Below, in pieces: positions 1 to 64,000 of a stretch of DNA of 64,000 nt; within the stretch, counting starts at the first letter, position 1; each line of letters starts with the position of its first letter. The DNA lies in NCBI GenBank assembly GCA_030704615.1, contig CM060731.1, positions 80,786,001 to 80,850,000 on the forward strand, read 5' to 3'. The position numbers and the translations under genes were made by a program. This DNA is from Takakia lepidozioides. Lineage: Eukaryota > Plantae > Bryophyta. Under the pieces are notes generated by a model. It saw nothing but the letters and a program-made list of their open reading frames with translations, searched no databases and had not been told where the DNA came from.

Positions 1-56
1 TACTGTCTTTCTTTTATTTGGCATTGAATCAGCTTGCTCCTGTCAACAACACACAG

Positions 57-1634
57 GATGTGGCAGATGTACTGGCGGCTCTTGACCAAGTTGTCGAGAA
101 TGGGCTGGCAGACCCAACAAAAGTTGCAGTCTTGGGGGGCTCCCATGGGGGCTTCCTTGCCTCACACCTCATTGGCCAGGCATGGAGCATCATTCTGTCT
201 CCTTATTTTGATCAACTATTTTAGCTTGACTACATGTGCACTTAAGCAGCCTTGTTTGCTAGTGATGCTAACACAGTGGATGTCGATTCTTTTTGGCAGT
301 CAAGCTGAATTGATCCTTCAAAATAAACGCAGTTTTTAACATGTGCACTGGTTGTTTTTCCCCTTATATTTTGACTCGTCATTTTTGGCTCTGGGCGTCC
401 AGGCACCTGACCGATTTACTACAGCCATACTTAGAAATCCTGTGTGCAATGTGTCATCAATGGTTGGCATCACGGACATCCCTGACTGGTGTTACGTGGA
501 AGCCTTTGGCAAGGAGGGCTTAAGTACCTACTCAGAGGCACCCTCTGCTAATGATCTGAGCATGCTCTATCAATGCTCGCCTATCTCTCACCTTTCCAAG
601 GTATGCTGTCATCTTCAGTCCATAGTAATGCAAATATATGCTACTGTGATAGGCAAAGTCAGGCACATTTGATTTTGGCCCATGTCACCTTTAGAGGTGG
701 TGGTGAATGCTACAGCCACTTCTGAGTCAAGTAAACCCACAAATGTAGTTGCTGCAATAAATTTATTGTTTGAATATCAAGGATATTTGTAGTATCATGA
801 ATAGTCCATAACATGGAGCGTTTATCTTAGTGCATGGGTCCAGTTCTTTCAAAGTCCAATTGAACCCTTGCCTCCAGTAGTTGCTGGGTCCGGTATGTAG
901 TTTCGAATCATTAAGTGGAGTCGAGATGCTTCACCGTATGAATGACATCCTCTCTATGCAGGTGAAGGTGCCGACATTGTTTTTGCTTGGAGCCCAAGAT
1001 CGTAGGGTGCCAGTTTCCAATGGATTCCAGGTAATGTTTCCAATGGAAACCCTCAGATTCAAGCAGCATTGTGAATTCTTTGGAAAAGTCAAACAGGTAA
1101 GAGGAAGACTTATTTTACCTGCCAGGGTTGTTCAACAAGATGAATGGATAAACACAACGGGACCAGGATCGGTAGCAGTTGGCTCATTTATTTCACAGCT
1201 CACAGATTAAACTAATGGTGGGTGGCAATTCGTGACACGTGTCCTTAATTTGGCCAACCCTGGCTGTATTATCAAATAGATTTGTGGCCTTTATCACAGC
1301 TATTGTGTTATTGTGGAAGCAGTATGTACATGCGTTGCGGGCCCAGGGGCTGGAGGTGAAACTCATTCTTTTCCCGGAAGATGTGCACTCCATTGACAGG
1401 TACCTCCCATTGTGCTCCTTTCTGAATCTGATCACAAGGTGGAATAGGGATATGTATGGTGACAATATTGACTCAAAATGAAATGCAGTACAGTATCTTT
1501 TGTGTTTAGCAGTTCAAAACAGTCCCAAGACTAATAATTTACTGATGTACAAGTACGGCCCTTCTGGGTGCAGGCCCCAATCTGAGTTCGAGAGCTTTCT
1601 CAACACTGGAACTTGGCTGAAGAGATTCACCTAA
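57..1634 (+). CDS. AARE: Acylamino-acid-releasing enzyme (prolyl oligopeptidase family S9), last 5 exons; the 5' part lies outside the window
   Basis: Exons 57-179, 403-600, 962-1030, 1323-1399 and 1574-1634 splice in frame. The product carries the S9 catalytic triad contexts GGSHGG (Ser), GAQDRRVP (Asp) and FPEDVHSI (His), and ends PQSEFESFLNTGTWLKRFT*. The intron at 180-402 has a GC donor; the others are GT-AG. Confidence 0.93.
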
Positions 1635-2681
1635 TTATTGATGGTGGGAAAATAATTATTGGTGTTGCCTCCCTAATAAGTCCACATGAGCTATATTGCC
1701 CTTGGGCGGGTACATAATACATGCGGGAGAGGTGGCTATACATTAGTGCTTTTACTGTTTGATTTCATTCACCCTTTCCAATGGAATCAGAAGAGATTGT
1801 GACGGGAGCGCTTGGATGTGTATGTCGTCATCCCTGCCATCCCTTTTGATTTTTTGACATCATTGAAATGTTTTGCCATCTTCTTTTGATGACTCTGGGG
1901 CAAGTGCAATGATGTCAAAGAGTAATGTTGAGGAGCCCCACTGTGAACGAGTCTGCTTACCACAATCAGTGCGTAATTACGTAATCTAGATTCCAATTCA
2001 GGGATTCCAATTCAGGACATCGGTCTTCAATTTCTTGTGCTAGAACTATTTGTACCAGTTGGGCTAAAAATTGCAGTGAGAGAGTTCTTGTTAGTTGGTT
2101 ACCATTACGCATCTTGTGATGCTCATCCAATGCACGAGAGATCATCTATTCTGAACAACAATCAACAGGATCCAGTGCCAGATTCATTGGCAGATAAAAA
2201 TGAGTCACATAATGCTGAAATGAGAAGCAGTCATGGAGGAAGATGCAAAAATTAATGAAATGGGCTCCATAAGAGCTTCTGGAATTGCTGTCATGAGTCA
2301 CTGGAATTGAGGACTTCATAAGGCTCCATGACGGCTCTCAGCTTCCAGGCATTGCATAGGGCTTACACTCTTGATTTGATGTGTGAAGAGTTACCTCAAC
2401 TGAGTTCTTGGTACTCACAAGCCATGAAACCAGCACAAGGGGTACCTAGCTAACAAGCACATGGTTACAAATCCCCATTGCTTTTCAGTAAACACATTTC
2501 CACGAGTTGCAAGTTGACTACAACAGGCGAAGTGTAAAGCTGAGGTCACTTTAACCTCTCCATAGATGGATTATCACTTCCAGTTTCATACGGGAACCTT
2601 CTGTGGTCACTGACAGTGGTCGAAAATGCTCTCTAAGAAATGTCGTTGTATTAAATGGTCACATAATCCGAGTGACAGGAG

Positions 2682-5600
2682 TTAATGAAAAATCTGGGCT
2701 GATGCATAGTATTCACTTTCCTTGAAGACTGGCCGCAAATCTTCATCAGACATGAATTCGAGGGGAAACAGCACAAGTTGGCCACGAATTGCATCTAATT
2801 GGGTCCCTTGGCTGCTCAAAAATGTACCATTCTTGTCGAGTACCTCTGGGGCTATGCCAAGGTCCATGCTTGCATGCCCAACCTTCTCCTTCCGTTGGGC
2901 CACTGCTTGCCGAAGAGCAACCCTGGAATGTATTTGATCAGAAGGGATGCACCCAAACACAGACCCAAAAATTGCAGTATTTATCTGAGCTCTCGACATC
3001 CACACAGCCTTGTAAGTGGCATCACACACAGGATCCTTTACCACATGTGCCTCTGAAGGTCGTACACCTAGATGCTCTGCCCACAGAGCCACACGCAACG
3101 AGTGAGCAAATCGACCAGCCCTCCAGGCTTTGCCATTCATGGTTGAATTCACACACTCATCATCCTCCAACACCACAGCAATTTCCGAATCGCGAGAACC
3201 CAGCAAACTTCTGTCATTGAGATTTGCAGAGCCTATCAATACGGATCGATCGTCTACTATCATTATCTTGCTGTGCACATATATCTGGCTTGTGGCCAAT
3301 GGGCCCTCTTCACTGAGCCTTCCATGACTCCGGAGTCCATAGAAGGAGACATAGTTTTCTACTTCAGACCCTAGGTCATCATATAGGCGTTGCAGCAAGG
3401 AATGTCTCCCCCGGCAAATTGTGCGATACTGCCAGTGCATAATCGCTCTCACCGATGCAGCACCCCCATCATCCAGTCCCCCCTGAAACCCAGGCAACAA
3501 AGGCAAGACCACAATGACCCGGAAACATCGCCCATCCCTGTGTGCGCTCATAATCTGGCTGTAGAGAGCTTGAAGTACACGATTATGGATAGTATCATCC
3601 CCATCTAGGCCTGAGATAAAAAACTGGTTCTCAATATAAATAAAGTGCTCAGCTTTCTGAATGAGTGAACAATATGCCGCATGGATGCTTCTCTCCTCCA
3701 GCTGGCTTGTACCTGCTGACCATTGCCCCACACTTCGTATCACCTGGCATCGGCATGGTGTACGTGGGCCAACCTCACCACTTCTGTCAAGATTGGCTAC
3801 CTGCCCAAGTTCCCCACCTTCTGGCTCCCACCACTCCCTGTCAATGCAGACATCCCCATTCCTTATACTCAGCTGCTCTTTCAGCCTCTCCCCTCCCTGC
3901 TGCTTCCTCTCGGAATCCCTTCTCGTATCTGGATCTTCCACAAAATCACGCATTGGCACATCTGATGACAACGGCTTGTGCTCATTATTTGAATATGGGA
4001 CAACTCCACCAAGCAATGGTGAAATACCAATCGACTCTCTTGGGCTTCCTTCCCACCCAACATTGTTCCCCATATTCGCTTCTTGCTCCTCCTCTTTAGG
4101 AAGTAGCAAGGGTATGTCTGTATAGGAGGATCGCGCAGACAACAAATGCTGTTTGTCTGAAGCTTGCCGCTGAAGCTCATGTTCTGCCTCCATCAGAGCC
4201 TCTGTCTCCTCACAGCCTGTCAAATAGTGCGGGATAACCATGTGCTGTTGGGGCAAAAGTAGAGGAATTGCTTGCTCATGTGGCGCCTTATTCCTCTTTG
4301 CATAATTCCACCGCTGCACAAAATGTCTTGCAACGTCCCGACAAGGGGGACCCCACAGCGCACACTGAACATCGTGCCAGGGCATCCGTGGGAACTTCTG
4401 CCGATCAAGCTCATCCTTCAAGGTTTCATCCCATGAGGTGGGCTCTGATTCCCTTGGATTATAGTAGTCTTTGCCAGGCCATGTAAACGGAGGTTGATCC
4501 CGCACCTTGTGCTCAGGAGTGTCATAACGTCCAAAGCACAGGTCAAGCCCTCCCAAGAAACAAACGTGATGGTCCACAATCACAACCTTCTCATGGTGCG
4601 ACCAAAGGTAGACACCAGATGAGAAGTGGTCGGGATAGCGCAGCACCTTGATGTTTTCGTGGATACTGAGAAGCCGTTGCTTGGTGTAGTTGCTGTTAAT
4701 TTTCAAGGCCAGAGCAACCTCCTTGTACAAAAGGACATAGATCTGCACACCCATCTTTGCTTTCCTTTCCAGCAGGCAGTCCAGTCGAGAGGCTTCGTGA
4801 GCACAGAAAGGTCGACGTAGGTAAAGTTCTGGGCATACCCACCAACCTGCTATAAATATCTCTGACTTGGCATCTTCAATGGCCAAGGCAATCGCCTCAA
4901 AGGCTGCCTTGCCATCAACAAACCATTGGGCCTCACTGCCATCAGAGGCCAAACCCCTTGGGGGTGCAAACGACCCAAACCTGTGTGGATGGCACCACCC
5001 CTCTGGAGGTCTAAGTCCTGCATCATTGATACCTGCTACCCAGTCACGCGCACTGCCTGCTCGTCTTGTCCGAATTTTCACCACCCGATTGCCACACGTC
5101 ACCACAAAACTGAAGCGCAAAGGATTTCGCTCCTTTCCAAGTCTTGCAAGTGCAATGAGGCCCTCTGTGGCACCCCGGTCAGAAGGGGCAAGCACATCAA
5201 ACACAATGATGTCTAAAGGTCTGGCATTAGATGGATCTGCAAGAAGGGCTAGGAATCCAGGCTTCAGCACAGCCCATACCTGCTGCCAATTCCTATTGCA
5301 CGAACAACATGATTTCCAACAGTCCGAGCACCCATTTGAATCATCCTCCCTGATTATCTTTGGAAGATGTTGCACCATCACATAGCCTTCTCTTAGCTTA
5401 GTTCCATACTCCGCTGCAAAGGACAGTTTAGAGACTTCTAAGAACCTGCAAACCTCCTTAGTGTTCACTATGTCCAAACTTTCCAGAAAATGGTTGAGAT
5501 AGTGTTGCATAGCGGATGCGGCCCGCTGAGAAATGGTGGGAAGGCGCCCCAGAGTAGGGCGCATGACTGGTAGTGCTGCACTAGAAGGTACATCTCTTCG

Positions 5601-6071
5601 TGAGGAAGGGACGTTATCATCTTGCTCATCATCTTCATGTGAGTGGAGACCTACTCCAGAAGCCGAATGCTCCCCAAGCCCAAGGTTTTGCACCCATTCT
5701 CTAACATGCTCCTGCCTTTCTTGGAGATCTTCAAGTAGCGCCCGTTTCTTCAAGGCCAGGTGAAGGAACAAAACTTGGGTTGCTCTCCTCTCTAGCTGCC
5801 ATTTAAATTGCTTGTATTCCAATTCAATGCTGTAAAGCAGCTGGAAGGCCCGGCTGATGTCATTGCCCTCCAACCTGGACACCTCTACAATTCTCGCCTT
5901 GGGCAGCTCGTCAAAAAAGGGGTCATTATCCAAGGTGCCAGATGGGGAGGGAGGGTTCAGTGGCGAGCCTCGGACATGTGCATACTGGAAGCCTGAGCCC
6001 ACGGCTCCTGCCTCCCTGTCCTTCGCCAGCTTGCCTCCCTTCTTTCCAGAAAAAGTCTGCAAGAGCTGCAT
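2682..6071 (-). CDS. PLDzeta: Phospholipase D zeta (PX-PH-PLD), 1129 aa, CDS in a single exon
   Basis: Uninterrupted ORF. It has an N-terminal PX region (FFDELPKARIVEVSR...YKQFKWQL), a PH region (WQQVWAVLKPGFLALL), two HKD motifs (HHEKVVIVD, VHSKIMIVD...GSANLNDRS), the IYIENQFF motif and the C-terminus EYYASAQIFH. Confidence 0.97.
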   Translation of the reverse strand: MQLLQTFSGKKGGKLAKDREAGAVGSGFQYAHVRGSPLNPPSPSGTLDNDPFFDELPKARIVEVSRLEGNDISRAFQLLYSIELEYKQFKWQLERRATQVLFLHLALKKRALLEDLQERQEHVREWVQNLGLGEHSASGVGLHSHEDDEQDDNVPSSRRDVPSSAALPVMRPTLGRLPTISQRAASAMQHYLNHFLESLDIVNTKEVCRFLEVSKLSFAAEYGTKLREGYVMVQHLPKIIREDDSNGCSDCWKSCCSCNRNWQQVWAVLKPGFLALLADPSNARPLDIIVFDVLAPSDRGATEGLIALARLGKERNPLRFSFVVTCGNRVVKIRTRRAGSARDWVAGINDAGLRPPEGWCHPHRFGSFAPPRGLASDGSEAQWFVDGKAAFEAIALAIEDAKSEIFIAGWWVCPELYLRRPFCAHEASRLDCLLERKAKMGVQIYVLLYKEVALALKINSNYTKQRLLSIHENIKVLRYPDHFSSGVYLWSHHEKVVIVDHHVCFLGGLDLCFGRYDTPEHKVRDQPPFTWPGKDYYNPRESEPTSWDETLKDELDRQKFPRMPWHDVQCALWGPPCRDVARHFVQRWNYAKRNKAPHEQAIPLLLPQQHMVIPHYLTGCEETEALMEAEHELQRQASDKQHLLSARSSYTDIPLLLPKEEEQEANMGNNVGWEGSPRESIGISPLLGGVVPYSNNEHKPLSSDVPMRDFVEDPDTRRDSERKQQGGERLKEQLSIRNGDVCIDREWWEPEGGELGQVANLDRSGEVGPRTPCRCQVIRSVGQWSAGTSQLEERSIHAAYCSLIQKAEHFIYIENQFFISGLDGDDTIHNRVLQALYSQIMSAHRDGRCFRVIVVLPLLPGFQGGLDDGGAASVRAIMHWQYRTICRGRHSLLQRLYDDLGSEVENYVSFYGLRSHGRLSEEGPLATSQIYVHSKIMIVDDRSVLIGSANLNDRSLLGSRDSEIAVVLEDDECVNSTMNGKAWRAGRFAHSLRVALWAEHLGVRPSEAHVVKDPVCDATYKAVWMSRAQINTAIFGSVFGCIPSDQIHSRVALRQAVAQRKEKVGHASMDLGIAPEVLDKNGTFLSSQGTQLDAIRGQLVLFPLEFMSDEDLRPVFKESEYYASAQIFH

Positions 6072-8207
6072 GATATAAATATCAGGCTGTCAAGAAAAGC
6101 GATAATCTCTAGAAGGAGCTACAATTAAGAAGTCAACTGGCCGGTGTGTAGTATCAACAGGGTAAAATTGAATGCTTTCACTTTCTGAATTATGCAATTA
6201 CTTGCATCACTTAAAGTCCAGAATATTGCCCATCCATAGGCAAAGTGAAATGAGAGAATAAATACACGACACCAACTGTAGCCCCCTAGCTCCCGCACTT
6301 CCATGGCCTTTTCTCCTAGTTCACAGTGGTGGATATCTGATTAATTGAAGATACCAGCCACCAAACGCAAGTAAACCCATGTTCTTGACCAGAGCTATAT
6401 CATGATGTAACCTCCCCCAAACCACCAAATTGACTTTCCACTTCAAAATTCAACCAATTATCCTTCCAAAGACTATGTCAAGTTCACACTTGGTGAATAT
6501 CTCCAGTCCAACCAAACTGATCTTCCACTTCAACAATCAACGAATTCTCCAAAGACCAATGCGTCAAGGCGCTTCTCAATAAAGATCGACTGGCGCAAAG
6601 CTAGATTGTGAATGACGACAAATAATCCGTGCACAAAGAAGGTCAACACAGAAACACACCTAAAAGCGGCAGATCTTCGCCGACAAACAGTGCAGATTGA
6701 TAGGTCATGCGTTCCTTCTGAGAGTGAGGAGAACTTCGGAAATGGAGTGGATGGAAAGGCCACAAAGTCCCAATAACTCCCTCCCGCAGCTTCGATGTGC
6801 CCCAATCTTGAGAGCCGCATACTGCCTCTACCCGCGCATCAGTGTGTGCCTTCCGTCAGATGAAGACGAAAAACTCGAAACTAGAAGTCCAGAACCGGAA
6901 ACGCGGATACAATGATAGCTCCCGATACGGCTGCGACCGCAGCCAAGCTACACTGCAGAAAAACCTAAACAGACCTGAACTTCCAAAGATCGCTCAGCTC
7001 TGGCTCTTCTTGTTAACACAACCCGGGCAGCACCTTTCCGATTCCATGCATCTGCACCTAAATTTTCCGAGGTCTACAGATTTCCAAGACGGATGCGGTG
7101 AAGCGTCAACATTCTGCCAGGTCAGAAAACAGTCACCGAAAGGATGCAAAACGACATACGGGCCGATACCACTGCAGTCTGTCAAACTTTCCAGCAATTC
7201 ATGAGATCGCTTCAGAATCAAGCTACGTGGCTACCCTTGCGCCTATGATGCCTGCACAGCAAACCCAGCAGCGTCACGCTGCCTCCCACCACCCACACCA
7301 CTCTGCCATGTGGAAACCAGATGACTCCCTCGTACATACCCCCACTCCGAGGTCGCAACTGCCAAGTCACTCGACTCCATCTCCTGTAGGTCGCAGCATT
7401 GCCTTCTCCCTACCCCCTTGTTCCGCTCCTCCCCCTCCTCACTGTCCTTGCGAGGCCCACCACCATCCCCGCAACCAAAGCTCCACCTTCTTCCTCTCTA
7501 CATGCCTCCCACGCACCAACCATGGCCTACATCCATCCCAAACGGATGAATGCCTCTGTGAACGGGACCAAATAGTTTAGTTCCCACTTCTAGACGCTTC
7601 TTCGGCCTCAAAATAATCTCAACCATCAATCAATGTTGTATAGACGGCTGAGCATCACCCACGCAGATCCTGGACAGATTTCGACGAGTGATACGTGTAT
7701 GGGAATACAGTCAGCACGTTACAGATATCCTCGTACATACATCCAATTAGGCACGTGTTTTTTATTTCATCCATGTTATGGGATTCATTACTGGTCGTCC
7801 CCGGTCAATGGATGACTTCATCCAACTGGTGATTAGTTAATGTTTGATACATAGGGGTAAAGATGTGAAGCGAATGGGAGAATCCCACGTCATCAATGGA
7901 GACGCGCGGTGATAGGTGCGGACCCAGAGAGAGTTTTGGTGTCTCTCTCTCGCTCGCTGGCTGGCTGGCTGGCTGGCTGCGCTGGAGCTGTGTCGTCATG
8001 GCTTGGCTCCCTTTGGTCCTCGCAGCGTCTCAAGCGGTGTGGAGCATAGCTGCTGCTGACCGGCCCATCTGTTGTGAAGACGGTGGTGAACATGTGCGGA
8101 CGGTGTGTGCTGTGCCTGCAGCTTTTGCCTGTGTGTGTCTGATCCGTGAGTAAGTAGGCGAGTTTACAGCGAAATAGGACGTCGTGTTGTGGGATTAGAG
8201 TGCAGAG

Positions 8208-9680
8208 ATGCCGATGGAGGTGTGGCCGAAGGATGATGAGAGCAGCATCACGCTGCGATTGGCGCCTCCGCTCCGTCTCGAAGCTGATGGTGCAGGGATG
8301 CCGATGGAGGTGTGGCTGAAGGAAGATGAGACCAGCGATGTGACGCTGCGTTTGGTTCCATTGGAGCCGGGACACTCAGAACGTTGTCAAGGGCAAGACG
8401 AAGCGGAGAAAGGACCTCCTTTCAAAAAGCCGAGGAAGCAGGGGCCTTTAGACCCCTGTCGAGCGGAATCTCAGGATCAAGGTCAGTCGTCGAAGAAGCA
8501 GGCAAAACAGGGACCAGCGGTGGCCACTCTCCACCTCCACTCTGCCTACCTGCGCCGCTGTCAATATTTCGATGCGTGCCTGGCCGAGCGCTGGTCCAAC
8601 AAGAATGACCTTCCGCTCGATCTCACGTTGGAGGCCCGCTGCAATCCTCGCGCTTACACACGGTGTATGCAGCTTCTCTACTCCCAGGAAGTAACCCCTG
8701 CCTCGTTTGAGAATGTGGCTCATGCCACTGAAGTCTTGCCTGTAGCGGCGCAGCTTGTGTTTCAGGAGTGTGTGGATGCCTGCATGCGCTACTTGGCTGA
8801 CATGCCGTGGGGTGCTGTCGATCTCTCTGCCATTCGATCAGCAGTCTCCTCTTTTCAGATTGCTCCCATACCTGATTTGGCTGCTCGACTCGGGACTGTA
8901 GGAAGCCTTGCTCGTGACAGCTCATTGGATTCCTTGAAGAGAGTGCTAGAGACCCTACTCCTCAAAAGCATGCAGTTGGATCTTCATTCGCAGACACTTG
9001 AGGCGAAAGTGCTTGAAAACAGAGCAGCATGTGAGAAGTTGCTGCAATTGGCGATGAGGGGTCCGACATTGTGTAAGTCTGTTACTGGTGTTGTAAAAGT
9101 TGCTGTCTATGAAGCATTGAACAGGTCTGTGGAAGATTTTAGGCAGCGAGGTCGGATGTACAGCAATGAGGAATTCTCTGTTGCAGGCAAAGGATTGTTC
9201 TGGTTGTTGAATACGCTTGTGGATTTTGGTATGGCTGAGGAAGCAGCCAGGACCATCTTTGTTGACAGATCCTTCTCTCAGATGCTGTTTGAGATGTGGC
9301 CGCACCTCGATACTAACAGCTACTCTTACTCTGGACTCAACTTTATTCAAGACAGCTGCAACGTTCTTGTTCGCTACCTTGAAATAGTGGCTAAGGGGGA
9401 ATTACGGTTGGAGAACTCTGTTCGACTTGCACTTGTTGAAGCATGGTTGCCAGAGTTGGTGGCCATTGATTTTTGTATCTTCGAAACAACAAAGAAAAGT
9501 GTTGACAAAGCTCTGAATGCTGTTTTAAAGACTCTCCCTCCACTCGAGCAAGAGCAATACCTGTCGAGCTGGCCAACACAAAATTGGCCCAATTTGTCGG
9601 AAGCTTTTGATGCTTGGTGCAGCACAATGTGCTCAAATCTTGCATTTTTTGAGAATGATGATCAGCAACCGCATGCGTAA
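8208..9680 (+). CDS. Plant BTB/POZ-domain protein (At3g50780/At1g63850/At3g05675-like), 490 aa, single-exon CDS
   Basis: The motifs LHLHSAYLRRCQYFDACLAERWS, VLPVAAQLVFQECVDACMRYLADMPW, RLALVEAWLP and LKTLPPLEQEQ...W...WPNLSEAFDAWC match this family. A 5'UTR intron is probable (donor ~8146-8149, acceptor at 8204-8205). Confidence 0.82.
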   Translation: MPMEVWPKDDESSITLRLAPPLRLEADGAGMPMEVWLKEDETSDVTLRLVPLEPGHSERCQGQDEAEKGPPFKKPRKQGPLDPCRAESQDQGQSSKKQAKQGPAVATLHLHSAYLRRCQYFDACLAERWSNKNDLPLDLTLEARCNPRAYTRCMQLLYSQEVTPASFENVAHATEVLPVAAQLVFQECVDACMRYLADMPWGAVDLSAIRSAVSSFQIAPIPDLAARLGTVGSLARDSSLDSLKRVLETLLLKSMQLDLHSQTLEAKVLENRAACEKLLQLAMRGPTLCKSVTGVVKVAVYEALNRSVEDFRQRGRMYSNEEFSVAGKGLFWLLNTLVDFGMAEEAARTIFVDRSFSQMLFEMWPHLDTNSYSYSGLNFIQDSCNVLVRYLEIVAKGELRLENSVRLALVEAWLPELVAIDFCIFETTKKSVDKALNAVLKTLPPLEQEQYLSSWPTQNWPNLSEAFDAWCSTMCSNLAFFENDDQQPHA

Positions 9681-12600
9681 GCACAAGTTCTGTATCTCTC
9701 ACCTGTCTCCTTTCCCTACATTGCACTGGAAATTTGTTTATTCAGAAAATTCAAGAATAGACTAGGCAAGCTTGATACGAGGTGGCTTACTACACCACCT
9801 TTATGGATAGTCATTACCAAACCATCTGCATCCTGTTCACAGGTTGTATCATACAATAACTGAGGGACATAGCTGGGCAACTTAGCTTTTGAGAGTCTGG
9901 TTGGAATGATACCAGTCTTTACTCTCAGCCTGACTTTTCCATTGTATCATAGACTGAAACTTCTGCAGATTTCAGGTCTTTCACTTGACATTTTGACACT
10001 TGTCCCCTAAATAGTTGGTTCATTTGAAGTTGCTTGCTCTGAGTGTCTTATGTGATAAAACTAATGCGGGAGATATTTTATCTCTCCACATCAGAGGTCA
10101 GTTTCCTAAAGTGTCTAATGCATTATGAAGGTGAGGGGTGATACTCTTGGGACATTATACGGATATGTGTGACCTCCCATGGATAACTTTCCTTCCGGCA
10201 GAATCTGAAAGGGTGATCAATAGCTCATAGCTTTTCCCATCGTTGTGGTTCCCTTATGGTTTATTCGGATTCTACTATTGAAGAATCCATATGTTTCATT
10301 GGGTCAAGTTACCATCAGACTGCATGGTTCAAGAAACAGTTATTGCTCCATATTCTCAACTATCTTCAGTCAAGTTTTTTTTTTTCTTGCAGTCTTTTGT
10401 ATAGGGAATGGGCAGCTGATGAGGCCCTTCCACTGATTAAAGAATGTGTGAACGAGGGCGGTAGCCCGAGCTCATGCATTCTTAAACGGTGGAAGGGCTG
10501 AGTCAGCTGCCCTTCACTGGCATAAAAAATCAACCTCCCCCCTTCATAGCCGCCCCAAAATTGTCATCACAGGAATTTCGGAAGGCCCTAGGTATCTTAC
10601 GCCCTGTCAAGATGAAACGTCCAGTCTGAGTCTGAGAAGGTAATGATTTTAAGTTAACAAAGGGAATTTCTAGTGGGTGTTTTCCATACATAAAGCCCTT
10701 TGAGATTTTTCTCTTTGTTAATATCTGCTCCCAGAGCAGAATAGTCCGATTGACGAGGGAAGGCAATACGCAAGGGTGGAAGGCCCCTTAAATGCGGGAG
10801 GGTAATACACACCGGTGGAACGCCCCATAGCCAGGCCACACATGACGGATGCAAAGCCTCAACGCAGTTCCCATAACGTAGGACCTTGGCGCGAAGCGGT
10901 GTCAGGCCGTTCCTGGCGTCCGCTCGACGTAGTTTTCTAACTTAGGAGAACCTGCCTTATGCAGATGGAAGGCCGTCCCTTGAAAGCTGCAACCTGTAGT
11001 AGGGCGCCATCAATGTGGGAAGGCGCCATGAGAGAAAAAAAAAGGAAGAAATAAAGTTATACTGACGTCACCTTTTGCCTTGTTGGATCTTAGCAACCAA
11101 TCCCTGTTGTTGAAACTGGGTCCCACCAAGGAGCCACCAAGGAACCAACAAGGAAGGATAGGCCTTGTGTGGCAGCTCCCTTTGCAACATTGGGAAGGCG
11201 CCGTTCTTCGAGGTGCGTCCTGCCAACAGAGGCAAATGGTATGTGTGGCCTGGCTATGAAACGCGGGAGCGTGGAATGCACCGCGAGATCTTTATGCAGG
11301 GGAACGGCCTCTGGGGTCGGGGGTTCATGGATTTTCGGGCACACCCTCGGGCTACCGGCCTTGGCCTAGTGCCCTTAAATCCAGGACCCCCCTCCCCTCC
11401 AGCCCTTCCCCTAAGTATACATAATACATACCTCTATGGAGCATCTAGCCAGTTGGTCATCTAGGTGCCTACTATAGACCAAGCCCCTGGCACATGCAAC
11501 TGCCCCCTTGAAACCCCTACTCTAGTTTCGTATTATACAAATCATATATGTGGTGTATCTTATGATCTGGCATGTACTGCATACTATATATATCACATAT
11601 CTAGAATCATCTTGATGCATGTATGTCAAAATGGACCTTCCCACTCATTGTCAGAAAACCCTCTTGCCTATGTGATTAATTCAAACTATGACGGTCGCAA
11701 CTTAGTAGTAATTACGGAACATGCTCAGAATTGTGAAAGATAGATTCTGTGGAGGACCGTCAGATTGCATAGCGATGATTTTTTTCAATAAGAATTGGAA
11801 TCTTTTAACCATTTTTTGAGCATGAAAATATTCTGCAACCTTCAAAAAAGTGGAAAAAAAAATCAACAAATCTTGTCGAAATTCCTAAATGGCTGATCCA
11901 AATGAGTCCAATTTCCACAAGAATATACCATGATGCTGGCCAACTTCTCCTAGGTTTGCAGATTTTGCAGACAATTTTTGGGTATACCTCCTTTGTAGTG
12001 ATTCGGAGGGGAGTCCACACATTGCATTTTCTGCACTTTGCCACCTACTTATTCTAATAAATAATCGATTTTGTTGTTTAAAAAACGGAACGGTCCCAAT
12101 ATTCTCAATCAAGTTGAGAAGGTCCACATAAATTTTTGATTAAATCCATCCATGTAATCCCCCTCAGAGCAGTTTACCTCAAATCTGCACTGAAACATTG
12201 TTTCTTAAGGCTTATCCAATGGTTTTTAACGGAGTAAACATTGTGGTAGAGCAGATCTTCCTACACATGCTGCATGTTGCAACTTTGGGTTTCGTTCAGA
12301 ATCTACCAAAAACTTGTGATGAAGTGAAACCATGAGGCCACTCGATGGCCACTGGGGCGTTGATGCCCCACATGAAACTATATGGTTGAGGAGACTTCTA
12401 TTTGATTTGGGATACCCACAAATTGATCCAACCGCTTTGCACAGTGATAAGCAGGCATCAATTCGTCTGGTACATAATCCATAATTCCATCAGCGGACGA
12501 ACATATTGACCTACAGTATCACATGATTCGCGAATACCAGTCCAATGGTGAAATTTTGAGTTCATACGTTTCTACTCATGATCAACTCGCTGATGTATTT

Positions 12601-12774
12601 ACGAAAGGCATTACTCCTAACAAGTTCAATCGAATGCGCACTCTGCTAAACTGTCTTGCAGTGCACTCAGCTGCAGTAGAAGTGAGAGAATTTAGTGTTT
12701 GAATTCCAGTTGAGTGGAAGTATTGAAGGTTTAGAGTACAACTTATAGTTAAACACTACATTACGTTTAGTTTA

Positions 12775-13485
12775 TGTCGCGCACCTCACTTCGGTAAGCT
12801 CCCCTTCAAGTCATAGTTACTCGCTTTGATGCGCGCGCCTGACTCCCAACCTGGCCGCCCGGGCCAACTTGGAGCTTCGGCTAACGGTCCCCCTTCGCTT
12901 CCCACTAAACCCTCCACCTATTTGGGACTAGGAGAATTCCCTTTGGTAGATGGCAGTCCGGAACAGCTCCCCACTCTTTGGTCGCTTTCCGGCTCGCTTG
13001 CTTACTCGCTAGTTTTTGGTCACCAACGGGCTTGCACCGTTCTCGGGGTCACTACTCCCCTTATATATACTTCTGTAGCTGTCCGCGGGGGTTTCACAAC
13101 CAGCCATGCCATTTTATGGCGAACCACCACGAAAACCCTCGACTCCTGGTGATGAGTCGCAGTGAGTCTTGGCCCACTCACCACGGCCCTTATGGACCGT
13201 GATGAGTCCCAAGACTCCCCACGACTCCCACCTCGAGGTCTCCCCCCATGGTGAGTCCTATGCCACCCCCACTAAGTCCCGCTAAGCTACCACCACCCTT
13301 GTGGAGCCACCCCCACCACAACTCGGTGTGCGGGGCTCCACCTAGTGAGCGCCTCCGCCTCCTTGAGTGACTTGGGCACTCAAGGGTGCTTCAGCCCCCG
13401 TACCTATCGCTGCTACTGCCCCCACCACAGGGGCAGCCCCTCTCGTGTCCCGACCCCCCTGCCCTCAAGGCAAAGGGCCGCGACA
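12775..13485 (-). repeat. 3' LTR of the chromovirus
   Basis: TG...CA ends; PPT-like GGTAGGGGTGTG adjoins it on the minus strand; direct repeat of 20798-21522 and 60613-61308. Confidence 0.95.
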
Positions 13486-16400
13486 CACACCCCTACCAAC
13501 AGGGAGTCGATGTCCTCATCGACTTGTCCATTTTGTAGAAACGAACATCCAAGTTGTGGCGTCCCACATCAAGGAGTTTGTTTCCGAACCATGGCGTCCC
13601 ATGGCAAAGAACCAAACCCCACACTTGACTCTACTCTCCACTAGCTAGTTCGGCCGACTTCCTCCAAGTCCCGGCCAAGGGTGGAGCCTCTCCAGCTCCT
13701 CCTAGTGCACTCTTCTTGGCCTACTTCAAGGCCAAGGAACGATCCTCCCCGAGGATCGAATCGCCTTACTGCAACAACATTGCTTGCGACCGCTCATGAT
13801 GCCGCTTTTGCATCACCTTGAGCAAGGGTTCCCTGGAACCCTCTTTGACTAGAAAGATAACCTTGAACCAACCGTGCGCCCCAATCACTACAATTGGGTC
13901 CGCCTTGGAATGCTGGCCTGAGGTACGGGAACACACCGAAGCCGCACTACGACTTCGTCCCAAGGCTACATGATTATAGTACGTGAACGGAAGCACGTGG
14001 CTTCCGCGTTAGCCCGCACTACAGGCAACCCCCTCGGTAGCGCAGTTATAGTACGCGCACGTGCCAGGTGCGCACTAGCACGTGAACTCCCAAAGAAGTC
14101 GCAAGTTTCCTTGCCCCTTGGATGGGGGTCACCCGATTTCGGCACTACGCAAACACACGATTAACCCAATTTACCTCTCCCACTTTATAAGCTAGCATGC
14201 ATTCTACACACTAGCCAACCATACCATGCATCACCATTCCAAACAAAATAGGACGCACAACATTTGGAACCCATTTCCTTTATAACAAATTTTTGTACAA
14301 TACAAGTTTTTGTAATCGGATTCCTAAGCTAGCTAAGCCGGGCTAAGCATGCATTTCCTCCCCCATGCTCCAAGGTTGATGTCCCCATCAACGCTTCTTC
14401 CGCTTTTGAGGTCGCCCTTCGAAAGCTGCAACCGCCTCGGATGCGTTTCCCATTTCTGAGGCACGCACCAAGATGCCTCCACATGATGATAGCCCTTCCA
14501 TTTGACGAGATACTCCATTTCTCGGTTCCTGAACCTCCTCGACTTAGTATTGCCTCCACCTCGTACTCAGGTTCATTTTCATGATCCAGCAGCATAGGTG
14601 GCGGACGCAACACTTGATGCCGATTCGGACGCGTTTCATCTTTGAAGTAAGGCTTCAAAAGGGAGACATGTGCACCTTGATGTTTGTCGGCAGCTCCAAT
14701 TCATACACATCCTCATTCATAACCTTCGAATGCGAAAGGTCCCGCATACAGAGGTACGAACTTCGGACTCACTTCCGGAGGTAGTCGGAAATTCTTGATG
14801 TTCAACCAGACCTCTGTGCCTGCCTCAAACTTCACTTCCCTCCGCTTCCGATTCGCCTGCCTTTCATACCGTTTCCTAGCTTTGGCAATATTGTACTTTG
14901 CGAGCTTCAACAAACGCTCGCGTTCTTCCAGTACCGCCGCTACTGCCGGTTCCTCAACGTCCTGGGCGGCCAACTTGTCGGCACCAGAGGTGCTTTTCCA
15001 TAGACCAATACGAAAGGGGAAACTCCCGTTGCGGAGTGTTATGTGTTATTATAACAGAACTCTGCCGCGTCTAAGTGTTCCACCCAGTCTGTTTGGTCTG
15101 CCGACACGTATTCCGCAAGATCTGCTTCACTACGGAATTCACCCTTTCTGTTTGGCCGTCGGTCGTAGGTCGAAAGGCGGTGCTCATCTTCAGCCTCGTC
15201 CCCATCTTCTTCCAAAGTGCCCTCCAAAATTTACTCGTAAACTTGGATCGCGGTCCGAGACAATATCCTTCGGGACTCCATGATGTTTAAGACGTGGGCG
15301 AAGTAAAGTCGCCATGTCTCCTGCGCCGTTGCCGTCTCCTTGGTGGGGATGAAATGGCCCATTTACTGAACCTATCCACCACCACCATGATTGCATCGAA
15401 TCCTTTTTTACAGCGGCATAGTAGTCATGAAATCCATCGAGACGCTTTCCCAAGTCCCCTTTGGAATTGGCAAGGGTTGTAACAGCCCCGCTGCTTTTTG
15501 TACTCGCTCCGGTTTTGTTGGCATGTGGTGCATGTCTTGACATACTCCTCTGCCTCCTCCCTCAGTTTGGGCCAGAAATACTCTTTCTTCAAGAGTGCCG
15601 CAGTGCGCTTGGCTCCGCCGTGGCCCGCAAGCGGGCTATCATGGCATTCTCTCAAGAGGCTGTCTCTGATCCCTCCCTTCGGCACGTAGAGACGCTTTTG
15701 CTTATACCGGAGCAGTCCATTTTGCAAGTGGAACTGCGATTTAACCCCCATCCTCAAGTCCTGCATCACGGACTTCGCCAGTTCATCCTTCCGCAAGCCT
15801 CCGATCTTCCTTTGGAGCGCCGTCTCGCCCTTGTACACCAACAAGAGCTGCTGCTTCTACTTAAAGCATCGGCTACCACGTTGTCTCGTCCCGGTTTGTA
15901 CTGGATATCCACGTCGAACACCGCCAAAGTATCTTGCCACCTAAGTTGTTTTGGGGACAACTTGGGTTGCGTGGCAAAATACTTCACCGTGACATTGTCC
16001 GTGAACACCTTCACTGGGTTGGAACCAACATAGTGGCGCCAAAGCTCAAGACAGTGCACCACCGCCTTCATCTCTTTCTCGTGCGTCGACCACCGTCGCT
16101 CCACTTCATTCAGTTTCTTACTTTCGTAAGCCACTGGACGTCCATCTTGCATCAGTACACCCCAATCGCAAAGTCCGACGCATCTGTATGTATCTCAAAC
16201 GGACGATCGAACTCCGGGATTTTCAAGACTGGAGCTTCCGCCATCCGCTGCTTCAATTTAGCGAAAGCTTGGCCACAAAGAGTGTTCCATGCCCAGACTT
16301 TAGATTTACACAGAAGGTCTGACAACGGCCCCGCGATCTTGGCAAAATTTCTCACATACTTCCGGTAATAGGAGGCGAGTCCAAGGAAGGATCGCACTCC

Positions 16401-18880
16401 CGGGACCAAAATCGGAGGCTCCCAGTCCAAGATCGCCCTCACCTTTCTGTCATCCATTTTGATCCCATCCTGTGTAATCACATGCCCCAAGAACTCCACT
16501 TTTGTGACCCCGATTCGCACTTTGAAGCTTTGGCATACAGCTTCCCTTCTCGCAATTTCTGGAACACCCTTTTGAGGTGCTCCAGGTGCTCCTCCTTTGT
16601 TTTCGAATACACCAAGATGTCGTCGATGTACACGATCACAAAGTCATCCAACCACTCCTGGAAAAGGCTGTTCATCAGCGTGCTAAATGTCGCTGGTGCA
16701 TTGGTGAGCCCAAAAAGCATCACCAAGAACTCATATGAACCATACCTTGTCCTGCACGCGGTCTTCTCCTCATCTCCTTCTGCCACTCGAATTTGTTGAT
16801 AGCCGGAGCGCAGATCGATCCGGCTGAAATACTTCGCTCCTGCCACCGATCGAAAAGGTCGTCGATCCTTGCAAAGGATACCGGTTTTTTTATAGTCACC
16901 TTATCAAAGCCCTGTAATCGACACACATCCGCAGCGTCCCATCCTTCTTGTCTGCGAATAGCACCGGGGCTCCGTAAGGTGATTTACTCGGCCGGATGTA
17001 CCCCTTTGACATTAGATCCTTGAGCTGAGTCTTCAGCTCGACCAACTCTCTGTGGCTCAACCGGTAGGGCGCCTTGGCAGGCGGTTCCGATCCCGTATCA
17101 CCTCAATCTTGTGGTTAACTCCTCTTCGCGGTGGCAAGCCGCTTGGTAAATCCTCCGCATCACATCCTGGTATTTCTCCAAAATCCCCTTGATCCAATCT
17201 GGGCTCGGCTCCCCATCGCCTTCTCCTTTCACTTCTCTAATGTAAAGCAAAAATTGGGGGCTTCGTGTGCCTCTCCACGGCCCACTCCTTTGCTGCCCAG
17301 AAGGTTTATTCGCCCTCCACTGATTTGGGCGTTTCCGACACTCGTAAAACCTCGCCACATTCCCACATGGCAGCGTGACTACTCTTGCGGCCATCTATGA
17401 CCGCTCCGGATTTGCTCAAAAGGTCATCCCCAAATGAGATCTACTCCATCGATCTCGCAGATGGTGAAGTTCTCACGTCCCTCCCAACTCCCTAGTTGAA
17501 GAGGAACATCAAACCCAACCTTGTCGCCAACTGTGGTTCTCCTTTGGCAGAACGCACCTCATAGAGGAGGCCCCACGTCACTTGTCGGGAGTCCCAGCTT
17601 TTGTGCCGTTGCCGGTGTCATGAAGGAGTGCGACGCTCCTGTGTCCACCAACAACGACACAATTAGTTCCGGATATTATCCCATCCACAAACAATAACTG
17701 ACTCCCTTTTCGTAAGGCGCCAGTTTCCTGATACAACTCACAAAAAATTGCCTACCTTGCAAGTCCTGGCGACACCCGCTTCACCAAGCAACTGATGGTA
17801 TCTTCCGACAGCTCCGTGGTCGCCGAGTCATGTTCAATTGCCGGGGCTTTCGTACACTTCTTGGCCATGTGCCCGGGCTCCCCGCAATTGAAACACACTC
17901 CATCAAAGGTCGCCTTCTGTCCGCCATAAGCCCTCCACCCGCTTTTCCTTTCGAGCAGCACCGGTGCCGCCTTGACGTGTGAAGGCCCTCCCTTCGATTT
18001 CCACGTGCCATTGTCGCCGCGTGGCCTATCCCACTTCTTTTCCGGTCGGTAGGAGTCACTTCCGCCGGGTCTTCTTGTGGTTCAGCTCCGTACGGCCTTG
18101 TCTCTCACCCTAGGGACATCCGAGAAACATTCAGCCCTCTCATAGCCTCGTTCAAAGTCTTGGGTGGCTTCTCCTCCAACTTCCGCCTGGCCCATGGGCT
18201 AGTCCCGCCACAAAGTTGAAGACCATTTCTGGTTCTGCCATGTCCGCGACTTCGAGCAACAACACATTGAAAGCCTGGACATACCCCGAATGTCATCTGT
18301 TTGCTTCAAATTCCTTATCTTGTCCCGGCAAGCCAGGACGCGTTGATGGGCACAAACTATCTCTTCATCAATTCCTTGAACCCACTCCAGTTCAAGGTTC
18401 CGGCTTGGACCTCGGTCGTGAAGGCGTTTCTGCCACCATTGTTGAGCATAGCCCCTCAAATAGGTGGGAGCCACTTCCACCCGATCCTCGTCACTCAACT
18501 TGGCCGCCCGGAAGTACTGCTCTAGCTCCAGGAGCCAGGTGTTGAGTGCCTTCCGATTTCGGACGCCCTCGAAGGTGTCGGGTTTTCCTTAGGCCTTCAC
18601 CTTAAACTTTGCCTTAGTGGAAGTGGCATTAGCCGCCTTCAACACGTCTTTTTCAACGTCCCGCCAAACTGCGCCAACAACCCTTCCCAAAAGCTGCCCG
18701 GCATGGGAGGCATCTATTGTTTGTCGGAGCTCTCCAGATTCCTCGGGCTCCGACTCCTCGGATTCCTCACGCTCTTGAGCGGCATCATTTTCGGAAACAT
18801 GCATCACTTCCTCAAACGACCGCCTCGTGACACGTCGCCCCCATCGGGCTCACCAGGATCATCATCTTTTGGGCGTTTCC

Positions 18881-20710
18881 TGTCGCGGCCCTTTGCCTTG
18901 AGGGCGGGTCGGGAACACATGAGGGGCTGCCCCCCTGGGGGCCTGCCCTTGTGGGGGCAACGTCAACTTAGGTATGGGGGGGCTGAAGCACCCTTGAGTG
19001 CCCAACGGCACTCAGGGAAGCGGAGGCGCTCACTAGTTGGAGCCCCTCACACCGGTGTTGCGGTGGGGGTGGCTCCACAAGGGGTGGTGGTGAGCTTAGT
19101 GGGACTTTAGTGGGGGTGGCATAGGACTCACCATGGGGGCGGAGACCTCGTGGTGGGAGTCGTGGGTAGTCTTGGACTCATCACGGTCCCATAGGGCCGT
19201 GGTGAGCGGGCCAAGACTCACCGCGACTCACCACCGGAATCGAGGGTCTTCGTGGTGGTTCGCCATAAATGCATGGCTGGTTGTGAAACCCCCGCGGACA
19301 GCTACAGAAGTATATATAGGGAGTAGTAACCCCGAGAACGGTGCAAGCCCGTTGGTGACCAAAAACTAGTGAGTAAGCGAGCGAGCCGGAAAGCGACCAA
19401 AGAGTGGGGAGCTGTTCCGGACTGCCATTTACCAAAGGGAATTCCACTAGGCCCAATAGGTGGAGGGTCTTGTGGGAGAGCGAAGGGGGGACCGTTATGT
19501 CCCGGTGAGCAGCCGAAGCTCCAAGTTGGCCGGCGGCCGGTTGGGAGTCAGCGCGCGATCAAAAACGAGTAACTATGACTTGAGGGGGAGCTTACCGAAG
19601 TGAGGTGTGCGACACTTGGTATCAGAGCTTAGAGTTCAGTACGCGATCGTCCTTGGGATTGGCCTCATCATGGGTCGGGCAAGCCGAAGCGAAAGCGGAA
19701 CGGCCCAAAGAGATGATCCCGGTGAGCCCGATGGGGGCGGCGTTCCCGAAGCGGCCGTTTGAGGAAGCGAGCATGTTTCGAAAACGAGGCCACCCAAGAG
19801 CGGGAGGAATCCGAGGAATCGGAGCCCGAGGAATCCTTGGAGCTCCGACAAACCAACAGATGCCTCCCATGTCGGCAGCCTTTTGGAAGGGTTGTTGGCG
19901 CAGTTTGGCGGGACGTTGAAAGACGTGTTGAAGTCGCTAATGCCACTCCGCTAAGGCCAAGTTTAAGGTGAAGCTAAGGAACCCGGCACTTCGAGGGCGT
20001 CCGAAATCGGAAGGCACTCAACACTTGCTCTTGTGAGCTAGAGCAGTACTTCATGGCGGCCAATTGAATGACGAGGAATCGGGTGGAAGTGGCTCCCACC
20101 TATTTGAGGCTATGCTCAACAATGGTGGCAGAAACGCCTCACGACCGAGGTCAAGCCCGTACAACCTTGAACTGGAGGGGTTCAAGGAATTGATGGAGAG
20201 ATTTTTGTGCCCATCAACGCGTCCTGGCTCGCCCGGGACAAGATGAGGAATTTGAGCAAACAGATGACATCGGGGATATGTCCAGGCCTTCAATGTGCTG
20301 TTGCTCGAAGTCCGCGGACATGGCAGAACCAGAAATGGTCTTCAACTTTGTGGCGGGACTGGCCCCATGGGCCAGGCGGAAGTTGGAGGAGAAGCCACCC
20401 AAGACTTTGAACGAGGCTTATTGAGAGGGTGAATGTTTCTTCTCGGATGTCCCTAGGGATGAGAGACAAGGCCGTACGGAGCTGAACCACAAGAAGAACC
20501 CGGCGGGAAGGTTGACTCCTCCCGACCGGAAAAGAAGTGGGAAGGCCACACGGCGAAAATGGCACGTGGAAATCGAAAGGAGGGCCTTCACACTTCAGGC
20601 GGCACCCGGTGCTTCGAAAGGAAAGCGGGTGGAGCGGCTTATTGGCGGACAGAAGGCGACCTTATATGGAGTGTGGTTTCAATTGCGGGGAGCAATTGAG
20701 GTGCGCGACA
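18881..20710 (+). mobile_element. Nested same-family chromovirus copy in the opposite orientation: 5' LTR (18881-19614), PBS (19617-19628), gag up to the zinc knuckle (to 20693), then only the last 14 bp of a 3' LTR (20697-20710)
   Basis: Begins TGTCGCGGCC and ends TGAGGTGCGCGACA. It is flanked by TTTCC (18876-18880) and GTTCC (20711-20715), a TSD at the host leader site GGAAC. The host sequence resumes exactly after it. Confidence 0.88.
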
Positions 20711-20797
20711 GTTCCGCTTTCGCTTCGGCTTGCTCGACCCCTGATGAAGCCAATCCCAAGGACGATCGCGTACTGAACTCTAAGCTCTGATACCAAG

Positions 20798-21522
20798 TGT
20801 CGCGCACCTCACTTCGGTAAGCTCCCTTCAAGTCATAGTTACTCGCTTTGATGTGCGCGCCTGACTCCCAACCTGGCCGCCCGGGCCAACTTGTAGGCTG
20901 AAGCTTCGGCTGCTCACCGGGACATAACGGTCCCCCTTCGCTTCCCACTAAACCTCCACTATTTGGGACTAGGAGAATTCCCTTTGGTAGATGGCAGTCT
21001 GGAACAGCTCCCAACTCTTTGGTCGCTTCCGGCTCGCTCGCTTATCGCTAGTTTTTGGTCACCAACGGGCTTGCACCGTTCTCGGGGTCACTACTCCCCT
21101 TATATATACTTCTGTAGCTGTCCGCGGGGGTTTCACAACCAGCCATGCCATTTATGGCGAACCACCACGAAAACCTCGACTCACGGTGATGAGTAGCGGT
21201 GAGTCTTGCCCACTCACCACGGCCCTTATGGACCGTGATGAGTCCCAAGACTCCCCCACGACTCCCACCTTAAGGTCTCCACCCCATGGTGAGTCCTATG
21301 CCACCCCCACTAAGTCCCGCTAAGCTACCACATCCCTTGTGGAGCCACCCCCACCGCAACCCGGTGTGCGGCTCCACCTAGTGAGCGCCTCCGCCTCCTT
21401 GAGTGCCTTGGGCACTCAAGGGTGCTTCAGTCCCCCGTACCTATCGCTGCTACTGCCCCCACCACAGGGGCAGCCCCTCTTGTGTCCCGACCCCCCTGCC
21501 CTCAAGGCCAAGGGCCGCGACA
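20798..21522 (-). repeat. 5' LTR of the chromovirus
   Basis: Followed on the minus strand by CT and then the PBS TGGTATCAGAGC. Confidence 0.95.
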
Positions 21523-23700
21523 GTTTAGCTTATAGTTAAACACTGCATTAGGTTTAGTGACGTTATATTCGTCTATGTTACTACTTAGTGTCTTCTTGAT
21601 TCGTTTCGATGGCTTCTTGATTCTTACGTTAGGTGTCCTCCTTGGTAGTCCCTGCTAGGTTTTGATGTTCTTGTAGCTTGACTTATTCTGTCTACTACTG
21701 CTCCATGGCAGTTGATTAGTGTTCAATATCTGATATGTTGTAAATGTTTTGTTAACATTGTGAGTTAGTTTTTTTTTGAATACTCAATGATGATTGCATT
21801 GATTGATAGCATGTTTGTTGATAAGTTGGATCATGGCAGAAAACTGATGCACGTCGTGGTTTACGGGTCAATAAAACCTCGAACTAGCCCTACCAATGGC
21901 ACATGCCACACCCCCCCAAATTTCTTCATAACTGCACTTTACGTACTATGGTTCTACTAGGTGCAGAATGCGCCCTACGCGGCGCCTTCACTCTCCGCGT
22001 AATGGATTTTGGGGGACGATTCGACCTATAAATAAGGCTCTCCCTAGGCCCCACCCTTTTTACCCCTTCATTTTGCTGATGTGCTCTGCCTGTCGTGCCT
22101 GTCTGTTCTCGTTCCGACGTACAAAGGCTCGAATTGGCCGTAAGAGTGCGCGTGTGACGAATGCCCTTACGGCTGATGCCGAGACGACATTACTATTGCT
22201 TCCCGAAATGCATGATAACACTCCACGCGGTTGTCAATTGAGAACGGCTTTCTTTCTTTCGTCAAAGAAATTTTGGTGTATAGGCTCATTCTAGCTATAT
22301 AATCTACTCGATTACGACTTCAGTTTTTTGGTTATATCATTGATGGGAGGAAATTTGTTCAGTTTGATGAGAAGCAATAAAAAAAACCATAAGGTGGATC
22401 TAGCCCATTTTTGGCATTCAAACGCTATCAATTTGGACTGGAATCTATTGTGACTATGGCTAATTGTATAAAAGTATGCAACAGGCAAGGGGTTGCTAAT
22501 ACATTATAGTAAAGTACCTAACACCAACGTCTTGACTTAGGCTACAATTAGCGGCTATACCTCCGGTTAATAAGGGGCCCAGGTTTGAAGGGGGGTGTGA
22601 GGATTTAGAGAGTGGTCCAAGAATTAAAAAGCCGGTGACTATAGTAAGCTACACCACGACTTGAATGAGGTTTCACCTTAGGGTCCTAGGAAAGCACCAT
22701 ATCCCCAGCAAGATCAAGGACCAAGTCTATCCATGTTAGGGGGGTTAAAAAAAAAAGGGGCGTGAAGCCGACATTTATTAAATGGGGGAGGGTTCAGGCT
22801 ACAAATTGGGTAAGAAGGTGTGGCATGCCAGTTTCTAGGTCACCAAGACAACCTTCTAGAAGGTCCCACCGCCCCGAGAGGGTATATAAACGAGAGCCCC
22901 CTTTTAGTACTTACTAAGTTACCACTTACTAGTTAATAAGTGCTGGGCTCTGTAGGCGCAGGGCCCTCCAAAAAAATATATTAACGCGAACCATTGGTAT
23001 ATTAATTAATAGGGACAGCATAGTAAGCTCAATAAGGGGCTAGTGTGTTCAAAATTGGGCCATCAATAATTGAAAAATGATCCTTCACATGGTTGGACAT
23101 GTGAGACTCATTGGATCATTGGGGGCAACAACCACATGGCCACAGTTTTGGAATAAACAAGGTTAATCCTAAAAAATGGGTAATAAAAATTAGAAATAAA
23201 TGAATAATTATACACAATAATAGAAATACCATGTCAATTATGCAATTTTTAATCTCATATGAGAATCTTTGCTTTTGAGTAAAAACTTTATTAGTTGATT
23301 GAAGCAGTTGTGCATTTTTCTACCGACGATTCGACTTCTCCCGCACATACGTCAGCCCATCCGCAAAATATTACATTCAAGCAATGTATATTCAACAACG
23401 TTTGGCATTTTGTTATGTCAAAATTACGTGTCATGAAGGTATTTTACAATACATATTAGCTGTGGGCTTTACAACCTACTGTATATTCATATATAGAAAA
23501 TCTGACATAGTGAAATAGGGTTGAGAGATTTTGGAACTTTAGCAAACTAGTCCACCAAAGGGTATAGAAGAGGGTCTATCCAAATCCCTCTATAATCAAA
23601 CATTGAGCTATGAGCTTTATCTATCTCATTTTTGTTTCAATCCATAAAGATAGTGGGTCCCATATTCTTACCAATACTTGTCTGTCTATATGACATAGAC

Positions 23701-24534
23701 AAGAGAGAGAGAGAGGATGGACTCCGGCCGAGGCCGGCGTAACTAAGAGCCACTCTGCCTTGCGGCTACTGCTCCCTTTCGGGGGTGGGCCCGACATACA
23801 CAACATACCATTAAGTTACTACCATCAACGTAAATCATGAAACAACTCAAGATTCAGCAAATTGAACCATTGGATTTAGAATGGTGCAATCATGAACATA
23901 AACAACTTAGAAACTTAGAATGTGAATTGACGTACCGAAGCCCTTCATGTTTGGAACGGTTGCCCCACCTTCATTGAATGTATATATGAAGAACTTTGAT
24001 GACGAAATACAGCATACACATGGGGCCAAACCTTTATTGTGGCATCTTTGTTGGAATTCCACTTAATGTTGGACAAACATACTCAATCGTAGAACTTCTC
24101 TTGCACCAAAGGCCAAGCACCCTCCACATGAGCAACATATTGTGCACAATTGATAATGAGTTGAAGCGCATGTACCTTTAGAATTGGTATAATGATGTAT
24201 TGTACTTTCCAAGCATTTTTGTAATCGATGTGTTACCATTCGTTGAAAGACTATGCATTCTCTCCGTACCTATTCATATATTGCAAATTCTACAATATCC
24301 TAAGCCCTTGGATCAGAGATAGAACATTCTTGTAATGTCTCAATACATAACCAAGCAACAATATAGAATCCCATGTCAGTCAAACATCATTCCATTTCAA
24401 TACATCAACAAGATGATGTCTTTTGATTGAACGTACAACATATGTTGGATTTTGTTTTGCTAGAGAGAGAGAAGACTCTGGCCATAACTAGGAGCCACTT
24501 CACCTCACGGCTACGCCTTTTTTAGGGGTGTGCC
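23701..24534 (-). repeat. Two diverged copies (23701-23795 and 24461-24534) of a short GC-rich element abutting (GA)n
   Basis: Both share GACTC(C/T)GGCC...TAACTA(A/G)GAGCCACT...CGGCTAC...GGGGTG next to a GA microsatellite. Confidence 0.6.
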
Positions 24535-26148
24535 ATATAAAGAAAGCAGGCCGAGCCTCCAAGTGTCTAGGGACACTGGATATCCAAGGGAGGATATCCA
24601 AGGGATAGAGGTACCTAGGGGGTGGATTCGAGTTGCCGCTTATGAGTGATAATGGTTGTGAGGAAATGGAGCGCTATGAGGTGGATTGCCTTGAAGTATT
24701 TATGGATAGGGGCGATAGGGATATTAAAATTTATGTGTATTGCGATAGGCCGAAGCGCTAGGGTAATGATCATGACAATATGTAAAATCGACAAAGTGGA
24801 TGGTGAGGTTTGAGGATGGAGTAGTGGGCGGGGGGACGATTTTGGGTAAACCATGGAGGAGCAAGATGTCAAGACATAGTGTGGCGGAGCAATTTGATGA
24901 GTGAGAACCATCTAGTTTCAATGTGATGCATGAGAAATTTATGAATGACCATGGTATGATAAAGTGGGTACACTGGCTCACGAGGTGTGGCCCGGTGAAA
25001 TTTGGGTTTGTCAGTAATAAAATACATACCAAGTGAATAGTAAAACTATAGTTTTTTATTCTTTCATATATATTGTCAGTTGCGTTAGTATAAAAATTTC
25101 TTGCCATGACCAATATGTACCTTAGCTAGGGTTTTTTAATCTGACGAAAAATCGCCAAATTTTGACATGGAAAATGGGTCAGCTAATTTTACAAAGGAAA
25201 TTTTGGAGTAAAAAAATCGCCAGAGAGCACCATAGGAACCAGATTTTTCATACGTAGATCTGTTAAAATGTGACACATGTTATATAGCCACTTTTCTTAA
25301 CCCTGCCACCTCGTTATTCTCGCCACATGGCCGCTGGGTAGAATTTATATGTGGCCCTTGTGGCGATTTTGGAAAAGTGAAAAAATTCACTGGTATCTAC
25401 CATATTTTGGATAACTTGGACATAGTAAACAAGTACATGTACAATCCCCTTCAATGTAGAGGGTAAACAACACTTGCAATTCCATAGATCAGCAGTTGTA
25501 TCGCAGAGACAACCATGCACACAAAGAAGAATGATTATATGCATGAAGATGAGGGCTGATGTCCCACTTGTCTGGGAAGTGTGGTAATAGTCAGCAGGCT
25601 CTATGCATCTCATGCATGGAATATGGGGAGACACTGGTGTTGTTGTCATTATAGATGAAATGGAATCTTGATACAGAACCTATACTTAGAGATTGTGGCT
25701 CATTAGTATATATTTCTGAATGAAGGAAGACGTTACTTCGATTCCCTGATTCAAGATCATGGTGTCAGTCCGACAATATAGCACTTTGTGATTTTCTGTG
25801 CTAGTTCAAGGTTCAAAGCAGATACCTTACCCCAAATATGTCATCAGAGTGCCTGTGGATTCGATGTTGTCCCGGGAAAGATCGGAAGTGTGGAGCTCTT
25901 CAGAAGCGGACTGTTGCTTACACCCCTATTACTGCAATATCTTTTCTTTATGAGATATATACCTATTGTGTAGTCTATATTGTAGATAGGCTGAAATGAC
26001 AGGAAAGTATGTTTTTTTCATTGATATGTTGCAGGGCTAAGGGTCTTGGAACAAGCAGCAAGCAATGTCACTTTGCATGCATGCCCATTGTTCTGTGGTA
26101 AATGGCTGTAATGCTAACAGCAGTGCTGATGTATATAGTTTCCATCTG

Positions 26149-26453
26149 CATGCTTTAGCGGTAGGGTCTTAATTTTATCACCACCATTGTGAGCGCTGAT
26201 CAGACCGTATCAGTGTATTGACCATGTTCAATTGAGCTTGTTGTCATCTGGATGACCTATCTTCCAGAAGTGGAGGGTGCCAAAGAATGGTAGGGAACAC
26301 AACATGCTTTAGCGGTAGGGTCTTAATTTTATCACCACCGTCGTGAGCGCTGATCAGACCGGATCAGTGTGTTGATCATGGCCAATTGAGCTTGTCATCT
26401 GGATGACCTTTCTTCCAGAAGTGGAGGGTGCCAAAGAATGGTAAGGAACACGA
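26149..26453. repeat. Tandem duplication, ~154-bp unit x2
   Basis: CATGCTTTAGCGGTAGGGTC... starts at both 26149 and 26303, with few substitutions. Confidence 0.9.
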
Positions 26454-26592
26454 ATGCAATGTATGATGAGTCAAATAAGTCAATAGTGAAGTTGTCAAGG
26501 CAGGGCTGAATAAAAATATTAAGAACACAAAGGGTAAGAAGTTTGCAGTCTCTCCACAAAGTAAATAGGAATGAACTGATGCTGGATTTCAT

Positions 26593-26879
26593 GGTGCTGT
26601 GCTTAATTGTTTGGAGTCTCTTGAATATGGCCACATCTTCCCTTACTCACTGTCAACAAAAAAATGTGCAGATAAAGCCAAGGTATCCAGATTTGTCCTC
26701 CCCTCTCGTGGTATAGCTCTGGCTCATATCAGTCAGGTGCTGTGCTTAATTGTTTGTAGTCTCTTGAATATGACCACACCTTCCCCTTTCTCACTGTGAA
26801 CAAAAAAATGTGCAGATAAAGCCAAGGTATCTAGATTTGTCCTCCCCTCTCGTGGGAAAGCTCTGGCTCGTATCAGTCA
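26593..26879. repeat. Tandem duplication, ~143-bp unit x2
   Basis: GGTGCTGTGCTTAATTGTTT... starts at both 26593 and 26736. Confidence 0.9.
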
Positions 26880-27216
26880 GATCTCAGACACCCCCTTCCA
26901 TTCTAACAGGTGTTGCTTAGATGGTGCTTGTAAAATTGATCCTCTGTTCCCTGCGAAGGGCTGAAATCTGCATACGCCGAAAGTCTATCACGTTTCCTGG
27001 ACAACGCATGAAGCATCCAACAACAGCCAAACAAACTAGATTGAAAGGACCAAATGTGAGTCCTGCATCAAGCAGCTGCGGAACGATCATTAAATGGAGA
27101 CAAAAGTGAGGTCGCTATGTACATACTGGTTTCGGATAGCCCTAGTAGTTCACAGCAGAGATGAGCAGCTCCTTGGCGTTCTCTGCCAATGAGTCCATCT
27201 TGGTTCACGGTAACAC

Positions 27217-28264
27217 TCAACCTAGGCTTGGGGGAGCAGAGGACCATTCTTTCTTCAACTCCAGTGTCAAGGGTCTAGACCCACATCGCCGCTTCCAGAG
27301 AGGCTCTTCGGATCGAGACGTGGCGGAGGCTTCCTTGAGAACTTCACCTTCGCAGTGCCTCAGACTTGAGGTCTGACTGAGGCCTTTGTCAGATTCGACG
27401 GTGTTGCTTTTAGTTCCTTCACAACTCAGCTGTAACAACATCAAAGACCTTGCAAAGAAGGTGCCACTGTGGGCCAGCCCATTGGCATCGCCAAGGGCGG
27501 GTGCTATGGTGGAAGAACGTGTTGAACTGAATCGGCCAAGATCAATCTCATGGACCAGCTCAGGTGGGGATTGGGTAGTTGGATTTACAGTGCTCTTAGA
27601 TCCCAGCAACGTCTTCCACTTGGAGTGGAGCATGCGGGGGGACACAGGCGGTGCACATGCTGATCTCTGTAACTTCTTCATCCTTCCTTGGTGGATGCTA
27701 TCCATCTCTTCCATTGCCCTCTCCACTGTCTTAATCTGTTTCACAGGTTTCACTCGGACCTACCACAGTTCAACAAAGATTGGGTTAGCTTTCCCCCAAG
27801 AGAAGTTTCATTCATTGAGTACCAGCTGGCCTCTTCACATGAAAAGTGTCGAGTCCTGATCACGGCCGCCCTACTCTCCACGTACTGTACACTCAAAAGG
27901 GGAACCCAGCAGAACTGCGACCTTACAAACCCCAATTGTATGCACAAATAAGACGTGCAGATGAAATGTTTCTCTTTTGGGTTCAAGATGTTATAGCCTC
28001 TCCAAATGTGCGTCCGAAGGGAAGGATACATTGACAAACTCGTGAGACTGGACAGTGCCTAATCTTCGCTTGAGAGATAGTCAATGAGTATAGTACCTGT
28101 CCTATGCAAGTTACCACTGGTGAAGTTGGATCGTCCCAGCTCTGGTGATCCCCAGCCCCATCCATAAAACTGGTTCGAGGAAGACTGGCTCCTGCTGCCT
28201 CGCTCATAACTGTGGAGCCCCCTTTTCTCTGCCCATAGGTAGAGATCTGCACGGGATTGGCCAT
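27217..28264 (-). CDS. At1g76070 / syringolide-induced protein 14-1-1-like uncharacterised protein (2 coding exons: 28264-28097, 27759-27217)
   Basis: The spliced junction gives DPTSPVVTCIGQ|VRVK (family motif EPTSPKVxCxGQ[VI]); later motifs are DLGRFSSTR and EEPLWKRR; the intron is GT-AG. The start could be extended by an upstream exon because CAG precedes the ATG. Confidence 0.75.
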
Positions 28265-30610
28265 CTGCCCATATCACCATAGCCATAGAGTGTCAATAAA
28301 AGTGCGAAGATTCTAATTTTTCGGTTGGATGTTTGTAATATCTGTAGTTCTGTATCTGTTTATGCTCAAAGCTTGAGTGAGGGTCAATGTGAAATACGAT
28401 GAGGTAGGAAGTGAGGAAGAGTCACGGCAATTCAGTGCAGTCATTTCGCAGGTTCAATGCCCCCGAGACTCCGGTAACTGTGTGGCAAATTGTTTCAGCA
28501 CTTTCGAGTACAATATTACCGTCCTATCCTCCCACCCTCCCTGTTAAACCCCTCTCTACTGAAGACCAAATGCGCATGGTCACCCTTTTGGCCCTTCTAC
28601 TACTTGAAGTCCTAGATCAACATGAACAGAGGGCTTGCATAGAAGGTGACGAGTCCTAGCCATGTAGAGGGCTTCGGATAGTCGAGACACATCTAACAAG
28701 CATAACTATGCATCCGACTTCAAAAGGCACACAATTTGGAAGAGCTTGATCAGATTACCAGATTGATGGCACTGGGTCGAAAACAGGAAAACACATGGCT
28801 GCCTGATTGTTGAGATCGATCGGAGACCCCAAGACCCTGCTCCCTCCTGCTGCTCACATGTCTAATGTTTTCACACTCCACTCTTGAATCCCTGCCCATA
28901 CATGTGGGACCTACCGTGTCGCCTCCCTCTGTCTCTTGCGATTTCCAGTGCCTGTCGCCAGCTGAAGCTCCAGTCCTCAAACACGTGAAGCTTTTCAATG
29001 TCATGTCTGTTGTGAACTAAGGATACAAACAGGCTAAATTGGTTAAACCAATGCTTCCGGGAATCTGTTGCGCACTGTGTGGTTGCCACTCGAGTAAACG
29101 ATGTGAATATCGGTTTTGACACTGTTCAATGAAATTGGCAGTGCAATAAGATATACTCCTGTGTGTAACTCCTGTGTGTGTAAGCATCATAACTGGCGCC
29201 ACGTCTACTTATGATCTTTGATCACCAACAGAACTAGAGGGATAACGAGCTGTCTACAACTACATCCCGCCCTGCATGAAATTTCCTTATCGAGATTGTT
29301 CCCACCATCAATGTAAGTGCTCACCACTCGAGCTTAAGATTGCCATGAGCACTCCTCTGACTATCAATCTCTGGATCTTCCTCTCGTCTATCCCTCCCCT
29401 AAAGCTCCCGAAATACTACTACTACTAAATAACAGTATCTCCCAGCCTTCCACTTCGATACAGACCCCACCCACATGCTGCCCATCCCGCATACAAAATT
29501 CAGAGACGTCGGTTCAGTGGGAAACGCGAGTCCGAGGGAGGAAATGGTGGGTCCGGCGCAGTTATGACGTTCCATGATGACGGCTTCCGACCAGCTCTTC
29601 TCACACGTGTGATCAAACTGGGCCGCTGCTTACCACATGTGCGGGAAACAAAGCGGCCGCATCTTCTCCCCGAGAGGAACGCGCGGTCGACCGCACGGTC
29701 GGGGCCGCGTTCGAGTCGTAGGTAAGTCTGCGGCCGCACGAAGTCACTAACGCAAACGTTAAAAGTAGATTATGTGTCGGCGCAGTTGTTCCTCTGCTGT
29801 CTGCACCTGCAGTCAAGTTCTCTGTGGGACGCAAGCCGTTTGTGGGTGTTCTCGATGGGTGCAAGACAAGCTTTCCATGTCGTATGTAGGTTTGTCATGA
29901 GGCCCCCATGAGCCCCAGAAAACTAATTTTTCGCCACATTGGCTTCACACCACTTGGATTTAGCAGACTTGCCGAACTGGATTGGATGTGGTTGCCATCG
30001 TCAGCCACAAGCGGCCAAACTGGCACTGAAATGGCTTTGCGTGGTCATTTCTTCTTGTGTTGCAAGATGGCCTTTTACATGTGGTTTCGAATGGACGGTG
30101 CATGGATTGCACTAATGAAAGGAGGCGGTGTCCCATTTGCTTGAAACAATTAACCCTCGGGGATCCCAAGCTGGGGAACAAGTGATGTTTTAGTAATAAA
30201 CCAACTGTGGAGATTGAAACTTGCAAGAGACAAAGAATGACAGTGGAATGACGAGCACGGTGTTAGGAGCAGCCATTCTTTTAGTGGCGAATAATCGCCA
30301 GATTTCGACCTCGCGCGGGTCTTGGCGACAGGGGTAAAGGAAAATGAGGCTGAAAAATCATCACTTTTCGCCAAAAGCTGATCTGATGGGCCCACCATTC
30401 GCTAGAGGGGCCGCCACAGGGAGGCACATGGCGCCATATTGAGTGAAGACAGTTTACAGCAGAGGAGCCAGATCCCACCGACCACGTGCAGGACATCGCC
30501 ACATTCCGAGTGCACGGGAGGACGTGGAGCCAGCTATGTTGCCCATTTTTGTGCATATATATGTATGGGTAAGTATAGTACAATCTGTATAGATAGAATT
30601 TGTAGTGGTA

Positions 30611-31845
30611 TGTAGGGAATTCCAAAAAGGCCTTGATGTGAAATGTATTGCAATTCACTTGATCACCCCCCTAAAAGTGTGCAATTGAATTGAATTGCAA
30701 GGGTAATTCAATTGAACTACTAAAACTAGCTTGAAAACAATCCTAATTTGCAATTCAATTGAATTGTCGGCACACGATTCAATTGAATTGCGAATTGGCG
30801 ATTCAATTGAATTGCTAGTTGATAATTCAATTGAAATGTCGACTGCAATTCAATTGAATTGTGAATTTGCAAATCAATTGAATTGCGAATTGGCCATTCA
30901 ATTGAATTGTAATCTATAATTTTTAACTTATTTCTGTATATATTGTATATATATGTACATATTTAAATTATACATATATGCATACAAAAGTATAAGCTAA
31001 AAATACATGTTGCCTGTCTATTCTTGCTGTCCGTCTGTCAATCCTTTGCCCGTGGTAAGGCTCCCCGAGATAAGCCTAAGGGAGACGAAGAAGCGCTTGT
31101 AAAGGCGGGATTGTCTCTCTTTGTGGATGTTGGTGCCAATATATGGCTACGTACATATACCAAACATGATACCAATGTAAGAGTATCAACGTGTAAGAGT
31201 TTGATATATTAAATTTATATGGAACACACATCCCAACTTCAACATGATACCTTTGTAAGGGTATCGAAACAATATTATTTTTAATAATTTTCAAGATGAA
31301 CATATTTTTTGTTTTCTTTGTCATGGGCCAGATACTAGTGTTAGGGGACTACATGATGATGTAGGGGAAGCCTTTCATCAATTGTCACGTTTGACAATTC
31401 TATTTCTTTCGGAGGCAGCCATGTTTCTCTTGCCAGTGAATCACAGGAAGCTGCTGATCTCTCTCCGTCTCTGGCTCTCCCTTTCTCGCTGAGGCTGAGG
31501 GTGGCTTCACAACTCCACAATTTCCTCAAGGGCACAAGAAAGAGGCCCAACAAGAATAGACGGGCAACATGTATTTCTAACTTAAACTCTTATATGTGTA
31601 TAAATACAATTTGAATATATACATACACATATATATTATATTATATATACAGAAATAAGTTAAAAATTATAGATTACAATTCAATTGAATTGCCAATTCG
31701 CAATTCAATTGAATCATGTGCAGCCAATTCAATTGAATTGCAAATTAGGGTTGTTTTCAAGCTAGTTTTAGATGCGCACTTTTAGGGGGGTGCTCAAGTG
31801 AATTGCGATGCATTTCACATCAAGGCCTTTTTGGAATTCCCTACG
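30611..31845. mobile_element. Non-autonomous foldback-type DNA element with long inverted arms (30611-31029 / 31548-31845)
   Basis: (T/C)GTAGGGAATTCCAAAAAGGCC... is mirrored at the right end, with TA on both sides. The arms contain ~24-bp periodic copies of the palindrome AATTCAATTGAATT (8 left, 3 right) around a ~520-bp unique core. Confidence 0.85.
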
Positions 31846-32440
31846 TATGTGTATAGCATGTGTATGGGTAGCTTAGTGTCTCCCTCCCTAGCCAGTCGAC
31901 TTGGTGTTCAATTCTAAACACCTCAATGTTTTTTTGATAGCAACCTGGTTTGGATGATAAAATTCCTACATATGAAAAAGGTGGCTGCGGAGGAGGGCAA
32001 AAGGGTGACTGCAGAGGAGGATGATAATCAAAAGGGTGGCAGAGGGTTACAAAAACGGAATGAGTGTCATTTATTCATTGTTTTTGGGATGAAAGGACAC
32101 GTCAGCAAGTTTAGGAGAAAAACCTAAAACACACTTCTTCCTTCTTTCGTTTTTTTCCTCTCCTCTCTTTAGGCCTTAGGGCTGCTTGCAAGTTGCAGAG
32201 CGTGCTTTCGCATGCACTTTATGTTAGTATCAGTAATCACTCAAGGCTGCGATTAAAGAGAGCAAACATTGATACTTCTTATCTATGTGCCAGCCATTTC
32301 CACTACGCATTTTGTACAAGCGCCAGACATGCTCCTCTAAGGTTCTAATGGATGCCACTTGTACTACAATGTAAATACCTTAAAAGAAACGCTGGTTAGG
32401 GTGGCCTCTCGTCCCCACAGCAATTTGTATAAGTAATAAC

Positions 32441-33406
32441 TTGTCATCAGTTCAAATTCTCTTCAGCGCCACTGCCACCTCTGCACTCTGTCCGCCTTCT
32501 CTGTTCACTCCAGAGCAACGTCATAACTTACCTATGGAACATGTAGATGTGTATCTCGTGTTATCGCCTCATGACTTTCTTATAATTAAAAATCAACATT
32601 CTGTCCCTTGTCTTCCCCCACGTCGCAAGATCGAAAAGCAAATTGACACTCGTGTTGGCAGCAATATTTACGTCTCTGACATATGACCTAGACCAACTAG
32701 GACGTTGGCATGGCAGGCAGGTACTTGTGACCCCAACCTTCCTCTCTCCCATATCATGCGACTTGAGACTCCTTTTCACCACCAAAGTGTGGTGTGAGTG
32801 TACATAATCATCGCTGCGTCAGTGGGTGACTTACCTCGACCTCGATATTGGGCATCTACTATGGATGGCTCCCATCTCAGCTGCAACTTACAGGAAGGAA
32901 AAATTGCCCTTGTAAGAGGTAGGTGTAGGCCGCCACTACATACTGAGCCCATTGTCATTGACAGACATGGGATCCAGATGGCAAATGGCATGTTTGGGGC
33001 GACAACTAGACCTCGGTATAATCACAGCTGCAATGCCAAGTTGTTTATTGGCCCTAGTGATGATATGCCACATGCCAGCTTCTGGAGGTGCATGAGCTCT
33101 TATCAGTGAAACTGCAGAGTGATTATGAGCTGTTACTGGCCCAGTGATTTCCAAAGTGTGTGGACTGCCCAACACAATCCTGAGCGAGTGTTTTTGTGTG
33201 CGGGGGTGAATCTGCCAAGCAACGCCGACGCTATAAGTAGTAGTATCAGAGTCTCTAAGTTACTTAACCGCCATACCCCATACCAGTTTAACTGGAGGCC
33301 ATGCAAAGGGCGGCACCACTTTCACCCCTCCTTTCGTTGGGGAACCCGCCAGATTCGGGCAGCGGGCATGCAGAATCTCTCACTGTATTTTGATGCTGTT
33401 TCATGA
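32441..33406 (+). pseudogene. Decayed reading frame of unknown family
   Basis: ORFs 32441-32686, 32798-33109 and 33119-33406 share one frame: ~320 codons interrupted by only three internal TGA stops. I recognise no domain. Confidence 0.4.
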
Positions 33407-35066
33407 GTTTTCTGTTTTCCTGTTTTCTTTCTTCCAAGGAAACCCGAGCCACAGCTGGCACTTGGCCTTGAGGGGGAAAACTTACCCCCCTTTCTGTGAA
33501 GCCACACACAGGGGACAGAGCCCCAGCCCCAAGGCAGCATTTGAACCACAGGCCAATGCACATGCAGTCATGCCACCCGCCAGGACCCTCTTGTGCGGAT
33601 TTTGGACTTTGAGAAGCCTTAACCACCATTTTTACCATATGCTTTGAAAAAAGGACCCTGGCCCACTAAATATTCTTTATCCAGATTTCTGAGTCCCTGT
33701 AAAAGTGACCATTGAATTTACTACCCACCTACCCAATCTATTACCTCAAAAAATCTTGGCCATATCCAAGTGCCATATTAAAAGATTATAATATACAGAT
33801 GTGGCCCCAAGAGAATCCTTCCTAAAAGTGAAGTGCATTAAAAACCAAGAAATTTGCCAAATGTAGGCAATGTTTTCGTCAAATGGTATGAGAGTCTTGG
33901 GAATTGTGTACCTCACATGATAACACACCTTCCCTGAAATTTTCACTTTTTTTTTTACCTATTTTCGTGTGGGCTGCTTCGTACTCACAAATTGGGGGAT
34001 CAAACCCTTCCCCTAACCTGACCGCGGTTGCCAAGCAACTCGGGCAAGATGACCCAACAAAAACATGCTGAGTTAGCCCAAGAATGGGGGATCTTACTCC
34101 ATGTATAGTTTTCTTTTTCTTTTTCCCTACCTAACGAGCCAAATTTGACTCAAATCGGAGTTAATCCTTGTAAGAACTGGATGGTTCAAGAAGCCCGTTT
34201 TGGGTCGGTTTGACACTTGAGGGTTAACCCCTAGGCCAGCTTTTTCTACCTGGACTGCAAAATCCCTGGCCACATTTTTATTTATTACTAAAACTGCGCT
34301 AAGACCTACAGATCTTGACCGTTCGATCGTGTTCTCTAACCATATCCCTCCACCTCAACTACCTCCACCTAAGGGATATGGCTAAGGTATAACCATATCC
34401 CTACCTCCACATAGCAATGTTAGAGATGCTTCCATTAGAATCCTTCAATCTTCATGTATGCTTGGATACTTTAGTATTTCAATATCATTTTTTGACATTA
34501 TGTTAAGATTGCTTCACTGTGTTGTTACATGCATTGAAAGTTTAGCCCATAGATCCTCAACTGGTTCAGCTCTTTCTATCACTAATTGTGCTACAAAGAT
34601 TTCTGGTTCCAAATTCTACTGAATACAGATGAGCTGTGACCACCACAACTGCATTACAGCATTCCACTGAAGTTCACAATTTCCCTCTGATAGCATCACT
34701 GATCACCCAGATACTCAGTCATGTGCATTAAGCAATGCAAGATACCGACAAGAAAGAAAAAGCTAAGCGAAGGGGCTGCTTCACATGCCAATTCTAGTAA
34801 ATATCAAGGTTCCTGCCTTCAACCCTTGAAGCATACATGCTGTGCTTGGTATAGAGAACTTGGATTTCTTGACAGTTAACCTAGGCTGGCTCTGGATGCA
34901 TCTTAAATAGACCTCATCTCTCTTTTCTATTTTTGAGGGTTGAGATCTTTTATGTAAAGTTATCGATGATATATCCCTCCCGTCAGGTGCTGTGACAGTT
35001 GACTCACCTCTCGTAATTAGTTTTCCAATAGCTGAAGAAATAACTCTGAAAGTGATGAAGGTGCAA

Positions 35067-38000
35067 TTAACCAATGAGTTCACTAATGGGCGGCCGGTCC
35101 ATGACCTGGGCTGCTACTCTTGCAGTCTTTGCCAGTCCTGGATCCATATGTGGTAGATGAGGCATCTGTGACAGACCACACAAACAGTTGAGCAACCCAT
35201 ATGATGAATGGAGAATGACCACAAGTTGGATTGATTGCTTCAACGGCGCTCCAAATCAAACCACAATTTGTACACCTATAATTTCCTGAGAACCGTGATT
35301 GTGCTACCGGTAAGACCCCTGTGAACCAAAACTTCCCAGTGCAGCTACAAGTGAAAAAGTGACCTGTGCAAGAAGATCAATGGAGCGGCGGAGAAGGCGC
35401 GCCACATCACCCTCATCCATGCCAGAGTCCGTCATTAGCTCTTTCCATGTCACACCCGATGCCCATGCTTCTACCAAGCCTGCAAATTGTGTGTCCATTT
35501 CCACAGGTATCTGCACTCCCACCACCAAGGGAAGGCCCGTGTTAATACTTTACCAACTTCCATACAGAAACTGAACAAGCTAGAAATAAGAAAACTAAAT
35601 ACATAGCTAAGCAACTCTGGGAGCAACAATAATTTAAGAATTGAAGACTCAATGTTCATACTGGGGTCTTGGAGGCAGCAGAAAGGGCATTTTGTCCTAA
35701 GCCCTGGTCTTTTGGTGTTTAGGAGGGCATTATGGACAAGATCTACAGTGAAATCCTGACAAGTTTTAAACCCACTAGGACCGTTCATCTCACGAGTTGG
35801 ATTCTTACTAACCTCTACTCCATGTTTGGCTTGCAAATCCAGCAGCCATGTGCGCCGGTCCTCCATTGCTTCCACCCATTCGCTGACGATACTCGAAACA
35901 TCATATATGACACTGGAATAAACACAATAGAACTTACTCATAAGACGTTGTTTGCCGAGGCGGTCTAAGTACAAATGGCCACAAAACCCTCTAAACTAGA
36001 TGAAACTGTAGAGGAAGGCTGTTTGGACATACCTTGGGCCATCCTTGGTACGAGCTTTCATACCCTCAGAAACAAAAGTGCCACAAATGGCTGCTAAGTG
36101 TGCAGGCATCAGAGAGAGCAGGGAGTTGCTGGTAAAGGCCATAGCCAACCAGAGCTCATTCTCCCCCCGCACAGCGGCGGCAACCTCCCCCAACGCTAAT
36201 AGCTTGTGTGTGTCCATGTGAATTGCGTCTGCAGCATGCAGCACTTCCACAACCTGCTTCCACCAGCCATATTACCTTGTTTCAGAAACTAAGTTGCCGT
36301 AAGTAGAAACTAAGCAGCAAGATCACTTATTATAGCCCTCAATAGAGGGGCACTAGATTCAATGTTCAAGTGGTTTTCAAACCAAACTGCACCACCGTCA
36401 ACCAGACTCTGCTTACCTGTCAACAGCTATGGTGAGCTGTCTTTTTTGGTTAGGAGAATGTAAACCTGATACAACCCTGTGGTATAACCTTCCCTAGGAG
36501 AAAACTGCTTCAGATCCCCAATGCAGTGGGCTACATGCATACCTGCAAAAACTCCTTCCAACCTGAAGGCTGCATCTGGTTTATCCGAGCAGCAATACGG
36601 GACGACTTCAATCCCAAACGGGACAATTTCTCACTCCGCATTTTCTGAAGCCCCAGAAGGAGCTTATACTCGCGGTAGCCCTGGGTCAACTTCAACTTTT
36701 TCCTGAGCTTTGACACTTCCTTACGTTGATCCGTCAGCATCCGCTCTGTCTTCACCAGCTCCAAGGACACCTGTGTGAAAATCAAGGCAACTTCAGCTTA
36801 TCGTCACTGTTGCTGCGTATGTCCTTGATGAAGAGATACAGGAGATACCAACACAAAGGGGTGAGAACCACTCAAGGAACAACTGACTAGGCCCTTAGTA
36901 GGCCTAAGAAAATTACCACAGTGCACATCAATTTGGGATCATGAAAAGTGTAGTCTCTTCTTGTGTCCCTCCTCAGTTGACAACATCTCGCAAGATTTCT
37001 ATAACGGATCTAAAGAGTGGGGTGGTACCTCATGGGCGCCAGAAAGCTCACTAAGCAGTGGCACTTGACAAGCCCACGCCCATGTATCCATCGAGCTCTC
37101 TGCGCACCAAACACTACTGAGGGGACTAGTCCCTGTTTGTCCAAGGGTCTGCCATGAACGAGATCCAACCTGTAACTTTTCCTTCAAATTTGCGCCCACG
37201 GGCATCTCTCCTGGGGGCAGGGCTGCCCCAAGATGTAAGCCCTTTCGATGAATACTCTTCACTGACTTCCCCGTGAATATGTACCAGCAGTTGTTGGACC
37301 CTAAAGCTACATAATGTCGGACCTCCATGGTTGGGTCAGATGCATCTTGTGCTGATAAGTCTGAAGCATAATCCTCCCCGTCCTCACCATCAAAGTTGAG
37401 GTTGTCTCCTACTCCATTTTCTGAATGCTGTCAATAACACAAAGGCCCATCCAAAAGGATCAACATGACTGCCAAGCACAGCTGAGAAGACCTTTCCAGG
37501 AGACCACCATATGACGGTGTCAGACATTCACGTATGACATTTCATTCCAAACAATGCCAGACCCAAAGATGCAGCCACCATTCTTGTCAAATCTGAACCT
37601 ACCTAAACCTAAAAAGTTTTCTTCAACATTGAATTCAAATCCTACATGCAATGGACAAATGAACATAAGCTGCATTCCCACGTCTAAAGCCTGTTTCTGT
37701 ATGTATGCAAATGAGCCAAATATCTATACACACTTAGACATTTGAGAACAATATTGGACTGCAACTTACCGTGGTGACAATGGAGATGAATGGAGGGCGG
37801 GGAACACTGCCAACATAGAGAGCAGGCACTAGACGCTCCCCCCCAGTGCGCTGGTCAAAATAACACAGGCAGAGAAAGGGGACCTGACTGTCTGCGCATG
37901 CATCAAGCAAAGGCTGCACCATGTCCACTCGGAGCATTTCTACTTGCTCCCGTAGCTCCCTCATTACCCGCTTCGCTTCCTGTCGCCATCTCCAAGAGAT

Positions 38001-41000
38001 ACTAAAAGTCGCATTTTTACATTCACAAGATCACATTTTTTATTGTATCAGCCATGTTTCTACTCAAGCACATTGTAGGTGTCAGCTGTGTTTCTCCACT
38101 GTTGCAAAAGTCAGCAAAGAACAGATCCAATAATCAAAGCACACAGGAGCACAGAAAAATTATCTATGTTACACCTCAAAGTCGTCCCATTCAAGGACTA
38201 TAGAGAGCTATACTTGCAACTGCCACCAACGAAACTAAAAGTATCTTTCTCTATTTCCTTTAGTAAATCCTTAGAAAATTCTCTGATTGTAATTTTGTCT
38301 ACATGTTTACCTAGAATCTTACTTCTTGTTCAGGCTGTGTATTTTCTATCAGCTGTGAGCATAATTAAGTATGAGCAGGAGCCAATGAAAAAAACAAGAG
38401 TAGTCAAGTTCTTCTTCCGTGATGACCACCTTACAAGCTACAAACTCCAAACATATGCTCGCAGTTCAGAAGGAACTAGAAACTGACCTTCACCCGTTCC
38501 TTTAAGACTGTGTACTCTCGCAACTCATCTTTAGAAAGCCGGCTTTCCAGACCATTTGACACGGTCTCTCCTGTACTCTCTTTCTCCAGCCGCTCAACAT
38601 CCTGCTGCAGTTTGGCCAACTGCTGTTTAGCTGCCACCATCACCTCACTACCCACATAATTACCAAAACTTTGCTCGATTAATGCACGGGCCTCTTCCAG
38701 AGTCCTCCCTCTCCGTACCACCTTGGTATCTCCATCAGCTCCTGAGCTTGTATCCACCCTTATTACCCTCGCTCCCTGAAAATATAACAACCAGTTTTGT
38801 AAGGACTTTACAAGGACTTTGCATGAGCCCATCTTCAAGCTGTATTTTTGCTGACAAGGAGCTTACCGCCAGAAGGTTGAGAGCCATCCCATAGGTTGCA
38901 GTGAACTGGGAGACCAGGGGATCAGACCCTGCAAAGAGGAGCTTGCAGCAGTCCTCTGCACCCTCAAATGGTGTTTGAACAACCACAACATGTCCCTGAT
39001 CATCAATCCCGCGTCGTCCTGCACGTCCTGCCATCTGCAGCATTGCATTCGAGCTCAAGAGTTTGTGCCCATCATCCCCTCGTTTGCTTAGTGAAGAAAG
39101 CACTGTAGTCCTGCATTTCATTTACCAAAAAATAATGTATCATTAGGCTCAAACATTTCATTCAACTTTGTTCTCATTCCAGATAGCGATGCTGGCCTCT
39201 TGACAGATGATTGACTCCCCATCACTCATAGCGATATAAATAAGCCATTTGATATCCAGTCACCAGTCTAATTTCATGTCATAAGAGGACAGGAGGTGAG
39301 GCTGGGTTCAAGAGGAGATCCTGCCAGGATAGGAGCTGGGGCACTGTATGGCCTTGTGTGATGTCACTGACATAATTCTTTGGCACCAGCATAGCTCCAA
39401 TCAGAGAAGGAGAGGAGGAGAGAAGGTGGTCAGAACAGTAGAGATCAAATAGACTTAGCATTTATACTAACAGGCTTGATGTAGGCCAAAAAATGTCATT
39501 ACGTAAGACGAAGATTCTAACAAAGAACTGGCCAACAGGTAATGCTGAAATGCATACCTTGCGGGCATGTTTATCCCTGCCGCGAGAGTCTCTGTAGCAA
39601 ACACCACTTTGATTAAACCTCTTTGGAAAAGTTCCTCTATGAATGACTTCCAAGTTGGTAAGCAACCGGCATGATGTGCTGCCACGCCGCCGAGAAGCGA
39701 GTTCATACCCACCTCCCTCACAGCTTCTGGGTACTGCTCCCGAAAGTTCAGGATTGCTTCACGGACTTGGCACACCTCATCCTCGGACAACAATTCAACT
39801 TCCTGGAAACATATTCCACACTCTTAATGAGAAAATAGGCTAAAACTGAAAATCTGTCCAGCCATCCAATTGTCTCTGCGTCCTTCTGGCTCCAGCATAC
39901 ACCATTTGAAACACAGCCACTCAACTAGTGCGAATAATGTGTAACACAACTTCACCTGGAGGTAGTGAACAGCTGTATCACAGCCCTTACGACTGAAAAT
40001 GAACCAAATGGCAGGTAACATGTCACGCTCCTTTAACTGCGCCAACGTGTCTTTGACATATGGAACCTGCATTACATGGAAATGTACAAATGAGCGTCAC
40101 ACAGACCCTTGCTTCAAAAGAGTAATAGTAACCAAAGTCTTAGTTGGATCAAGTGGGTCCCTGTAGGTGCAAGAGTTTTGTAGGATAACTTTCTAGTGTG
40201 CCCTGCTCAAGCCCTTCCGTGTCAAATGGCTGTTTCATTTGCACACTCTGTGGGAGGATGAGATGATCCAGAAGCGTAATCATCCATGGAGTAGAGTGCA
40301 AGAACACATTGAAACTTCAGTTAGATTAAATAGAGTTGGAATTCAGGCTACACACAGACTCAATCTTCAGAGTTGGGCATCACAAAGAGCAGAAAAAATC
40401 AAGTGGCTCAAAGTTCCAGTGATTTAGGATGAGAACTACCAACCTGTTTACGACGGAGAAACTGAACCTCCTCTTCAGATATGTGTTCTTCTGCTTCCCC
40501 CCACATGTTCTGACGACGTCCCACACGATTCTCGTGTCCTCTGAATCCTCCATTTTTGCGAAGTATAGCACGCCGTCCTTTCCTTGTTGTCTCTTCTCGT
40601 GCCGTATCCCAGAATGCATCAGGAGCTTTATCTTGCTGACTTCTTCGCAGGGATAATCTCCTACAGCAGCATAAGATTCAGCATTCATGTGTGGGAGCTA
40701 AAATCAAACCTACAAGAGCTTCTCAGATCCGCTGTTGCTAACTCAGAATAATTCTGTTTACATCTGTCTGTCTCTGACATGAGACATGTTTTTGTCTGTC
40801 TGTCTGTGTCATGAGCCATCCTTACCTGTGAGGACATTGAAAGTGCACCTACATTCTTCCACAACCTTCCCTTTCTCTTTTTGTCTAGCAAGATCATTTC
40901 AACATGAAACCCAATCACAACCTTCCGTACAGTCCATAAGAAAAAGAAAAAAATACAAACAGAAAACTGAAACCAACCTGAAAACCTACCAGATGACACT

Positions 41001-44000
41001 GTTATCCCAGAAACCACCTACCAACCTGCACCTACCACCAAAGCCAACTTTGCTACATGGAAAATATTAAACAACCACTGACCCGGTAGTACCAACAAAA
41101 GCATGGAATAAAGAAAACCAGGATGTGTCTGTAGTATCTGAGAAAAATTTAACACTTAGAATGCCAGGTCCAAACCATAGGCTTACTCATCACGGCAACT
41201 GCCGCTGGAGCTGGGAGCTGGGTCCACAAGACTACGCTCTTCCAACCAGTCACCTTACCCAGGTCTCAAATAAGTTACTGCGACAGATATCCTACTGGTG
41301 GGTCTGATGATACAAATATTGGTTGGAAATGTCAAGAGCCACACCAATTCATTTCGGAAGCTTGCTCATTGAGAAGGGGAAGAAGAGAGTATCGTGTTGA
41401 AAAGTGCCACACAAGTGGCACCGGTCGTCTTGAAGATGTCACGAGTTCTGTAGGACCATGCACCTTCTCACAAGATCCACAAATCAGAGGGACGACAAAA
41501 GCCATATGCCCAGTTTGAACAGAGCAGAGAAGTGAGGAAGAATGGGCCCCCTGGGATGGCTAGGGGGGGGTGAGGAGAGCCCATGACGGCATAAGGTAGA
41601 TTTGCTGAGTAGACAGAGAGAATGTACTCATGAGACGTTGAGTGCTGTAGCCTTGTGGCCATAGACCCCGCACCCAGTTTGGATGGAACTGTCATAGACA
41701 GAGAGAGAGAGAAGGGAGAAACAAAAAAGACGCTTCATAATGTCCCCAAGGGTCCATAGGCAACAGAATCACCCCCCAAAAAAAATCAAAAGATCCCAGA
41801 AGATGCAAGAGAGAAACATTCTGCTAGACAAAGACACGAAGAAAGACGAAGAAATTTAGCACATCCAAAGGGCGGCCTGGGGAGAAATCGCCTGTTTCCT
41901 TGAGCAGAGAAGAAAGAAAGCAAGAAAACGCCTTTACGACATCCAAGGAGGGCGATGGGACAAAGTTGAGAGAGACAGAGAGGATGTCTGCATACAGGCA
42001 AGTGCAGGATAAGGTTAAGGGTTCTCTTTGTCATTAAAAATTAAACTAGTAGGTTCATGCTGATAGGAAGGAAAAAAAACAGGTCCACTAATGGAAGTGA
42101 AATTAAACACCTGCACTGATTCTATCTAGCACACACTAGGAAGACCTGAGCAACTAAACATAGAGGACAAAGATGGTATCCACCTGGGCAATCCATCCAG
42201 CTAATTCTTCTGGGTTGGCAACAGTGGCAGAAAGACAGATTAGCTGCACTTGTTTTGGACAGTAGATTACCTGCAAACATGGCCACATGAGCCTGTTAGG
42301 GATCAGCAATCAGTGCAGCCAGCATGTTTTCAAACTTTTGTCAGGGCGCCAGAGACTTCCACATGCAGCGGTATCCAGAGCTTGCCCTTGCATCTGAGTT
42401 GTTTAATCTAATAAATAGTCAACTCGACCTATATTGTAAGGTTATGGTTTGGAGTTTCCACCTAGAAAAGGAAACCCCCAGGTGTAAGATGACAATTTTC
42501 CAAGTAAAAGGGATAGAGCAAGGTTGAGACAAAACACATACCGTCTCCTCCCAAACAGTACCACGTGAGATGTCACTGAGATAGTGAACTTCATCAAGCA
42601 CCACTACATCCACATCCACAAGCCGACCCCTCTCGTCTGTACTTCCCACACTGTCAACCAAAATCAATGACTCAGAAACCTTAATACTGCACCCCTAGCC
42701 CATGTCAATGTTTTTGTAGGCCCCCTTGATGGTGTTTTAGACATGCCAACCAGCTGTACCAGAAAAAGATAGCCCAACTTCTATCCCACCGCGCAAGGAC
42801 ATGAACCAAATCTCCATCATCCTACACAGCCAAGGAATACTCTCGCCTCCACACAGATCATTCCTCCCATTGGCCCACAAAGAGTTATCATTTCCATCAT
42901 AGACCAACAAGTTTCCATTCGCCTGCATTGCAGCAAAGCAGTACTGGCCTCAACCTTGGTCTTACTGTTCCATATCTGTGCTTGGCTTACAAATTCCAAA
43001 TATTTGGAAGAGAAAGACCTCCATAACAACACTTGACCAAAAGCACCACTTCGTTATCCAGTTAGTGCAACCATTCATATGCCCCTCAACTATGGCAAGG
43101 CTGAGAGTCTATATAACCATGGGATTTGAACTCTCACCCTGCTCACCACAGACTTAGTCTTTAACCATGTAACCTTACATTGAACTTGCAGAAGATAAAG
43201 CTCCAGCCTGACTCTGTTAGGATGGTGCCAAACAAGCAATGCCCCTGGAAAGCAAGCTTGTGTCCTCAAGAAGAAATAAACATAGTTTCACATTTCTGCA
43301 CTCCTTTATTCATAAGAAGACCAGAGTGACAAGATTACAACCTTTCATAGAGCATGTTTCGCAAGATCTCTGTTGTCATAATCAAAATGGGTGCATCCCT
43401 ATTCACTGCAGCATCACCTGTAAGAAGCCCTACATTGGTTTCACCAAACAATTCCCTGCAATTCACAAGGACTGGTAGGGTGTCAGACTTGAAAAGCAGA
43501 ACGAATAGAATAGGAAATAAACCTTGACAAACAACACTACATGCAAAGAATAATTTCCCAAAAGCAAGGCAAAAGGTTCCCCATGATTTGGACACTGCCG
43601 CCACCTCCTAAACACTACTCCATAGCTAAGTCACATACTTCCCACTGTTGTGCAGATTAGGTAGAACAGAAAGCATCAACTAAGATACACTGAGTGTATA
43701 ATCACAGTTGGCTTGACAAATCTGTGAAAATTAACATCAATGGGACATTAACATCAAAATCATACAGTCGAAATTTATCTTCGGTCTCAAGTGATGAGAA
43801 AGTTATCCATCATTATGTCAAAACCTTCAGTCCTGCCCCCGAAAACAAACCTACCGGAAATCCCTAAGTTTTTGATTTGATAATGCCTTGAGGGGAGTTG
43901 TATAGAACAATCGTCTGCCCCTAGCCAGAGTTGCTGCACCTGCAGCCTCTGCTATGAGGGTTTTGCCACTGCTGGTGGGTGCACAGACAACCAATGAAGA

Positions 44001-45169
44001 CCCCTTCAAAAACCCATCTATGGCCATTCGCTGCAACAATGCACACACCCACCCCATCAGACAAACAATGCCAAAACTTATGACCAACTAGAGCTCCATT
44101 ACTTCTGTTTTTTGCCAAGTCAACAACACAGTCTAGAAATTTGTGGAGAGCCTATTCTTGTGAAATAAAATGAGACCCAAGAGTTGGTATGTCAGTAAGA
44201 AGGCAAGGGATGAATGCCTCAATGGTGAAAAGAAAGAGGTCAGGTGTTTGATATGGCAGCCTGAAGGCCCAATACTGGACCAATGTCCAGCTCTGAGGTG
44301 GAGAGAGAGAGAGAGAGAGAGTGGCACTTCCATACCTGGAACTTGTCAAATCGAAAATCATACAGTGCGGCAATGTCTCGTGCAGTCACTGTGAATTGAT
44401 CGCTTGTTTGCACTCGATTACAAAGCTCCTCCAGCTGGCTTGTCTTTCTTCCATCACTAATATGTGGGACACCAACTTCCAAAGAAAGTCCACCTTCGCT
44501 GCTGCCATCTTCGCCCTCATTATTCTCATTTCCATCACCTGCCTCATCATCACTGAATCCAGTTACCCCATCGACGTAGCTAGTCACTGTTGTGCTATCA
44601 TCTGTATCACGTGTGTTGTACTCATCAGCATACAGGTCATCACTATCATCTTCGCTGTCCGTGTCATCGTCGAGATCGTTGTGTCTATCTAAACCCACCA
44701 AACTTTCTGCCAAGTCGTCAACTTTCCCAGCCAGCGCCTCGGCCACCATAGAATAAGAAACATCATAATTCTCGCTTCTCTTGCTTTCTTTGCTCGTGTA
44801 CTGAGACCCTGTACTTAAACTCCCCTTGGCTCGCCATCCTGGGGGTACAGTAGTGGGAACAGTAGCTTCCAGAAACCCTAAACCTCCGCCAATTCCACCT
44901 CCTGGGCTTCCAAGGGCACAATGCGATCTTTTCCGGATTGTTTTTCTAGACCGCCTGCGTAATTGGCAACTTCTAGCGCTACACGACACGTTGCAAGTCC
45001 GTCTCTTACCCAAAAGCAGAATTTGATGTGTTCCTTCTCGATGCCAACCATCAGAGGGAGGGGATTGAATTAGAGGAGGGGAAGGTGAAGAAAAGAAAGG
45101 GGCAAAATGATAACAGCGCGGAGACAAGCAGCATGGTAGTAGTGGCGCCCAATGCATCGGAACGGCCAT
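35067..45169 (-). CDS. ISE2: DExH/DEVH-box Ski2-like RNA helicase, chloroplastic (ISE2/DExH15), 18 exons
   Basis: Exons: 45169-44336, 44030-43855, 43455-43342, 42650-42542, 42270-42184, 41463-41345, 40660-40444, 40066-39956, 39802-39558, 39110-38867, 38775-38488, 37979-37770, 37427-37029, 36770-36543, 36253-36033, 35912-35813, 35510-35364, 35165-35067; all introns GT-AG. Motifs: [52 protein letters not shown] and the DSHCT C-terminus [19 protein letters not shown]...[11 protein letters not shown]. The N-terminus resembles a transit peptide. Confidence 0.96.
42785..43100 (-). pseudogene. GNA/bulb-type mannose-binding (B-)lectin pseudogene fragment inside ISE2 intron 3
   Basis: Three QxDxNxVxY-type subdomains: *LDNEVVL (TAA at 43064-43062), [10 protein letters not shown]...SLWA (42928-) and SLAV*DDGDLVH (TAG at 42824-42822), plus IWNSKT. 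Frameshifts lie between them. Confidence 0.72.
43113..43190 (-). mobile_element. tRNA-derived SINE head (Pol III A/B boxes)
   Basis: The minus strand reads GGTTACATGGTT (A-box-like) ... GAGTTCAAATCCC (B box) at tRNA-like spacing. Confidence 0.5.
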
Positions 45170-46141
45170 GACTTCTTCTAGCCTCTCGCTTCCCCTCTTC
45201 TCTTATAAATCTTTTTCTATTCCATCTCTTCCGACAGGGACTGTTCCTTTCCAAAAAGGTGGCCTTCGGGGTTAAACCACATCTTTAAGGCAACAGAGCT
45301 TCGACCCCTTAGCAAAGATGTGCTAGACGTTCGAGTGTTTACATGCACTACCTTCAACATCACATCGCAGCGCGGGACAAGCAGCATGACCTCTTCTAGT
45401 CTCCATCCTCTCTTCTAAATCAGTTTCTACTCCTTCACTTCCGAGAGGTTGGTAGGCACAAATCATTAGGCAACGGTGAGCTTGGAAAAGAGCACACATT
45501 CCCCCATCAAGAGTACAATTTTAGTTGAAACCTGTGGAGCTTTATTGGTTTATTCTAAAGAGGAGACTACGCATAAGTGTCAAAAATCGCTAAGCCCCTC
45601 TTGTGCCTTCCCCAGGCGTTCCCTCCTCTCCTTTGCCGAAAGGAAACTACCACTTCCTCATATGCTTCTCAAGGTAATACCTCCCTCAGTTAACATCTTT
45701 CTTATTGAACAATTTATAAACAATAAATTGATGAATTTTCAGGTTTATTATGGATGAAAGTAGATTTCACGTAGTTGAGTATCGTGACATTCAGGAGCAG
45801 ACATTTAGGAGCAATGCAGACGTTAGATCACCAATAGAATGCATGCCTTATAAAGAAAATGCATTTCATTGGACAATCAAGAGAATGCAGAACATACAGG
45901 TCTGTACGTTTGTACTCAATCCTCCCTCTTACAGAAGTATCACTTTCAATTACCAGGTCTTCTCTATTCGTCAAGGCCGCAACCCTTCCCAGCCTCATAG
46001 ACTCCTAAAACAAAGCCAAAAATCTTCGAAGGCGAGAGATGATGAGTGTCATTCGACAGTAATGTCCTCACAAAAGAGATTTGAACATGTTCCCCGACGA
46101 CTATTCGGTTGGATCGTTCGTGGCAGGTTCAAGGAGCCAAA

Positions 46142-46901
46142 TCATCCAACATGGACCTCAATGTCTTGGGCTTGCGCGGCTCTGGGGGTGGGATCTTGGG
46201 CACAGTCACAGTCAGCACGCCATCCTGGCAAAATGTTATCCAAGTTTGCATTCCCCGGAAGAGAAAATTTCCGCATAAATTTTCCGGCACTGCGCTCCAT
46301 TCGAATGTATCTTACACCTGGAGCCTGGTCCTCAACTTTCCGCTCTCCACCGATTATGAGCACATTGTCGTTCTCCAATCGCACCTGCATTGCCATATTA
46401 GTTCCAGACCAGACGCCACACAATGCGGGTCAACTGGTAATGCACATTTAATTACTACCTGACATGTGAGATTATGTACCACTAAACCGCGTCTATTTGA
46501 ACCAATTTCTAATTAACCTCGGCCATGATACAACAGACGGGAGTATGATGAGCAGTCCACAGCGAAATGTGCAGCTAGGAAGTATCTTATCTACAAACCA
46601 CTCTACATTTACTGTATAGAACATAAATACATGTGCCGGCAACATCCACGCGATCAGCTTGAGAGTGAAATTCGCAACAAACAGAGATGCGATCAGATGA
46701 CGATACGAACCTGCACGTCAGCTGATTTGAGACCTGGCATGTCAGCAACAAACACGTACGAATCGGGAAGCTCTTTCACGTCCACCGCGGTGCTAGCCAT
46801 CGCCTTTGTATCAGCACGTAGTTCTGCGCGGATGGATGCAAGAGCTTCTCCAACTCATCTGGATAGGCCAGTATCTGCGAAAAAGCCCGCAGAGGATCCA
46901 T
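46142..46901 (-). pseudogene. HSP20: Class II-like cytosolic small heat-shock protein (HSP20) with one intron (46710-46385) and three frameshifts; pseudogene or consensus errors
   Basis: Exon 1: MDPLRAF...[34 protein letters not shown]. Exon 2: VRLENDNVLIIGGERK...[54 protein letters not shown]. Frameshifts near 46812, 46232 and 46162. Confidence 0.88.
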
Positions 46902-47063
46902 CGATTGATCTACGAATGTTTTGAGAAAATCTGAGAAATCTGCGTCCCAGAAAGAATGAGCAGCGAGAATTGGCAAGGATAGACAAAGCAAACGGTTCGA
47001 AACACAGCGTCAAACGAATAGCAATCGACTTGTCCGAGTGAGGAGCGAGGTAGCGAGAGGAAG

Positions 47064-47166
47064 CAAATATAGGCGCGGGTGGCATGGACATGCAATTTCT
47101 AGAAAACCCGGGAACCCGCAGCCGTGCGTTCCAGAACGCTCCATTTCCGTTTGGCTGTTTCTGGAA
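47064..47166. promoter_or_regulatory. Heat-shock element cluster plus a TATA-like box for the sHSP
   Basis: TTCtaGAAaaCCCggGAA (47097-47114), TTCcaGAAcgCTC (47129-47141) and TTCtgGAA (47159-47166); CTATATTTG on the minus strand at 47072-47064. Confidence 0.7.
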
Positions 47167-47505
47167 GCGTCAGGGGCAACCTCGTTCATCCTCGGATATG
47201 GATGATCTACTTGGATTCGGATGAATGTATCTATGTACGCAGTTACGTAGGCTCCTTGTGGTCCTGGGGTCTAGGGTTTGAATTCCTGGCGCCATCACAC
47301 CTAGCGTAGCGATGCTCGAAAAACCCCACAGTGAGAGAGAGAGAGGGATGGCGGCTTGCAGCAGGAGTGTCGTGCCAACATCTCCATGTATGCGTGTGTT
47401 TCTTTTTGTAGTTTGCGAGCCGCAATGATACTATTGCTGGCGAGGCGTATTGGTTCTTTTCGGTGACATGGCCCGAGCTTGTGCTTGCAGCTGACGGTGT
47501 GGTGG

Positions 47506-48567
47506 ATGGGGTTGACGGTGCATGCAGGGCGACATTGCTTCCAAGGTGTCAGTGTGCAGATACATGAGTGCTGCAAGGCTGGACTCGAGTTTTCCTGCTA
47601 TGGCTGTCAACGGCAAGCAGCCATCGGGTTCTCGTCGTATGCCGACCGCGATAGCATCAAATATGAGGATATTTACAACATAGATAATCTTCGGGCTGGC
47701 TACAACAGATTGAAGGCAACTGCATCTCCTGGAATCGACGGGAGAGCAAGAGCAGAAATGACGGAGAAGGGCCTTGAGAACCTATCTAAAGAGTTGAGAA
47801 GGCAGACTTATGCACCAAAGCCGTCCCAAAGAATCACGATTCCTACTCCGGATGGCGGTAGGCCTGTTTCTGTGGCTTCAATGGTTGACAAGGTTGTGCT
47901 ATCCACCTTGAAAGGGCTGGTGGAACCAGTAGTTGAGCCGACTTTCAGAGAATCAAGCCATGGTTTTCGTCCTGGAAGAAGCTGTCATACAGCTCTCCGA
48001 GAGCTCCGGCACTCGTGGATGGCAATTACTTGGCTTGTTCAGATCGATATTGAAAAACAGTTTGACAAGGTTCACCACAGTTTGCTTCTGAAGCAAATGT
48101 CGCAAGTGCTGCCATCGAAATCCCTACAGGATCTTATGCGAAAGCTACTGAACGCAGGCTACGTCGATTTACACAACCTGTCAGATTGCACACAGTACAA
48201 CAGAGGGGCTCTAATGGGCTCTATTATATCCCCGTTGTGTGCAAATATTTTCTTGCATGACTTGGACTGCTATGTTGAGTCTGATCTGACACCTGAGTAT
48301 AATGTAGGCGACCTGCGCCTCCTTATGTCGGGGAGCCCTAGCTGCCAAGCAGACGAAGGGTTCAAAAGACTGAAGTACCTCCGATATGCAGATAGCATCA
48401 TGTTAGGGGTTAAGGGGAGTAAACAAGATGCCTTAAACATGAGGGGGGCCGTGCAAAGTTTCTTGAAGAAAGAACTGAGGTTGAATATAATTGAGGACAA
48501 AAGTCTAGTACTCAATGCGAGGTCTGAAATGGCCAAATTTTTAGGAGCGCTAGTAGCATTTTCCTGA
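47506..48567 (+). CDS. Nuclear group II intron maturase/RT-like protein (RT0-RT7 only, catalytically degenerate, no domain X or endonuclease)
   Basis: RT0 YNIDNLRAGYNRLK..SPGIDG; RT1 YAPKPSQRITIPTPDGGRP; RT2 EPTFRESSHGFRPGRSCHTAL; RT3 WLVQIDIEKQFDKVHH; RT4 GALMGSIISPLCANIFLHDLD; RT5 YLRYADS; RT6 ELRLNIIEDKS; RT7 KFLG, then a stop. The first ATG in the open frame is at 47506; the true start is uncertain (ATG 47425 lies upstream of an in-frame TGA). Confidence 0.9.
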   Translation: MGLTVHAGRHCFQGVSVQIHECCKAGLEFSCYGCQRQAAIGFSSYADRDSIKYEDIYNIDNLRAGYNRLKATASPGIDGRARAEMTEKGLENLSKELRRQTYAPKPSQRITIPTPDGGRPVSVASMVDKVVLSTLKGLVEPVVEPTFRESSHGFRPGRSCHTALRELRHSWMAITWLVQIDIEKQFDKVHHSLLLKQMSQVLPSKSLQDLMRKLLNAGYVDLHNLSDCTQYNRGALMGSIISPLCANIFLHDLDCYVESDLTPEYNVGDLRLLMSGSPSCQADEGFKRLKYLRYADSIMLGVKGSKQDALNMRGAVQSFLKKELRLNIIEDKSLVLNARSEMAKFLGALVAFS

Positions 48568-50304
48568 GGAGTCCCAGTTCGGAGCAATTTCATGTTTACA
48601 ACAACACCAGTAGTGTCCAAAAATGACTCGCAGCAATCAAGCAACAAACCTATTGCTCAGGTAACTCATCCCTCTGTCCTCTGCTATTGATCTCTCTGGA
48701 TCCTTTCTCTGCAGCCTATTCCAATTTCTTATGGAGTTACTATTATACAAAGACCATAAATGTTTCAAGAGCATACAAACTCTTGGTATAAATGCCTGTC
48801 CTATAATGGCACTTGTGAAATATCCCCTTCTGCTCTCCTATTGTTGTTCTTGTTTGTTATGATCTTTATTTCTCTTCCTATGTCTTTCTTTGCAGGATGA
48901 CATGTTTACCTGCAGAGGATTGTGAAAATAAGCGGTAATGTCAGAATGGGCAACTTGTATACTGGTATGCGAGGCAGCGCCTTGGTGCAGACACTTTCCT
49001 TTGTTGACTGAGATATCTGACAACTTACCATGTCATTTGGTCTGTGCCCAGGTCAGACAAGGATTTGGCTACAAGGCCACTGCTTGGCATTGACGTATGT
49101 ACTATGTGGTGACATTAAAAGAGGGATATATCTTACCCACACCTGCTGTTTTCCGATCCTTGGTGGTAGGTCATTTTCTATTTCATTGGTATCTATTAAC
49201 GTTGGTGTCCACTTACAGTTCTGTCAAGCTAGTTGTGTTCTGAGTGGCAATGGCATTTTTCCATGTCTAAGTGAATTCAGTTTGGTCCATTTCAGAACTA
49301 TGCTGTATGGCAGGCTGAGTGGACGGTGTTGTTGCATTCATGTTTTCTTTGTTTCATAAAAGGCATGTGTTATTGCATCTACAACTCCCATCCATCATCT
49401 CAAGGTTTCGACTGTTCCCTATTGCACTCATATATGTGATGGCACTGATGGGATGGCTCAACCTTTTGTTAGCTGTAGTGTTTTGCTAACCAAATGCTAG
49501 ATTTTCATATCTGACAGTAAGTTTTTGTAAAACAGGAGCCATAGCTCTTTCTGCCTTTTTCTGAGAGAGCTTCATGCCATATCCTATGAAGAAATGACCA
49601 TTGTAATGTCCAGATTGAGTTAATATCAGGCTGATAGGAGCAAGGGGTGGTCAATTTAAACCTGCAGATACACACTGTCTACCCTGCAGACCCTTGAGGT
49701 GGTCATGGTTGAGATTTTATGAAGGTATGGGTTGGTGTAGGTTCCCACTCTTAACTCTTAATTGTGTGTTCTACTTGCAGGAAGTGAGTGGGCAGGAGAT
49801 ACAAGTTGTTGGGCATTTTAGGAATACTTGGATATCTCTGTAAGTAGATCTTTGGCATTGAAACTTAAGAGGATGTCCTTTAGAGACTCATTTTCCGAAT
49901 TCCTACATCCATCCAAAAGGCTCAGCATGGCGAAGCTGCTCTAATGGAAGTCCGTGCTGTGTAATATTCTTCTGGTTTCATTCTCGTTATGGACTCTCTT
50001 TCTTGCTGTTGGAGCTGCTGCACCCCTCTCTTCTGAAAAAATCTTCTATCAACCTTTCATCAACCTGTCATACTAAGAGATGGAAGGGATGAATTCTCAT
50101 GGCAAGATAGGGATATTCTACACAGGCAACCTGGGCAATCTGGGGTCCCTGTCTGATTATTTACATTAAAAGATAGCATTTGCGTAAGGATGTGGTGGGG
50201 GTATCTTGTGGTTGGAACATTGGAACATCCAATGCCAGTAATGTGGTCTTGACTTCATCTTTGTTGAGGTGCATTTTTTGTGATTATGAAGATAATCACC
50301 ACCA

Positions 50305-50375
50305 GTCAGTGGCTCAGTTGGAGTAGAGCCCTTTACTGCCACCAGGTGATTTTGGATTCAAATCCTGCTACTAGC
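50305..50375 (+). mobile_element. tRNA-derived SINE head / tRNA-like remnant
   Basis: A box TGGCTCAGTTGG and B-box-like GGATTCAAATCC; no valid cloverleaf. Confidence 0.5.
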
Positions 50376-50733
50376 TTCTTTGCTTGACTTTTATTTTTTG
50401 AACGCCTTGGGGTACATATTTTGGCTTGTCTGTAAGGAAGAGAAAGATTTCACTAAAATTTCAAAACATAGATCGTTGGCTGGGGCTTCAACGAGCTTAT
50501 TTTTAGAGTAGTTTTGCAATTTTTCTGATGTGTGGACATTCTTGTTTGGCCATAGTATCTTCAAAGTATAGCCAAGAATATACCAAATATCCCCTTGTGA
50601 GCACACATGTGACCATGCACATATGCTACTCCCATTGGGCTATCTATTGGATGTCAAACTCATGTAACATACTAAAACCTTGAAAAATGGGAGGTGGGGA
50701 GCAAAAGGAAGGGACCTTCAAGGCCACCATTTG

Positions 50734-50957
50734 GGCCATACCGTAAAATCTCCTACACGAAACTTAAAACTCCTACCAGATGTCTAGTACCTTATGATGT
50801 GAAGTTGGCAAATTTTCGACTACTGATCGCGACAAAAGAAAGTGGCCATACCATCAAATCTCCTACACGAAACTTAAACTCCTACCAGATGTCTAGCACC
50901 TTATGATGTGAAGTTGGCATATTTTCGACTACTGATTGCGACAAAAGAAAGTGGCCA
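50734..50957. repeat. Tandem duplication, ~110-bp unit x2
   Basis: GGCCATACC..AAATCTCCTACACGAAACTTAAA...GACAAAAGAAAGT occurs at both 50734 and 50844. Confidence 0.9.
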
Positions 50958-51114
50958 CTAATCTCCCCTACTACTATAAGCTGGCATTCTTCATCTATGT
51001 AGTCTTTCACAACCTTCTAAATAGTGCAGCAATGTCAACTTCAGTATCCCTGCTCATATGCCTGCTGCATTCCGTCTTATTGTTGCTTTGACAATTACTC
51101 TAATTGAGGCAATT

Positions 51115-51975
51115 CTCTAAATGTGGCTGTTCGGGGTGAGTTTGGCATTCTATCCTTAAGCTCCCGACAGATGAATTCAAGGTCAGATGGTGGGGTCAGC
51201 TGCAACATATGCCCAACACCAGATATCCTAAGTTAATTGACTCTATATCTTGGAAACAGAACCGCCCTGTCAAACAGGCTAAGTCCTGGCAGAAGAGAGT
51301 AGAAGAGATTCTCAAGGACCTGGACCTGGATCTGCAAGTCTTGACCCTGCTGGATAAATCTGACTTGGAGGCTGTAGTGTCCAAAGCCATGTCTGTTGCC
51401 ATGAGATTGTCTGATGAAAATGAAGTTAGGCAGAAAACTTTCCTGAACTTGTTTCCAGTCAGTGAGGACATCTTGGATGACCTCAAGGGTCTACCCACTC
51501 TCGGCACTATACTGAAATTTAAACTCAGGGCAGGAAGCCTACCTTTGAACAGCAAACAGAAGCAGAGAGGAAAGGGAGAGTGCAATGCCCGTTGTGTGGG
51601 CAATCTGAAGACAGTATTCATTTTCTGATACACTGTCCGGGGTTCTCTCACCAAAGAGACGCTCTCTTCAACTCTATCAAGGGAATTGTGCATGTACCCC
51701 TGTTTACCAACTTTGAAAGTCTCGAGGCTGAGCCAAAAGCCCAGGCCCTCCTGAGGCCTAGTTTTTGGGCAAATCACACACAGCAGATTGATGCTGTGTG
51801 AAGGGATTTCTAGAGGATATCTGGAAAACCCGGATTAATTCTTTATATGAAGGTAAGTCTTACTACCAACGTCAGCCCCTGACAGAGGTAGGTTCTGTTC
51901 CTTCTGTTCCCGCTCAAACTGGGCGCGGGGTCAATGGCCACAAGGCTACGGCAAAACAACGTCTTATGAGTACAA
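51115..51975 (+). mobile_element. 5'-truncated non-LTR retrotransposon (LINE) ORF2 C-terminus with a CCHC finger (RTEX-like, clade tentative)
   Basis: 16-bp TSD TCTAATTGAGGCAATT (51099-51114 / 51976-51991); frameshifted translation MPNTRYPK...KFKLRAGSLPLN...CPLCGQSEDSIHFLIHCP...FLEDIWKTR. Confidence 0.85.
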
Positions 51976-52196
51976 TCTAATTGAGGCAATTACGAGTACA
52001 TATTTTTCATCAGTGTCTCGATTCAATCAACAAGGAATCTGAGAAATGTGTAACAATGTCGGGGCATCTACCCTAGAATGCTTTCCTCTCTCAACTCTTA
52101 CCATCCTTGATAAATGACTTTACCCTTGCCCTTTGGACACCACTATTCAATCAATAAGAGGAATGCAGGCAAGACATTTGCTGCATTCTGCCATGG

Positions 52197-55100
52197 CTAA
52201 GCCGCCTCTTCGGCGACAGGGACTTCAACTGTTGGAGATTCTTCATTACAGGCCACGACTTCACTTGTTAATGCTTTCTCTGGCCCTGGGGATACTGCGT
52301 CCAATTCTTGGGTCCCTAGTACTGGAGGCATAGTATCCACTTTATAACGCAAACTCTGTCACCACACAAGGATTACTCAATTAAACAGATGACAACATCC
52401 ACCTAAGAACACAACAGAATTTTCCTTTCAAAGAACTCAGCCACCTTGAGCACCAGGAGGAAAATAAACAAAGCTGGTAGGGCAAAAATGCTGGACATCC
52501 ATGCAACCAGAATGTGACTAAGCTTCACCACAAAACAGCCACCCATCGAAGTCAGCAAGCCCTGGCCTGCCTTCAACCGTAACGCAATGATCTAAGGAAA
52601 CCCTAAGCTTTACTTGAGAATGCTGTATTGTGAAATTGTTACCTTCCGGTAAAAGGTTGAGTAGCTGTTATCCCATATCAGCTTGTAGCAGCCAACTGAT
52701 GGTGAATAAAAGTTTCCCTGCACCAGCCCATGACCAAGGTTACATAAAGCAGCTATGAAAGATACACAATATTATCATTGATGGCCATCCCTCTCAAGTA
52801 AGAACAGAGAATCTCTTACATTCTGTTGCCAAGGCTAGGAAAATCTTTCTAACCAGGTCGGTACTCTTTGAATATCAAACACATTTCAGAAGCTGACCTA
52901 AGACAAGGAACTGTCCTTAGAATGCATTGCAACACAAGTCACAAACTGAAAGCAGAAGCTTTTTATTGCTCATAATCTGGATGTGGAAGAGAGCTCAAAT
53001 GAACTGTGAGCCCCTTCAATGCATGCTGTCCTCTAGATAGCAGGTGTTACATATTCATTTCAGCATGTCAAAAACATTATGACGAGATCGCCAGGGTACA
53101 TAATAAAGTAGGCAAACATACCTGGTGTGCTTCATAGCGTTGGTAAGGAAGCATTGGCAACTTAGTTTTTGAGGCATCCACAAACTCCACACTGAAGCCC
53201 ACATCCTGAAGGCAACACAGCAGTAGTTCCAGATACAAATCAAATACATCTATAGTAATCTAACGACCCAGACATTTACCCTGTGGTAAGGCATCATTCA
53301 AAATAATGATATATTTTGCAATTACAGAATGACTCCATCTTGTCGTAAATGAACAAAACAACAGCTCCTCGTGAAGATGAACCCAAACTCCACACCTATT
53401 TGATCCATTGCTGGCTCTTCCACACAAGCTTATGCCAATGGGTGTTATACCAGTGAATGGTACAAAACCATCTGTCCAATGTCTAATTGGCTTGGCACAT
53501 ATATCAGATTGGTTGTTGGTATAGCCCAGAGCTATCACCAAAGCCAAGCATCACCAAGCAAGGTCTAATTTTGAAGCTGAAGAAACTGCCACTATAGAAA
53601 CTGCCATAAAAACAGAGAAGGCCACATATTTATCACAGGAAGTTGAGCAAAGAACTAAACAATTGGTAGTGAGAACTAGCAGTACCTTTCCGGCTGTTAA
53701 TCTGAAGTCCCAAGCAACCAAAGATCCTTCACAGTCCACTGTCATCAAGACCTGTAAGGGACAATCCACCATTGAGGTTTTCAAAAAACTGAAAAAAGCT
53801 AGGCAAGACTGTTCTGTTACATCCTCTACCACTTCTATGACAATTGCAGAAGCACCAAACTGCGTCCACTTTATCCTAAGGCGGACCTGCTAGAATCTCC
53901 AAGAGGCAATTCCAGTTTAAAAGTGAAAGACAATAATGAACATCCGTTCCAAATAGATTAAAACATAGCATGACCACTGAAGGAAATCCCACTTCAGTCG
54001 AAAGGAAGCTGAAAGCTAAAGGCACTGTCAGGGTGGATAGGGAGTAATGATCCCATAAAGTGTCTGCAACAATTTTTTACATATAAGATAGTACAATCTT
54101 CTCACCTCATGTGTCTTCCCCGCAGCAATAGTTGTCTCCTTAAAGTCATTGACTGCATCACTGTATTATTCCCCCAATACATAATATCATCAGGTGTTCC
54201 TTGCATAGCATTCCCGATATGGAGCAAGCAATTAACTGTTACAAAAGTTGACGTCACATTGGTTCTGCACTGGGAATCTTAGCATAACATCATCATGTCA
54301 CCATTGATTTTGAGACGGATGGAGCTTACCATCTAGGGCAAAAATCTTGAAGTAGCTAACACTCGAGCAACCAAAGCACACATTTGGTCACCATGTAGTG
54401 TGACAGAAGTAACAACAATAAGGAAGGGAAAAAGAACATACGCGCCATCTGCAATTCCGGCTTCCTCGCGAGATATAAGGAATGGAGAGTTCTCAAACAC
54501 CTCTCTGCAACCAAACCACTATACATGAGAAATGACTACATTGGGGTGAAGTGAGTAGAGGCACCCCTGAGCAACTGCCTCTAGTCACATTAACACATTG
54601 TGTGGCAAAGCTCAATGCACACCTGGGTGCAAGTATGCCACAATTCCAATCAATGGAAGAGAGAAATGAACTGCAGCATAAGGGGTTCCATAGTCTGAAG
54701 TGCAGCCTTTCAACCTCTACCTTCAGCATGTATCAGTCACCTGAGTAAGGACTATTACATCGTGTTATAGAAAACCAGCAGGTTCAGACCAGAGAGCTAT
54801 ACCCCATGAAAACGAGAAAACGCTTGAACTCCGAGGTATACACCTTCACCGACTGTTCCAGCAACCCTAAGAGCTCATGCGTCGGCCTGTTCTCGCCATA
54901 GTTCCAAACTACATGTGTCAGAATTAGGATGTAACTGTGGTCTGATTAAAGATCACACCTATGATACATCATATACAAGTATCCATGACTTAAGTGCACC
55001 TATCAATTCGAGAGAGGAGGGACGTACATAAGGGGTTCTTCAAAAGAGGACCACCAGAGTGCAACCAGGACACGAAGGTTAGTTACAAGGCCCGTGAGCT

Positions 55101-58100
55101 CGTAAAGGGGAGGTCCATAGCGCTCCCGCTGCACCTCCATTGGCCTGCAACACTCACACTAATGTCTACTCATATCACAGAAGTTGGATTCATAACAGTG
55201 GCCTCAGCTCCACCTAACTGCTGCTCATGCCAACTTCTCCTCAAAATGAAATCTACTCCACCCATATTAGGATTGTAATACTGAGTATTTGACACAGCTC
55301 TTAATAGTGTGCAAGACACAATGATACCTAGTTACATCAACATCTCTACTCTGCCAAATAACTGTCTTCCAGACACATAGTGAAGTTCTGTAGCTGGCAA
55401 CAGGTGATGTCCTGAGACTGGAGTTCTGTGGCCTGAATTTCTTAAAGAACATGACCATGGGAAATAGCAAGCAGTGACTACTTCCAACGACACCCACAAC
55501 AACCAGACGAGCTACACTTCTGGGTCTCCACAGCATGCACCCAGGAATCAAACAGAGCACCAACAAAACCTAAAGGTTCCAAAGATTTTTGCATAGATAC
55601 AAGACCTTTGTGAATTTACATACCCATGGTCCTCATTGATCTGACAGACAAAGTCCAGCAGTACCTGTAACCCAGGATGCAAGTGTATCCCCCACCCAAC
55701 ACACTTAGTGCTGATTGACATGTACCAATTCGTTAGGAACACTTTCTGGGGTAAGAGGAAGGAGAACTATCTCCAAGATGGACCCACATGTGCAATTGGG
55801 TGGAACATCTGCAGGATATTAAAACCCCCTATACATCTTAATGGACACTCCATCTGAAGATTGATTTACCTGCGGCACACCGACAAACCACTTGACAAGA
55901 GTTTTAAAAACGCCACTTGCTGCACCTAGCTGTGCCAATTGCATCCGTCTGACATCCACCCACATAGAGAATCACTAACTGGAAGGCAGAACACTAAACC
56001 ACCAAGAAGGGACTGAAAACTCATTTGGCTGATGAAACCAAGTACGTCACTGGTCAATTGGACCTCAGGCCAAAGAGAACACCTTTCCATCTGTTGTTTC
56101 CATAGGAGGGAGTATTTGTCATGAATGCTGCCACCCGCAAGCATAAGGGCATCCACGTCAGCTTGGCGCCTCCTTTCCGACCGCTCACGTTGCTGCTTCA
56201 TAAGAGTACTCCGAAAATCCTGAGGCATATATGAGAGAACTGTTCCCATTCCATTTCAATAACTTTTCACTCTACAAAAAACTCTCAAATTTAAAAAAAA
56301 ATCAACTCACTCACCACCCTTTGGGCCCATTCTCCCCCTTGCACACACACACGCTCTCCCTCTCTCTCGAGACATAGCATGAGACACAGAAACCTGCGAG
56401 CGCACTTGCTTCAACTCCATGTATACACATGTAAACACCAACTGGTTGACAAGCCCACGTAGGAGTTGGTGCAATCAGCACCCAAAAAGAGCAAGGCATA
56501 CACAGTAACTCTGGCATGCACACATCGACTAAAGATTCAAGCTTTAACAATGCATGAATCCATACCCATATTGAATATCCGTTCACCACTTGATGTCTGG
56601 AATGCTGTCATTGCCATGAACAAACTTTCCATCATCTCCTCCAACTTTCCCAGGCTGGGAGCCACTGACTCAAGCAATGGTGTGTCCGGAGCTTTAAGCT
56701 GGCCAAAGCCACCCAAAGTGATACGGATACAGCAGATAAGAACGTGCAGCAGATGCCGTAGCTGTGGTAAGGGTCATGTAGCCAGGGTATTTACGTCCTC
56801 TCTAAGAAGCAGTTGACTTGTCCAAGATTGAATGGGTCCAGCAGCAATCCACAAAAAAATTGGCACTTTTCATCATGGTGTCTCTGCCTTCAATTTGGAA
56901 CAGCTTACATTATCATGAAAACAAATGTATGCAATATACACATCCGGAATAATAGTTTTACTTTCAGCAAGGTAGAGTGACTCACAGAGGAAGGCCAATT
57001 CTCCTTATTGAACAAAAATAGAATCTCTTCAACTTGTTCTCGGTTTCTCCAGGTGTTCTCATCAATCTTATGAGGCAGAGAGAAATTCAATAGTGTGATT
57101 AACTCCTCATCTGAGCACCCACATCAAGGTCCCCAGTCAGCAATCAAGTAAACATGGCTAGCCTTACACTACTGTTATGCCACATGTACCTTCCATGCAG
57201 GCTACATAGCTTGACACACTAAGACCCTGGCCACACCAAAATTTAGCTTAACACTTCTTCCCCTGCCCCCCTGCCCATTTTCCCTCTGTGTTCCTATGCC
57301 ATAGTCAAAGGGGCAGGTGAGGAGACATATGCAAGGGGCAGCTGCCCGAAAATTGTGTGCCAGTTCAGATTTAGCACTAGGGTGGGGATACTGCTAAATT
57401 CCGCCCTAAACTATGAAGGAAATCTTTAGTGTAGATAGCAGTAGTTAGAGCTAAAATATCTGGAGCAGGGCAGTGTGGCCGAAAATTTCTGGCTAGCACT
57501 AGTTATCATTAGCACACCATGCCTTAGCAGGGTGGTGCGGCCGGGGCCTAAGAGAGCTCCTCTGACCCATTTCCATGCCATAAGCACTGCTAATGCTGAG
57601 AGCCCACACCTGGGGGACAAGGCAAAGACTAGGGGACAATTTTTTCTTAGGAAAAACGAGTCACAATAAAGAGCCAACAGGCAGTGGCATTCGTTCTTCA
57701 AACAAGCAAGAGATACGAGATGAAATTATATTTTGAGAGATGCGATGTGAACCCTAACGAACTTTGGGTACTTGGCTCAAGAAGAAGCAACTCCCAGAAA
57801 GCACATATTGAGGGCCTTTGCACTTGAGTGACAAGGGTCCCAAACTTTCAACACAAATCAACTTCATTGCCAAAGCTGTCACAACCTCGCCCTGCATTCC
57901 AACAACCACGAGGAACTAGCAAGCACTAGCAGAGATCGTTTATGGAGAAGTGGGATCCCTACCCATACCCAATATCCAGAGACAAGGTCTCCACAGAGTA
58001 TTCCCAACTGGTAGACTATGGCCCTAAACATCCTTTTGATCACAAGCGTAAGATCTGATTGCGAGTGAGCACCCACGTTACACTTAGCACCCTGGTGCAG

Positions 58101-58590
58101 AAGTCTGCAGCAGGACAGGATCCAAACACTCCATCTGTGTTCTAATAGAACCATTCTATCACACCATGGCAAATTGATCTACAGAAGCACATCTAGGCCG
58201 CATTCAGATGTCCAATCCTTATAACAACACCGCCCCCTTCCGACTGCACTTTCTTACGCACCACACGCATATCTGTCCCCACAAAATCTCCAAGCCTCCA
58301 GCACATGAAGATCTGGACCCTTCGTGACGTCCTATCGTAACTGAGAATTTCATAATTGAAGTGATGAGCAGCGAGCCAAGCTAAAGAGAGGTCGAAATAA
58401 CGGATGAACCAACATCAACGAGAAAAAAAGGTGGGTTACCTGGCCTTTCTGCATGTATACGAAGGGCGTGTTCCTTGAGCGAGCTTGAAAGGGAGGCGAC
58501 TTCCGGTGCAAGCGGAGGGAACGGATACTTGTCATAAAACTTGGCCAAAAACGCTCGCGTGATGGGAACCAGTCCTGTTGTGGATGCCAT
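52197..58590 (-). CDS. At5g01010-like GOLD-domain protein, 14 coding exons
   Basis: Exons: 58590-58440, 57110-56986, 56698-56566, 56239-56083, 55948-55870, 55664-55624, 55144-55028, 54886-54803, 54504-54442, 54160-54106, 53751-53686, 53205-53122, 52717-52643, 52355-52197. Motifs: MASTTGLVPITRAFLAKFYDKYPF, PHKIDENTWRNREQVEEI, YMPQDFR..LMKQQRERSERRRQA, and GOLD AWDFRL..GKDVGFSVEF...GCYKLIWDNSYSTFYRKSLRYKVD. Confidence 0.92.
57223..57548. mobile_element. PIF/Harbinger (Tourist-like) MITE in intron 1 of the GOLD gene
   Basis: TAA on both sides (57220-57222, 57549-57551); TIR GACCCTGGCCACACC versus the reverse-complemented right end GGCCCCGGCCGCACC (12/15). Confidence 0.7.
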
Positions 58591-59866
58591 GGGCCTCGAG
58601 CTCCTACGCGCTCTCCCTTTATCACATGAAGCGGGTTTGTTTCCAAATCACACAACACGAAAGGACTCCTCGCAAAATAACTTCAGAATTGCAAAACACT
58701 GAGGAGACTAGAGCTGGCCCAAAAGAGAGAACTTCCAGGAAGAACAAAGAGGGACGATGTTCAGGACAGCAACATAGAATTGAGAAGCAAATGGAGGGAA
58801 GGGACTCAACGCAAGCCCTCTAATACTAATGATAAAAGCCCAACAATTCCAATGATGTCCAAAATCTGGGCTTAGAGAATGAGAGAGACAGCGATAGGGA
58901 GACACGCAGTCTGGGATCCAGCCCTCCCTCCTTTGCTGTAGCCTGGCTTTTACCTGGATGGCAGACTGTTTTTCACAGCCAGGGGGAGATGACCCATATG
59001 TTTTATAATTCAAAGGAAAGAAAGGGGATCATCCAACGCATCTTCCTGGTATCACTTGCAAACATTCCTGTTGAATTTGGACGGGACCCCGAATGTCACC
59101 TTTTTGGAAAAGGGCGATCTGGGAAGGAATGGGAAAAAGATTTAGAAGTGTCACGCCCAAGGCCTCCTCCTTCTTCCTCTTCTACCTCAATCCTTCTCTG
59201 ATCCCTGGTGGGTCTCAGAAAGGGGCAGATCAATCCAGCTCTTGGGGAAGGGATCGACTTTGCAAGGTGTTGAGTAGCGGGAAACAAGCTGGGAAAGATT
59301 GCATTGTACTCCTGGAAAGCCCAGGATAGGCAATCTGCGGAGGTTTAGGGTTTGTGGATCAAAGGGCTAGCGTCCGCATTAGTGCAGCCCGAAGGTTTGG
59401 CGCACGATGGCAGGGAAGGATAGTGATGATGAGCTGCACGTTGACGGACTGAGTTGTGATGGAATGAGAATAATGAGAGCGAAGGGGGAGATTGTTTGGA
59501 AGCTGCTGTGATCAAGGAAATCGCATGGAAATTGTGGGGTGGACTTTACTACTATTTAGGTCATGTTTTTCTAAGTAGTCGCATTTGAGTCTGTGCCAAC
59601 TTTGGCTCCACTTCCAAGTCTAATTACATGTATCCCAATTCATTTGGGGAGTTTGGGAAGGTCGGAAAACCGGACACACGGTCGGAACAGCCAATCACGT
59701 GAGATCGCGGGGGGCTTGGAGAGGAAGGAAGTGGCTCGACTAGACGTAGACACGTGGACGCCTAGGCTATCATAGAAGTAGGAGGGTGGCCCTCCTTCTG
59801 CTTATAGAGCTTTCCGGAGGATGAGGCCATGGGCCCCTTCTAGAAGGCTCCACCACCGCCTTAAGA

Positions 59867-60037
59867 GAGAATTAATATTTGACGCCTTTGGTGAAATTAT
59901 GGTGTCTCTTCACCCCGAAGGGTTATACTGCCTTTCGCTAGGAAGGTGGACACCTTTGTGACACCAAGGGTGGATTGAACCCACAACCACTTCTGAGGTG
60001 GTATGTGCCCATTACCACTAGGATATAACTTGGTTGT
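59867..60037 (-). mobile_element. tRNA-derived SINE (~170 bp) with a 10-bp TSD
   Basis: TSD CGCCTTAAGA (59857-59866 / 60038-60047). The minus strand starts ACAACCAA, with A-box-like TCCTAGTGGT and B box GGTTCAATCC. Confidence 0.75.
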
Positions 60038-60587
60038 CGCCTTAAGATAGTATATAAAGAGGGTAAGGGGTATAGGTTTTACAAGGTTTCTTTGGCCTCT
60101 GCAAGCAGGGCCCTTAGAAAATTAACATTTGGAACTTGAACCATCTTGAAATAAATAGAAGTGCTACTATGTACAAACACACACTTGGATAAGAGTGATA
60201 TGATGCAGGCGTGTGTTTTTTTTAAGGGAGGTGATTAGATGTTTGAAACAAAAAAATATTAGTTTATTGCCAGTCCAATACATTTGATAGTCCCAAATAC
60301 ACACACACATATATATATGCAGAAAGGGGAGATAGCCCTTAGAAGTTTTATTGATGGGAAAAAATTAAAGCCCTTACATGCCCGAAGGCTGCCATGAGGC
60401 CTAACACACGGAGCACGTGTTCCCAGGGGAACCGTAAACCAGATATCTTGCCAAAAGGCTAGAAACGAGAACAACAATCGACAGACTATTCTATCAAGTA
60501 GATAGAGAAACAAGTCGACCGAGACTCAGAGAGCCAGAGATGTTGTAGAACCGAGAGTGGGTGGCGAGCAGAGCTAGCCTACATAAG

Positions 60588-60612
60588 CACTACAGGAAAA
60601 GGGGGCCCTTTG
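60588..60612. mobile_element. Putative CACTA (En/Spm) terminal inverted repeat
   Basis: CACTACAGGAAAA differs from the canonical CACTACAAGAAAA terminus at one base; the partner end is not in the window. Confidence 0.5.
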
Positions 60613-63137
60613 TGTCGCGCACCTCACTTCGGTAAGCTCCCCTTCAAGTCATAACTACTCGCTTTGATGCGCGCGCCTAACTCCCAACTTGGCCGCCGGG
60701 CCAACTTGGAGCTTCGGCTGCTCACCGGGACATAACGGTCCTTCTTTACTCTTCCAAAAGACCCTCCACCAATTTGGGCCTAGTGGAAATTCCCTTTGGT
60801 AGATGGCAGTCCGGAATAGCTCCTCACTCCTTGGTCGCTTTCCGGCTCGCTCGCTTACTCACTAGTTTTTGGTCACCAACGGGCTTGCACCGTTCTCGGG
60901 GTTACTACTCCCTATATATACTTTTGTGACTGTTCGTGGGGGTTTCACAAACAACCCTGCCAATTTATGGCGAACCACCCTCGAGAGTCTTGGCCCACCC
61001 ACCACGTCCCCATTGGACCGTGATGAGTCCCAAGACTCTCCACGACTCCCACCACAAGGTCTCCGCCCCATGGTGAGTCCTATGCCACCCCCACTAAGTC
61101 TCGCTAAGCTACCACCACCCCTTGTGGAGCCACCCCCACCGCAACCCGGTGTGCGGGGCCCCACCTAGTGAGCGCCTCCGCCTCCTTGAGTACCTTGGGT
61201 ACTCAATGGTGCTTCAGCCCCCCGTACCTATCGCTGCCACTGCCCCCACCACAGCGGCAGCCCCTCTTGCGTCCCGACCCCCTGCCCTCAAGGCATAGGG
61301 CCGCGATACATACCCCTACCAACAGGGAGTCAATGTCCTCATCGACTTGTCCATCTTGTAGAAACGAACATCCAAGTTGTGGCGTCCCACATCAAGGAGT
61401 TTGTTTCCCATACCATGGCGTCCCATGGCAAAGAACCAAACCCCCACTTGACTTATTCTCCACTAGCTAGTTCGGCCGACTTCCTTCAAGTCCCGGCCAA
61501 GGGTGGAGCTTTTCAGGCTCCTCCCAGTGCATCTTCTTGGCCCATATCAAGGCCAAGGAACGATCATCCCCGAGGATCGAATCGCCTTACTGCAACAGCA
61601 TTGCTTGCGACCGCTCATGATGCCGCTTTTGGCATCACCTTGAACCCTTTTTTTGACTAGGAAGATAATCTTGAACCAACCGTGCGCCCCAATCACTACA
61701 ATTGGGTCTGCCTTGGAATGTTGGCCTGAGGTACGGGAACACGATGAAGCCACACTACGACTTCGTCCCGAGGCTACACAATTATAGTACATGAACGGAA
61801 GCACGTAGCTTCCGCGTTAGCCCGCACTACAAGGCAACCCCCTCGGTAGCGCAGTTATAGTACGCACACTAGTACGTGAACTCCCAAAGAAGGCGCAAGT
61901 TTTCTTGCCCCTTGGATGGGAGTCACCCGATTTCGGCACTACGCAAACACACGATTAATCCAATTTATCTCTCCCACTTTTGTAAGCTAGCATGCATTCT
62001 ACACACTAGCCAACCATACCATGCATCACCATTCCAAACAAAATAGGACGCACAACATTTGGAAACCATTTCATTTATAACAAAATTTGTACAATACAAG
62101 TTTTTGCAATCGGATTCCTGAGCTAGCTAAGCCGGGCTAAGCATGCATTTCCTCCCCCACGATCCAAGGTTGATGTCCCCATCAACGCTTCTTCCGCTTT
62201 TGAGGTCGCCCTTCGAAAGCTGCAACCGCCTCGGATGCATTTCCCATTTCTGAGGCACGCACCCAAGATGCCTCCACATGATGATAGCCCTTCCATTTCA
62301 CGACGTACTCCGTTTCTCGATTCTTGAACCTCCTCGACTTAAGCACTGCCTCCACCTCGTACTCAGGTTCATTTTCATGATCCAACAGCACAGGTGGCGG
62401 ACGCAACACTTGATGCCGATTCGGACGCACTTTATCTTTGAAGTAAGGCTTCAAAAAGGAGACGTGGAATACTGGATGCACCTTGCTGTTTGCCGGCAGC
62501 TCCAATTCATACACATCCTCATTCATAACCTTCCGGATGCGAAAGGATCCCGCATACGGAGGTACAAACTTCGGACTCACTTCCAGAGGTAGTCGGAAAT
62601 TCTTGATGTTCAATCAGACATTCGTGCCTACCACAAACTTAACTTCCCTCCGCTTCCGATTCGTTTGCCGTTCATACCGTTTCCTAGCTTTGGCAATGTT
62701 GTACTTTGCGAGCTTCAACAAACGCTCGCGTTCTTCCAGCACCGCTGCTGCTGCTGCCGGTTCTTCAACGTCTTGGGCGGCCCAACTTGTCGGCACGAGA
62801 GGTGCTTTTCCATAGATCAATATGAAAGGGGAAACTTCCGTTGCGGAGTATCTTGTGTTATTATAACAGAACTCTGCCGCGTCCAAGTGCTCCACCCAGT
62901 CCGATTGGTCTGCCGCCACGTAATTTCGCAAGATCTGCTTCACCACGGAATTCACTCTTTCCGTTTGGCCGTCCGTCGTAGGTCGGAAGGTGGTGCTCAT
63001 CTTGAGCCTCGTCCCCATTTTCTTCCAGAGTGCCCTCCAAAATTTACTTGTAAACTTTGGATCGCGATCCGAGACAATATCCTTCGGGAGTCCATGATGC
63101 TTGAAGACGTGGGCGAAGTAAAGTCGCCCCGTCTCCT
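60613..63137 (-). mobile_element. Second, 5'-truncated copy of the same chromovirus (integrase C-half, chromodomain, 3' UTR, LTR 60613-61308)
   Basis: Colinear with 12775-15320. ORFs 62614-63018 (HP-like [12 protein letters not shown]) and 62182-62613 (chromodomain EYEVEAVLKSRR..EYVVKWKGY..EASW) are separated by a TGG>TGA stop. Confidence 0.93.
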
Positions 63138-63744
63138 ATGGGGGTAACCAAGGAACGAATTGTTGGCTACCTGACGTAGCCCTGGCAGCCCGGTCCTGTT
63201 CCACTTGAAAGAGCACAACCTGGTCAAAAAAATCTTTTACAACTTTTTTTTCCTCATCAGGTACATCCATACAGCCCAGAATTGGGTGATTACTCACTGA
63301 GGGTACAAAATCCTTTTCAATAGTGGTCGAAGATTTTTGTGTAGGTACAGGTAGGGCATCTTCATTGTTAGCCCTCCTAAGGGCCTCTTCAATAGAGGAG
63401 CCCTTCTTTTCCCTAGCACTAACCTCAATAGCATCATCATCCAAAATCTCCATCAACTTAGAATGGTATCTCTGGATTTTTTCCAGCCACTTCCCATTCT
63501 TGTTTGCTGAAATGCCAAGAGCAACCCAATCATCCAAAGCTAAGGTCTCAAGTAGAAAGACAGGCCGGTTATCACCGGCGTCTTCAATAGTTTCATATTC
63601 CAGCTTTTGTAAGGTGGCATGGAAGTCACCTGGTTTAATCTATGCAAGTGTAGCTTGCACTGCTGGAATTGGAGGCGGTAGGGGCAGCTGATATCCGAGG
63701 GCCTTAAGCTCATCCTTCCATTCAAGCACAGCCTTGTTGGCTTT
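63138..63744 (-). pseudogene. Spliced exon of an unknown (probably transposon-borne) gene, cut off by the Gypsy junction
   Basis: An acceptor (TTTTTTGGCTGACCTGGCAG) precedes a ~200-codon frame with a single TAG (63642-63640). The terminal stop is created at the Gypsy junction. Confidence 0.45.
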
Positions 63745-64000
63745 CTGCCAGGTCAGCCAAAAAACCATGTCAGTATGATACCATGATGAATCAGAATCAA
63801 GAAAAGAAGATGGTAGATAGTGTGTACAAACACCACTAAGTACACTAGAAAAGGAAGAGAGTGGGAAGATATTCATGTCATGTCAAGACATGGACAAGAC
63901 CCTACTAGGGTCATTGTCAATTAAAGACATAAACAACCCAAAACAGGGCACCATCTAACATTTCCATTCTTGTCATAGCTTCCCAATAGACATCACCCAA

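What the first reader, a model, noticed from the sequence alone, without database searches (positions are those of the whole stretch)
47386..49800. Stand-alone, nuclear-domesticated group II intron maturase reduced to a catalytically dead RT domain
Seen: an open ~1.06-kb frame with RT0-RT7 in order and specific loss of polymerase residues (IPK>IPT, PQG>LMG, YADD>YADS), while structural motifs are kept. It stops right after RT7, so there is no thumb/domain X and no HNH. I found no group II domain V/VI or organellar exon in the flanks, and the base composition matches nuclear genes. The non-RT N-terminal extension ends ..RQAAIGFSS, like an organellar presequence. Spliceosomal signals follow the ORF (donor CAG|GTAACT at 48661, polypyrimidine acceptor at 48895, another acceptor at 49780). 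Known: plant nuclear maturases nMAT1-4 retain domain X and have different RT5 motifs, and the isolated maturase RT domain binds intron domain IV. Inference: an independent, undescribed organelle-to-nucleus maturase transfer yielding an RT-only RNA-binding factor. It could be a trans-acting splicing helper or a dominant-negative regulator of intron splicing or mobility, rather than a passive NUMT.
Basis: partly seen in the sequence, partly recalled or inferred. Interest (0 to 1): 0.85.

Follow-up and report, generated by a model that had tools for sequence, protein, structure and literature searches.

The report
RT half of split moss maturase
This moss nuclear gene encodes the front half of a mitochondrial intron-splicing protein whose back half is a separate nuclear gene in other mosses; both genes were already noted in Physcomitrium, but the conserved two-piece design has not been tested.

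Summary
A spliced, transcribed nuclear gene (ATG 47348, intron 47388-47527, stop 48567, 359 aa) encodes RT0-RT7 of a group II intron maturase with IPT, LMG and YADS in place of IPK, PQG and YADD. It has no domain X and no intron RNA around it. 'Independent, undescribed' is not supported. The donor is the mitochondrial maturase of intron atp9i87g2. The gene is the earliest-branching orthologue of a moss-wide nuclear family: 13 proteins all end 57 residues after YAD, and omega is about 0.09. The host is probably Takakia. Two Physcomitrium nuclear genes like mat-atp9i87g2 are already in the literature (PMC7049729, citing Guo & Mower 2013, which I could not read). Added here: mosses also carry a nuclear domain-X-only family from the same donor. 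RT covers residues 236-578 and X covers 604-748 of the 749-aa donor, without overlap. Best reading: a maturase split into two imported proteins that together splice atp9i87g2 and perhaps nad2i156g2. Function is inferred. The X gene was not verified in this genome; the scan noted an RT-less domain X gene on other DNA of it (s1-454797, unchecked).

The parts
47348..47387 (+). Coding exon 1 (13 codons + 1 nt), start of a probable mitochondrial presequence; an in-frame ATG at 47312 is a possible alternative start
   Evidence: RNA joint 47387>47528 GT..AG in run X2; in-frame translation. Targeting not tested.
47388..47527 (+). Spliceosomal intron 1, 140 nt, phase 1
   Evidence: one contig, depth 31; ends GTATGC..CATGCAG
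47528..47655 (+). Rest of the non-RT N-terminal extension (exon 2, 5' part)
   Evidence: No match to the donor before protein residue 57
47656..48567 (+). RT0-RT7 fingers/palm domain from mat-atp9i87g2 residues 236-578, RT4-RT5 insert shortened (36 aa against 72-107), then stop
   Evidence: AlphaFold pLDDT 90.7, pTM 0.87; best fold matches are group II maturase RTs, TM 0.73-0.78
47839..47847 (+). RT1 IPT (K to T shared by all 13 moss nuclear copies; IPK in the mitochondrial donors)
48211..48219 (+). RT4 LMG in place of PQG (PQ lost in all moss nuclear copies)
48385..48396 (+). RT5 YADS (YADS/YADN/FADN/YADR in orthologues; YADN and YADE in land-plant donors; YADD in an aquatic relative)
48661..48895 (+). 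3' UTR intron 2, short form (235 nt); alternative acceptor at 49051 (391 nt)
   Evidence: joints in runs X1 and X2; GT..AG ends
49166..49780 (+). 3' UTR intron 3 (615 nt; partly retained in both runs)
49781..50538 (+). Last 3' UTR exon, as far as contigs reach
   Evidence: table 8

Best explanation
In the ancestor of mosses, the maturase of mitochondrial intron atp9i87g2 moved to the nucleus and ended up as two genes: one for the RT fingers/palm (this gene) and one for the thumb/domain X, each with its own N-terminal extension. SHOWN: origin, orthology, shared end point, purifying selection, spliced transcripts, an intact fold, and a complementary X-only family in Physcomitrium, Ceratodon and Sphagnum. 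INFERRED: both proteins are imported into mitochondria. The RT half anchors on intron domain IVa through RT0 and contacts domain I, the X half holds the EBS-IBS and splice-site region, and the RNA (perhaps with a direct contact) brings them together. Together they promote splicing of atp9i87g2, whose own ORF is degenerate in mosses, and possibly of its family-F07 paralogue nad2i156g2. No reverse transcription or mobility.
For: Donor: flanks of the closest mitochondrial ORFs are atp9 exons followed by GTGCG, and the cluster holds the named Mat-atp9i87g2c. Trees: window sister to all other moss nuclear copies, together with land-plant atp9i87 maturases. All 13 nuclear RT proteins end 57 aa after YAD; six loci have a true stop at the same codon. 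Omega 0.09-0.10, lnL -4483 against -4934 with omega fixed at 1; window against mitochondrial copies 0.14-0.16. X-only family 60-62% identical to donor residues 604-748, one clade (99/98) among atp9i87 X domains (87/99), no overlap with the RT half; on a different chromosome in Physcomitrium. Literature: moss mitochondrial ORF degenerate and two similar nuclear genes (PMC7049729); fingers-palm and thumb both essential for splicing, anchor at DIVa (PMC7641739); F07 membership (PMC10012718).
Against: No functional data. The X gene was not retrieved from this genome (only an unchecked scan note; a look-up by sequence was blank). Mitochondrial targeting untested, and the N-terminal 55 aa are only weakly basic (5 R/K, 4 D/E). 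Intron 1 phase differs from Physcomitrium (1 against 0). Moss mitochondrial pseudogene copies were not in the tree, so parallel transfers are not formally excluded. The state of this species' own atp9i87 ORF is unknown. No RT-X contact was modelled.
Confidence: 0.62

Rival explanations
1. The two halves come from the same donor but now work separately: the RT half is a stand-alone RNA-binding or chaperone factor for atp9i87g2 or other introns, and the X half serves other targets.
For: Isolated maturase RT domains are stable folds (PDB 5hhj/5hhl match, TM 0.73-0.78). The genes are unlinked. Sphagnum has two X paralogues, while only one RT type was found.
Against: The halves tile the donor, losing only a 25-residue linker, and both domains are needed for splicing in LtrA.
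Confidence: 0.2
2. Dominant-negative regulator that competes with full-length maturases for intron domain IV and so limits splicing or mobility.
For: RT0 is kept and the thumb is missing. 3' UTR introns 93 nt after the stop could allow regulation by decay.
Against: The cognate full-length maturase is reported degenerate in moss mitochondria, so there is little to compete with. The X half is conserved separately.
Confidence: 0.05
3. Independent transfer in this lineage, parallel to the one in other mosses.
For: Short branch; 70-72% identical to liverwort mitochondrial copies, more than to other moss copies. Different 5' intron phase; no synteny within 10 kb. Moss mitochondrial copies are absent from the tree.
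Against: Shared stop codon position, K-to-T change, PQ loss and insert deletion. Branching order matches the species tree. AU p 0.003 against grouping with the available mitochondrial copies.
Confidence: 0.08
4. Passive NUMT or decaying pseudogene.
For: A divergent copy or allele in run X2 has a premature stop at 47827.
Against: Intact ORF; run X1 contig identical over 1097 nt; omega far below 1; no intron RNA or mitochondrial flanks.
Confidence: 0.02

Closest known systems
Physcomitrium patens nuclear mat-atp9i87g2-like genes (XP_024356889, RT; XP_024388226, domain X); Guo & Mower 2013 as cited in PMC7049729
   Same: Same donor, same RT-only layout and end point; 58-59% identical; one clade. 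That these two accessions are the two genes of the paper is my inference.
   Different: This copy is the earliest branch, keeps 7 more residues of the RT4-5 insert, has a different 5' exon layout and has 3' UTR introns. The papers I could read do not describe the two genes as complementary halves.
Mitochondrial mat-atp9i87g2c (Phylloglossum WRW51149, Treubia TrlaMp66, Isoetes, Marchantia)
   Same: Direct donor; 58% over residues 236-578, 70-72% in the core; already YADE or YADN
   Different: Intron-borne, in frame with atp9 exons, RT and X in one chain, longer RT4-5 insert
Angiosperm nMAT1-4 and Physcomitrium mat-nuc1
   Same: Nuclear maturases of mitochondrial intron origin; nMAT1-4 act in trans on mitochondrial introns
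   Different: Donors are other intron families (F03, F10, F01); nMATs carry RT and X in one protein (and own knowledge)
Isolated maturase RT domains, PDB 5hhj/5hhl
   Same: Same boundaries and fold (TM 0.73-0.78)
   Different: Engineered fragments of bacterial class IIC proteins
Genes split on transfer to the nucleus: angiosperm rpl2, chlorophycean/apicomplexan cox2a and cox2b (own knowledge, not checked here)
   Same: One mitochondrial ORF becomes two imported parts
   Different: Structural subunits, not splicing factors

Membership tests
Moss nuclear mat-atp9i87g2 RT-half orthologues | One clade with the Physcomitrium and Sphagnum nuclear copies, next to atp9i87g2 maturases | tested here: met
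   (99/98 and 100/99)
Moss nuclear mat-atp9i87g2 RT-half orthologues | Shared stop 57 aa after YAD, K to T in RT1, PQ loss, short RT4-5 spacer | tested here: met
Moss nuclear mat-atp9i87g2 RT-half orthologues | Conserved gene neighbourhood or 5' intron position | tested here: inconclusive
   No synteny within 10 kb; intron 38-43 aa upstream of RT0 but phase 1 against 0
Nuclear-encoded organellar maturases (nMAT type) | Nuclear, spliced, expressed, under purifying selection, free of intron RNA | tested here: met
Nuclear-encoded organellar maturases (nMAT type) | RT and domain X in one polypeptide | tested here: not met
Nuclear-encoded organellar maturases (nMAT type) | Mitochondrial import and effect on intron splicing | not testable with these tools
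   Only composition of the N-terminus
nMAT1-4 clades | Nesting with nMAT1/2 (F03) or nMAT3/4 (F10) | tested here: inconclusive
   nMAT sequences were not in my trees. The window nests with atp9i87g2 (F07) maturases, and one search places nMATs with other families.
Mobile group II intron | Domains V/VI, YADD, domain X, En | tested here: not met
Recent NUMT | Near-identity to mitochondrial DNA including non-coding flanks | tested here: not met
   74-77% to liverwort/lycophyte copies, coding part only. This species' mtDNA was not available.
Split maturase (RT gene plus X gene) | A complementary X-only nuclear gene from the same donor in the same genome | tested here: inconclusive
   Met for Physcomitrium and the genus Sphagnum. 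Not retrieved for this genome; unchecked note s1-454797.

The most novel reading that the evidence does not exclude
Mosses have kept since their origin a naturally bipartite maturase whose fingers/palm and thumb are separate nuclear-encoded proteins that reassemble on the intron RNA and are both needed for splicing, and this two-part mechanism has not been recognised in print.
Probability: 0.3. Interest if true: 0.75.

Novelty: new variant of a known kind. Interest (0 to 1): 0.52.

Why it matters
Maturase RT and thumb domains are homologous to the core of spliceosomal Prp8, and both are needed for group II splicing. A natural case in which they are separate genes, conserved across mosses and present in a model with easy knockouts (Physcomitrium), makes it testable whether the two domains work in trans and what each contributes. 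It would also explain how moss atp9i87g2 splices after losing its own ORF. The gene itself is an orthologue of one already noted in 2013, which caps the surprise.

Tried and rejected
Rfam scans of the window: no intron RNA. tblastn of domain X queries against the window and flanks of the Physcomitrium and Sphagnum RT genes: nothing, so X is not a downstream exon or a close neighbour. The transcribed 3' exons show no similarity to domain X. First guesses for the donor (rrnS intron from the automatic name 'ymf40'; liverwort mat-free/mat-nuc1) were dropped when the flanks showed atp9 exons. Guo & Mower 2013 is not held. Searches for 'split maturase' and for gene fission gave no papers; the library lacks most subscription papers. 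Pairwise dS between deep moss lineages is saturated; one row (L014) was mis-cut by an intron and was fixed. A first AlphaFold run on 11 sequences was poor (pLDDT 59) and was redone with 122. The Atlas returned only generic bacterial RT clusters. No record held the neighbouring PLD protein exactly, so the species is inferred. The bacterial promoter scan is irrelevant here. No dN/dS for the X genes, for want of DNA.

Full report
1. Observation. The + strand holds an open frame from 47479 (first ATG 47506) to the stop at 48567. It matches Pfam RVT_1 (E 4e-24) and the group II RT/maturase model TIGR04416 only over positions 2-265 of 353, so the thumb part is absent. Domain X queries find nothing in any frame of the window, and Rfam finds no group II RNA. 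An AlphaFold model from 122 sequences is confident throughout (pLDDT 90.7, pTM 0.87) and matches group II maturase RTs, including the isolated RT-domain crystals 5hhj/5hhl.

2. Gene structure. Contigs from two studies, whose GT-AG joints mark them as RNA, cover the gene. Introns: 47388-47527, 48661-48895 or 48661-49051, and 49166-49780. The first joins a 40-nt exon starting at ATG 47348 in frame to the RT frame, giving 359 aa with about 55 non-RT residues at the front. An in-frame ATG at 47312 is possible. The other introns lie in the 3' UTR. All database searches used exon-2 references only, and a search with the joined model was left out. The two exons were joined only inside local scripts, to check the frame and for local alignments and trees.

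3. Host. The neighbouring PLD zeta is closest to moss proteins (top hit unnamed, 74%; Physcomitrium 66%). The scan covers 5084 windows of 64 kb, about 325 Mb, the published size of Takakia lepidozioides, which is sister to all other mosses (PMC13120521). The gene branches in exactly that position. Takakia is an inference, not a look-up.

4. Donor. The closest mitochondrial proteins are Treubia TrlaMp66 and Phlegmariurus HusqMp08 (72-73%). Fetched loci show such ORFs in frame with atp9 exons up to nucleotide 87, followed by GTGCG, and the same cluster holds a named Mat-atp9i87g2c of 749 aa. DNA identity of the window to these copies is 74-77% and limited to the RT coding part, so this is not a recent NUMT. 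The land-plant donors already read YADN or YADE: loss of the catalytic Asp is not an innovation of the nuclear gene.

5. Orthologues. Searches return a family of nuclear moss proteins, 55-65% identical, on Sphagnum and Physcomitrium chromosomes and in unnamed assemblies taken to be mosses. All 13 compared end exactly 57 residues after YAD, share K to T in RT1, lack PQ and have a shortened RT4-RT5 insert (21-36 aa against 72-107). Six loci have a real stop at the same codon. The window is sister to all of them (100/99; 99/98), and grouping it with mitochondrial copies is rejected (p-AU 0.003). Omega is 0.09-0.10 over the tree, with lnL about 450 units above omega = 1; near 0 among Sphagnum copies; and 0.14-0.16 between the window and mitochondrial copies. 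One old transfer, kept by selection, is the simplest account. Caveats: moss mitochondrial pseudo-ORFs and nMAT1-4 were not in the trees, 5' intron phase differs, and no synteny was seen.

6. The missing half. Searching with domain X of a full-length relative found a second moss nuclear family with domain X only, in Physcomitrium (XP_024388226), Ceratodon and Sphagnum. On the 749-aa donor the window protein covers residues 236-578 and these proteins 604-748, with no similarity between the two. They form one clade (99/98) among atp9i87 X domains (87/99) and are 60-67% identical to the donors. In Physcomitrium the two genes lie on different chromosomes. I could not retrieve the X gene of this genome. 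The scan noted an RT-less domain X gene on another piece (s1-454797), which gave me the lead but is unchecked.

7. Mechanism. In LtrA the N-terminal extension anchors the protein at domain IVa, fingers-palm and thumb both contact domain I, and both are essential for splicing (PMC7641739). The window protein keeps RT0 and the fold but not the polymerase residues. The intron atp9i87g2 persists in mosses with a degenerate ORF (PMC7049729), and nad2i156g2 is a paralogue of the same family (PMC10012718). Most likely (0.62) the RT half and the X half are imported separately and together replace the lost maturase on atp9i87g2, perhaps also on nad2i156g2. Import, binding, cooperation and targets are inferred. 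Rivals: independent roles for the halves (0.2), parallel transfer (0.08), dominant negative (0.05), pseudogene (0.02).

8. What is known. PMC7049729 states that two Physcomitrella nuclear genes resemble mat-atp9i87g2 and may act as splicing factors, citing Guo & Mower 2013, which I could not read. So the transfer is described. Whether the two genes were recognised as complementary halves I cannot tell; no held paper says so, but the 2013 authors may well have seen it. The protein works like an nMAT but fails the one-chain RT+X test, so I file it as a variant of a known kind.

9. Verdict. Real and under selection; an orthologue of a gene already noted. The interesting part is the conserved split into RT-only and X-only genes, which can be tested by knockouts in Physcomitrium. 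Interest 0.52. Novel case: probability 0.3, interest 0.75.

Noticed in passing
window:47386-48730 (runs X1, X2): A second, about 95% identical transcribed copy or allele appears in the RNA contigs. In X2 it carries CAA to TAA at 47827, so it is probably a pseudogene copy elsewhere in the genome or in that accession.
   Followed up: partly
window:48568-49780: Two 3' UTR introns, the first 93 nt after the stop, with an alternative acceptor and retention; a layout that could expose the mRNA to nonsense-mediated decay. The Physcomitrium orthologue has none.
   Followed up: partly
window:2682-6071 (-): Phospholipase D zeta encoded as one 1129-aa open frame without introns; best named hit Physcomitrium 66%. 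Possibly a retrocopy.
   Followed up: partly
window:43851-45169 (-): First exons of a DEAD/DExH helicase (Pfam DEAD E 3e-11) that looks from memory like the plastid splicing helicase ISE2, 2.2 kb upstream of the maturase gene and divergent from it. Identity not tested.
   Followed up: partly
window:46142-46991 (-): Small heat-shock protein (HSP20 E 2e-8) between the helicase and the maturase gene; transcribed.
   Followed up: partly
window:8208-9680 (+): Single-frame 490-aa BTB/POZ-type protein (PF25553 weak).
   Followed up: no
window:50734-50957 and 51108-51800: Tandem duplication of about 110 nt, followed by a very high-copy repeat (summed contig depth 1000-5000) that looks like a LINE 3' part.
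   Followed up: no
P0449/P0487 and P0460/P0465: Sphagnum has two paralogues of the domain-X-only gene, both with an acidic stretch before the domain.
   Followed up: partly
L101:3286-5735; P0004: Liverwort-type mitochondrial mat-atp9i87g2c copies (Treubia and L101) are frameshifted around RT5, so RT1-4 and RT5-X lie in different frames.
   Followed up: partly
L009:5001-7319: A full-length relative with YADD (60% in RT) sits in an intron-rich atp1 gene from an aquatic metagenome; sister to the land-plant atp9i87 maturases.
   Followed up: partly
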